Below are positions 1-32,000 of a stretch of DNA of 32,000 bases, piece by piece. The stretch covers positions 990,001-1,022,000 of the forward strand of contig NC_015931.1 of the NCBI RefSeq assembly GCF_000223395.1, read 5' to 3'. This DNA is from Pyrolobus fumarii 1A (GTDB lineage: Archaea > Thermoproteota > Thermoprotei_A > Sulfolobales > Pyrodictiaceae). Below the pieces are notes generated by a model. That model had not been told where the DNA came from. It ran no database searches and saw only the letters and a program-made list of their open reading frames with translations. The translations under genes were made by a program, and so were the position numbers. Numbering within the stretch: position 1 is the stretch's first letter; the number at the start of each line of letters is the position of its first letter.

Positions 1-17
1 TCATAGCTTACTCGCTG

Positions 18-449
18 ATGCGAGTGGCGAGTACAATCTACAATGTGCTCCTAGGGGGACAGCCGTTACCCTCGGCTATCCTCGCCGCCGAGAAGTTTAC
101 CACAATGACAGCCCCATTGTGGGGATTGGCGACCTACTACGCCGCCTACCGCTTCACCAGGAGGAGGATACAGTCAACGCTCGCAGGCGGCGTGTCACCA
201 CCACGTGCAACGCTTCCATTGCTGACCGTGCTTGCCGCCGCAGCACTGCTACTATACTCTGGACTCAGCGATGTGCTACTCTCCGTGCTTTTGTGCCCAG
301 TCCAACCGACGGCGTGCACCGGAGTACACGAGGCGGGCTTAGCCGCGAGGATAAGCATGGTGGTTAGCGCAGCGGCAGAGAGCATAGCGGCGAGCATAAG
401 GCGGGGTGTAGAGCTTATAGACTCTATTGTTGCGATGCTCTTCGGGTAG
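18..449 (+). CDS. hypothetical integral membrane protein (143 aa)
   Basis: The ORF has an ATG start and several hydrophobic Ala/Leu-rich segments (LLTVLAAAALLLYSGL, MVVSAAAESIAASI). The next same-strand ORF follows after 6 nt. I recognise no family motif. Confidence 0.4.
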   Translation: MRVASTIYNVLLGGQPLPSAILAAEKFTTMTAPLWGLATYYAAYRFTRRRIQSTLAGGVSPPRATLPLLTVLAAAALLLYSGLSDVLLSVLLCPVQPTACTGVHEAGLAARISMVVSAAAESIAASIRRGVELIDSIVAMLFG

Positions 450-455
450 GTCACA

Positions 456-710
456 GTGGCAAAGTTTGGCGATGTAAGGTACTGGGTGAAGACGGGTGCA
501 GCTCTAGCCTTTGTCGCGGTCACCCTATGGCTATCCTACTACTTCTTCGTAGTTGGGGTAGGCCTAGTTTCTCGCATGAGCGTGGTAGCAGGCGTGCTGT
601 CAGCGGCGATAGGCTTCGCGCTTCTCTCAGCCTCTGTGACCGTAATGAGGGACTGGGTGCTAGCTATACGCGGCAGAGAAGGTCGCGAAGAAGCCGGAGC
701 ATCATCCTAG
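456..710 (+). CDS. small membrane protein (84 aa, two predicted TM helices)
   Basis: GTG start 6 nt after the previous stop. Two hydrophobic helices are present (AALAFVAVTLWLSYYFFVVGVGLV and VVAGVLSAAIGFALLSASV). The 3' end overlaps the convergent DUF72 gene by 47 nt. Confidence 0.4.
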   Translation: MAKFGDVRYWVKTGAALAFVAVTLWLSYYFFVVGVGLVSRMSVVAGVLSAAIGFALLSASVTVMRDWVLAIRGREGREEAGASS

Positions 711-1380
711 CATTATCGAGCATCCAGTGGTCGTTGTTGAAGAACACGTAGGTTCTGCGGGGGGCTAGAGCAGCAATCCTAGATGCTATATCCATAAGCT
801 CGTCGCTGCTATAGTCATAGGCGTACCAGACGCCCCTTCCATGCATACGAAGGTATAGCGTGCCGCGTGGAGCAACTATCCAGGTGCCTATTGGGGCGTC
901 GATGGAGACAAGTGTGAACCCGAGCTTTTCCGCCCATTCTACGGTACTCTTGTCGAACCACGATTCGTGCCGGAACTCGACTGCAATCCTCTCCCCAAGA
1001 CCAGTGGTCTTTACAGCCTCTGCCACTCTCCTCATGTTCTCTGGTGTCTTCCTGAACCCAGGCGGGAGCTGCACAAGGTAGAAGTCAATGAGTGTATCCA
1101 TGGGTTTGAACACCTCGAGGAACTTTAATAGAAGCTGGAGCCCACGCTCGTTAAGCCTATGCACATGCGTAACGCCACGATAGACCTTCACGGCCCAGCG
1201 TAATGCGGCCCCCTTCCTAGCCCAGGACTCGACCATTCTCCGCGAAGGTATCCTATAGAAGCTAGCGTTAAGCTCGACAGCATTCAACCCGCTATACGAC
1301 GCGTACCACTCTAGCCCATCGGGGTTCCAATCATAGACCCAGCCACTAGTCCCCACGTAAACTGTACAGGAGGTGCCCAA
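664..1380 (-). CDS. DUF72 (YecE/UPF0759) family protein
   Basis: The N-terminus VYVGTSGWVYDWNPD...FYRIPS and the C-terminus YVFFNNDHWMLDNARMM match the characteristic DUF72 pattern (GTSGW...FY...FNN...A..NA). The length of 238 aa is typical. The start is TTG at 1380 or a GTG a few codons in. Confidence 0.8.
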   Translation of the reverse strand: MGTSCTVYVGTSGWVYDWNPDGLEWYASYSGLNAVELNASFYRIPSRRMVESWARKGAALRWAVKVYRGVTHVHRLNERGLQLLLKFLEVFKPMDTLIDFYLVQLPPGFRKTPENMRRVAEAVKTTGLGERIAVEFRHESWFDKSTVEWAEKLGFTLVSIDAPIGTWIVAPRGTLYLRMHGRGVWYAYDYSSDELMDIASRIAALAPRRTYVFFNNDHWMLDNARMMLRLLRDLLCRV

Positions 1381-1418
1381 CAGCCGTTTTCCCGCTGTGT
1401 AAAAACGCGGGGGAGGCG

Positions 1419-2186
1419 TTAGAACCTAGGCCTAATCTTCGTCTCGAACTCCTCCCAAGGCTCCGGGAGATCCTGGTCGGGGCCTAGGTCGCCCCTCGCG
1501 CGCAGCACCTCTCTCGCGAGTATCCAGTAGACGAGTGCGAGGCTCCTCCTACCCTTGTTGTTCACCGGGATGACAAGGTCGATATTCTCGATACGATTGT
1601 CAGTGTGCGCTAGGGCAACCACCGGGATACCCATGCGCGCAGCCTCCTCGATAGCCTGGCTGTCAGCTCTTGGGTCGGTAACCAGTATGACATCAGGCTC
1701 TAGGTACCACTCTAGCATCGGGTTCGTAAAGGTACCTGGAAGTATACGGCCGGTTAGAGCCTTGCAGCCAACATACTGGCAGAACTTGGTGACAGGCTTC
1801 TGGCCATACTGCCTGACAGACACGGCCACTATCTTCTCCGGCGGGAAGCGTGCTAGGAACTTAGCCGCAGTGCGCAGCCTCTCGTCAATCCTCCTAATAT
1901 CGAAGATATAGATGCCATCGGGCCTAACACGATACACGAACTTCCTCATGTACGCGGTGCAGATGTGAGTACCGACGTGAACACCAGCCTGGATATACAA
2001 CTCTAGAGGCACTAGAAGCTCAATCACACGCTCCTCAGCAGCCTGAGGAGCCTCCGCACGCTCCGGTGGCTGGGCCGCCGCAGCCTGCTCGGGCTGCACA
2101 GACTCTGCCTGTACGACCTCTGGCTGCTCAATTTGCTCCTCTCTACGCTCCTCCACCACCATAAACACACCCAAACCCGACCACAT
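1419..2186 (-). CDS. rps2: 30S ribosomal protein S2 (uS2) with an acidic low-complexity N-terminal extension
   Basis: The core [18 protein letters not shown]...[20 protein letters not shown]...[16 protein letters not shown]...[11 protein letters not shown] is canonical archaeal uS2. The true start may be the ATG at 2162 ([10 protein letters not shown]). Confidence 0.93.
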
Positions 2187-2448
2187 CCGGAAACCAGACT
2201 TAAAGCGTCATCTCGCTATATTGATACCTTAACGAGTACAACGCGATGCAAACATGTAATAATGAGCTTAAGAAATGAAAGTGAAACCACCAATTGAGAC
2301 GTGCTTTAGCTGCTGCTACAACTAGTCCTTTCGCTTTAATTCAGTTCCTATAAACTTTCTAAGCATATACTTAGTTTTTCAATAGCTACTAAACTACCTG
2401 CTAAAACTTAAATAATACATTGTTGATAGTGATATATACATAGGTGTA

Positions 2449-3348
2449 TTGCCCATGTTACAGAGAACTATGATGTTAGCGTTGATTATATTCTTTATGG
2501 CGATCTTTTTCTCCATATTAAGTATCGGTCAGACTCAGTTATTATCTTTCTATAACGTTGTAGGCAATCTAAGGGGCACCTTAAACAAGCACAAAATAAA
2601 TGTGTCATGCAAAACTATAAATGTTTCAAAATACATTAGATATGTGCAAAAAATTGTAACGGACAAATTACACGTTAATATTACTTTGGACAATATACAA
2701 GTTAAGAATTTAGGTATTGTGAATAATAGCAGCAATCTTTGTGAAATGGATACATATGTAGTCGTAAAACCGCTTGGTAAATATGAAATCGTACTTGAGA
2801 TTAATGTAACTGAAGATAATGTAACATCGTATTCAATAGCGTTTAAACCAAATATAACACATCTAGAGAAGATAAGCAAAGAGGTTAACAGTATTTCAAA
2901 AATGGTAAAGAAGCAGCTAATAAATAGTAAATACGTACGCGAACTTCTTCAGAGAATTAATGTATTAAGTTGTATTCCTAAAGATATAAGAAAGCATATA
3001 ACCATAGACGAGATCGTAGATGCCATAATCCACGAAGCGAAGAAAGGTTCAATTAGCTTTAATCTCTTTATGCGTGGTAAGAATGTTGGTTCCGTAGCAT
3101 CATATGCAATAATGACTGTGTTTGAGAAAATTGTAGTAAACGGCAATATCTCTATAATTCCATACTATAAGTATCTTAAACTTCTTAAAACTGGGCATAA
3201 GTATGTATGTAAAGAGGAAATACACTTGCAATTTCCGTTGTACATTAACTCAAGCAGAATAGTTATTGGTTGCCCAGAGGTGGAAAGATTTCCCCTCTGC
3301 ATAGCAAATATAAGATCTAGTCCTCCTGTCATTAAAACTAGGAGGTGA
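2449..3348 (+). CDS. orphan secreted or membrane-anchored glycoprotein (299 aa)
   Basis: It has an N-terminal signal anchor (MMLALIIFFMAIFFSILSIG) and about 10 N-x-S/T sequons (NVS x2, NIT x2, NNS, NSS x2, NVT x2, NIS). The likely start is ATG 2455, preceded by AGGTG. It is a long ORF in an AT-rich, stop-rich context, which supports real coding. I recognise no family. Confidence 0.6.
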   Translation: MPMLQRTMMLALIIFFMAIFFSILSIGQTQLLSFYNVVGNLRGTLNKHKINVSCKTINVSKYIRYVQKIVTDKLHVNITLDNIQVKNLGIVNNSSNLCEMDTYVVVKPLGKYEIVLEINVTEDNVTSYSIAFKPNITHLEKISKEVNSISKMVKKQLINSKYVRELLQRINVLSCIPKDIRKHITIDEIVDAIIHEAKKGSISFNLFMRGKNVGSVASYAIMTVFEKIVVNGNISIIPYYKYLKLLKTGHKYVCKEEIHLQFPLYINSSRIVIGCPEVERFPLCIANIRSSPPVIKTRR

Positions 3349-3378
3349 AAGTATGAGAAAAGAAACATCTTAATACTT

Positions 3379-4158
3379 GTGATCCTTATGTTATTACTTT
3401 GGCCTAGGTACATTTTTAGCGTATATGCAGCACAGTATATTACAGCAAATTGGGCAGGATATGTATTCTACAGTAAATCTGACTCTGGGTACGCGCCGAT
3501 ATACTTAGCGAGCGGCTACAGTATCGTCACACCTGTCTTTCTGCCCAATGTATCAGTTTACCCAGATGCTGGTATTGGAGTATCGGTATGGGTAGGAATA
3601 TCTAATGCCATAGGAGGCTCACAAATTGAGCTTGTGCAAGGCGGCTGGGCAGCATTTTACTTTCCAAATATAAATAATTTTGTGTATTTTACCTGGTACG
3701 AGTTTTATCCTAGTGAGCCCATGATACCAATTAAGTTGGTGACAATCTACGATACAGTATACATGTGGATATATGTATACAAAGATAGTAGTACAGGAGA
3801 AGACAACGGTATGATTTGCATATGGGTTCCGGATTGGTTGTATTCTATATGCAAGTATAAAACATTATCTGTACCATTGCAGGAAATGATATACGCTGAC
3901 TTTATACTTGAAACACCGTATAATTCAACGGCTAGCGATTATATGGTGCTACCAGTTTTCAGCAACTATCGTGGAATAACATTAGGAAACGTTACTGTCA
4001 CCTTCACTAATAGTACAACATTTTACGGCAGTTGGTTTATAGTTAATGACTCTTATCATAGCATAATCCTAGAACAAGGTAACGTGATAAATGCATATGC
4101 AGTATATGAAACAAATTATGAGCGTATAGTTTTCGTGTACGTATCTAGCGAGAGGTAG
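3379..4158 (+). CDS. glutamic peptidase (family G1, eqolisin / Pfam Peptidase_A4) homologue, secreted
   Basis: A signal peptide (ILMLLLWPRYIFSVYA) is followed by G1 signature blocks in the correct order. The blocks are NWAGY, SVWVGI...IELVQGG (catalytic Gln context, Q87), TWYEFYP, ADFILET (catalytic Glu context, E178), LPVF...ITLGNVTVTF and IILEQG...VFVYV. They parallel NWAG / WVGIDG..LQTG / WYEWYP / EWIVED / FG.VTF in scytalidoglutamic peptidase. The alternative start is ATG 3388. Confidence 0.7.
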   Translation: MILMLLLWPRYIFSVYAAQYITANWAGYVFYSKSDSGYAPIYLASGYSIVTPVFLPNVSVYPDAGIGVSVWVGISNAIGGSQIELVQGGWAAFYFPNINNFVYFTWYEFYPSEPMIPIKLVTIYDTVYMWIYVYKDSSTGEDNGMICIWVPDWLYSICKYKTLSVPLQEMIYADFILETPYNSTASDYMVLPVFSNYRGITLGNVTVTFTNSTTFYGSWFIVNDSYHSIILEQGNVINAYAVYETNYERIVFVYVSSER

Positions 4159-4320
4159 AATTGCATTAAGATTTTAAACAGTTGTAAAATAGACCTTGAA
4201 CGAATATAAAAATGCATAATACAAAACACTCTTATTTTTCAAATTGCGTAAATTCGTATGTAGTATTATCTGAGTATATAATTTAATAGTAAAGAACGTT
4301 CGATAAGTTGATTATAAAAG

Positions 4321-5283
4321 GTGATTCGTGTGTTCCTCCTAGGCAGTGAATTGTTAATTTTCTATAACCGATTGTGCCTATGCAGGGTCGTCCTTATGCT
4401 TCTTCGTGTTAATCCTAGTCCCTATACGTTAGCAGGTTTACAAGCGAATCTAGATGAAGCTGTTTTCGTTGTACTTGGTCTACCTTTGGAAGCAACGTCC
4501 ACGCTAAGGCCTGGTTCGAGACTGGCGCCCCTGGCGATACGCGAAGCGTCACTCTACGTTAGCCTATGGTCCGAGCGTGTTGAGAGGAGTGTGGCTCTTG
4601 TACCGGTGCATGACGCTGGCGATGCGGTCATAGAGGCGAGTGTAAGAGACACGTTGGATAGTGTGGCAGAGCTTGTCGAGATGCTAGTGTCGCGGGGGAA
4701 ACGTGTCATTCTCGTTGGAGGCGAGCATACGATAACACTCAGTGTGGTAAAGGCTATGGTTAGGCGGGCGCGCAACCCGCTCCTAATAGTCTTTGACGCG
4801 CACCTAGACATGAGGGAGGTGCATCAAGGGGCTCACTTAGCGCACTCTACAGTGACGTTACGCGCGGCTGAGCAACTTGGAGGACAGAAAGTTGTTGTGA
4901 TTGGCGCGAGAGCCCTATCTGAGCGCGAGTTGGAGAGGGCGAAAAGACTCGGTGTCCGCGTTATACGTGCGAGAGAGTTCGAGATGAGCCATATACAGAG
5001 GCTTGCGAGGGAAGTAGAGAACGTAGATTGGCTTCACATAAGCATTGACATAGACGCTCTGGATCCCATCTTTGCACCCGGCGCTACGACCCCGGAGCCG
5101 GAGGGCCTAACACCAACACAGCTTTACGATGCTATACACGAGCTAGCTGGTAATGCGCGCTTCGCTACACTAGACTTAACCGAGTACACGCCGCTCTACG
5201 ACCCAACAAGGATAACCGCGGTATATGCTGCAAAAGCGGTCATAGAGTATATCGCGGCGCAGGCCAGGACACTCTCTCTATAG
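4321..5283 (+). CDS. speB: agmatinase (arginase/ureohydrolase family)
   Basis: The Mn-binding motifs of the ureohydrolase family are present: GGEHTITL, FDAHLDMRE, SIDIDALDPIFAPGATTPEPEGL. The probable true start is ATG 4396 (MLLRVNPSPY), because the first 25 codons lie in the AT-rich spacer. Confidence 0.85.
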   Translation: MIRVFLLGSELLIFYNRLCLCRVVLMLLRVNPSPYTLAGLQANLDEAVFVVLGLPLEATSTLRPGSRLAPLAIREASLYVSLWSERVERSVALVPVHDAGDAVIEASVRDTLDSVAELVEMLVSRGKRVILVGGEHTITLSVVKAMVRRARNPLLIVFDAHLDMREVHQGAHLAHSTVTLRAAEQLGGQKVVVIGARALSERELERAKRLGVRVIRAREFEMSHIQRLAREVENVDWLHISIDIDALDPIFAPGATTPEPEGLTPTQLYDAIHELAGNARFATLDLTEYTPLYDPTRITAVYAAKAVIEYIAAQARTLSL

Positions 5284-5416
5284 CAACAAGTAGCGCAGTA
5301 GGGGGAGAGGCGGCAAGGTGTGATAGTGTAGCTTGTGAAAACAATCTTGCTGTGTAGGGGGACCGTGGTAATCTTCCAGGATGCGAGTTGTGCGAAGAAA
5401 CGGGTGAGCTGGTTGT

Positions 5417-5617
5417 TTAGACGAAGCGGCGGAAGCGTATCACCTCGTATATGAGGGGCACGTGGGCTAGCAGCATCCTCCTGCAACAGTAGCGCTTGAT
5501 GCCAAGCTCGTCTAGAACCTTCTTGGGGTCCTCGCCGTTCTGAACTCGCTTGTGAAACTCTTCCCAGTACTGGGCTAGGGGGGCGCCACACGTCCAACAG
5601 CGGACAGGGATTATCAA
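5417..5617 (-). CDS. rpoN: DNA-directed RNA polymerase subunit N (Rpo10)
   Basis: The sequence MIIPVRCWTCGAPLAQYWEEF...LGIKRYCCRRMLLAHV shows the canonical Rpo10 zinc motif and length (66 aa). It starts 7 nt downstream of the rps9 stop. Confidence 0.95.
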   Translation of the reverse strand: MIIPVRCWTCGAPLAQYWEEFHKRVQNGEDPKKVLDELGIKRYCCRRMLLAHVPLIYEVIRFRRFV

Positions 5618-5624
5618 GCTCGGT

Positions 5625-6059
5625 TCACCTGTAGCTCTTCTGCCATCTCCTACGTGCGCTCCTCCTCATAGGCTTCTCGGGCTCAGTCTGCCTCGGGTCG
5701 CCAGCTATCATGCTCCTATCGTACTCCTCGAATATCTCGCGCAGCTCCTGACTACCTGTGAACTCTACTAGGCCCCTCGCGATAGCCATGCGCACCGCGT
5801 CGGCCTGGGCCATGATGCCACCTCCCCTCACATTGACCTTAATGTCGACCTTGCTCCAGATGTCCTTACCAGCTAGGAGCAGAGGCTCCATCATCTTCCA
5901 GCGCGCCATCTCTATGGGCCATAGCTCGAGCGGCACACCGTTTATCCAGACGCGGCCCTTGCCAGGCTTAATGACAGCGCGAGCTATCGCAGTCTTCCTC
6001 TTACCAGTCGCGATTACAATACGGACGGTCGGCTTTTGTTGAGCAGCCTGAGCGCTCAC
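5625..6059 (-). CDS. rps9: 30S ribosomal protein S9 (uS9)
   Basis: GKRKTAIARAVIKPGKGRVWINGVPLE...VNVRGGGIMAQADAVRMAIARGLV...DPRQTEPEKPMRRSARRRWQKSYR is canonical uS9. Its GTG start overlaps the rpl13 TGA stop (GTGA, 6056-6059). Confidence 0.95.
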   Translation of the reverse strand: MSAQAAQQKPTVRIVIATGKRKTAIARAVIKPGKGRVWINGVPLELWPIEMARWKMMEPLLLAGKDIWSKVDIKVNVRGGGIMAQADAVRMAIARGLVEFTGSQELREIFEEYDRSMIAGDPRQTEPEKPMRRSARRRWQKSYR

Positions 6060-6547
6060 TTGCTAACCACCCCCCTCCAGCCCATCTCGCGCGCAATAAC
6101 CTCCAGCCTTACATACTTGTGGCCCAACCTGGACACGTGCGCGTCCATGAGCATCTCGCGTGGTAGCATTGGCTTGGTGCGGAGCTGCTCGGGGAACCCT
6201 ATCCACGCGCGAAGCCTCGACCAGGCCTCTCTCCCCCTCCTGTTGTGCTTCGGTAGCATGCCGTACACGGTGTCCTTGAAGATGTGAGCTGGTGTCCTAG
6301 CCCTCCTTACACCAGTGCGGTACGGGTTGTGTAGCGTCTTGACACCGAATAGCTTCTTGTAGGCGAGTATCACCTTGGTCGGGTCGCCGCTAACAACAAC
6401 CTTCTCGACATTGACGACGTGCACGCGGAAGCCCATCAGCAGTAGCTGTGCGACCTTGCTGGCCAGCCTGCCGAGTACCAAATCTGTGCCGTCAATCACG
6501 ATCTCGCGCGGTATAGTGAAGGGTGCCTCCCCCGCCATGACGTTCAC
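6056..6547 (-). CDS. rpl13: 50S ribosomal protein L13 (uL13)
   Basis: IDGTDLVLGRLASKVAQLLLMGFRVHVVNVEKVVVSG...GMLPKHNRRGREAWSRLRAW is canonical uL13. It starts 3 nt after the rpl18e stop. Confidence 0.95.
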   Translation of the reverse strand: MNVMAGEAPFTIPREIVIDGTDLVLGRLASKVAQLLLMGFRVHVVNVEKVVVSGDPTKVILAYKKLFGVKTLHNPYRTGVRRARTPAHIFKDTVYGMLPKHNRRGREAWSRLRAWIGFPEQLRTKPMLPREMLMDAHVSRLGHKYVRLEVIAREMGWRGVVSK

Positions 6548-6550
6548 ACC

Positions 6551-6913
6551 TCACACGATTATCTTCACGCGCGAACCGCGCGGGTTCTCCTCAATAAGCT
6601 GTAGTATGTGTATAGCTCTACCCCCGGCCTTCCTAATCTTCTCCAGCGCCTGCTCGCTAAAGGCGACGGCGGCAACAGTAACCGGGTGGTCTAGCCTACC
6701 AGCGCCTAGAACCTTGCCAGGCACAACAACGACGTCACCCGGCTCGGTGTAGCGGTTTATCTTACTCACGTTTACTGCAACCCTCTGCCTCCTTGGCTTC
6801 TCGAGCCACTCGGCAACGGCGCGCCAAATCCTAGCCTTGTGCTGTCTAGCCGCCTTCCTTAACGCTCTTATCGTCATACGGAGGATTATGTTCGTGGGCC
6901 CGGTTCTCTTCAT
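6551..6913 (-). CDS. rpl18e: 50S ribosomal protein L18e (eL18)
   Basis: [56 protein letters not shown]...[28 protein letters not shown] is typical L18e. The track ORF extends to 7003 and overlaps rpoD, so the internal ATG at 6913 is the probable start. Confidence 0.9.
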
Positions 6914-6950
6914 ACCGCTTCCCGGCGGACGTGGAACCGGGGAAAGGGGT

Positions 6951-7844
6951 TTAAGACTCACCCTTGGCCAGTGACTCCTCGTAAGCCTTCCTAAGCTCGT
7001 CAAGCTCGCTGATCATCTCGAGAGCCTTCCTTTTGATAGCGTCACTCGCTAGAACGAGTATATCGCGGGCAGGTAGCTGCCCAACGCTCTCAATGGTCAG
7101 TATCAGCTTGTTACTGTCAAACTCGAGCTTCGCGGCGTCGCCGCACCTCTTCTTCACGCACCAGAGTAGGGTAGAAGAACGTACCTCCTCGAGTATCTCG
7201 ATGCGTCCCTTCTCTTTCATGTTGCGTAGCTTCTCGGCGACCTCCGGCGCAAACTCCTCGATACACTCTATACAGTCGTTGGCCTTCTCGTGCTTCGGGT
7301 CAAACTCGAGTACGGGCAGATAGCGGTGTGCGGCGACACTCACCGGGAACCACTTTGCATGCTCCTTGCCGTAACCTAGTCTCGCGTATGCCCTCACGTG
7401 TAGACGCTGCCCGGGCGCCATGAGTACTATGGGGATGTTTGGATAGACGGGTTTTACCGTAGGGTCGCTGCTCTGCAGGTCGCCGCTATACACCATGCGA
7501 ACCTCGTCAACGCCTGTCTCCACCTCGAGCGTCAATGTTGCAAAGCAGCCAGGTTCGTCGAACTTTGGGACGCCAGACGAGTCTATACACGACTCTTGGA
7601 ACTCCTCGGGCTTCTTATAGCTCTTGATAGCCTCGCGCGAGTCTAGTGGTATAAGGCCAAGCCTATGAGCGAGAATCTCGTCGTACAAGACCGTATTGTT
7701 GTCGATAAACTCGACATAGTCTATAGCCATCACGGGGACCATGGTGTATGCTGCTCTTCTAAGCGCGTTCACAAAGGCGAGCGGCGCGCCTTCGATGAGC
7801 ACGCGTAGCCTCAACGGGGCCTCTTCAAGCAACCTAATCTCCAA
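6951..7844 (-). CDS. rpoD: DNA-directed RNA polymerase subunit D (Rpo3)
   Basis: [44 protein letters not shown] is the hallmark Rpo3 dimerisation-domain sequence. An inserted domain carries four Cys (CIEC...CVKKRC), reminiscent of the Fe-S domain of crenarchaeal Rpo3. Confidence 0.93.
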
Positions 7845-7986
7845 GACCGTTACCCACTGGCCACACCGAGCGCCAGTAGCTTATTACCACTATTCCATCA
7901 CTATAGCTGCCTCTCGGGCGTCCAGAGTGGCCAAGTTAACCAGGCTACTGGCGTGGTTGACGCGGGTGCCGCGCTGCCCGGGCGGC

Positions 7987-8343
7987 GTGGTAGTGAAGGG
8001 GAAATGTGTAAAGCTAGACAAGCGCCGCGTAACCCTCTTCACCATAGGGTATATACTATCGCCGTTATCGTTCTGGAACGACGCGTTTGTAAACATACCG
8101 ATATCGTACGTGGCGGCCCTCCTGGCCTCGATGCTGCTAGGCCCGGGTATCTTCCCACTAGCGTTCTTCACCGCGTACCTCGTGAGCAACATAGTCGGCC
8201 TTCTCATGATGCATATTGCTGTCAGGGGAGGCGTGGAGAGGAGTACAAGAGGCCTCATAGAAATGTTGGCCGCGGCGACACTCTACACGATACTAGCTAG
8301 CATGTTGTTCGAGGCTAGCCTCCCTGCTCAACAATCGCCTTAG
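7987..8343 (+). CDS. small membrane protein (about 118 aa)
   Basis: The hydrophobic C-terminal two thirds of track ORF 7741..8343 (FTIGYILSPLSFWNDAFVNIPISYVAALLASMLLGPGIFPLAFFTAYLVSNIVGLLMM) look genuinely coding. The 5' third overlaps rpoD in antisense, so I place the start at in-frame GTG 7987. The start is uncertain. Confidence 0.4.
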   Translation: MVVKGKCVKLDKRRVTLFTIGYILSPLSFWNDAFVNIPISYVAALLASMLLGPGIFPLAFFTAYLVSNIVGLLMMHIAVRGGVERSTRGLIEMLAAATLYTILASMLFEASLPAQQSP

Positions 8344-9391
8344 CGGTCTTCAGTACCTCCTCGGCGTACTCCATAGTCTTGGCGTTGCCGCCGAGATCCG
8401 GAGTTAGCACCTTACCCTCCTCTACCACGCGGTACAGGGCTTTCTCTAGAGCCTCTCCCAGCATGCGATACTTCTCTCCGAAGCCTCTGTCAGCCAGCCA
8501 GCGGAGCATGAGGGAGGCAGCGTGTAGGGCAGCAGTCGGGTTGGCTACACCCTTCCCGGCGATGTCGCGTGCTGTGCCGTGCACCGGCTCGAACATCGCG
8601 TGCCTATCGCCAATGTTGGCCGAGCCGAAGAGCCCCATTGTTCCCGCTACGCCAGCAGCAACATCGCTGAGGATATCGCCGTAGAGGTTCATGGTTACAA
8701 TGACGTCTAGCCTTTCTGGTGTACGGACTATGTAGTAGCCAGCAGCGTCCACAATCACGTCGTCGTACTCCACGCGCCCCTCGTACTTCTTGGCAACCTC
8801 CTGGAACACGCGCAGATATAGGCCATCGGCAAGCTTCAATATGTTGGCCTTATGGACGAGCGAGACCCTCCTCCTACCCCAGGATAGCGCGAGGCGAAAC
8901 GCGAAATCAATCACCCTCTCAGCCGCCCTCCTCGTGGACACTTTCACTGCGAAAGCCGCGTCGCCAGTCTCCCACTCTACCTGCGAGTAGAGGCCCTCCG
9001 TGTTCTCCCTCACAATGATAATGTCGATCTTTGGGTTTAGGGCAACACGTGGATATGCGCGGAACGGGCGCAGGTTAGCATACAGTTCCAGACTCTTGCG
9101 TAGCATCACATTAACGCTCCTATAGCCAGTTGCCTTCGGGGTTTCAATAGGCCCCTTGAATATAGCGTCAACACTCTTAGCGAGATCGAGAAGATCATCC
9201 TGGTACGGCTTGCCAGTCTTCTGGTAGTAATCCCAACCCGCCTGAGCCTCGACAATCTCCATGTCGACGCCAAGCCCCTCTAGAACGTGGAGCGCCGCAT
9301 TCACAACCTCCGGGCCCACGCCATCGCCGCGAATGACGAGGATGCGTGGCTTCGCCACGATGCCACCCCAGCCGGCACCCGAGAGACACAC
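8315..9391 (-). CDS. isocitrate / homoisocitrate / 3-isopropylmalate dehydrogenase family enzyme
   Basis: Family signatures are present: ILVIRGDGVGPEV, YRSVNVMLRKSLELYANLRP, IIVRENTEGLY, NLYGDILSDVAAGVAGTMGLFGSANIG and FEPVHGTARDIAGKGVANP. Substrate specificity cannot be assigned by eye. The likely start is GTG 9358 (VAKPRILVI). Confidence 0.88.
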   Translation of the reverse strand: MCLSGAGWGGIVAKPRILVIRGDGVGPEVVNAALHVLEGLGVDMEIVEAQAGWDYYQKTGKPYQDDLLDLAKSVDAIFKGPIETPKATGYRSVNVMLRKSLELYANLRPFRAYPRVALNPKIDIIIVRENTEGLYSQVEWETGDAAFAVKVSTRRAAERVIDFAFRLALSWGRRRVSLVHKANILKLADGLYLRVFQEVAKKYEGRVEYDDVIVDAAGYYIVRTPERLDVIVTMNLYGDILSDVAAGVAGTMGLFGSANIGDRHAMFEPVHGTARDIAGKGVANPTAALHAASLMLRWLADRGFGEKYRMLGEALEKALYRVVEEGKVLTPDLGGNAKTMEYAEEVLKTAKAIVEQGG

Positions 9392-9394
9392 GGT

Positions 9395-10087
9395 TTAAGC
9401 AGAGCCCTTCTCTTCCAACCGAGCATCCTCAATAACATACTGGTAGTGGTCGGGCGCCACTCTCACAACCCTACCCTTTACTACGAGTCTCTTACGGAAC
9501 AACGGCGCGTCGAGCACGAGCGTCTCGGCCTCGCCACCCTCAAACGCGGGGTTGAAGCCGTAGATGCGAGCCCTCCGGATTATATCCTCGACAATCTCGC
9601 GTGTCACTGGTTTACCCAGATACTCCGGTGGTAGGCCGTAAGCCTGGACGCTGGTCAGTATGAAGACAAATCCGTCTTCGACCAGCCACCTCATGTACTC
9701 CGCTTGGTCTACACCCCAGATGGGCGTTATGACCTCGAGTCCAGCTTCATAAGCGGCTGTTGCGAACCTAAGCCTCTGATAGTCACTTGCAGTGGCACCT
9801 GCCACAACAACACTACAGCCACACTCTCTCCTAGCCCTGCGAAAAGCCTCAACGGTATCAGCATACTCATCGCCAGTGACCTCGTGGTACAGCACGGGTA
9901 TACCCATAGCCTCACTGTGAAGCCTAACGAGATCGACGTTAGGATAATGGAAGAGCATGGAGTCCCAGCCGCGGGCACGGAAAGTGATAAGGCACGCTGG
10001 TTCAAGTCCATGCATCACAGCCCAGTGTAGCGAGTAACAACTATCCTTGCCCCCCGTGTACATCGCGCAGAACTTGATACTCTTCAA
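9395..10087 (-). CDS. PP-loop ATPase of the MJ0570/DUF71 family (diphthine-ammonia ligase Dph6-like)
   Basis: The N-terminal FCAMYTGGKDSCYSLHWAV matches the SGGKDS PP-loop of MJ0570-type ATP pyrophosphatases. The size of 230 aa is consistent with the archaeal single-domain form. Confidence 0.8.
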   Translation of the reverse strand: MKSIKFCAMYTGGKDSCYSLHWAVMHGLEPACLITFRARGWDSMLFHYPNVDLVRLHSEAMGIPVLYHEVTGDEYADTVEAFRRARRECGCSVVVAGATASDYQRLRFATAAYEAGLEVITPIWGVDQAEYMRWLVEDGFVFILTSVQAYGLPPEYLGKPVTREIVEDIIRRARIYGFNPAFEGGEAETLVLDAPLFRKRLVVKGRVVRVAPDHYQYVIEDARLEEKGSA

Positions 10088-10465
10088 TCCGCTTTGCCCC
10101 TAGGGCGTGTGACCACACCAGCCAGACTTTACGCTGAGACCCAGCAAGAGACTGCGAAGAGTGTCGTCCCCTTCAAGTGTGTCTCGGGGTGAGAGAATCG
10201 CGGAATCGTGTGAGGCTAGTGTGACGGGGCGGCTAGGATTGGGGTTGTGTAGAAGAGTTGTGCACCCGAGATCGGACCCGGCGCCATATCACCCCGCATG
10301 CAGCGGGGTTCATCTCGTCCGCCGGGCCACCACCCCCCGCAAGTTGAGGTAGTTCCTCCGCGAGGGTATTTGTTTGTTCAAGCTTCGAACTTTTCGTTAA
10401 TTAGTTTTGCTGTGGATCCTACATGTGATGATGGAGAGTAATGTCGTTAAATAGCGACTTGTATC

Positions 10466-10894
10466 GTGTTGCGGCTTCACCAGGGAGAGGGATTGGGGTT
10501 ACTAAGGCTTACATCGAAATCCGAACTTGATCGGGTCATACGCGGGTCTCGGTTCGCTCTTGTGGTCTTCACGGGTCTAGCATGCCCGGCCTGTGAGATG
10601 TACAAGCCCGTACTCGAGAAGCTAGCGGAGCTCGTGGGCAAGGATATGCCCGTTGTAGAGTACGTCGTTGACTACGATCCTGAGCCCGCTCTAGAGCTTG
10701 GCATTATGGGGACTCCAACGACGGTGGTATATGTCGACGGTAAGCCGGTAGAGGGATTCGTTGGCGCCGTGGATCTTCCCGACCTTCTCGAGTTTCTCGC
10801 CAAGGTGGCGTCCAAGAGTGACAAACAGCTAGCAGAGAAGCTCGAGAAGCTTGCTGAGAAGGTCAAGCCCCTCTATGGCGGTCTCTACTGGTAG
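10466..10894 (+). CDS. thioredoxin-fold protein (CPAC active site)
   Basis: ALVVFTGLACPACEMYKPVLEKLA plus the cis-Pro loop GIMGTPTTVVYVDGKP form a classic thioredoxin motif arrangement. The C-terminal tail is charged (KQLAEKLEKLAEKVK). The start is TTG and uncertain. Confidence 0.8.
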   Translation: MLRLHQGEGLGLLRLTSKSELDRVIRGSRFALVVFTGLACPACEMYKPVLEKLAELVGKDMPVVEYVVDYDPEPALELGIMGTPTTVVYVDGKPVEGFVGAVDLPDLLEFLAKVASKSDKQLAEKLEKLAEKVKPLYGGLYW

Positions 10895-11015
10895 ACCTGC
10901 CGAGGAACAGCTCCAGTTAAGGATATGGTTGTCGCGACTGTCTCGTTCTTGCTCTCCCCCACGTGACGCTTAAAGGGAGTTTGGGTTTCTCGCCGCGCAA
11001 CTGGGGTTAGTCGCG

Positions 11016-11411
11016 TTGGCCATCACGACCACGGCGGTTAACGACGCGGTTGGGCTCGCAGCTAGTCTAATGAGGGAGGTCTCGCAGCACGGCCTCGACA
11101 AGATATACGTGATCGACCGTGGCTTCTGGAGTAGGCTCTTCGACTGGGCTACCCGCAACTACGGCATCTTCCGCTTCACCGGCGAGGGCTTCGAGATCGT
11201 CATTTCGAGGCATAGCTTCCCGTGGGGCTATCTCCGTGCGCGTGTCTTCGACTGCTACATCGAGGGGATACTCAGGTTTAGGCAGAAGAAGGTGTACTTC
11301 AAGCCGCTCAGGATAGAGGGCGAGTGCAAACTATACAGTGCACAGGCTGATGCTCTAGGTGCTGTGAAGGGTGGCGTGGAGCCGGTAGACCCAGAGGAGG
11401 TCGAGTGGTGA
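11016..11411 (+). CDS. hypothetical protein (131 aa)
   Basis: The ORF has plausible amino-acid composition, and its stop abuts the open frame of the downstream permease. I recognise no motif. Confidence 0.45.
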   Translation: MAITTTAVNDAVGLAASLMREVSQHGLDKIYVIDRGFWSRLFDWATRNYGIFRFTGEGFEIVISRHSFPWGYLRARVFDCYIEGILRFRQKKVYFKPLRIEGECKLYSAQADALGAVKGGVEPVDPEEVEW

Positions 11412-11553
11412 AGGAACCCTGACCCCTCAACAGATAGTCGTCATTGTTTCTTTCATCGCTCTCTTCCTGGGCTCTGCCCTCATAGGTGAGGGTAGAAGGG
11501 TAGGGAGAGTCACGTTATACCGTTGGCACCTGGCTATCGCGCTGGCATGTCTA

Positions 11554-12741
11554 GTGGTTCTCGCTGGTGCAGTTGACCCAAGCAAGCTGCCACACTATGT
11601 TAATCTCGATGTGCTGGGGCTGGTCTATCTAATGAGCATCGTGACCGGGTATCTTGAGATATCTGGGGTGGCAGAGCTAGTCGCTGCTAGAGTCTCAAAA
11701 CTAGGCGGCAAACAGGCAGTATTCTGGATGCTAATGGCGTCTGGTGGGCTTAGCCTCCTCCTAGAAAACGTTAGTGTAGTGTACCTCTTTGCGCCTGTAG
11801 CGCTGAAACTCGCACAACGAGTCGGTGTTGACCCAGTTGCTGTGGTGGTCGGCGTAGCCCTCTCCTCGGATATGGCTGGCTCGGCCACAATGATAGGCGA
11901 CCCGCCTGCAATAATAACGGCCGGTTACCTCAACCTAAACTTCATGGACTTCATTATATACAAGGGTCGTCCGTCCATGTTCTTCTACACAGTCGCGGCG
12001 ATGGTAGCAGCTTGTATGGTTGTAGCGACGCTTGCAGCCAGGCGAGCTACTCGCGCAGGGGGGCATAGCATCAAGCCCAACAACGAGGGTAATGCGGTGT
12101 TTGCGGTTGACAGAGTGTTTCTACTAGAAGTGACGGTGTTCGTGATAGCAAAGATAGTACTCCTTAGCATACGCGACCAGATACACATTCCATTGACACT
12201 TGCAGCACTAGTAGCGGTTGGCGGCATCACACTTACACGAATACTCATACACCGTGACACGCGGAGTGTAAAGGAGGCCATCTCGAAGCATGACATCGAG
12301 ACGCCATTATTCCTTGCGGGCGTCTTCGTGATATCCGGGGCGTTTGTCGAGACAGGCCTGGCTAGCCAGCTGGCAAACTTGCTGCTGAGCATCTCTGGCG
12401 GCGACGTGCGACGCCTAGCGCTCCTGTTGATTGCCGTCTCCGTACTAGCTTCCGCTGTTATATACAACACGCCATACGTTGCAGCGATGCTGCCCGTCGT
12501 GGTCGAGCTTGCGAGGAATGTTGGCGCCGACCCAGTCATGCTAGCCTGGGCTCTCCTAATCGGAGCGACACTTGGAGGAACACTCACCTACATAGGCGCC
12601 ATGGGCAACTATGCGGCGGTAAGGTTCCTGGCGGCGCGTGGCTACCCGGTCGGGTTCACGAAGTTCGCGTCGATATCTGTACCATTTACGCTAGTGAGCG
12701 TGCTGATAGGCACGATACTATACATCATCTCGTGGTGGTGA
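11554..12741 (+). CDS. ArsB/NhaD/CitMHS-superfamily anion or ion permease
   Basis: The protein is polytopic. It carries the family signatures LSLLLENVSVVYLFAPVALKLA (SaflsNdat...P) and SSDMAGSATMIGDPPAII (aNiGGaaTpiGdPpN), plus a duplicated C-terminal half. The frame stays open and TM-like upstream to 11389 without a canonical start (see findings). Confidence 0.75.
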   Translation: MVLAGAVDPSKLPHYVNLDVLGLVYLMSIVTGYLEISGVAELVAARVSKLGGKQAVFWMLMASGGLSLLLENVSVVYLFAPVALKLAQRVGVDPVAVVVGVALSSDMAGSATMIGDPPAIITAGYLNLNFMDFIIYKGRPSMFFYTVAAMVAACMVVATLAARRATRAGGHSIKPNNEGNAVFAVDRVFLLEVTVFVIAKIVLLSIRDQIHIPLTLAALVAVGGITLTRILIHRDTRSVKEAISKHDIETPLFLAGVFVISGAFVETGLASQLANLLLSISGGDVRRLALLLIAVSVLASAVIYNTPYVAAMLPVVVELARNVGADPVMLAWALLIGATLGGTLTYIGAMGNYAAVRFLAARGYPVGFTKFASISVPFTLVSVLIGTILYIISWW

Positions 12742-12955
12742 GGAGCGGCTCGGCACGGCTCTTCCGTCAGCATCCCCGCGGCTCTCAGCGTGGGGCCGCG
12801 GGCTTCTATCGTCGCAGGCGATCCTCACCGCCGTAACTCCAGAGGTGATAGTGATAGGGGTTTGTGCATTGCGCTTCTCAGCTTGGGTATCACTCTCGGT
12901 TTATGGCTGTGAGTAACGGTTATGAGCGTGACACCTTATAACCTAGTTCTGCGAG

Positions 12956-14410
12956 GTGAGCACTGGGATGCGCATGGTGGTGTGGCGGGCTCTACTCCTG
13001 CTCGCACTACTAGCGGTGGCGGCGCTAGCAATCCCCGTGGCAGCTGAAGAGAAGAACGTGATAGTCATTGGCCTCACCAAGTCGAGCGGCAAGTACGAGA
13101 GAGAGTCGACAGAGCAGTTGCGCGGCATCCTCCTATGGGCCAAGTGGGTCAACGAGACCGGTGGCATCAAGGTCGGCGACAAGACGTATTATGTGCGCAT
13201 AGTCTACTATGACGACCAGTCTAAGAAGGACCTGGTGCAGCAGCTCTATGAGAAGCTGATAACGCAGGACAAGGTAGACTTCCTCTTCAGCCCCTATAGC
13301 AGCGGTCTCTCGATGGCAGCGGTTCCCATAGCGGAGAAGTACGGCGTTCCGATCGTCGTTGTGGGCGCGGCCAGCGACAAGATATTCACCGACCTGAAGC
13401 CAAAGTGCGCCTTCCAGATATACACGCCGGCATCCAAGTACCTGACGTCCAGCTTAGACCTCGTCAAGAAGTACATGCCGAACGCGAAGGTCTACATCCT
13501 CTACGAGGATACGACCTTTGCAGCCACCGTAGCTGAGGCCGCCAAGGCCTATGCCGAGAAGATAGGTCTAGAAGTGGTTGGGTACGAGAGCTACCCACGT
13601 GACGTCAAGGACTTCACCGCTGCTCTGGAGCGCGTCCGCGCCAGCGGTGCAACTGTGCTAATCGGCGGCGGTCACTACCGTGATGGCCTCCTCCTAGCAA
13701 AGCAGATTAGGGAGCTAGGTCTCGACGAGCAGCTCAAGTTCGTATCGCTGCTGGTGGCTGTCGACCTCCCAAGCTTCTACAAGGACATGGGTGAGGCTGC
13801 CAACGGATTCGCTGGGCCAAGTCAGTGGGAGCCCAAAGTCAAATACACACCGGAGCTTGCAAAGAAGCTAGGCATCAAGTGGATCGGCCCTACTGTCGAC
13901 GAGTTTGTAAAGATGTACCGTGAGGCTTACGGCACCGACCCCGGCTACCACGCTGCAGGAGGCTTCGCTGCAGGCCTGTTCCTACAGGCTGCGATAGAGG
14001 CGGCCGGTAGTATAGACCGCATGGCAGTGTGCAACGCCGCAAAGAAGCTAGACATACTCACCTTCTTCGGCAGACTAGCGGTTGACCCAGAGACGGGGCT
14101 GCAAGTAGCCCACGAGATGGTTGTCGTCCAGTGGCAGAATGGCGCGAAGGAGGTGATATGGCCAGAATCGGCGGCCACAGCCAAGCCGATAACGCTCAAG
14201 GGCGAGCCGCTCGCACCGGCAAAGGAGCAGGTAAAGGAGCAGACGACGAGCGTTGCCACCGAGACCCCGGCAACTAGGGCGAAGACAACGCCGAGCACAA
14301 CCACTGCCGAGGCCGCCACGGGCACCGACATGACGATAATAATAATCGGCGTCATCGTCGCTATAATCGTGCTTGGCTTCCTAGCCTGGTATATCCGCGC
14401 GAGAGAGTAA
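12956..14410 (+). CDS. ABC transporter substrate-binding protein, LivJ / Peripla_BP_6 type (branched-chain amino acid-like)
   Basis: A signal peptide (ALLLLALLAVAALAIPVAA) is followed by the LivJ-like core (IKVGDKTYYVRIVYYDDQSKKD...FSPYSSGLSMAAVPIAEKYGVP...). A Thr/Ala-rich linker (TTSVATETPATRAKTTPSTTTAEAATGT) and a C-terminal TM anchor follow, as is typical of archaeal binding proteins. Confidence 0.85.
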   Translation: MSTGMRMVVWRALLLLALLAVAALAIPVAAEEKNVIVIGLTKSSGKYERESTEQLRGILLWAKWVNETGGIKVGDKTYYVRIVYYDDQSKKDLVQQLYEKLITQDKVDFLFSPYSSGLSMAAVPIAEKYGVPIVVVGAASDKIFTDLKPKCAFQIYTPASKYLTSSLDLVKKYMPNAKVYILYEDTTFAATVAEAAKAYAEKIGLEVVGYESYPRDVKDFTAALERVRASGATVLIGGGHYRDGLLLAKQIRELGLDEQLKFVSLLVAVDLPSFYKDMGEAANGFAGPSQWEPKVKYTPELAKKLGIKWIGPTVDEFVKMYREAYGTDPGYHAAGGFAAGLFLQAAIEAAGSIDRMAVCNAAKKLDILTFFGRLAVDPETGLQVAHEMVVVQWQNGAKEVIWPESAATAKPITLKGEPLAPAKEQVKEQTTSVATETPATRAKTTPSTTTAEAATGTDMTIIIIGVIVAIIVLGFLAWYIRARE

Positions 14411-14497
14411 ACACTATGCACAAGATAGCCGGGTGGAAGACCCGCACCCCTAACTCACTTATTTTTCTCTCTGGCCTCGTGCTGTCGCACCTCTCGG

Positions 14498-15388
14498 GTG
14501 CAGCTCGTGCAGCTGCCGGGGCCCACGGTATGGGTGAACGGTATCCTACTGGGAGGTGTCTACGCGCTAGCTAGCATAGGATTAGCCGTCTCGTGGGGCA
14601 CATCACGCGTGATAAACCTTGCTCATGGAGCGTTTCTAATCCTGGGTAGCTACATCGCACTTCAGCTCCACGAGAGCCTTGGCATACATCCTTTGCTGGC
14701 TGTGCCCATTGCGGCAGTGCTCGGGTTTGCACTAGGCTACCTGCTATACTACCTAGTCCTCCATAGGGTGGCCGAGAACGATATCATGTCGCTACTCGCA
14801 ACCTTCGGTTTAAGCCTAGTGTTGTATGCAGTCATGCTAGGCGTGTGGGGCCCCGATGCGAGAACGATAATGTGGGCCTCGGGGAGCATATGCTTGTCCC
14901 TAGGCGGCACTATGCTGATTGTCATGCTGAGCAAGCTCTATGCGTTCCTCGCGTCGCTGGTCGCCATCACAGTAGTCTATGCTGTGTTGAAGTGGAGTAG
15001 TGTAGGTAGGGCGATGAGGGCTCTCGCCCAGAGCTTTGAAGCAGCACGGATAGTCGGCATTGACCCGAGGAGTATAGGCGCAATAGCATTCGGCCTGGCT
15101 CTCGCCGTCACAATGACCTCTGGCGTCATGGTTACAGCGTACACGAGCTTCACGCCAGACTCGGGCGGCATATGGCTCATGGTGTCGTTCGCGGTTGTGG
15201 CGCTAGCCGGCCTGCGTAACATGCCGGGGCTGCTGGCAGCGGGCGTCATACTAGGCGTAGTGGCTTCCATCGCGGGCTTCAGCCTAGGCCTGATATACCA
15301 GGATGCGCTGCCGATGATACTGGTTGCTGTCGCGTTTGCGCTGAAGCCAGAGGGCGTATTGACAAAGATGAGGGTTAGGAGGGTTTAA
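14498..15388 (+). CDS. branched-chain amino acid ABC transporter permease (LivH type)
   Basis: GILLGGVYALASIGLAVSWGTSRVINLAHGAFLILGSY and the later RAMRALAQSFEAARIVGID match the LivH/BPD_transp_2 pattern. It has about 8 TM segments and is 296 aa. Confidence 0.88.
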   Translation: MQLVQLPGPTVWVNGILLGGVYALASIGLAVSWGTSRVINLAHGAFLILGSYIALQLHESLGIHPLLAVPIAAVLGFALGYLLYYLVLHRVAENDIMSLLATFGLSLVLYAVMLGVWGPDARTIMWASGSICLSLGGTMLIVMLSKLYAFLASLVAITVVYAVLKWSSVGRAMRALAQSFEAARIVGIDPRSIGAIAFGLALAVTMTSGVMVTAYTSFTPDSGGIWLMVSFAVVALAGLRNMPGLLAAGVILGVVASIAGFSLGLIYQDALPMILVAVAFALKPEGVLTKMRVRRV

Positions 15389-16493
15389 GCTGCGATAAGA
15401 GACGCTCCGCCAGTCTAACCCCCTCCTCAACCTTATTGCGCGGTATGAGCAGGTGCTCTCCCTGGTCTATCACCGGCTGGCCCGCGGCGATCACAGTCTC
15501 TACTCGCGGCTCGGCATCAAGCAGTAGCCTTGCTAGCGTGTCGGGGCGCGGCGGCAAGCCAGGCGGCAGGGATAGGTCGTAGACAACCAGGTCGCCGGGC
15601 ACGCCAGTCTCTATCACACCGCCCTCGAGGCGGTGAGCCTCAAACCCCCACCTCGTTACAGCCATGATGCTGTTAGTGTAGCCTAGCCCCTGCCATGCTG
15701 CGACAAGCGCTGCTCTGAGAGGATTCCCGATGCTGACAGCATCGAGGCCTAGCGCTACCGGCGGCTCGGGCGGAGAGGCGCCCGGAGACGGCACATAGAC
15801 ACGGCGCTCGAGACCAACACCGCGCAGCGCATGTAGAGCAACATCAACGCCTCCGGATGCACCGCTCGGTGGGTGACCGTGCACCTCGACTCCAAGCTCT
15901 TTCCGCAACTTCACTGCAAGCTCCAAATCCGAGCTTGTACAAGGCGATATAGCGACGCGTATCCGCTCGCTCTTCCTCTCGGCCAGTAACTGCAACTGCT
16001 CCTTCCAATCACTCCTAGAGTACTTGCAGCCCGGTAACGGTATCGCTACAACGCCCCTTACACCAGCATCCCTCATCGCCCGGACGACTGCCTCACCAAA
16101 CGGGTCAACAGCTTGTACCATGGTAACCCCGTGCATCGTTAGCTCGTAGAGGGCTAGGAGGGCAAGCGTGTAAGCCTCCCTCTCTGTGATAGCCTCGGCG
16201 AGCCTAGAGGCCAGCGGGTCGGAGGCAGGATCGCCATGTTCAAGGACGTGGCGTAGAGGGTAGAGGAGGAGATGGGTGTGTGCCGATGCGAACCCGGGGA
16301 TGACCAGCCTACCAGCACCACCTATCACGAGGTTAGCCGCCTCGTACTCGTAGGGGGGCTCGCCCTCTCCTACAGCGCGGATAACGCCAGCCTCTATGTA
16401 CACGAAGCCTTTGTGATGGAAGCGGTTAGAGCCAGGCGAGGCTATGGTCGAGTCATATACGAGTATAGACACGCCTTGCATGCGTGCCCCCAT
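15375..16493 (-). CDS. amidohydrolase superfamily protein (chlorohydrolase / nucleoside deaminase-like)
   Basis: The metal-binding N-terminal motif is present (VIPGFASAHTHLL), along with downstream His/Asp positions (VHGHP, VYDL). The likely start is the internal ATG (MQGVSILVY). Substrate is unknown. Confidence 0.8.
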   Translation of the reverse strand: MGARMQGVSILVYDSTIASPGSNRFHHKGFVYIEAGVIRAVGEGEPPYEYEAANLVIGGAGRLVIPGFASAHTHLLLYPLRHVLEHGDPASDPLASRLAEAITEREAYTLALLALYELTMHGVTMVQAVDPFGEAVVRAMRDAGVRGVVAIPLPGCKYSRSDWKEQLQLLAERKSERIRVAISPCTSSDLELAVKLRKELGVEVHGHPPSGASGGVDVALHALRGVGLERRVYVPSPGASPPEPPVALGLDAVSIGNPLRAALVAAWQGLGYTNSIMAVTRWGFEAHRLEGGVIETGVPGDLVVYDLSLPPGLPPRPDTLARLLLDAEPRVETVIAAGQPVIDQGEHLLIPRNKVEEGVRLAERLLSQLKPS

Positions 16494-16920
16494 TGCAGGG
16501 GTTAGGAAGCCTCAATAAGAGGCGCTCTACGGCGCTCCTAGACTCGCACTTTGCAGCAAGAAGCTCAAGCCTCTCGAGGCTCCGCCTGAAAGACTCGTTA
16601 TGGGATCTCAGACCACCCGTAAATCCATGCGGAATGTGAGCAAGCTCGTGGAGAAGAATCCTGAGCCTATCTCGGCGCGATAGCCTAGAATACACAGGGT
16701 ACACGACCTCGATCACGTAGAGTGGTGGGAGACCGAAAGCAACCTGGAATACTCTCGGCAAGCCCCAGATCCTCGCAGCAGCCTTGCTAGAAGAACAGCT
16801 AACAACAACACGCACGCGATTCACATCGAATCCCGGCAGCGCTTCGCTAAGGCACTTCGATACCAGTGTGCGCAGCGCCTCGGTACCCTCTCGCCAATCC
16901 ATGTACGGGACTCTACCCAT
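16453..16920 (-). CDS. putative zinc metallopeptidase (HExxH; DUF45/SprT-like)
   Basis: LLHELAHIPHGFTGGLRSHNESF contains HExxH plus a downstream His, as in small predicted metallopeptidases. The 3' end overlaps the amidohydrolase 5' end by up to 41 nt. Family assignment is tentative. Confidence 0.65.
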   Translation of the reverse strand: MGRVPYMDWREGTEALRTLVSKCLSEALPGFDVNRVRVVVSCSSSKAAARIWGLPRVFQVAFGLPPLYVIEVVYPVYSRLSRRDRLRILLHELAHIPHGFTGGLRSHNESFRRSLERLELLAAKCESRSAVERLLLRLPNPCNGGTHARRVYTRI

Positions 16921-16953
16921 GGCGGTATGCCCAAAAAGGCAAAAACGACAAGG

Positions 16954-16960
16954 TTATAAA
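16954..16960 (+). promoter_or_regulatory. putative TATA box for tRNA-Tyr
   Basis: TTATAAA is preceded by a purine-rich BRE-like stretch (AAAAACGACAAGG). It sits about 40 nt upstream of the first tRNA nucleotide, which is compatible with a short 5' leader. Confidence 0.4.
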
Positions 16961-16997
16961 GGGTTGAATGGAGCATCATCCCAAACGGCGGTCCGGT

Positions 16998-17175
16998 CCC
17001 GCCGTAGCTCAGCGGTAGAGCGCCCGGCTGTAGGGGGGAACCCGCATCCCCCTAACCCCCCACGCGCCCAACCGGCGGCGAGAAGCCGCCGGGGATGAGG
17101 GCGCGGCGGCAAAGGGGGATGCGGGGCCGGGCAGAAACCGGGAGGTCCGGGGTTCGAATCCCCGCGGCGGGACCA
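16998..17175 (+). tRNA. tRNA-Tyr (anticodon GUA) with a 103-nt intron at the canonical 37/38 position
   Basis: I folded the cloverleaf by hand. Acceptor CCCGCCG (16998-17004) pairs with CGGCGGG (17165-17171), giving the C1:G72 pair typical of archaeal tRNA-Tyr. The D arm is GCTC-AGCGGTA-GAGC. The anticodon stem is CCCGG (17023-27) with CCGGG (17138-42), and the loop is CT-GTA-G|intron|A. The variable region is AGGTC, the T arm is CGGGG-TTCGAAT-CCCCG, the discriminator is A, and CCA is encoded at 17173-17175. Confidence 0.9.
17034..17136 (+). other. tRNA intron, highly structured and GC-rich
   Basis: It contains three perfect helices: 17041-17052 with 17114-17125 (12 bp), 17062-17068 with 17099-17105 (7 bp), and 17072-17079 with 17085-17092 (8 bp, loop GAGAA). 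A 4-bp helix CUGU/GCAG sits between bulges AGG and AAA, consistent with a bulge-helix-bulge splice motif. Confidence 0.8.
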
Positions 17176-17282
17176 CCCAACTCGGCTCCTCCCACCTATT
17201 CTCTCGTCAGCGGCATACCGCTCTACATGGCCCGTGTGGTACGCTGGGCTGTTGCCCTCTCCGTTCAATCGTTTAACCCGTT

Positions 17283-18683
17283 GTGAGTGTTGCAAAGTGC
17301 GGGTTAGGTGGCATGCGTGTCGTTGTTGTTGGTGGCGGCGCGGCTGGTATGGCGACTGCTAGTCGTGTCAGGAGGTTGAGGCGTGACTGGGAGGTTGTTG
17401 TGCTGGAGAAGAGCCGTTGGGTTAGCTTCGCGTTGTGCGGCACACCTTACTATGTTGGATGTGTTGTGCGTCGGATAGGTGACTTGGTGCATTATCCTCT
17501 TGAGGAGTTTACGAAGAGGCGCGGCATAGACGTAAGGATTGGGCATGAGGTTGTTGAGGTTGGCGATGGTTATGTGAGGGTTCGGGGTGGTGACGGTAGA
17601 GAGTATCGCCTAGAGTATGACAAGCTTGTGATTGCGACTGGTGCGTATCCGGTTAAGCCGCGCGGCATAGAGGGTATCGATTCTGAGGGCGTCTTCGTTA
17701 TAGGGCATCTGGATGACGCGATTGCTATCCGTGAGTGGTTGGATAGAAACACGCGCGAGGGCGACGGGGCTGTAGTTGTGGGTGGCGGGCTCGTCGGTGT
17801 CGAGATGGCGGAGGCTTTCCGCTCCTGGGGGCTTAGGGTCACGATCGTCGAGAAACTCGGGTGGCTCCTGCCGGGCATCCTAGACCCCGATATGGGAGAG
17901 AGGCTGACCAAGATCATAGCCGGTGTTGAGGGCGTGAATGTAGTGACGGGTAAGGGCGTCTCGGCGGTCAAGAGGGAGTCTGGTAGGGCTGCTGGAGTGC
18001 TCCTCGAGGATGGTTCTGAGGTCGGGGGTAGGGTTGTGCTCGTGGCTGTCGGGAGAAGGCCTAACACCGCCCTAGCGGAGCAGCTTGGTGCCCGCATCGG
18101 CGAGACGGGCGCAGTATGGGTCAATGAGAGGATGGAGACGAGTGTTGAGGGTGTCTACGCGGTTGGTGATGTAGCCGAGACGGTGAGTATCGTGACCGGC
18201 AGGAGAACATGGCTGCCATTCGCGCAAGTCGCGAACAAGATGGGGTACGTGGCTGGCAGCAACATAGCTGGCCTTGATGCTAGATTCGCGGGGGCTGCAG
18301 GCACGGTAGCCGCCAGAGTATTCGGGGTGACCATCGCGAAGACAGGGTTGACGCTCGAGGAGGCGAGGAAACTCGGCTTCGACGCGGGGAGCGTGACAGT
18401 AGAGGCCGGTACAAAGCCCAGATACATGCCTGGCGGTTCGTGGGTAACGCTCAAGCTCGTATACGACAGGTCGAGCGGGAGGCTGCTGGGCGCCCAGGCG
18501 CTTAGCGGCGATGAGAGCGGCTTCTGGAGGATAAACGTGGTTGCAGCCCTTCTTCACAAGCACGCCGACGTGTGGGATCTATTCACGGTTGACGTGGGCT
18601 ACGCGCCACCACTGAACCCAGTCTGGGACCCACTAATCGTAGCGGCTAGGCTAGCGCTACGCGACCTAGGAGGCAAGAGGTGA
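17283..18683 (+). CDS. FAD-dependent pyridine nucleotide-disulfide oxidoreductase (CoA-disulfide reductase / NADH oxidase type)
   Basis: It has the FAD fold VVVVGGGAAGMATASR, the single redox Cys motif SFALCGTPYY (compare SFANCGLPYY of CoADR/Nox), the NAD fold AVVVGGGLVGVEMAE, and YAVGDVAE. The probable start is ATG 17313. Confidence 0.88.
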   Translation: MSVAKCGLGGMRVVVVGGGAAGMATASRVRRLRRDWEVVVLEKSRWVSFALCGTPYYVGCVVRRIGDLVHYPLEEFTKRRGIDVRIGHEVVEVGDGYVRVRGGDGREYRLEYDKLVIATGAYPVKPRGIEGIDSEGVFVIGHLDDAIAIREWLDRNTREGDGAVVVGGGLVGVEMAEAFRSWGLRVTIVEKLGWLLPGILDPDMGERLTKIIAGVEGVNVVTGKGVSAVKRESGRAAGVLLEDGSEVGGRVVLVAVGRRPNTALAEQLGARIGETGAVWVNERMETSVEGVYAVGDVAETVSIVTGRRTWLPFAQVANKMGYVAGSNIAGLDARFAGAAGTVAARVFGVTIAKTGLTLEEARKLGFDAGSVTVEAGTKPRYMPGGSWVTLKLVYDRSSGRLLGAQALSGDESGFWRINVVAALLHKHADVWDLFTVDVGYAPPLNPVWDPLIVAARLALRDLGGKR

Positions 18684-18864
18684 GCTACTCGAGTGTTAAG
18701 TCAACCAGCTTGTATGATGCATAACTGCTCTTAGCAACGCACTCACATAACCGACTCCTGCTTAGCTAGCCTACTATCCGGCTTCTTACTATGGATAGCT
18801 TTTGGCGGTGTATAGAGGGAAACCAAGATAACTATAACGTTGATAGTCCAGACGGGCGTCTTTA

Positions 18865-19536
18865 TTGATGTGCGGTCCTTGCTGCCCGGAGTATGCACTA
18901 AGAGTAACAACGCTAAGAGGGCAACGTATCGCAGTATTACCCCTTGGTAGTGTAGAATGGCATTGTAGTGCGCCGCTTGGTGTTGACTCGGTAATCGCTG
19001 TTGAGATGGCGACGAGGTTGTGCAGGGAGCTTAACGAGGTGTGTGGTGGTGCTGTGTTACTACCACCGTTGTACTACGGTGCTAGTTCCGAGTGGAGCGG
19101 GTATGAGGAGCTGAGTATACGGCGGTCCACGGTAGCGCGTATTGTGGAGGAGCTGGCTGCTAGCCTAGAGAGGCTGGGTTTCAACACTCTGGTTCTCGTC
19201 AACGCGCATGGTGGTAACAGCGCGTCTCTAAGGTATGCCGTGGAGAGGCTCGTCTACGAGAAGGGGACTAGGCTAAGGGTGTACATTGTCGAGTGGTGGA
19301 GGCTCCTAGGCTTGCACGTGGGCCACATGGATGTCGTTGAGGCTGGCTTGGCTTCCGAGCTTATGGGTCTAGAGGAGCCTCCGGTCTGTGAGTGTAAGGG
19401 GCTTGGCAACCCCTACGAGGGTGACGTTGAGTGTCGTAGAGTTAAGGCTAGTGTCGAGAAGGGCTTGGCGGAGAAGCTGTGGGGGATGTTGAAGAAGGTG
19501 GCGGGCACGATATGCGAGGGTAAAAGAATGGATTAG
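18865..19536 (+). CDS. creatininase-family amidohydrolase (ArfB/creatinine amidohydrolase-like)
   Basis: AVLPLGSVEWHCSAPLGVDSVIA and LVLVNAHGGNSASL match the creatininase family motifs (E.HG.HLP..tD and vNgHGGN). Confidence 0.75.
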   Translation: MMCGPCCPEYALRVTTLRGQRIAVLPLGSVEWHCSAPLGVDSVIAVEMATRLCRELNEVCGGAVLLPPLYYGASSEWSGYEELSIRRSTVARIVEELAASLERLGFNTLVLVNAHGGNSASLRYAVERLVYEKGTRLRVYIVEWWRLLGLHVGHMDVVEAGLASELMGLEEPPVCECKGLGNPYEGDVECRRVKASVEKGLAEKLWGMLKKVAGTICEGKRMD

Positions 19537-19545
19537 GGCCGTGGG

Positions 19546-20610
19546 TTAGGCTTGTTTGGCCTCGGGGGTCTCCTTCTCGCCCGTCTCCTCGCCCACGAGG
19601 GATGCTGGTATCTTGTACCACTTTTCGCGCTCTAGGTTAAAGGTCTTGTATACCACCTCCTCGATCTCGCCCCATCTCTCTTTGAGCGCTGGTAGAAGCC
19701 TCTCGAGTACCATGTAGGTCCTGGAGGATACCTTGCCGCGGAACCAGGAGACGTCCTTAGCCATGCCGACGTTGAGAGCCTCGTAGTCTACGCCGACCTT
19801 CTCGTCCCTATCCCTGCCGGTCACGAGCTTCTCGAACTCTAGTAGCAGGGTGCCTCTTGGCAGCACATACTCGCCGTACGTCTCGTGCATAGCGAGCCTC
19901 CTCTTGATCTTCGAGAGCACTCTGAGGCCTAGCAGCTTGTTGGGGTTTGGCCTTATCTTCGCGACTTGCAGCGTGCCTAGGAACGCGATTATCCCAGAGA
20001 GGTCTGAGATGGGCTCGAACCACGGCTTCCCGGCTTCCACGCCGCCTGAGCGTAGCAGGACCTGCGCCGAGAGCACGGTGTTATAGACGAGGCCTTTGCG
20101 GAAGTCCTCCCTCTTAGCCAGGTCGAGTATGTTACCAGCCTCTGTGCCCTTGAAGAGGGCGTAGCGCGCCGGAGTTGGCGCCATGAGGCCAACGTAGAAG
20201 CTGAAGACGAATGATGCTGTCGGCTCGTTTATGGTGGAGACGACGATATCCGATATGATGCTCCTCGATACGCCGACCTCGTTGAGACGACGCGGTGTCT
20301 CGGTGAACGCTACGACCTCTAACACGCCAAACGCCTGGGCGATTCGCAGGTAGTACAGTATATCGCCGATGTTGAAGTTGTGTAGCAGTGGGTACTTCTC
20401 GCCGAGCTTCTCGACGCGCACTATGCCGCCGGTGATCTCGCTGACGGGCTTAGGCTCCTCGCCGAAGCCAGAGGCCTTCACTAGGATGTCGCGGAGGAAG
20501 TCGAAGAGCCCGGTTATCCCGGCTAGCTTACCCTGCGCGGCCGAGGATAGCTCCTTGAACCTTCGGGGAACTCTAGGTTCGAAGGTGAGAGGTGGCAGTA
20601 GCATGCTCAC
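19546..20610 (-). CDS. hypothetical protein (354 aa), family not recognised
   Basis: This is a long ORF with normal host composition and an acidic C-terminal tail (GEETGEKETPEAKQA). It has no TM segments, P-loop or metal motif that I can recognise. It is divergent from the MBL hydrolase gene. Confidence 0.6.
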   Translation of the reverse strand: MSMLLPPLTFEPRVPRRFKELSSAAQGKLAGITGLFDFLRDILVKASGFGEEPKPVSEITGGIVRVEKLGEKYPLLHNFNIGDILYYLRIAQAFGVLEVVAFTETPRRLNEVGVSRSIISDIVVSTINEPTASFVFSFYVGLMAPTPARYALFKGTEAGNILDLAKREDFRKGLVYNTVLSAQVLLRSGGVEAGKPWFEPISDLSGIIAFLGTLQVAKIRPNPNKLLGLRVLSKIKRRLAMHETYGEYVLPRGTLLLEFEKLVTGRDRDEKVGVDYEALNVGMAKDVSWFRGKVSSRTYMVLERLLPALKERWGEIEEVVYKTFNLEREKWYKIPASLVGEETGEKETPEAKQA

Positions 20611-20789
20611 TCTTCCTCCTCTATGCTAAGGGGCGTAGCTGCGCGATTGATAAAACGTTGCGTTGCCAGCCCACGGTCTGCCCCCATCACTCCGACCGTT
20701 TTTACCTTCGGGGGGCACTGGGCGTGGCTAGCAGGGTTTAACCCGGAAGTAGTATCACCCTACCTGCCGCGTAGGGCTGGTGGCGCCAC

Positions 20790-21800
20790 TTGACTAGCCT
20801 TGCCGAGCTCCTAGCGAGAGCCTACGTCGCGGAGAGCGGCGCTGTGGTACTCGGCGAGGGTATAGTAGCGGATGGGCATATGCCTGGCGCGCTGGTGCGC
20901 ATAGTCACACATGCTCACGTTGATCACCTTGTGGGTATGAGGGAGAGTCTGCGCGAGACGCCGTTCATAGCAGCGACGCCCCTGACGCTAGAGATGCTGC
21001 CGGAGCTAGGGTACCGCATACCTCGGGCCAAGCAGCTACCCCTAGCGCACCACATCGAGACAGAGTTGATGGGGTATCGCGTCAAGCTACTACCTGCTAA
21101 CCACATCCCCGGCGCTGCGCAGGTGCTAGTCGAGTGGGAGGATGGGTTTCGCGTCGGCTACACGGGTGACTTCAAGCAGCCCGGCACGCCAGTCATGAAA
21201 GACCTTGATGTGCTCGTGATAGAGGCTACGTATGGGAGGCCGGAGCACAGGCGGCCATGGAGCATGGAGATAGAGTACATCTTTGCCGACCTTGTGCGTG
21301 ACCTGCTCGTGAAGGGCCCAGTCTACATATACGCGTATCACGGTAAGCTCCAGGAGGCCATGAGGATACTGAGAGAGCAGGGCATTGACGCACCGTTCAT
21401 AGCGCCTAGCAAGGTGTACAGGATAGCGCTGATAGTCAAGAAGCACGGTATTGATGTTGGTGAGGTGCTATTAGCAGAGAGTAGGGAGGCCAAGGAGGTT
21501 ATGAGGGACGGCTGGTACATCTACTTCACGCACATGATGAACCGTAGGAACGGCGCGCCGCCAACGGCGCAACGCGTGATACTAAGCGGGTGGGAGTTCA
21601 GCGGTCCCTACAGGCAGGCAGGTACACGCACCTGGATAGTATCGCTCAGCGATCATGCAGACTTCGACCAGCTAGTCGAGTACGTGCAAGAGGCCAAGCC
21701 AAAGCTGGTAGTTGTCGACGCGTATAGGGAGGGCTCATCCGAGGCATTCGCCTCTTACATAAGGAGGCATCTAGGCATACCTGCAGTTACATCGCCATAG
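20790..21800 (+). CDS. metallo-beta-lactamase fold hydrolase, beta-CASP-like (putative nuclease)
   Basis: It carries the HxHxDH motif (VTHAHVDHLVGM) and a downstream GDF (YTGDFKQPG). The C-terminal SLSDHADFDQLVEYVQEAKPKLVVVDAY resembles beta-CASP motif C plus the terminal strand. It is 336 aa. Confidence 0.75.
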   Translation: MTSLAELLARAYVAESGAVVLGEGIVADGHMPGALVRIVTHAHVDHLVGMRESLRETPFIAATPLTLEMLPELGYRIPRAKQLPLAHHIETELMGYRVKLLPANHIPGAAQVLVEWEDGFRVGYTGDFKQPGTPVMKDLDVLVIEATYGRPEHRRPWSMEIEYIFADLVRDLLVKGPVYIYAYHGKLQEAMRILREQGIDAPFIAPSKVYRIALIVKKHGIDVGEVLLAESREAKEVMRDGWYIYFTHMMNRRNGAPPTAQRVILSGWEFSGPYRQAGTRTWIVSLSDHADFDQLVEYVQEAKPKLVVVDAYREGSSEAFASYIRRHLGIPAVTSP

Positions 21801-21983
21801 CCTAAACTCGAGACAAACGCGTGTGCACGCTCTTTGCCCCTAGTGCTAGGCATCCAGGTTCCATCCGAATTCCCGCCACCAGGACCCAAGGATACAATCA
21901 ATGCTATGCCTCTACGTGTGCCTCACAAACTCCAAGTGCTGTTATTTGGAGTTGGGTATTCCGCCGCTTCGGGGTGAAGTGAG

Positions 21984-22700
21984 ATGAGCGGAGACGTCTA
22001 TGTCCTCGGTATTAACGGCTCGCCTAGGAGGTATGGTGGTGTCGCGAAGCTGGTCAGGATAGCGTTGAAGGCGGCTGAGGAGGAGGGTGCGCGCACAAAA
22101 CTAGTACACCTCTACGATCTTGACATGAAACCATGTATTGGCTGCGTGAGCGACGATATCAAGGCTTGTCGCCACCCATGTGTCATACGCGACGATTTCA
22201 CAGAGAAGCTCGCGAATGAGATACTTGAGGCAGATGCTTTGATCATAGGAACGCCGATATACTGGTACGCGCCCAGCGGGGCGGTCAAGAACCTCATAGA
22301 CAGGATGACTAGCTTCGAGAACATGATACACCATGTCGGTCGTAGTATTGTTGAGGGGAAGGTAGCGGCTGTAATTGCTGTCGGGAACGACACTGGAGCG
22401 ATACAAGTCATTGCATGGATGATGGCTGTGCTCAACAGCATGGGGTTCCATATACCACCTTGGGCACTAGCCTACTATCACCATCGTGAAGGCGAACCTC
22501 TCAACGATACACAGGCGGTTATGGACTCCATAAACATAGGCAAGATTGTAGTGAAGGCTGCAAGGCTGTTGAAGAACGCGGGTGGATGGTACAGCCCGCG
22601 TGTAGAGCTAGAACGGTACAAGGAGTACGCGAGGAAGACTGCAGAAGAGGAACGTGCAAGACAGCTACCCGAGAGACGCAAGGCAATGGGGCTCGAGTAG
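21984..22700 (+). CDS. flavodoxin-like NAD(P)H-dependent FMN reductase / iron-sulfur flavoprotein (Isf-like)
   Basis: GINGSPRRYGG is the FMN-reductase N-terminal loop. A compact Cys cluster is present (CIGCVSDDIKACRHPC), and GTPIYWYAPSGAVKNLIDR matches the FMN_red family. Confidence 0.8.
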   Translation: MSGDVYVLGINGSPRRYGGVAKLVRIALKAAEEEGARTKLVHLYDLDMKPCIGCVSDDIKACRHPCVIRDDFTEKLANEILEADALIIGTPIYWYAPSGAVKNLIDRMTSFENMIHHVGRSIVEGKVAAVIAVGNDTGAIQVIAWMMAVLNSMGFHIPPWALAYYHHREGEPLNDTQAVMDSINIGKIVVKAARLLKNAGGWYSPRVELERYKEYARKTAEEERARQLPERRKAMGLE

Positions 22701-22730
22701 CCTCCCAGGAAGGGCCACTCAGTAAGGCTA

Positions 22731-23471
22731 CTACTTTTGCTGCGCAGTGCTGGCCTTCTTCTCTTCTTCCAGCTTTAGTATCTTTGCGAGCCTCTTCTTT
22801 GGTATGTGGAAGAGCCTATGCGCTATCAACGCGATGTACTCGTCATCCGGTATTATCTTCTCTAGGCCTATGCGCGCAGCCATAGCTTGTTTCAATGCCT
22901 CCTTGGCGATTCTATTCTTCACCTCGGATGTCGCTATTGCCTCGGCAACACGAAGTGCAATATAGAACCTCGCATACTTCCTTGCAACCTTCTCGTATTC
23001 CGGGAGAACCTCCGGTATCTTACGCAGCAGCTGTATCAACTCATTCTCGCTAGCGTAGCCCAGCAATACCTTCGTCGCGATAACCCGCAGAATACGGGCT
23101 ACCTGGTTCTCGTCGAGACTCTCGCCCAGGATCTTCTCTATCTCCTCGCGCGACTCTACGCCCTCCATTATCCGGCGTGCTGCTTCCTCATACGCTAACT
23201 CCTTGTAGAACAGGGCTCGAAACCAGTTTGGCTCCTCCTCGTCAAGCCCAAGTCCATACCTCGCAACTACATAGAGAGTCGCCAGCTCCTTATCGTATAT
23301 GTCTGGGGGCGTAGCGGCACCCATGATAGGCAAGATCCCGATCCTATCGTATACCGCTTTCAGCGTCTCGGCAGCCGTGCCCCTATCCACGATATGCTCT
23401 CTCAGCAATCTAGAGAGTATGTCGATGGCCGCCGACACCCTAACCTTGTGAACACCACGCACCTCACTCAA
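22731..23471 (-). CDS. conserved-looking all-alpha hypothetical protein (246 aa)
   Basis: The ORF has helical, charged composition, a Lys-rich tail and a TTG start. It sits upstream of, and on the same strand as, the RNA methyltransferase. I cannot assign a family confidently. Confidence 0.6.
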   Translation of the reverse strand: MSEVRGVHKVRVSAAIDILSRLLREHIVDRGTAAETLKAVYDRIGILPIMGAATPPDIYDKELATLYVVARYGLGLDEEEPNWFRALFYKELAYEEAARRIMEGVESREEIEKILGESLDENQVARILRVIATKVLLGYASENELIQLLRKIPEVLPEYEKVARKYARFYIALRVAEAIATSEVKNRIAKEALKQAMAARIGLEKIIPDDEYIALIAHRLFHIPKKRLAKILKLEEEKKASTAQQK

Positions 23472-23628
23472 TGCTCTCTACCCGGCTCTCCCGTCTAGTG
23501 GAGGAGAGCATACACAGGAATACTACTTCTACCCGGCAGCTGCCCCGCGAGGCACGCTACTACTAGCGTCGCTAGTGTGCTAGGAGCGAATCGGGATGCT
23601 GAGCGTGGCAGTATTCCACTCTGTGCTG

Positions 23629-24978
23629 TCAAGCTTGTTTTACTAGAAGTGCGTAGTAGAACCCGCTAGTACGGTGGCGGTGGGGCCATGCTCTCCGCGC
23701 CCATGGTTGGAGAGGGCTGGGGTCGAAGAGGGGTGGGTTGGGTTCAAGGGGTTTCACTCGCCCGTGGTACTTGCTAAGAAGCCATGAGATGATATCCTCG
23801 CCTTCCTCGCGGAGAAGGCTACAAACGCTGTACAGTATCCTACCTCCGGGCTTCACTATCCTATAGGCGGCTTCCAGCAACTCCCTTTGAAGCTTAGTTA
23901 TCTTCTCGAGCTCCTCGGGCTTAAGCCTCCACCTAACGTCCGGGTTCTTCGCGATAGTGCCCGTGGAGCTACACGGAGGATCGACTAGTACAGCATCGGC
24001 AACTTCCTCTCCAAGCATGTCTGGCGCTCTCCTGCCATCACCCATCACTATGTCCACGACTCTATCGGCGCCGACGCGCTCAAGCGTCTCGCGCAGCTTG
24101 GCGGCGCGGTCCGGGTACGGCTCGAAAGCTATGATGTGCGACTTTAGCCTGGTTAACTCGGCGAGATGGCTAGTCTTGCCGCCGGGAGCGGCACACAAAT
24201 CGACGATGGTCTCGCCCGGCCTGGGGGCGAGTAGGAGACTGGCAGCGGCCGAGGCGTCATCTTGTAGCACGGCAAACCCTCTACGCACGAGTTTGAAGAC
24301 CTCTGGGCGCAGCTCACCCCTCTCTATCTTCACCACAGTCTCGACAAAAGGAGAGACCCTAGGCTTGTACCCGAGCCTTCTCAGCCACTTCACTACGTTG
24401 CCAACAGTAGTTTTCAAAGTGTTAACACGGAGCGAGAGCGGCGGTACCCAGCTATTCACAAACTGGAAGAGAGTCTCGGCCTCATTCTCACCGATAAACG
24501 ACGCTACACGCTCATAGATGAACCTTGACACCATTAGCCGCTCTTCCAGAGGGTCTATAGCAGTCCTTGCCTCCTCGATACGCTCCACAAGCATCTTGAA
24601 GATATCCGGGTCTCCGCCAAGCTTCGCGAGAATCCTTGGTGTGAACTCCTCCATCCAAACCGTTATGTCCTCGTGGCCCTCACGGTGAGCAATAAGCCTC
24701 TGGAATGCGTATATCCTTGCAGCGGCCCTCGTGTAAGCATCTAGCTTCTCCACGCTAACGCCGACAGCCTTCTCGACAACGCGGTCGAGGAGACCCTGGA
24801 GACTCCAAGCACGGTACATCATAGCGGTGAAAATCTTGTCCTTGACCGTACCGGCTATCCCGTACTCCCTGAAAACCTCGCGCTTGGCAACCTGCCAGGG
24901 CTTGTACTCCTCACCCCTCTTCATAGCCACTATGAGAGCCTCAATGTCCCTTGGCGTCAGCTTGACGGGCACTATCAC
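23629..24978 (-). CDS. NOL1/NOP2/Sun family RNA (cytosine-C5)-methyltransferase
   Basis: It has the SAM motif DLCAAPGGKTSHLA, the catalytic motifs VLVDPPCSSTGTI (motif IV PC) and ILYSVCSLLREE (motif VI TC-type Cys), and an N-terminal NusB-like helical domain. Confidence 0.9.
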   Translation of the reverse strand: MIVPVKLTPRDIEALIVAMKRGEEYKPWQVAKREVFREYGIAGTVKDKIFTAMMYRAWSLQGLLDRVVEKAVGVSVEKLDAYTRAAARIYAFQRLIAHREGHEDITVWMEEFTPRILAKLGGDPDIFKMLVERIEEARTAIDPLEERLMVSRFIYERVASFIGENEAETLFQFVNSWVPPLSLRVNTLKTTVGNVVKWLRRLGYKPRVSPFVETVVKIERGELRPEVFKLVRRGFAVLQDDASAAASLLLAPRPGETIVDLCAAPGGKTSHLAELTRLKSHIIAFEPYPDRAAKLRETLERVGADRVVDIVMGDGRRAPDMLGEEVADAVLVDPPCSSTGTIAKNPDVRWRLKPEELEKITKLQRELLEAAYRIVKPGGRILYSVCSLLREEGEDIISWLLSKYHGRVKPLEPNPPLFDPSPLQPWARRAWPHRHRTSGFYYALLVKQA

Positions 24979-25019
24979 TCCACCAAGCTGTACACGCGGG
25001 TAGCAACGGGGGTATCTCG

Positions 25020-25508
25020 CTACTTCAACCCGAGTCGTCGCAACACAGCGTACACCGTCGAGACGGGCCTCTCAAGCTTCTTCGCTATCTCGTATACGGT
25101 GGCACCCTGCTTGTAGAGCTTCTCAATCTCCTCTATCTCGTCTGGGGTCACCCTGCGATGCGAGTGGCTCCTTCTAGAGCTCCTATGCGGCACATTATGC
25201 TTCTTGAGTATCTCGTATAGCTTTGTAGTCGATATGTTGTACTTCTCGAGGAGCTGTTGCACCGGGACACCCTCCATGTACTCGCGTACGAGCTGCTCCT
25301 CCTCCTCGGGCGTCAGCTTCTTGCTGCGCCTCCTCTTCCTCATAGGCTCGATTCCATGCCTGCGCAGTATGAGGTAGATAGTGGCCTTGTTTATGCACGC
25401 CCGCTTCGCAATCTCGTCTATGGGCACACCCTCCTTGTACAACTTTACCACTAGCTCGTCCCTCTCCTTCTTCGACATCTCGTAGCAGTTCTTCCCCTCA
25501 TCGGGCAA
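25020..25508 (-). CDS. DNA-binding protein with three tandem helix-turn-helix repeats
   Basis: It has three repeats of about 50 aa. They are LYKEGVPIDEIAKRACINKATIYLILRRHGI, YMEGVPVQQLLEKYNISTTKLYEILKKHNV and LYKQGATVYEIAKKLERPVSTVYAVLRRLGL. Arg/Ser/Lys-rich linkers separate them, and each resembles a resolvase or sigma-region-4-type HTH. Confidence 0.7.
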   Translation of the reverse strand: MPDEGKNCYEMSKKERDELVVKLYKEGVPIDEIAKRACINKATIYLILRRHGIEPMRKRRRSKKLTPEEEEQLVREYMEGVPVQQLLEKYNISTTKLYEILKKHNVPHRSSRRSHSHRRVTPDEIEEIEKLYKQGATVYEIAKKLERPVSTVYAVLRRLGLK

Positions 25509-25599
25509 CGTAGAACGGCCCCCGGTATCTCATTCACTTCCCAGGGTGTGGGTTAAGGCACCCACGCTTGCACACTACTAGTCGCGTGGAGGGGAGCCC

Positions 25600-26280
25600 A
25601 TGGCTAGGATAGAGCAGGTCAGGCCAGAGGAGCTGAGATTCGAGGAGGGCGCATTCCTAGTAAGGCTGGCTAGGAGGGCAGTCGAGTACTACTTCGAGAC
25701 GGGGAAGAAGCTCGAGCCTCCTGAGGACACGCCAGAGCGGCTATGGAGGCCTGGCGCGGCGTTCGTCACCATACAGGTCTTCCGCTCCTACGAGGTTAGG
25801 GAGTTGCGCGGGTGCATAGGGTACGTTGAGGCTGTGAAGCCTCTTGTTGAAGCCGTGATTGACGTGGCTTTACAATCGGCGTTCGAGGACCCGAGGTTCC
25901 CGCCACTAAGGAGAGAGGAGTTGCCCATGGTAACCTTTGAGGTTAGCGTGTTGGGCCCGCTTGAGGAGTTGCCGCGCGACCCGGAGTCTAGGCCGAGGAG
26001 CTTCGAGATAGGCAGGCATGGTCTTGTGGCGCGTCGCGGGTGGTTCCAGGGGCTACTGCTCCCAGAGGTTCCCGTCGAGTACCTTTGGGACGAGGAGACG
26101 TTCCTCGCCGAGACTTGCGTGAAAGCAGGGATGGAGCCAAGCTGTTGGCTCGACCCGGAGACAGAGTTCTACAGGTTCTCGGGCAGGATTTGGAGGGAGA
26201 GGGACCCAGAGACCAGGGTGATAGAAGAGAGGGACCTGAGGGAGGAGCTGAGGCGAAGGCTGGGTGTAGCGCAAGGCTAG
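25600..26280 (+). CDS. AMMECR1 domain protein
   Basis: PGAAFVTIQ...LRGCIGYVEA...AFEDPRFPPL...EVSVL...GLLLPEV are the hallmark AMMECR1 motifs. It is 226 aa. Confidence 0.9.
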   Translation: MARIEQVRPEELRFEEGAFLVRLARRAVEYYFETGKKLEPPEDTPERLWRPGAAFVTIQVFRSYEVRELRGCIGYVEAVKPLVEAVIDVALQSAFEDPRFPPLRREELPMVTFEVSVLGPLEELPRDPESRPRSFEIGRHGLVARRGWFQGLLLPEVPVEYLWDEETFLAETCVKAGMEPSCWLDPETEFYRFSGRIWRERDPETRVIEERDLREELRRRLGVAQG

Positions 26281-26327
26281 CCTATATAGGCGGTGGGTGG
26301 CTGGGGAGCCCCTCCGGGGTCGGTGGC

Positions 26328-26969
26328 GTGTCTAGGAGGGCCTCCGGGAGGGACAAGTGGAGGCTCAAGAAGTGGTACGAGGTAATAGCACCGCCCGTAT
26401 TCGGAAGCGTTGTGCTAGGCACCACGCCCGCAGATGACCCACTCAAGCTAATCGGCCGTGTGATGGAGGTTACGCTCTTCGACATAACTGGCGACTTCTC
26501 GCAGGTCCACATCCACCTCTACTTCCAGATAGTAGATGTGGATGAGCAGAACCTTAAGGCCTATACGAGGTTCAAGGGTCACGAGCTAGCAAGAGACTAC
26601 ATGAAGAGCCTCATACGCCGCAAGAGCAGCAAGATCCAGGGCATCTACAACGTGTGGACCAAGGATGGTTACGGGCTTCGCATAACGGGTGTAGTCCTCA
26701 CGAGCTACAGGTGTAAGACCAGCCAGAAGAAGGCCATACGCAAGATAATGGGTGAGATTATCACCAAGCGTGCATCCGAAATGACGCTCGACGAGTTGAT
26801 ACAAGCGATGCTATTCGGCAAGCTCGCCAACGAGATACACGCAGCCGCAAAGAAGATCTATCCAGTGAGGAAGGTCGAGATATACAAGTCGAAGCTACTA
26901 TGGGTGCCAGGGCCCGACGGTAAACCACAGCCAGCAGTCGTGGTATCCCCGCTGATGTTCAAGCGGTAA
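26328..26969 (+). CDS. rps3ae: 30S ribosomal protein S3Ae (eS1)
   Basis: RDKWRLKKWYEVIAPPVFG...LIGRVMEVTLFDITGDF...HIHLYFQIVDV...TRFKGHELARDYMKSLIRRKSSKI is canonical S3Ae. The track ORF starts at 26040 inside AMMECR1, and the first in-frame start after the AMMECR1 stop is GTG 26328. Confidence 0.9.
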   Translation: MSRRASGRDKWRLKKWYEVIAPPVFGSVVLGTTPADDPLKLIGRVMEVTLFDITGDFSQVHIHLYFQIVDVDEQNLKAYTRFKGHELARDYMKSLIRRKSSKIQGIYNVWTKDGYGLRITGVVLTSYRCKTSQKKAIRKIMGEIITKRASEMTLDELIQAMLFGKLANEIHAAAKKIYPVRKVEIYKSKLLWVPGPDGKPQPAVVVSPLMFKR

Positions 26970-27020
26970 GACTAAGCGTTATCAACGGGTTTTGCAAGCC
27001 CCACTCCGTGGCGACCTGAT

Positions 27021-28331
27021 TTGGCGGGCAGGAACAAGGCAGTCTGGTGGGCGCTGGCAGGTTTCATGATATTCATTTTCGTGGCTCCTATGCTAAGCTG
27101 GATGATTGCTGGCGTGACACCCCGCGGAAGTGGGGGCACAGACCTCTACATAATCTATGACGATAAAACTCTGAACGCGGCGGAGGCGCTCGCCAAGTTC
27201 TTCAGACAGTATAACCTTACGGTCGAGTTGATGCCTGCTAGCAAATTGAACGTAGAGTTTCGCGCCTATCCAGTTGTCCTCCTAGCTCCGACCGCCAACA
27301 CAAATAGGCTACAATCACTCGGTATACTATCCCTCGTGGTCCGGGGGCCCGAAGGTGCACCAATGCTACCCTACGACCTAGTGCTGCAGATAATCACCAA
27401 GCTTGACGCGCAGGGCCAGATAAAAGGCCTCCCAATGCACATACTGGCTAACGCCACGATATACTTCATTGAGGGCGAGTCTCCCGCTGGCAAGCTAAAC
27501 CGCATGATATTCGCCAATATGTTCACGGGCATGTTGCCACTCTTCCGCGCGCTATTCGCCGCTAACATCTCTATTGCAACCAGGATACTGAACATCACAG
27601 AAGCAAAGGCCATGGGCATACCCGTTGAGAACCTAACGATACTCCCAGCCATAGTAGCAGAGTCGAGATATAACCTGACGCAGGGCACGCTCACAGTTGT
27701 GCACCTCAGCGGTGACTTCTATACGCTCGCACCCTGGGCGATGCGCCAGCTGGCAAACATACTAGCAACCAGTGGCGTCACCGAGGGCGTAGAGGTGCTG
27801 GAGACGCCTCCGAACACCACAGGCCTGATAACCTATGGCAGGCCTGAGGCGCCCGTAAAAGCAGTGGTATACTGGGACTTCCTATGCCCATTCTCAGCTA
27901 GGTTTGCTAACGAGACGCTGCCAAGCCTAGTTGCGGCGGCCAAGCAGGGCAGACTAGAGCTGTTCTTCGCGGATCTAATCGTGCACCCGAACGCGTTCAA
28001 ACTACACCAGATGGGTCACTGTGTTTACGAGAAGTACGGCCAAGAGACGTTTGTGAAGTATGCGCGTGAAGCGTTCAAAGCGGTCAAGTATGCTACCAAC
28101 GCAACGCTGCTCAGCAGCTTCAGAGAGGAGCTCGCAAAGAAGTACAACGTTTCAAACTGTGACGCATCAATAAACCCGGATGACGCCCAGAGGCTAGGCA
28201 TAACTGGGACGCCAACCGTAGTCCTATGGAGCGATGGGTACAAGCGGCTCATTATTCTTGTGGGTGTGAAGCCGGTCTCGATCTACGAGAGGACGGTCAA
28301 CTGGCTAGCCCAGAAGGCTCTAGGCAAGTGA
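27021..28331 (+). CDS. membrane-anchored extracytoplasmic protein with a C-terminal DsbA-like thioredoxin domain (CPFS motif)
   Basis: It has an N-terminal TM anchor (VWWALAGFMIFIFVAPMLSWMIAGV) and many N-x-S/T sequons. The C-terminal third carries VVYWDFLCPFSARF and the cis-Pro loop GITGTPTVVLW, typical of DsbA/Thioredoxin_4 domains. The N-terminal domain of about 230 aa is unrecognised. Confidence 0.7.
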   Translation: MAGRNKAVWWALAGFMIFIFVAPMLSWMIAGVTPRGSGGTDLYIIYDDKTLNAAEALAKFFRQYNLTVELMPASKLNVEFRAYPVVLLAPTANTNRLQSLGILSLVVRGPEGAPMLPYDLVLQIITKLDAQGQIKGLPMHILANATIYFIEGESPAGKLNRMIFANMFTGMLPLFRALFAANISIATRILNITEAKAMGIPVENLTILPAIVAESRYNLTQGTLTVVHLSGDFYTLAPWAMRQLANILATSGVTEGVEVLETPPNTTGLITYGRPEAPVKAVVYWDFLCPFSARFANETLPSLVAAAKQGRLELFFADLIVHPNAFKLHQMGHCVYEKYGQETFVKYAREAFKAVKYATNATLLSSFREELAKKYNVSNCDASINPDDAQRLGITGTPTVVLWSDGYKRLIILVGVKPVSIYERTVNWLAQKALGK

Positions 28332-28390
28332 AACCCACGAGGCGAATATGAGCCCCTACATGCCCCTCCCATCTTTTACTGGTAGGTAAC

Positions 28391-29512
28391 TTGTCCACGC
28401 CCAAGCCGGTACAGGGGGAGGGCGACGCTCTCCTGGATAAGCCGTATGTACGCGAAGCTAGGCTATGGGAGCCGCTACCCGATAAACCAGGCTACGTGAA
28501 GTGTAACCTCTGTGCCAGGCGTTGCACGATAGCGCCGGGCAGGTATGGTGTCTGTGGTGTCCGCAAGAATATCGGTGGGAAGCTCTACACGCTGGTCTAT
28601 GGTCTCCTAACAGCGATGAACCTAGACCCTATTGAGAAGAAGCCACTCTATCATTTCGAGCCCGGCAGCGGTGTACTCTCCATATCGACTGTCGGGTGCA
28701 ACTTCTTCTGCCAGTTCTGCCAGAACTGGGAGATATCACAATCGAGGCTAGAGAAGGGCCTCTATGGTAAATACGTGCCACCCGAGGAGGTTGTGGAGAA
28801 AGCTAAGCTTGTCGGTGCGGATGGAATAGCCTACACGTATAACGAGCCGAACATCTTCTTCGAGTATCTGTACGACGTAGCTAAGCTAGCCAAGAAAGAG
28901 GGTCTCTACAACGTGATGGTGACGAATGGCTACTGGACGCCCGAGGCGATAAGGGAACTAGGCAACCTCATGGATGGCGCCACTGTCGATTTCAAGGGTG
29001 GCGGCAACCCTGAGTTCTACAAGAAGTTCATGGGTGTGCCGGACCCGTCTCCAATCTATGATGCGATACTAGAGATGAAGAGGCAGGGATGGTGGATAGA
29101 GATAACGAACCTTGTGGTACCAAAGTATGGCGACAAAGAAGAAGACATAAGGAGACTCGCAAGGTGGATAGTGGAGAACCTAGGCCCCGAAACGCCATTC
29201 CACCTCCTACGCTTCCACCCGGACTACAAGATAACATGGCTGTCCCCGACACCCGTAGAGACGATAGAGAGACTTGCAAAAGTTGCTATGGAGGAGGGGC
29301 TGAAGCACGTGTACATCGGTAACGTGCCGGGGCACCCCCTCGAGCACACATACTGTCCGAATTGCGGCGAGAAAGTGATTGAGAGAATGGGGTTCTACAT
29401 ACTCGCTTGGAGACTCAAGGAGGATAATAGGTGCCCAAGATGCGGCTACAAGCTAAACATCCGGGGAAGGTTCCACGGCGGCGGAGTACACATAACTCCT
29501 CTACTATGGTGA
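28391..29512 (+). CDS. AmmeMemoRadiSam system radical SAM enzyme
   Basis: It has the radical SAM CX3CX2C motif (GCNFFCQFCQNWEISQ). An N-terminal Cys-rich element (CNLCARRCTIAPGRYGVCGVRKN) and a C-terminal zinc-ribbon pair (CPNCGE...CPRCGY) match the PflA-related family that co-occurs with AMMECR1 and Memo. Confidence 0.88.
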   Translation: MSTPKPVQGEGDALLDKPYVREARLWEPLPDKPGYVKCNLCARRCTIAPGRYGVCGVRKNIGGKLYTLVYGLLTAMNLDPIEKKPLYHFEPGSGVLSISTVGCNFFCQFCQNWEISQSRLEKGLYGKYVPPEEVVEKAKLVGADGIAYTYNEPNIFFEYLYDVAKLAKKEGLYNVMVTNGYWTPEAIRELGNLMDGATVDFKGGGNPEFYKKFMGVPDPSPIYDAILEMKRQGWWIEITNLVVPKYGDKEEDIRRLARWIVENLGPETPFHLLRFHPDYKITWLSPTPVETIERLAKVAMEEGLKHVYIGNVPGHPLEHTYCPNCGEKVIERMGFYILAWRLKEDNRCPRCGYKLNIRGRFHGGGVHITPLLW

Positions 29513-29549
29513 CGGCATACGCTCGCATCAGGGTAATGGTGTAGTTATT

Positions 29550-30404
29550 TTGGGTTCAGCTTGCGAATGGGAGCCTCTGGTCAAGCTAGGCGAGGCAGCT
29601 CGAAAGGCTAGGCTCCGCGAAGGTCCAGTACTTGTACCAGCTTCTAGCATATCCTCGTGGTACTGGTGCGGGCTCAAAGCGTGGCATAATGTTACGCTGT
29701 TCAACGCAGGGTGGCTCAGTAGCGAAGAGGTGCAGGAGCATCTAGATGCGCTGGCGGTGTTGTGGTATGCTGAGATTATGCGAAGCTCTAGACCAGAAGT
29801 CGTGGCGGGTAAGCTAGTCCACGGCGAAGTTGATGTATTGGCGTTGGAGGGCGTCTTGCAACGCCTAACGTTAAGCGACGTGAAGACCCTCGTCATGAAG
29901 GGTGTGCTGCGTGGCCTTATAGACCCCGATGATTACAAGAGGCAGGTAGAGCGTCTAGATGCTGCTAGCGACCCGGTTGAGTATTTCAAACGAGAAGAGT
30001 GGCCATTATTCCGCTTACCGCTCGACTGTTGCGAGATTATCGGTGTGCCCGACGGCATCGAGTGGGGAAAGAGAGGCGTCGTGCTACTTGAGGTTAAGAG
30101 TAGTTCCAGACCGGAGAGGTATGAGGGTGGAGCAGCACTCCGCAGCGCCAAGGTTCAACTAGCGAGTTACTACGCCATTCTCTCTAGTAGATGGAGAGTC
30201 GAGAAGGCTATCCTAGTAGTCAAGGGCCTCGACGGTAGCATATACCGGCGCGTAGAGTACCACCCAGAGCAGCTCGAGGCTATATGGAGGACGCGTGGCC
30301 TCCCAGCCGCAAGGAGACTGGCGTCATTCAAAGCGCCCTCCAGGCGCGTCAAGAGATTATGTGGGAAGTGCGAGCTAGGATTTGAGCCCCCGAGTGATAC
30401 TTGA
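29550..30404 (+). CDS. Cas4-like / RecB-family PD-(D/E)xK nuclease, stand-alone
   Basis: It has an N-terminal Cys motif (SSWYWCGLKAW), the nuclease core GVPDGIEW...VVLLEVKSS (D...ExK), the QhxxY motif (VQLASYYAIL) and C-terminal Cys (CGKCE). There is no CRISPR array and no other cas gene in the window. Confidence 0.7.
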   Translation: MGSACEWEPLVKLGEAARKARLREGPVLVPASSISSWYWCGLKAWHNVTLFNAGWLSSEEVQEHLDALAVLWYAEIMRSSRPEVVAGKLVHGEVDVLALEGVLQRLTLSDVKTLVMKGVLRGLIDPDDYKRQVERLDAASDPVEYFKREEWPLFRLPLDCCEIIGVPDGIEWGKRGVVLLEVKSSSRPERYEGGAALRSAKVQLASYYAILSSRWRVEKAILVVKGLDGSIYRRVEYHPEQLEAIWRTRGLPAARRLASFKAPSRRVKRLCGKCELGFEPPSDT

Positions 30405-30440
30405 GAAGCCTCTCGCAGATGCCTAGGATGGAGTCCGCCC

Positions 30441-31433
30441 TTGCTAGCAGCCAGGCTGTACGGGCCGCGTGACTTGCGTGTCGAGGATGTGCCAGAGCCT
30501 AAGCCGCCGCGCGGCTGGGTACTCGTGAGGACCGTTGCTGTCGGCATATGTGGTACGGACAAGGCGTTCTACACCGGCACCTACCAGCTGTTCAGGAAGC
30601 CGCTCATACCCGGTCACGAGGCTGTCGGTATTGTAGAGGAGGGTCCGCGGGAGATACAGGGAGAGCTAGTGGTCACCGAGATAAACCTGGTAGAAGACTG
30701 GAGCGCGGAATGCGCCAGAGCCGGTCTGTACACGCATTGCCCGGGCTCCATCCGGAAGGTTCTAGGCATCACTATGGATGGAGCCATGGCAGAATATTTC
30801 ATCTCCAAACCAGAAGCCCTCCACCCAATAGGCGACCTTGACCCAATCAAGGCGGTCTACGTGGAGCCTCTAGCCGCTGTACTGAGAGCATTCACGTTAC
30901 ACCCCCTGAGGCCCGGCGAGAATGTAGCAGTGATCGGCACGGGGCCGATAGCCCTCATCTCTGCACAGGTAGCGAGACTCCAAGGTGGAAAAGTAACCGT
31001 CTATGCCAGGCGAGACTCTGTGAAGAAAAGAGTGTTTGAGAAGCTCGGGTTCCACGTAGAGACAGTAGACGAGATAGACCTGGACAAGATTGCGTGGGAA
31101 GGACTCGGGTACAGCGCGGTTATCGAGGCGACGGGCTCGCCCAGGGGGCTCGAAATAGCCGTAGCTATTGCTGCGCCCCGTGCAAGAATATACATGAAGA
31201 GCACGCATGGCTCGCTCGTGAGCTTCAATCAGACGCTAGCGGTCGTCAAAGAGTTGGAGCTCCTAGGTTCGAGGTGTGGGACCTTCAGCGAGTTTCGCGA
31301 GGCGATAAGGTTGTTAAAAGAGGGCTACATACACGTAGAGATTAGCAGCGTCTATGCGTTGAGGTACGCGAGGGAAGCGTTCGATAAGAGCCTGGAAAGA
31401 GACCAATTCAAGGTAGTAGTCAGGGCATCATAA
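30441..31433 (+). CDS. zinc-dependent medium-chain alcohol/polyol dehydrogenase
   Basis: It has the catalytic zinc motifs GICGTDKAFY and GHEAVGIVEE, and the Rossmann motif VAVIGTGPIALISA. It is 330 aa. Confidence 0.88.
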   Translation: MLAARLYGPRDLRVEDVPEPKPPRGWVLVRTVAVGICGTDKAFYTGTYQLFRKPLIPGHEAVGIVEEGPREIQGELVVTEINLVEDWSAECARAGLYTHCPGSIRKVLGITMDGAMAEYFISKPEALHPIGDLDPIKAVYVEPLAAVLRAFTLHPLRPGENVAVIGTGPIALISAQVARLQGGKVTVYARRDSVKKRVFEKLGFHVETVDEIDLDKIAWEGLGYSAVIEATGSPRGLEIAVAIAAPRARIYMKSTHGSLVSFNQTLAVVKELELLGSRCGTFSEFREAIRLLKEGYIHVEISSVYALRYAREAFDKSLERDQFKVVVRAS

Positions 31434-31690
31434 CGCGAAGCTCGTCCAAAAGGCCAGGCTCTTCACCCACTCTCAAAACTATCTTTAAATATCCAGGTCT
31501 GTGCCCTACCTTAGCATCTCGTGTTGTACGCAATGCCCACTGTACTAAGAGTGTGTTACATTCCTTCTATAGCTCCACATGGTGTTTTTAGGCTATGCGA
31601 AGAAAACATCACAATTATTCGATTGACGACATTTATTTATATCATGAGTATTTTAAATTACGAAAACGGAATAGTTGAGGGTAATCAATC

Positions 31691-32000
31691 ATGAGTAATG
31701 ATGGTTTTAAATTAACGCGAAGAGAGTTTCTGAAGCTAACCGCTGCGGCCAGTGCTGCTGTATCGGTTGGCGTGGCAGTCCCAAGAATCCCTAGTGTGGC
31801 TGAGCTGGAGAAAGCCGAGTTAGCTGTAGGCGACGGCATGATTCGTGAAGTAACTACAGCGTGCCTCATATGCATGCAAAGGTGTCCCATTGCTGTAGGC
31901 GTTGATAGCGAGGGCAAGATCCGGTACGTGAGATACCTCACAATGGAGGGTTATGACGAGTTCTTTGCGTGTTGTGGTAGGCCGCAGCTCATTTTCGAAC
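31691..32000 (+). CDS. Tat-exported molybdopterin oxidoreductase catalytic subunit, 5' fragment (runs off the window)
   Basis: I translated this by hand from ATG 31691, since it is absent from the ORF track because it has no stop. The product is MSNDGFKLTRREFLKLTAAASAAVSVGV... It has a twin-arginine signal (RREFLK), then an N-terminal Fe-S Cys motif (CLICMQRC...CCGR) typical of DMSO-reductase-family enzymes. There are no stops to position 32000. Confidence 0.7.
   Translation, partial: MSNDGFKLTRREFLKLTAAASAAVSVGVAVPRIPSVAELEKAELAVGDGMIREVTTACLICMQRCPIAVGVDSEGKIRYVRYLTMEGYDEFFACCGRPQLIFE

Follow-up and report, generated by a model that had tools for sequence, protein, structure and literature searches.

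An AT-rich two-gene islet of probably foreign origin between rps2 and an agmatinase gene of Pyrolobus fumarii 1A

Why is a core ribosomal protein/RNA polymerase locus of Pyrolobus fumarii 1A interrupted by AT-rich DNA carrying two orphan-like genes, and how did this DNA get there? In the window, that is, the whole 32-kb stretch of DNA that was analysed, G+C counted over 300 nt at a time was found to be 0.29–0.43 from about 2200 to 4450, against 0.53–0.60 on both flanks. A two-change-point maximum-likelihood fit placed the boundaries at 2191 and 4488, with G+C of 0.346 inside the tract and 0.578 and 0.563 outside it (z = −21 relative to the remainder of the window). The tract is the sole such block in 32 kb; counts over 500 nt elsewhere never fall below 0.458. 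The original prediction of a drop from about 57% G+C over roughly 2.2 kb was borne out (0.35 at 2191–4488), as was the recovery inside the agmatinase gene, although the predicted end at 4395 is about 95 nt short of 4488. The islet had also been placed between rps2 and rpoN; the neighbourhood is the same, but the immediate neighbours are rps2 and the agmatinase gene. The locus is organised as follows.

1419–2162, minus strand: rps2 (ribosomal protein S2; Pfam PF00318), native left flank
2191–4488, no strand: AT-rich, presumably foreign segment of 2.30 kb, G+C 0.346, defined by the change-point fit, composition and absence from relatives
2199–2205, minus strand: candidate rps2 TATA box CTTTAAG, read from the sequence, about 40 nt upstream of the ATG
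2407–2446, plus strand: candidate ORF1 promoter and ribosome-binding region (CTTAAATAAT at 2407–2416, GGTG at 2443–2446), from sequence inspection
2455–3348, plus strand: ORF1, 297 aa from ATG 2455 (open reading frame from 2449), matched by the partner-family profile
3379–4158, plus strand: ORF2, predicted divergent MEROPS G1/Pfam PF01828 homologue, annotated as Pyrfu_1051 from ATG 3388
4159–4395, plus strand: AT-rich spacer, G+C 0.30, from composition and sequence inspection
4235–4239, plus strand: oligo-T tract, candidate terminator of ORF1–ORF2, from sequence inspection
4361–4368, plus strand: candidate agmatinase TATA box TCTATAAC, from sequence inspection
4396–5283, plus strand: agmatinase gene (speB-type; PF00491, E 1e-64; TIGR01230 above cut-off), right flank
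4396–4494, plus strand: agmatinase codons 1–33, AT-rich, delimited by the GC3 change point after codon 33
5417–5617, minus strand: rpoN (PF01194), last gene of the rpoD-rpl18e-rpl13-rps9-rpoN string

Other AT dips in the window are short and promoter-sized only, for example at 31500–31750.

ORF1 and ORF2 contain stop-free runs of 300 and 260 codons, respectively, whereas shuffling this AT-rich DNA gave far shorter ones, of 83 codons on average and 150 at most; both are therefore real coding sequences. Their GC3 values are 0.33 and 0.37, against 0.58–0.78 for the 30 other ORFs of the window. Amino-acid counts confirmed that the two ORFs have the distinct Asn/Ile/Lys/Tyr palette attributed to them earlier: Asn makes up 7.7% of ORF1 and 5.8% of ORF2 versus 2.2%, and Ile 13.4% and 9.7% versus 6.0%, while Lys reaches 9.4% in ORF1 and Tyr 11.2% in ORF2. 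Both spacers of the tract are AT-rich as well (G+C 0.30–0.33), and no Rfam family was detected in the spacer at 4159–4395.

In relatives, the rpoD-rpl18e-rpl13-rps9-rpoN string directly precedes rps2 (synteny table), and in 18 Pyrodictiaceae/Desulfurococcales loci rpoN abuts rps2 with nothing at the islet position. An agmatinase gene lies between rps2 and rpoN only in the P. fumarii lineage and its closest relative, L001, whose rps2 is 85% identical. Since L001 has agmatinase at this position yet only a 68-bp spacer between the agmatinase and rps2 start codons, the islet is lineage-specific; the synteny check proposed with the original prediction has thus returned relatives that lack the segment. 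Sequence similarity to L001 stops at about 2186 on the rps2 side.

The right-hand limit of the foreign tract falls inside the agmatinase gene, whose conserved N-terminus is written in donor-like codons. GC3 is 0.18 in codons 1–33 and 0.57 in the remainder, with a change point at nt 4495, a step after codon 33 (permutation p about 0.0015), and native-like values from codon 34. No such 5' dip was observed in the 32 other ORFs of the window, where GC3 of the first 30 codons never falls below 0.37, and GC3 of the L001 agmatinase is 0.70 and 0.73 in the two parts. Identity to L001 is 14/32 for the first 33 residues and 114/250 for the rest, and, by the Pfam and TIGR01230 matches, the arginase fold's first conserved strand lies within the first 33 residues. 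This junction inside agmatinase, with codons 1–33 conserved yet AT-rich, suggests entry by recombination anchored in that gene.

What do the two genes encode? ORF2 alone gave no Pfam match at E ≤ 0.1 and no PDB match at E ≤ 10, and its single-sequence AlphaFold model (pLDDT 36, mostly beta by DSSP) showed no confident fold. An exhaustive HMMER search recovered 13 remote homologues (best 38% identity, E 9e-28; range to 1e-3), in whose alignment with ORF2 the residues Q87, E178, W106, E108 and P111 are nearly invariant. PF01828 is matched by 10 of the 13 (best 9e-20). The family profile also matches aspergillopepsin II (1y43_B, E 2e-12) and scytalidopepsin B (1s2b, E 3.5e-6), with Q87 (LVQGG) and E178 (FILETP) coinciding with the catalytic ILQTG and FIIED/WIVED of 1s2b and 1y43; an approximate scytalidopepsin B sequence gave a BLASTP E of 0.004 with ORF2. 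Through these intermediates, ORF2 is on sequence grounds a divergent family G1 (eqolisin) glutamic peptidase homologue, with its predicted Gln/Glu dyad intact. The relevant sites are listed below.

3637–3639, plus strand: predicted catalytic Gln87 of ORF2, from the family alignment
3910–3912, plus strand: predicted catalytic Glu178 of ORF2, from the family alignment
3341–3348, plus strand: putative Shine-Dalgarno sequence GGAGGTGA, from the ORF1–ORF2 junction
3353–3355, plus strand: probable ancestral ORF2 start ATG, from the homologue-like signal peptide obtained after adding one A
3358–3361, plus strand: A4 run, probable site of the 1-nt loss that shifted the frame, from reading-frame comparison

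The Gln/Glu catalytic dyad is the defining feature of peptidase family G1 (PMC3009609). Known entries of MEROPS G1/Pfam PF01828 are scytalidoglutamic peptidase, aspergilloglutamic peptidase and Alicyclobacillus pepG1, with putative archaeal members in Acidilobus, Caldivirga and Picrophilus. The family fold is a beta-sandwich of two seven-stranded antiparallel sheets, and the enzymes have an acid pH optimum and are insensitive to pepstatin. Like them, ORF2 carries the motifs NWAGY, WVGIS, LVQGG, WYEFYP, FILETP and LPxF (PMC3009609), a Gln/Glu pair at comparable spacing (Q87–E178) and a predicted signal peptide, its product being presumably extracellular. Unlike them, it is very divergent, linked to the family only through intermediates, and its type is always paired with a separate upstream gene for a membrane-anchored partner. 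Fungal G1 enzymes bear a propeptide, whereas ORF2 has none: its predicted mature domain begins about 5 residues past the predicted signal cleavage site. Long-type metagenomic G1 homologues have N-terminal extensions of about 130–170 residues. The setting also differs from that of other eqolisins, the host being an obligate chemolithoautotroph at 106 °C and pH 4.0–6.5 that uses no organic substrates (PMC3156397).

A 1-nt frameshift has apparently deprived ORF2 of its original start and Shine-Dalgarno coupling. At present ATG 3353 opens MRKETS* only; with one A added, it enters the ORF2 frame and reads MRKRNILILVILMLLLWPRYIFSVYA/AQY..., which is a canonical signal peptide resembling those of the homologues. 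The gap from ORF1 to this ATG is 4 nt, comparable to the 6–13 nt in L026, L029 and L034. Three assemblies are identical at 3341–3361.

ORF1 has a hydrophobic N-terminus, predicted to be a membrane anchor, and 10 N-glycosylation sequons against 2.8 expected (p 6e-4). Searches of 5.8 billion clusters returned no match except itself, none was found in Pfam, NCBIfam or PADLOC, a single PHROGs match was non-significant (E 0.0067), and no structural neighbours were detected for a partial AlphaFold model. Comparison with the partner family gave an hhalign probability of 93% (E 2.6e-7, 144 columns) and a pairwise E of 0.002 at co-linear positions of the alignment, the homology spanning the C-terminal half, including a C-x-E-[QE] ... 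P-[VL]-C motif. As judged from these profiles, ORF1 is a member of an unannotated family whose genes always sit directly before one for a short-type G1 peptidase. Such a strictly conserved, translationally coupled pair, with a peptidase that lacks a pro-region, is reminiscent of secreted peptidases with an inhibitor or foldase pro-region (propeptides, PepSY-type) and invites the idea that the ORF1 protein may be a trans-acting partner of the peptidase. ORF1 showed no sequence or structural similarity to inhibitor/foldase domains of these types, and a profile comparison of its N-domain with the long-type G1 prodomain revealed no similarity.

Distant homologues of the islet genes were found only in other archaeal metagenome contigs, most of them from low-GC genomes. 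The pairing of an ORF1-type gene with a G1 peptidase gene was observed in L025/L026, L029, L034/L035, L036, L030 and L032, with co-directional gaps of 13 nt in L026, 6 nt in L029, 12 nt in L034 and 43 nt in L030. In L032, a decayed copy with both genes frameshifted forms an islet (4621–6851, ~2.2 kb; G+C 0.41 vs 0.54/0.57) at an unrelated locus of a GC-rich genome, so that at least one further archaeal genome of high G+C carries the same pair as an AT-rich islet. The L029 cassette belongs to an AT-rich block in which G+C is 0.38–0.46 over 2.6 kb or more, beside 0.51–0.61. The closest relative of ORF2 (L087, 40–44% identity) is frameshifted as well. The cassette is AT-richer than its host in several genomes and AT-poorer or equal in some; because it equals or tops the G+C of low-GC hosts, low G+C is not intrinsic to it. 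None of the other cassette copies has agmatinase beside it and none of 50 metagenomic agmatinase loci contains the cassette, so the donor arrangement, with the cassette upstream of agmatinase, is unobserved. The collections searched yielded no near-identical or donor sequence, and the spacer at 4159–4395 has nothing in common with the spacers of other copies. In L087, a tRNA-Pro gene is situated 75 nt downstream of the cassette.

Taken together, the segment 2191–4488 was probably acquired horizontally by the P. fumarii 1A lineage through agmatinase-anchored recombination, with the two-gene cassette as drifting cargo. The composition break and the absence of the segment from L001 and the 18 loci support the earlier proposal of foreign DNA from a low-GC donor. 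This donor was probably an unsampled low-GC archaeon, with G+C of roughly 0.33–0.38, in the vent gene pool. Incoming chromosomal DNA would have recombined at a homology anchor in agmatinase, and the left end would have been joined a short way upstream of rps2 through homologous or illegitimate recombination, the insertion site being the former ~70-bp divergent promoter region between the two genes. This route is considered most likely because no integrase, att-like repeat or adjacent tRNA was detected and the right junction lies inside agmatinase. Homology-facilitated illegitimate recombination and the replacement of homologous DNA by foreign chromosomal sequence have been described in naturally transformable bacteria, and inter-species chromosomal recombination is known in archaea. 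The islet resembles such events in having no site-specific machinery and one end in a possible homologous anchor, with donor-type synonymous sites on one side of a junction in a conserved gene and host-type sites on the other; the process is not known from Pyrodictiaceae, and a donor with the cassette beside agmatinase was not found. The cargo would consist of ORF1, whose product is membrane-anchored, open to heavy N-glycosylation and a representative of a new unannotated family, and ORF2, a propeptide-less G1 peptidase with a signal peptide. If made, the latter would presumably act outside the cell as an acid endopeptidase, with the ORF1 protein as its co-worker, tether or regulator. The cassette does not look like an adaptation but like drifting cargo: signs of decay are the apparently frameshifted ORF2 start and the frameshifted copies at two other loci, and its host is an obligate chemolithoautotroph. 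What indicates the direction and recency of the transfer is composition, together with presence or absence in one close relative, since the closest ORF2 homologue is only 40–45% identical and no donor was found.

Like other small islets of horizontal transfer, this one has atypical G+C and codon usage, is absent from relatives, and carries orphan-like cargo with signs of decay. It differs in having no integrase, tRNA target or direct repeats, in its size of only 2.3 kb and two genes, and in occupying the promoter region of a gene for a ribosomal protein, with one junction inside a conserved gene. Of the features of a classical integrative genomic island, the atypical composition and absence from relatives were found, but not the integrase or the tRNA/att repeats.

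An alternative is that a virus or plasmid entered by site-specific integration and then lost its integrase, att sites and all else except two cargo genes. The strongly atypical composition, the orphan-like genes, the tRNA-Pro gene near the L087 cassette and the occurrence of the cassette at unrelated loci in different hosts, like mobile cargo, would agree with such a remnant, which is nevertheless unlikely because site-specific integration leaves the 33 recoded yet homologous agmatinase codons unexplained. No more than two ORFs in the tract reach 110 aa, neither matching recombinase families, and an integrase or transposase is absent; no tRNA lies within 12 kb of the islet, only chance-size repeats were found, none of them at the tract borders, and the cassette copies share neither termini nor conserved non-coding ends. 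The reported lack of integrase, tRNA target and clear direct repeat therefore stands. The islet matched none of 50,697 phage/archaeal-virus records, plasmids or IMG/VR contigs, its proteins matched no viral structures and showed no defence similarity, and the only PHROGs match is the non-significant one of ORF1; the suggested donors, Sulfolobales-like archaea or their viruses and plasmids, thus gained no link from the virus, plasmid and structure searches.

It is very unlikely that the common ancestor already had the cassette between rps2 and agmatinase, that L001 lost it, and that its AT-richness is a property of these secretome genes. L001 is the only reasonably close relative and is itself divergent (agmatinase only 44–46% identical), so parsimony alone leaves room for loss there; short native intergenic regions are also AT-rich, and the several genomes with a cassette AT-richer than the host make a family-intrinsic bias imaginable. 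However, the AT-richness extends beyond protein composition to synonymous sites (GC3 0.33–0.37 vs 0.58–0.78) and spacers (0.30–0.33), the break is abrupt and inside agmatinase, GC3 should have ameliorated over a long residence, the cassette equals or tops the G+C of low-GC hosts, and the 18 other relatives are empty at this position.

Local AT-biased mutation, in which melting of the tract at 106 °C promotes cytosine deamination that spreads to synonymous sites with no recombination junction, is highly improbable. Selection-filtered bias would retain the agmatinase N-terminus and shift its codons alone, as observed, but GC3 jumps in a single step at codons 33/34 with no gradient, there is no spill-over on the rps2 side, the origin of the tract itself is left unexplained, and no process of this sort is known. 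That the reference genome contains an assembly chimera or contaminating DNA, where a mis-join would give an abrupt compositional change, is effectively refuted by three separate assemblies of public read sets that are 100% identical across both junctions, by a right junction inside an intact, in-frame gene and by a genome finished at about 1800x coverage with 1753x Illumina polishing (PMC3156397).

Horizontal transfer at this locus is regarded as a genuine, fairly ordinary kind of event; its unusual details are the cassette islets in other vent archaea and the junction inside a housekeeping gene. Among cultured archaea P. fumarii requires the most heat, and its core ribosomal/RNA polymerase locus would show clean, datable-looking gene flow in which no dedicated integration machinery seems to have been used; the agmatinase junction offers a handle on chromosomal DNA exchange among vent hyperthermophiles. 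Two 'hypothetical' orphans are assigned, one as a predicted divergent glutamic peptidase homologue and the other as founder of a small new partner family, which enlarges the rare archaeal part of peptidase family G1 and suggests a two-component arrangement that can be tested biochemically. A more speculative and rather doubtful reading joins these points: the ORF1-type protein and the propeptide-less G1 peptidase may constitute an undescribed module with a membrane-anchored, trans-acting tether, foldase or inhibitor, carried on a ~2.2-kb cassette that passes between deep-sea-vent archaea, is AT-rich, has no mobility genes of its own, enters GC-rich hyperthermophile chromosomes through recombination that uses core genes as anchors, and usually decays.

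The left end of the tract bears on rps2 expression. The likely start of rps2 is ATG 2162 and not 2186, as the L001 orthologue aligns from 'MVVEE', and the gene is native in composition up to its 5' end (GC3 0.67 overall, 0.63 in the first 30 codons). The change in G+C sets in 29 nt before this ATG, so the TATA region at about 2199–2205 lies within the AT-rich tract. The claim that the rps2 promoter is now embedded in foreign-looking DNA thus holds, with the candidate TATA box just inside the tract. With the rps2 and agmatinase promoters in or beside imported DNA, the locus amounts to a natural experiment in promoter replacement at an essential gene. In L001, a TATA-like GCTTATAGG is found at a comparable distance from the rps2 start.

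The AT-rich islet between rps2 and the agmatinase gene of Pyrolobus fumarii 1A is real and was horizontally acquired, and carries a two-gene cassette. In a 300-nt sliding window, G+C content is 0.53-0.60 on both flanks and 0.29-0.43 at about 2200-4450, and in 500-nt steps it never falls below 0.458 anywhere in the 32 kb outside the islet. A two-change-point likelihood fit delimits the islet at 2191 and 4488; G+C content is 0.346 between these borders and 0.578 and 0.563 outside. The islet lies 21 standard deviations under the remainder of the window. The features of the region are as follows.

Up to 2162, minus strand: rps2, likely start codon ATG 2162
2191-4488: AT-rich islet
2449/2455-3348, plus strand: ORF1
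3379-4158, plus strand: ORF2 (Pyrfu_1051)
4396-5283, plus strand: agmatinase gene

The two ORFs fill the tract. Their GC3 values (ORF1, 0.33; ORF2, 0.37) compare with 0.58-0.78 in the other genes (30 ORFs). Asn makes up 7.7% of ORF1 and 5.8% of ORF2 (2.2% in other genes) and Ile 13.4% and 9.7% (6.0% in other genes); Lys reaches 9.4% in ORF1 and Tyr 11.2% in ORF2. They stay open for 300 and 260 codons, a length never reached in shuffles of the same stop-codon-rich DNA (maximum, 150 codons), and both are therefore genuine coding sequences. Composition profiles, change-point fit and ORF statistics thus bear out the original prediction of an AT-rich islet with two ORFs; its proposed extent, 2190-4395, located the islet but missed the end, as the tract continues about 95 nt into agmatinase. 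A separate intergenic dip of about 250 bp (31500-31750; G+C, 0.33-0.39) shows that AT-richness is also native to promoter-sized spacers of P. fumarii; the islet differs in being 2.3 kb of coding DNA.

The sequence of ORF2 is that of Pyrfu_1051, annotated in P. fumarii 1A as a hypothetical protein, and a word-indexed search of 5.8 billion protein clusters with ORF1 and ORF2 retrieved only each protein itself. No paper found mentions Pyrfu_1050, Pyrfu_1051 or Pyrfu_1052. Both ORFs are encoded on contigs assembled from three P. fumarii read sets. An assembly artefact is excluded, because each of these three assemblies matches the window at 100% identity through both junctions and the genome is finished and 1753x Illumina-polished (PMC3156397).

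Synteny was compared across 21 loci encoding rps2 relatives. Eighteen, which belong to Pyrodictiaceae and other Desulfurococcales, have rps2 as the next gene after rpoD-rpl18e-rpl13-rps9-rpoN, 10-200 bp away. The closest locus, L001 (rps2 85% identical; G+C, 0.60), also has an agmatinase gene, oriented as in the window, in the interval from rpoN to rps2, and only 68 bp, spanning one TATA-like element, separate its agmatinase and rps2 start codons. On the rps2 side, the window resembles L001 at the DNA level only as far as about 2186. Given this short spacer and the end of similarity, the 2.3-kb tract was inserted into, or replaced, a short divergent promoter region. Within the sampled loci the islet is specific to the P. 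fumarii lineage. This comparison had been named in advance as decisive, and the lack of the segment at this locus in relatives favors a foreign origin; together with composition, it supports the core reading of the islet as foreign DNA.

ORF2 contains motifs of glutamic peptidases recognizable by eye (NWAGY, WVGIS, LVQGG, WYEFYP, FILETP and LPVF), and pairwise BLASTP against a scytalidopepsin B sequence gave an E-value of 0.004. Alone, ORF2 had no match in Pfam, NCBIfam, PADLOC or PHROGs, and none in the PDB by phmmer; its single-sequence structure model was unusable. An exhaustive HMMER search of 1.84 billion representative proteins recovered 13 remote homologues (best, 38% identity, E 9e-28), and it was this type of search only, not the word-indexed one, that found relatives. 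In a joint alignment of ORF2 with its homologues, Q87, E178, W106, E108 and P111 are almost invariant. PF01828 (Peptidase_A4, MEROPS family G1) is matched by 10 of the 13 sequences, with a best E-value of 9e-20, and the family profile matches aspergillopepsin II (1y43_B, E 2e-12) and scytalidopepsin B (1s2b, E 3.5e-6). In these profile-to-PDB alignments, the Gln and Glu of the family coincide with catalytic residues. Family G1 is defined by a Gln/Glu dyad and has a few known archaeal members (PMC3009609). The motifs, the homologue matches and the dyad identify ORF2, at the sequence level, as a very divergent G1 homologue. It is of a short subtype, in which the mature domain starts a few residues past the signal peptide with no propeptide; more distant homologues have N-terminal extensions of about 130-170 residues.

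All contigs with short-type ORF2 homologues have an unannotated, co-directional gene directly upstream of the peptidase gene, as listed below.

Genes upstream of short-type G1 peptidase genes at the comparison loci
L025/L026: 304 aa; gap to peptidase gene, 13 nt
L029: >262 aa (gene cut by contig end); gap, 6 nt
L034/L035: 285 aa; gap, 12 nt
L036: partial gene
L030: 154-aa short form; gap, 43 nt
L032: two fragments

ORF1 aligns co-linearly with the proteins of these upstream genes, matches this partner family in hhalign (probability 93%, E 2.6e-7, 144 columns) and has in common with it a C-x-E-[QE]...P-[VL]-C motif. ORF1 itself has no match in Pfam, NCBIfam or PADLOC and a single non-significant one in PHROGs (phrog_35494, E 0.0067), and no partner-family member contains a Pfam domain. 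A profile search of a big protein collection found only four members of the family. Marginal phmmer matches of ORF1 to leucine-rich repeats in the PDB (E about 0.01) were treated as compositional noise. ORF1 has a hydrophobic N-terminal anchor and 10 N-x-S/T sequons, compared with 2.8 expected from composition (p 6e-4), features that fit an extracellular glycoprotein. Its AlphaFold model, from a four-sequence alignment, is confident at residues ~141-283 only, and Foldseek found no neighbor at E < 0.03 in the PDB or BFVD. The N-domain looks by eye like the prodomain of long-type G1 peptidases, as if it were a trans version of it; hhalign gave a probability of 0.4%, and homology was rejected. 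ORF1 and ORF2 constitute a conserved, translationally coupled gene pair, in which the partner may tether, fold or inhibit the peptidase. The G1 peptidase family itself is known; what is new is the partner family, not described before, and its conserved pairing with the peptidase in a two-gene module.

The islet is of an ordinary kind, being small and having a peptidase homologue from a known family in its cargo. It is noteworthy that the module also occurs elsewhere: at least one further GC-rich archaeal genome (L032) has it as an AT-rich islet, and in L029 it sits within a block of AT-rich DNA. In L032, at a locus unrelated to that of the window, a 2.23-kb tract (4621-6851; G+C, 0.41; host, 0.54-0.57) is flanked by genes for a radical-SAM protein and a CMD-domain protein, and frameshifts break both cassette genes. 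The L029 cassette lies in at least 2.6 kb with a G+C content of 0.38-0.46, adjoining DNA of 0.51-0.61. In the low-GC contigs L026, L030 and L034-L036 (0.32-0.38), cassette G+C is host-like or slightly above, and the cassette therefore has no intrinsic low G+C. The cassette copies have no conserved non-coding ends. Judging from sample names, several of the sources appear to be metagenomes from deep-sea hydrothermal vents, where P. fumarii also lives. The closest ORF2 relative (L087, 1-991; 40-44% identity) is split across three reading frames. A tRNA-Pro(CGG) with a 38-nt intron lies 75 nt downstream of it, and is missed by default ARAGORN and by Rfam gathering thresholds.

In P. fumarii, a strong Shine-Dalgarno sequence, GGAGGTGA (3341-3348), lies ahead of the ATG at 3353, from which only six codons are now open (MRKETS*). 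Adding one A to the run at 3358-3361 yields a canonical signal peptide, MRKRNILILVILMLLLWPRYIFSVYA/AQY..., in the ORF2 frame, and also brings the distance between ORF1 and ORF2 into the family's usual range. Because the Shine-Dalgarno sequence now serves a truncated frame and the added A restores both signal peptide and gap, the original ORF2 start was probably lost by a 1-nt deletion; the present sequence of 3341-3390 agrees in the three P. fumarii assemblies. ORF2 may still be produced from GTG 3379 or ATG 3388. P. fumarii is an obligate chemolithoautotroph that is not stimulated by organic compounds (PMC3156397). The loss of the ORF2 start, the decay of the L032 and L087 copies and this lifestyle point to a cassette that is neutral or mildly tolerated cargo, not an adaptation.

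How did the islet enter? As had been noted, the searches found no integrase or transposase in the tract or at its borders, no tRNA target (a candidate tRNA 12.5 kb from the tract is the closest), and, among possible att sites and terminal or border repeats, only matches of chance size, none of them at the borders. The tract has no Rfam match to a non-coding RNA at E <= 1. Searches of phage and plasmid collections by blastn and tblastn, IMG/VR scans and a BFVD fold search were negative, and nothing in the tract resembled viral, plasmid or defence-system sequences; the suggested Sulfolobales, virus or plasmid donors are not supported. Intron-aware ARAGORN detected a candidate tRNA-Tyr(GTA), interrupted by a 103-nt intron, at a local G+C peak (16998-17175); the default scan returned nothing.

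Also noteworthy is that the islet junction lies inside a housekeeping gene. In agmatinase, GC3 is 0.18 over codons 1-33 and 0.57 over the remaining 262, with the step at codon 33 (permutation p 0.0015). A general AT-rich codon ramp at 5' ends was rejected: none of the 32 other window ORFs has a GC3 below 0.37 over its first 30 codons, and the L001 agmatinase has values of 0.70 and 0.73 over the same two parts. The first 33 residues, which take in the arginase fold's first conserved strand, are as similar to L001 (14 of 32 positions) as the rest of the protein is (114 of 250). Since AT-rich codons here encode protein no less similar to L001 than the rest, the AT-rich DNA brought its own homologous agmatinase 5' end, and a junction at this place implies recombination, not an integrase. 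We infer recombination as the entry route. In the simplest reading, incoming chromosomal DNA from a low-GC archaeon, with the cassette upstream of agmatinase, would have recombined within agmatinase, and the other end would have been resolved just upstream of rps2, by homology or illegitimately. No donor with the cassette next to agmatinase was found among the cassette loci or 50 metagenomic agmatinase loci; the best metagenomic agmatinase relatives are 36-41% identical, and none of the 50 loci has the cassette.

The place occupied by agmatinase may itself be prone to recombination or have been acquired earlier. Among 20 archaeal loci, only P. fumarii and L001 have agmatinase between rpoN and rps2. 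Their agmatinases (L001, 9091-9933) are only 44-46% identical, and the neighboring ribosomal proteins and rpoN are ~80-88% identical. No non-islet ORF of the window has a lower GC3 than the native-like part of agmatinase (0.57). In an unrelated metagenomic lineage (L071, 5001-10802), an agmatinase gene (33% identical) lies within ~3-5 kb of rpoN and rps2.

On the rps2 side, the G+C shift begins 29 nt upstream of the likely start codon, which was assigned by comparison with L001. Candidate TATA boxes of rps2 (2199-2205) and agmatinase (4361-4368) both lie inside the imported tract. The remark that the rps2 promoter is embedded in foreign-looking DNA is therefore reasonable, though a TATA box is AT-rich anyway, whatever its origin. 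In L001 (9934-10000), a single TATA-like element, GCTTATAGG, lies ~33 nt from the agmatinase and rps2 start codons alike, which suggests a shared bidirectional core promoter, split by the islet in P. fumarii. The N-terminus of rps2 (2012-2162, minus strand) is an acidic, Ala-, Pro-, Gln- and Glu-rich extension of ~50 residues, and is variable in length, with matches to relatives starting at query residue 9 to 56.

What the first reader, a model, noticed from the sequence alone, without database searches (positions are those of the whole stretch)
3379..4158. Glutamic (G1/eqolisin) peptidase homologue without a prosegment in a GC-rich hyperthermophile
The ORF carries the G1 family blocks in order: NWAGY, VWVGI...LVQGG, WYEFYP, FILET and a C-terminal beta-sandwich strand. 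Gln (Q87) and Glu (E178) sit where the catalytic dyad lies in scytalidoglutamic peptidase (Q53/E136), with similar spacing. G1 peptidases are known mainly from fungi, with few bacterial or archaeal examples, and they are acid proteases made as zymogens. Here the NWAGY block starts only about 5 residues after the predicted signal cleavage site (VYA|AQY), so there is no room for the usual propeptide. This may be a thermostable, possibly non-zymogen glutamic peptidase, or a non-catalytic lectin-like relative, and either would be new biochemistry.
Basis: partly seen in the sequence, partly recalled or inferred. Interest (0 to 1): 0.7.

Follow-up and report, generated by a model that had tools for sequence, protein, structure and literature searches.

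The report
Foreign, propeptide-less glutamic peptidase gene
This unannotated Pyrolobus fumarii gene is a very divergent member of the glutamic (G1/eqolisin) acid-protease family that has no propeptide, arrived by horizontal transfer on a small AT-rich island together with a conserved membrane-anchored partner gene, and has a damaged export signal in this host.

Summary
The ORF is real: window 3379-4158, 259 aa, Pyrfu_1051 of Pyrolobus fumarii 1A, annotated as hypothetical.

**G1 membership.** Four other lines support it:
- 9 of 10 distant relatives hit Pfam Peptidase_A4.
- My own HMM of 125 canonical G1 proteins scores the ORF at 32.8 bits; the best of 200 shuffles scores 3.1.
- hhalign gives 97.5% probability over the whole mature domain, with Q87=Q53 and E178=E136.
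- A confident AlphaFold model (pLDDT 91.8) has aspergilloglutamic peptidase as its only strong PDB match.

**No prosegment.** This is confirmed, and it is shared by a small, rare clade of vent metagenome sequences in which a signal peptide runs straight into NWAGY.

- The gene is 38% GC in a 55% GC genome. It lies on a 2.2-kb foreign island.
- It always follows a same-strand gene for a membrane-anchored protein of unknown fold.
- In P. fumarii the Shine-Dalgarno site, the ATG and the basic start of the signal peptide are one base out of frame with the body. Independent assemblies confirm this.

**Verdict.** It is a new variant of a known family. Catalysis is probable but untested, and function in this host is doubtful.

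The parts
3379..4158 (+). ORF for a divergent G1/eqolisin (Peptidase_A4) homologue, Pyrfu_1051. It is 259 aa from GTG3379; the GenBank annotation starts at ATG3388. The predicted mature protein is residues 18-259, about 27.6 kDa, pI 4.23, 11% Tyr.
3379..3429 (+). Truncated signal-peptide-like N-terminus MILMLLLWPRYIFSVYA, with a -3/-1 cleavage-like site VYA|AQ. It has an h-region and a c-region but no basic n-region.
   Evidence: Sequence. Homologue N-termini all carry a K/R n-region.
3340..3373 (+). Shine-Dalgarno-like AGGAGGTGA (3340-3348, which contains the TGA stop of the upstream gene), followed by ATG3353 opening a 6-codon mini-ORF (MRKETS*, stop 3371-3373). This mini-ORF is in a different frame from the peptidase body. 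One extra A in the run 3358-3361 would give MRKRNILILVILMLLLWPRYIFSVYA|AQY, a canonical signal peptide.
   Evidence: Identical sequence in two independent read-set assemblies.
3637..3639 (+). Codon CAA for Gln87, aligned to catalytic Gln53 of scytalidoglutamic peptidase.
3910..3912 (+). Codon GAA for Glu178, aligned to catalytic Glu136 of scytalidoglutamic peptidase.
2455..3348 (+). Upstream partner gene Pyrfu_1050 (297 aa from ATG2455; alternative TTG2449). It has an N-terminal transmembrane helix and an ectodomain of about 270 aa with no family match. A gene of this kind precedes the peptidase gene at every related locus for which upstream DNA is available.
2200..4395 (.). AT-rich island (GC 0.29-0.41 against 0.53-0.60 in the flanks; GC3 0.33-0.37 against 0.52-0.77). 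It holds only these two genes and lies between rpS2 and an arginase-family gene. No flanking repeats or tRNA were found.
2408..2417 (+). TTAAATAATA, a possible archaeal TATA box about 40 nt upstream of ATG2455. An AGGTG at 2442-2446 could serve as a Shine-Dalgarno site. This is inferred from the sequence only.
   Evidence: reading of the sequence; not tested

Best explanation
**What it is.** Window 3379-4158 encodes a highly divergent member of the glutamic (G1/eqolisin, Pfam Peptidase_A4) peptidase family. It has the two-sheet beta-sandwich of that family. Gln87 and Glu178 occupy the catalytic-dyad positions, and the residues that position the dyad and form the cleft are present: G27, G73, G89, W106, E108 and P111.

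**The clade.** It belongs to a small clade known otherwise only from low-GC archaeal metagenome contigs, at least some from deep-sea vents. One contig is assignable to Ca. Culexmicrobium/Methanomethylicota. In this clade a Sec-type signal peptide is followed directly by the catalytic domain, so there is no prosegment.

**Inferred mechanism.**
1. The pre-protein is exported unfolded.
2. It folds outside the cell.
3. It works as an acid endopeptidase. Glu178 acts as the general acid/base that activates water, and Gln87 stabilises the transition state.

Latency would then not require a zymogen. The enzyme never folds in the cytoplasm, and its activity is gated by low pH.

**Operon.** The gene is the second gene of a conserved two-gene operon. 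The first gene encodes a membrane-anchored protein of unknown fold that may tether, chaperone or restrain the peptidase.

**In P. fumarii.** The pair is a horizontally acquired 2.2-kb AT-rich island. A one-base frame offset separates the Shine-Dalgarno site, the ATG and the basic n-region from the body. Export, and therefore function, in this obligate chemolithoautotroph is doubtful.

**Shown:** homology, fold, residue conservation, absence of a prosegment, foreign composition, conserved gene pair, and the frame offset.
**Inferred:** secretion, catalysis, acid optimum and the role of the partner.
For: **Homology**
- An exhaustive HMMER search finds 13 relatives. Of 10 scanned, 9 hit PF01828 above its gathering score.
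- hhalign of the clade against fungal G1 gives 97.5% probability, E 6.9e-12, over 205 columns. ORF 19-255 aligns with the whole mature fungal domain, with Q87=Q53 and E178=E136.
- An independent G1 HMM scores the ORF at 32.8 bits; shuffles score at most 3.1.
- The clade profile hits only aspergillopepsin II in PDB sequences, E 1.5e-5.

**Fold**
- The AF2 model has pLDDT 91.8 and pTM 0.89.
- The only Foldseek matches with E<=0.001 are 1y43_B and 3trs_D (TM 0.78 and 0.75, probability 1.0). ConA-like lectins rank far lower.

**Conservation**
- Q87, G89, W106, E108 and P111 are invariant across 15 sequences that include SGP; E178 is nearly invariant, with one exception.
- 32 residues are invariant within the clade, including the cleft set.

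**Acid-protein character**
- pI is 4.23, with only 8 Lys+Arg in 242 residues. SGP has pI 4.05.

**No prosegment**
- The distance from the N-terminus to the NW motif is 12-31 residues in the clade as annotated. In the other retrieved G1 proteins it is about 47 or more, typically 55-78.
- Full homologue N-termini read MRKYLLF...ALA|AS..NWAGY, MKVHSW...VAG|RTSYSENGAGY and MDKKRLINYNLK...ILA|AERYSLNWAGF.

**Gene pair**
-.

**Horizontal transfer**
-; the donor type is inferred.

**Frame offset is real**
-, plus 1,753x Illumina coverage used for polishing (PMC3156397).
Against: - The ORF itself gives no Pfam, NCBIfam or PDB sequence hit.
- Two residues treated as hallmarks by PMC6154417 are changed throughout the clade: D43->Ser75 and G44->Asn76. 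The D43A mutant of SGP keeps only about 20% activity.
- No family member without a propeptide has been characterised, and the fungal propeptides of characterised G1 enzymes assist stability and inhibition.
- P. fumarii uses only CO2 as a carbon source and grows at pH 4.0-6.5 (PMC3156397). An extracellular acid protease therefore has no obvious role in this host.
- The 5' frame offset may prevent export.
- The closest relative (L045) is itself broken by two frameshifts.
Confidence: 0.62

Rival explanations
1. The P. fumarii copy is a decaying passenger gene. It descends from a G1 peptidase but does nothing in this host, because the one-base offset removed its translation start and the basic start of its signal peptide. 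Any product is poorly made and not exported.
For: - The Shine-Dalgarno site, ATG3353 and the codons for 'MRK' are out of frame with the body, while 'KRNILILV' continues in frame upstream of GTG3379.
- The offset is confirmed in two independent assemblies.
- There is no SD-like sequence in front of GTG3379 or ATG3388.
- Composition is extremely foreign.
- The host is an obligate autotroph (PMC3156397).
- The closest relative, L045, is frameshifted twice.
Against: - The 259-codon frame is intact in 38% GC DNA, where stop codons are frequent. By my estimate the chance of this is roughly (1-0.066)^259, about 2e-8.
- All clade-invariant residues are retained.
- The mini-ORF stops 5 nt before GTG3379, so termination-reinitiation could still deliver ribosomes.
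- The remaining h- and c-regions might suffice for export.
Confidence: 0.3
2. It is a non-catalytic, lectin-like or binding member of the ConA-like beta-sandwich superfamily. It kept the G1 scaffold but lost peptidase activity.
For: - D43->S and G44->N are changed across the clade.
- Substrate-contacting Asp57 of SGP corresponds to Ala91.
- ConA-like lectins appear among weak fold matches.
- One long-form relative, P0012, has Ser in place of the catalytic Glu, so non-peptidase homologues do exist.
Against: - Q87, E178, G27, G73, G89, W106, E108 and P111 are invariant in the clade at only 27-36% pairwise identity.
- Ser or Gly at position 43 occurs in sequences that PMC6154417 accepts as plausible functional eqolisins.
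- Lectin matches have TM about 0.25-0.4, against 0.78 for the peptidase.
Confidence: 0.1
3. The full-length signal peptide is restored by -1 ribosomal slippage of tRNA-Lys on A-AAA-G (3358-3362). Expression would then be deliberately low or regulated rather than lost.
For: - A P-site slip from AAA (3359-3361) to AAA (3358-3360) re-pairs perfectly and yields MRKRNILILV....
- From my own knowledge, not checked here: programmed -1 frameshifting on an A-rich slippery site is known in one crenarchaeal gene, Saccharolobus solfataricus fucA1.
Against: - The A run is only four bases long.
- There is no canonical X-XXY-YYZ heptamer, and no downstream structure was examined.
- No homologue shows the same arrangement.
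Confidence: 0.05

Closest known systems
Scytalidoglutamic peptidase (SGP, scytalidopepsin B; PDB 1S2B/2IFW), type enzyme of MEROPS G1
   Same: - Same domain from end to end: hhalign aligns ORF 19-255 with the whole mature SGP domain.
- The Gln/Glu dyad positions match.
- The NW.G, WVGI, LQ.G, WYE.YP and FI.E blocks are shared.
- pI is acidic (4.23 against 4.05).
   Different: - About 19% identity.
- No prepro segment of about 54 residues.
- D43->S, G44->N and D57->A.
- None of the SGP disulfides; instead a clade-specific Cys147/Cys158 pair.
- About 36 extra residues in loops.
- 11% Tyr against 2.4%.
- A conserved C-terminal S/T-S-x-R.
Aspergilloglutamic peptidase (AGP, aspergillopepsin II; PDB 1Y43/3TRS)
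   Same: It is the best structural match (TM 0.78 normalised to the target, probability 1.0). It is also the only PDB sequence hit of the clade profile (E 1.5e-5).
   Different: AGP is made as a zymogen. It is processed into light and heavy chains, with removal of a propeptide and an intervening peptide. The ORF has neither segment.
pepG1 of Alicyclobacillus sp. DSM 15716, the only characterised prokaryotic G1 peptidase (PMC3009609)
   Same: It is prokaryotic, Sec-exported, lacks the fungal disulfides, and is thermostable. It has the same dyad and motifs.
   Different: pepG1 has about 27 residues between its signal-peptide cleavage site (about residue 33) and its mature N-terminus (residues 60-62). 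The ORF has none. pepG1 is detected by Pfam; the ORF is not.
Putative archaeal G1 homologues of Caldivirga maquilingensis, Acidilobus saccharovorans and Picrophilus torridus (PMC3009609; PMC6154417)
   Same: They are archaeal, uncharacterised, and conserve the dyad. Their short N-terminal regions are implied by the catalytic Gln lying at residue 92-97 of the precursor.
   Different: - Those are 40-50% identical to pepG1 and are recognised by standard signatures.
- The present clade is far more divergent.
- The present clade is Tyr-rich.
- The present clade has a conserved upstream membrane-protein partner.
- The listed sequences were not in hand, so no direct comparison was made.
Neprosin (MEROPS G3; PMC9343461)
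   Same: It is an acid-active peptidase of the glutamate class, built on a beta-sandwich.
   Different: Neprosin uses two glutamates and is a zymogen with an all-beta pro-domain. The ORF has the Gln/Glu dyad of G1 and no pro-domain. No sequence or fold match to neprosin was seen.

Membership tests
MEROPS G1 / Pfam Peptidase_A4 (PF01828), eqolisins | Direct match of the protein to the curated family model (PF01828, gathering score 22.3 bits) | tested here: not met
   hmmscan returns no family for the ORF, or for its mature part, even at E<=10. NCBIfam also returns nothing.
MEROPS G1 / Pfam Peptidase_A4 (PF01828), eqolisins | Statistically supported homology to family members at profile level | tested here: met
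   - 9 of 10 relatives hit PF01828 at 31.8-71.5 bits.
- hhalign gives 97.5% probability, E 6.9e-12.
- The custom G1 HMM gives 32.8 bits; shuffles score at most 3.1.
- The clade profile hits 1y43_B at E 1.5e-5.
MEROPS G1 / Pfam Peptidase_A4 (PF01828), eqolisins | Fold: beta-sandwich of two antiparallel sheets, as in SGP and AGP | tested here: met
   The AF2 model has pLDDT 91.8 and is almost entirely beta-strand, with one short helix. The top Foldseek matches are 1y43_B and 3trs_D with TM 0.78 and 0.75; the next matches have E>2e-3.
MEROPS G1 / Pfam Peptidase_A4 (PF01828), eqolisins | Catalytic dyad Gln53/Glu136 (SGP numbering) present at the aligned positions | tested here: met
   Q87 and E178 align to Q53 and E136 in MAFFT, hhalign and HMMER alignments. 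Both are invariant in the clade.
MEROPS G1 / Pfam Peptidase_A4 (PF01828), eqolisins | Spatial juxtaposition of the dyad side chains in the cleft | not testable with these tools
   Model coordinates are not exposed, so only the secondary structure is known. Q87 lies in strand 85-95 and E178 ends strand 172-178.
MEROPS G1 / Pfam Peptidase_A4 (PF01828), eqolisins | Other hallmark residues proposed by PMC6154417: G8, G41, D43, G44, I51, G55, W67, E69, P72 | tested here: inconclusive
   - Seven of nine are kept: G27, G73, L85, G89, W106, E108, P111.
- D43->S75 and G44->N76 are changed throughout the clade.
- Ser or Gly at position 43 is judged tolerable in PMC6154417.
- G44 is judged probably required.
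MEROPS G1 / Pfam Peptidase_A4 (PF01828), eqolisins | Synthesis as a prepro-precursor with a basic prosegment that is removed autocatalytically at acid pH | tested here: not met
   Only 6 residues lie between the cleavage-like site and N24. ORF residue 19 aligns with the start of mature SGP. The clade-wide offsets are 12-31 residues as annotated, against about 47 or more, typically 55-78, in other members.
MEROPS G1 / Pfam Peptidase_A4 (PF01828), eqolisins | Acid pH optimum, and insensitivity to pepstatin | not testable with these tools
   This needs biochemistry. The only indirect evidence is pI 4.23 and 3.3% Lys+Arg.
MEROPS G1 / Pfam Peptidase_A4 (PF01828), eqolisins | Secreted: a functional N-terminal signal peptide | tested here: inconclusive
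   The h- and c-regions and a VYA|A site are present. The basic n-region and the SD/ATG are one base out of frame. No signal-peptide predictor was available.

The most novel reading that the evidence does not exclude
In this clade the job of the missing prosegment may be done in trans by the co-transcribed, membrane-anchored upstream protein (Pyrfu_1050 and its counterparts). That job is folding assistance, temporary inhibition and/or tethering at the cell surface. If so, this would be the first glutamic peptidase with a separately encoded 'foldase/inhibitor' partner, analogous to lipase-specific foldases or stand-alone subtilisin-propeptide-like inhibitors.
Probability: 0.15. Interest if true: 0.6.

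Novelty: new variant of a known kind. Interest (0 to 1): 0.42.

Why it matters
- **Annotation.** A 'hypothetical protein' of one of the most heat-tolerant cultured organisms gets a family assignment. This also shows that curated HMM libraries miss a whole archaeal branch of the glutamic peptidases.
- **Enzymology.** The clade offers natural G1 enzymes without a propeptide. It can test whether the propeptide is needed for folding and latency of this fold, or only for passage through the eukaryotic secretory pathway. Members from vent archaea could also be useful acid- and heat-stable proteases.
- **The conserved partner gene.** It gives a concrete, testable lead for a trans-acting maturation or anchoring factor.
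- **P. fumarii itself.** The lesson is more sober. The gene is a recent foreign passenger with a damaged start, so it says more about gene flow among vent archaea than about the physiology of life at 106 deg C.

Tried and rejected
**Direct library searches of the ORF.** All were empty:
- Pfam at E<=10, NCBIfam and PDB sequences.
- PADLOC and PHROGs.

**The word-indexed protein search.** It found only the protein itself. With the clade alignment it found few sequences. With SGP added it returned mainly fungal G1 proteins. These were useful only as MSA depth and as an independent HMM.

**Collection scans for the clade.**
- GTDB genomes: none.
- Viral contigs: none.
- Phages and plasmids: none.
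- Metagenome contigs: only two loci.
- A virus or plasmid origin therefore has no support.

**The idea that the upstream partner is a PepSY-like or propeptide-like domain.** This arose from my reading of the sequences.
- Pfam gives nothing.
- hhalign finds nothing between the long partners, the short partners and the cis N-terminal extensions of long-form G1 proteins.
- Single-sequence AlphaFold of the partner is unusable (pLDDT 41).
- The idea is kept only as the speculative 'novel case'.

**Sequencing error as the cause of the start-frame offset.** Rejected, because two independent assemblies are identical.

**Integration hallmarks of the island.** No significant direct or inverted repeats and no tRNA at its borders.

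**'Empty site' comparison in related genomes.** It failed. The arginase-family neighbour found no close Pyrodictiaceae relative with conserved synteny.
Full report
**1. The observation**

The ORF at 3379..4158 (+) is present: GTG start, 259 aa. It is identical to Pyrfu_1051, a 'hypothetical protein' of Pyrolobus fumarii 1A that is annotated from Met4 as 256 aa.

**2. Is it a G1 peptidase homologue?**

Pfam gives no family for the ORF, or for its mature part, even at E<=10. NCBIfam and a phmmer search of all PDB sequences are also empty. The word-indexed search of 5.8 billion proteins finds only the protein itself.

Five other lines of evidence say the homology is real.

- **Transitive Pfam hits.** An exhaustive HMMER pass over 1.84 billion cluster representatives finds 13 relatives, with E from 8.6e-28 to 1e-3. 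Of 10 scanned, 9 hit Peptidase_A4 (PF01828) above its gathering score.
- **Profile-profile comparison.** I recovered the SGP sequence and verified it as 206/206 identical to PDB 1s2b_A. hhalign of the ORF's clade (A1) against 16 fungal G1 proteins (A3) gives 97.5% probability, E 6.9e-12, over 205 columns. ORF 19-255 is paired with the whole mature SGP domain, with LVQ87GG on ILQ53TG and FILE178T on FIIE136D.
- **Independent HMM.** An HMM I built from 125 canonical G1 proteins, with every clade member excluded, scores the ORF at 32.8 bits. The best of 200 shuffles scores 3.1 bits.
- **PDB sequence search with the clade profile.** It hits a single PDB sequence, the aspergillopepsin II heavy chain, at E 1.5e-5.
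- **Structure.** AlphaFold2 with a 63-sequence alignment gives a confident, almost entirely beta-strand model (pLDDT 91.8, pTM 0.89). Its only Foldseek matches with E<=0.001 in the PDB are aspergilloglutamic peptidase 1y43_B and 3trs_D (TM 0.78 and 0.75, probability 1.0). ConA-like lectins rank far behind.

The homology is therefore solid. The Pfam miss is a sensitivity problem.

**3. Catalytic competence**

Q87, G89, W106, E108 and P111 are invariant across the clade, longer archaeal/bacterial forms and SGP. E178 is missing only in P0012. Within the five full-length clade members, which are 27-36% identical to the ORF, 32 positions are invariant. They include the equivalents of SGP N5, G8, W39, G41, Q53, G55, W67, E69, I134 and E136.

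PMC6154417 proposes a hallmark set. Seven of its nine members are kept. D43 is Ser and G44 is Asn/Arg/Tyr and other residues throughout the clade. That paper regards Ser or Gly at position 43 as tolerable and G44 as probably required.

The mature protein is acidic, with pI 4.23 and 8 Lys+Arg in 242 residues, much like SGP at pI 4.05. I could not measure dyad geometry, because model coordinates are not exposed.

**4. No prosegment**

The cleavage-like site VYA|AQY is 6 residues before N24. Mature SGP starts 4 residues before its equivalent Asn.

The other clade members, once their starts are read from the DNA, have the same architecture:
- MRKYLLFTLIISLIISNFSVALA|ASTTRSLNWAGY (P0003)
- MKVHSWVTLCLLFTLITSPILMVVAG|RTSYSENGAGY (L004, also P0166)
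- MDKKRLINYNLKLTVIILITILAFTIPIILA|AERYSLNWAGF (L008)

Among the 124 of 135 proteins in hand that carry the motif, the distance from the N-terminus to the NW motif is 12-31 residues in the clade as annotated. It is about 47 or more, typically 55-78, in the others.

All characterised G1 enzymes are made with a propeptide:
- The fungal enzymes have a preprosegment of about 55 residues (PMC6154417).
- pepG1 has its mature N-terminus at residue 60-62, after a signal peptide of about 33 residues (PMC3009609).

Table 1 of PMC3009609 lists prokaryotic homologues whose catalytic Gln lies at precursor residue 81-99. Short or absent prosegments are therefore probably not unique to this clade. They have simply never been studied.

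**5.

*(a) Foreign composition.* The gene and the ORF upstream of it form a 2.2-kb island with GC 0.29-0.41. The flanks have GC 0.53-0.60 and the genome has 54.9% GC (PMC3156397). GC3 is 0.33 and 0.37 for the two island genes, against 0.52-0.77 for the neighbouring rpS2, arginase-family, rpoN, rpS9 and rpL13 genes.

Contigs carrying clade members are uniformly low-GC, at 0.28-0.45. One set belongs to Ca. Culexmicrobium/Methanomethylicota. I infer this from the neighbouring FBPase and TIM proteins on the contig: each matches an NCBI-named MAG protein exactly, and the wider clusters carry Culexmicrobium names, including Guaymas ('GB-') MAGs. Horizontal acquisition from a low-GC co-resident archaeon is the simplest reading. 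I found no repeats, tRNA, virus or plasmid link.

*(b) A conserved partner gene.* Every clade locus with upstream DNA has a closely abutting, same-strand ORF with an N-terminal transmembrane helix and no family match. There are two types.
- **Long type, about 300 aa.** It occurs in the window (2455-3348, Pyrfu_1050), in L004/L042 (304 aa) and in L009 (partial). L004 against L009 gives E 2e-4 over 159 collinear residues. The window against L004 gives E 2e-3 over the C-terminal 96 residues.
- **Short type, about 154 aa.** It occurs in L001/L008 and L010, with E 1e-4.
- In the window, the partner's TGA stop lies inside the AGGAGGTGA Shine-Dalgarno site of the peptidase gene.
- I found no detectable similarity between the long type, the short type and the cis N-terminal extensions of 373-416-aa G1 relatives. 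No usable structure model was obtained.

*(c) A damaged start.* The SD site (3340-3348) is followed at ideal spacing by ATG3353. That ATG opens only MRKETS*, in a different frame from the body. In the body's frame, KRNILILV precedes GTG3379 without any start codon. One extra A in the run 3358-3361 would give MRKRNILILVILMLLLWPRYIFSVYA|AQY, a textbook signal peptide like those of the homologues. Two independent read-set assemblies (SRR3923853, SRR064726) are identical to the window here. The reference was also polished at 1,753x Illumina coverage (PMC3156397). The offset is real.

The closest relative is L045, at about 41-44% identity over the full length. It comes from the same metagenome as a Hyperthermus MAG, and it is itself interrupted by two frameshifts.

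**6. Interpretation**

The best-supported account has three parts.
- The ORF is a divergent, propeptide-less branch of the G1 glutamic peptidases. It is probably a secreted acid endopeptidase in its native hosts, encoded in an operon with a membrane-anchored partner.
- A prokaryotic Sec substrate folds only after export. The lack of a zymogen form is therefore mechanistically unproblematic. This step is inference.
- In P. fumarii the cassette is a recent foreign passenger. Its export signal is compromised, and the host is an obligate CO2-fixing chemolithoautotroph that grows at pH 4.0-6.5 (PMC3156397). Function in this host is doubtful.

The rivals are:
- complete loss of function in this host;
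- a non-catalytic, lectin-like role, disfavoured by conservation of the cleft;
- -1 slippage that restores the signal peptide, which is unlikely.

**7. Novelty and score**

Archaeal G1 homologues have been known since 2010 (PMC3009609). No paper in the searchable library mentions Pyrfu_1051 or Pyrfu_1050.

Four things are new:
- the assignment of this protein to the family;
- the recognition of a clade below Pfam's reach with no prosegment;
- the conserved partner gene;
- the horizontal-transfer and frame-offset context.

I rate it as a new variant of a known kind, of moderate interest.

Noticed in passing
window 3340-3381: A strong Shine-Dalgarno site and ATG3353 open only a 6-codon mini-ORF (MRKETS*) that ends 5 nt before GTG3379. 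One extra A would fuse it to the peptidase as a canonical signal peptide. Two independent assemblies have the identical sequence.
   Followed up: yes
window 2200-4395: This is the only strongly AT-rich island in the 32-kb window (GC 0.29-0.41; GC3 0.33-0.37). It sits inside an otherwise conserved ribosomal-protein / RNA-polymerase-subunit neighbourhood: rpS2 ... arginase-family, rpoN, rpS9, rpL13.
   Followed up: yes
window 2455-3348 (+): Pyrfu_1050 has an N-terminal TM helix and an orphan ectodomain. A counterpart gene precedes the peptidase gene at every related locus, as a long type of about 300 aa or a short type of about 154 aa. Its fold and function are unknown.
   Followed up: partly
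window 16998-17172 (+): Rfam reports a tRNA match spanning 175 nt (31.3 bits, just above the gathering score). This suggests a tRNA gene with a long intron. ARAGORN found no tRNA anywhere in the window.
   Followed up: no
L045 1-991: The closest relative of the ORF (about 41-44% identity) is split by two frameshifts. It has Arg where the invariant Gly after the catalytic Gln should be. About 80 nt downstream lies a GC-rich, intron-containing tRNA-like gene (837-951; the Rfam tRNA-clan match covers 893-951). The contig comes from the same metagenome (Ga0232637) as a Hyperthermus sp. MAG.
   Followed up: partly
L042 1-16804: In the 28-kb contig of the nearest intact homologue, the gene pair lies in a variable stretch between Mre11-Rad50 and HerA-NurA. 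The same stretch holds HEPN/nucleotidyltransferase and MazE-like genes, several orphan ORFs and a 1,584-aa orphan protein.
   Followed up: no
P0012 (416 aa), alignment A2: A long-form relative has Ser at the catalytic Glu position (EYITSRP). It is a natural candidate for a non-peptidase homologue.
   Followed up: no
P0009, P0011, P0012, P0014 (373-416 aa), alignment A10: Long-form relatives carry an N-terminal extension of about 130 residues with two conserved cysteines. It has no Pfam match and no similarity to the partner proteins. It may be a different kind of pro-domain.
   Followed up: partly
window 4321-5283 (+): The mechanical ORF of the arginase-family gene starts at GTG4321, inside the AT-rich tract. 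The annotated product (295 aa) starts at ATG4396, which coincides with the return to host GC content.
   Followed up: no
window 31500-32000: GC falls to 0.456 at the very end of the window. Another low-GC segment may begin there.
   Followed up: no
ORF residues 147 and 158; P0002, P0003, P0007: A Cys pair (C-I-W...C) is conserved in the ORF's closest sub-clade. It lies on neighbouring predicted strands (142-149 and 157-162). It is a possible clade-specific disulfide, distinct from the fungal ones.
   Followed up: partly
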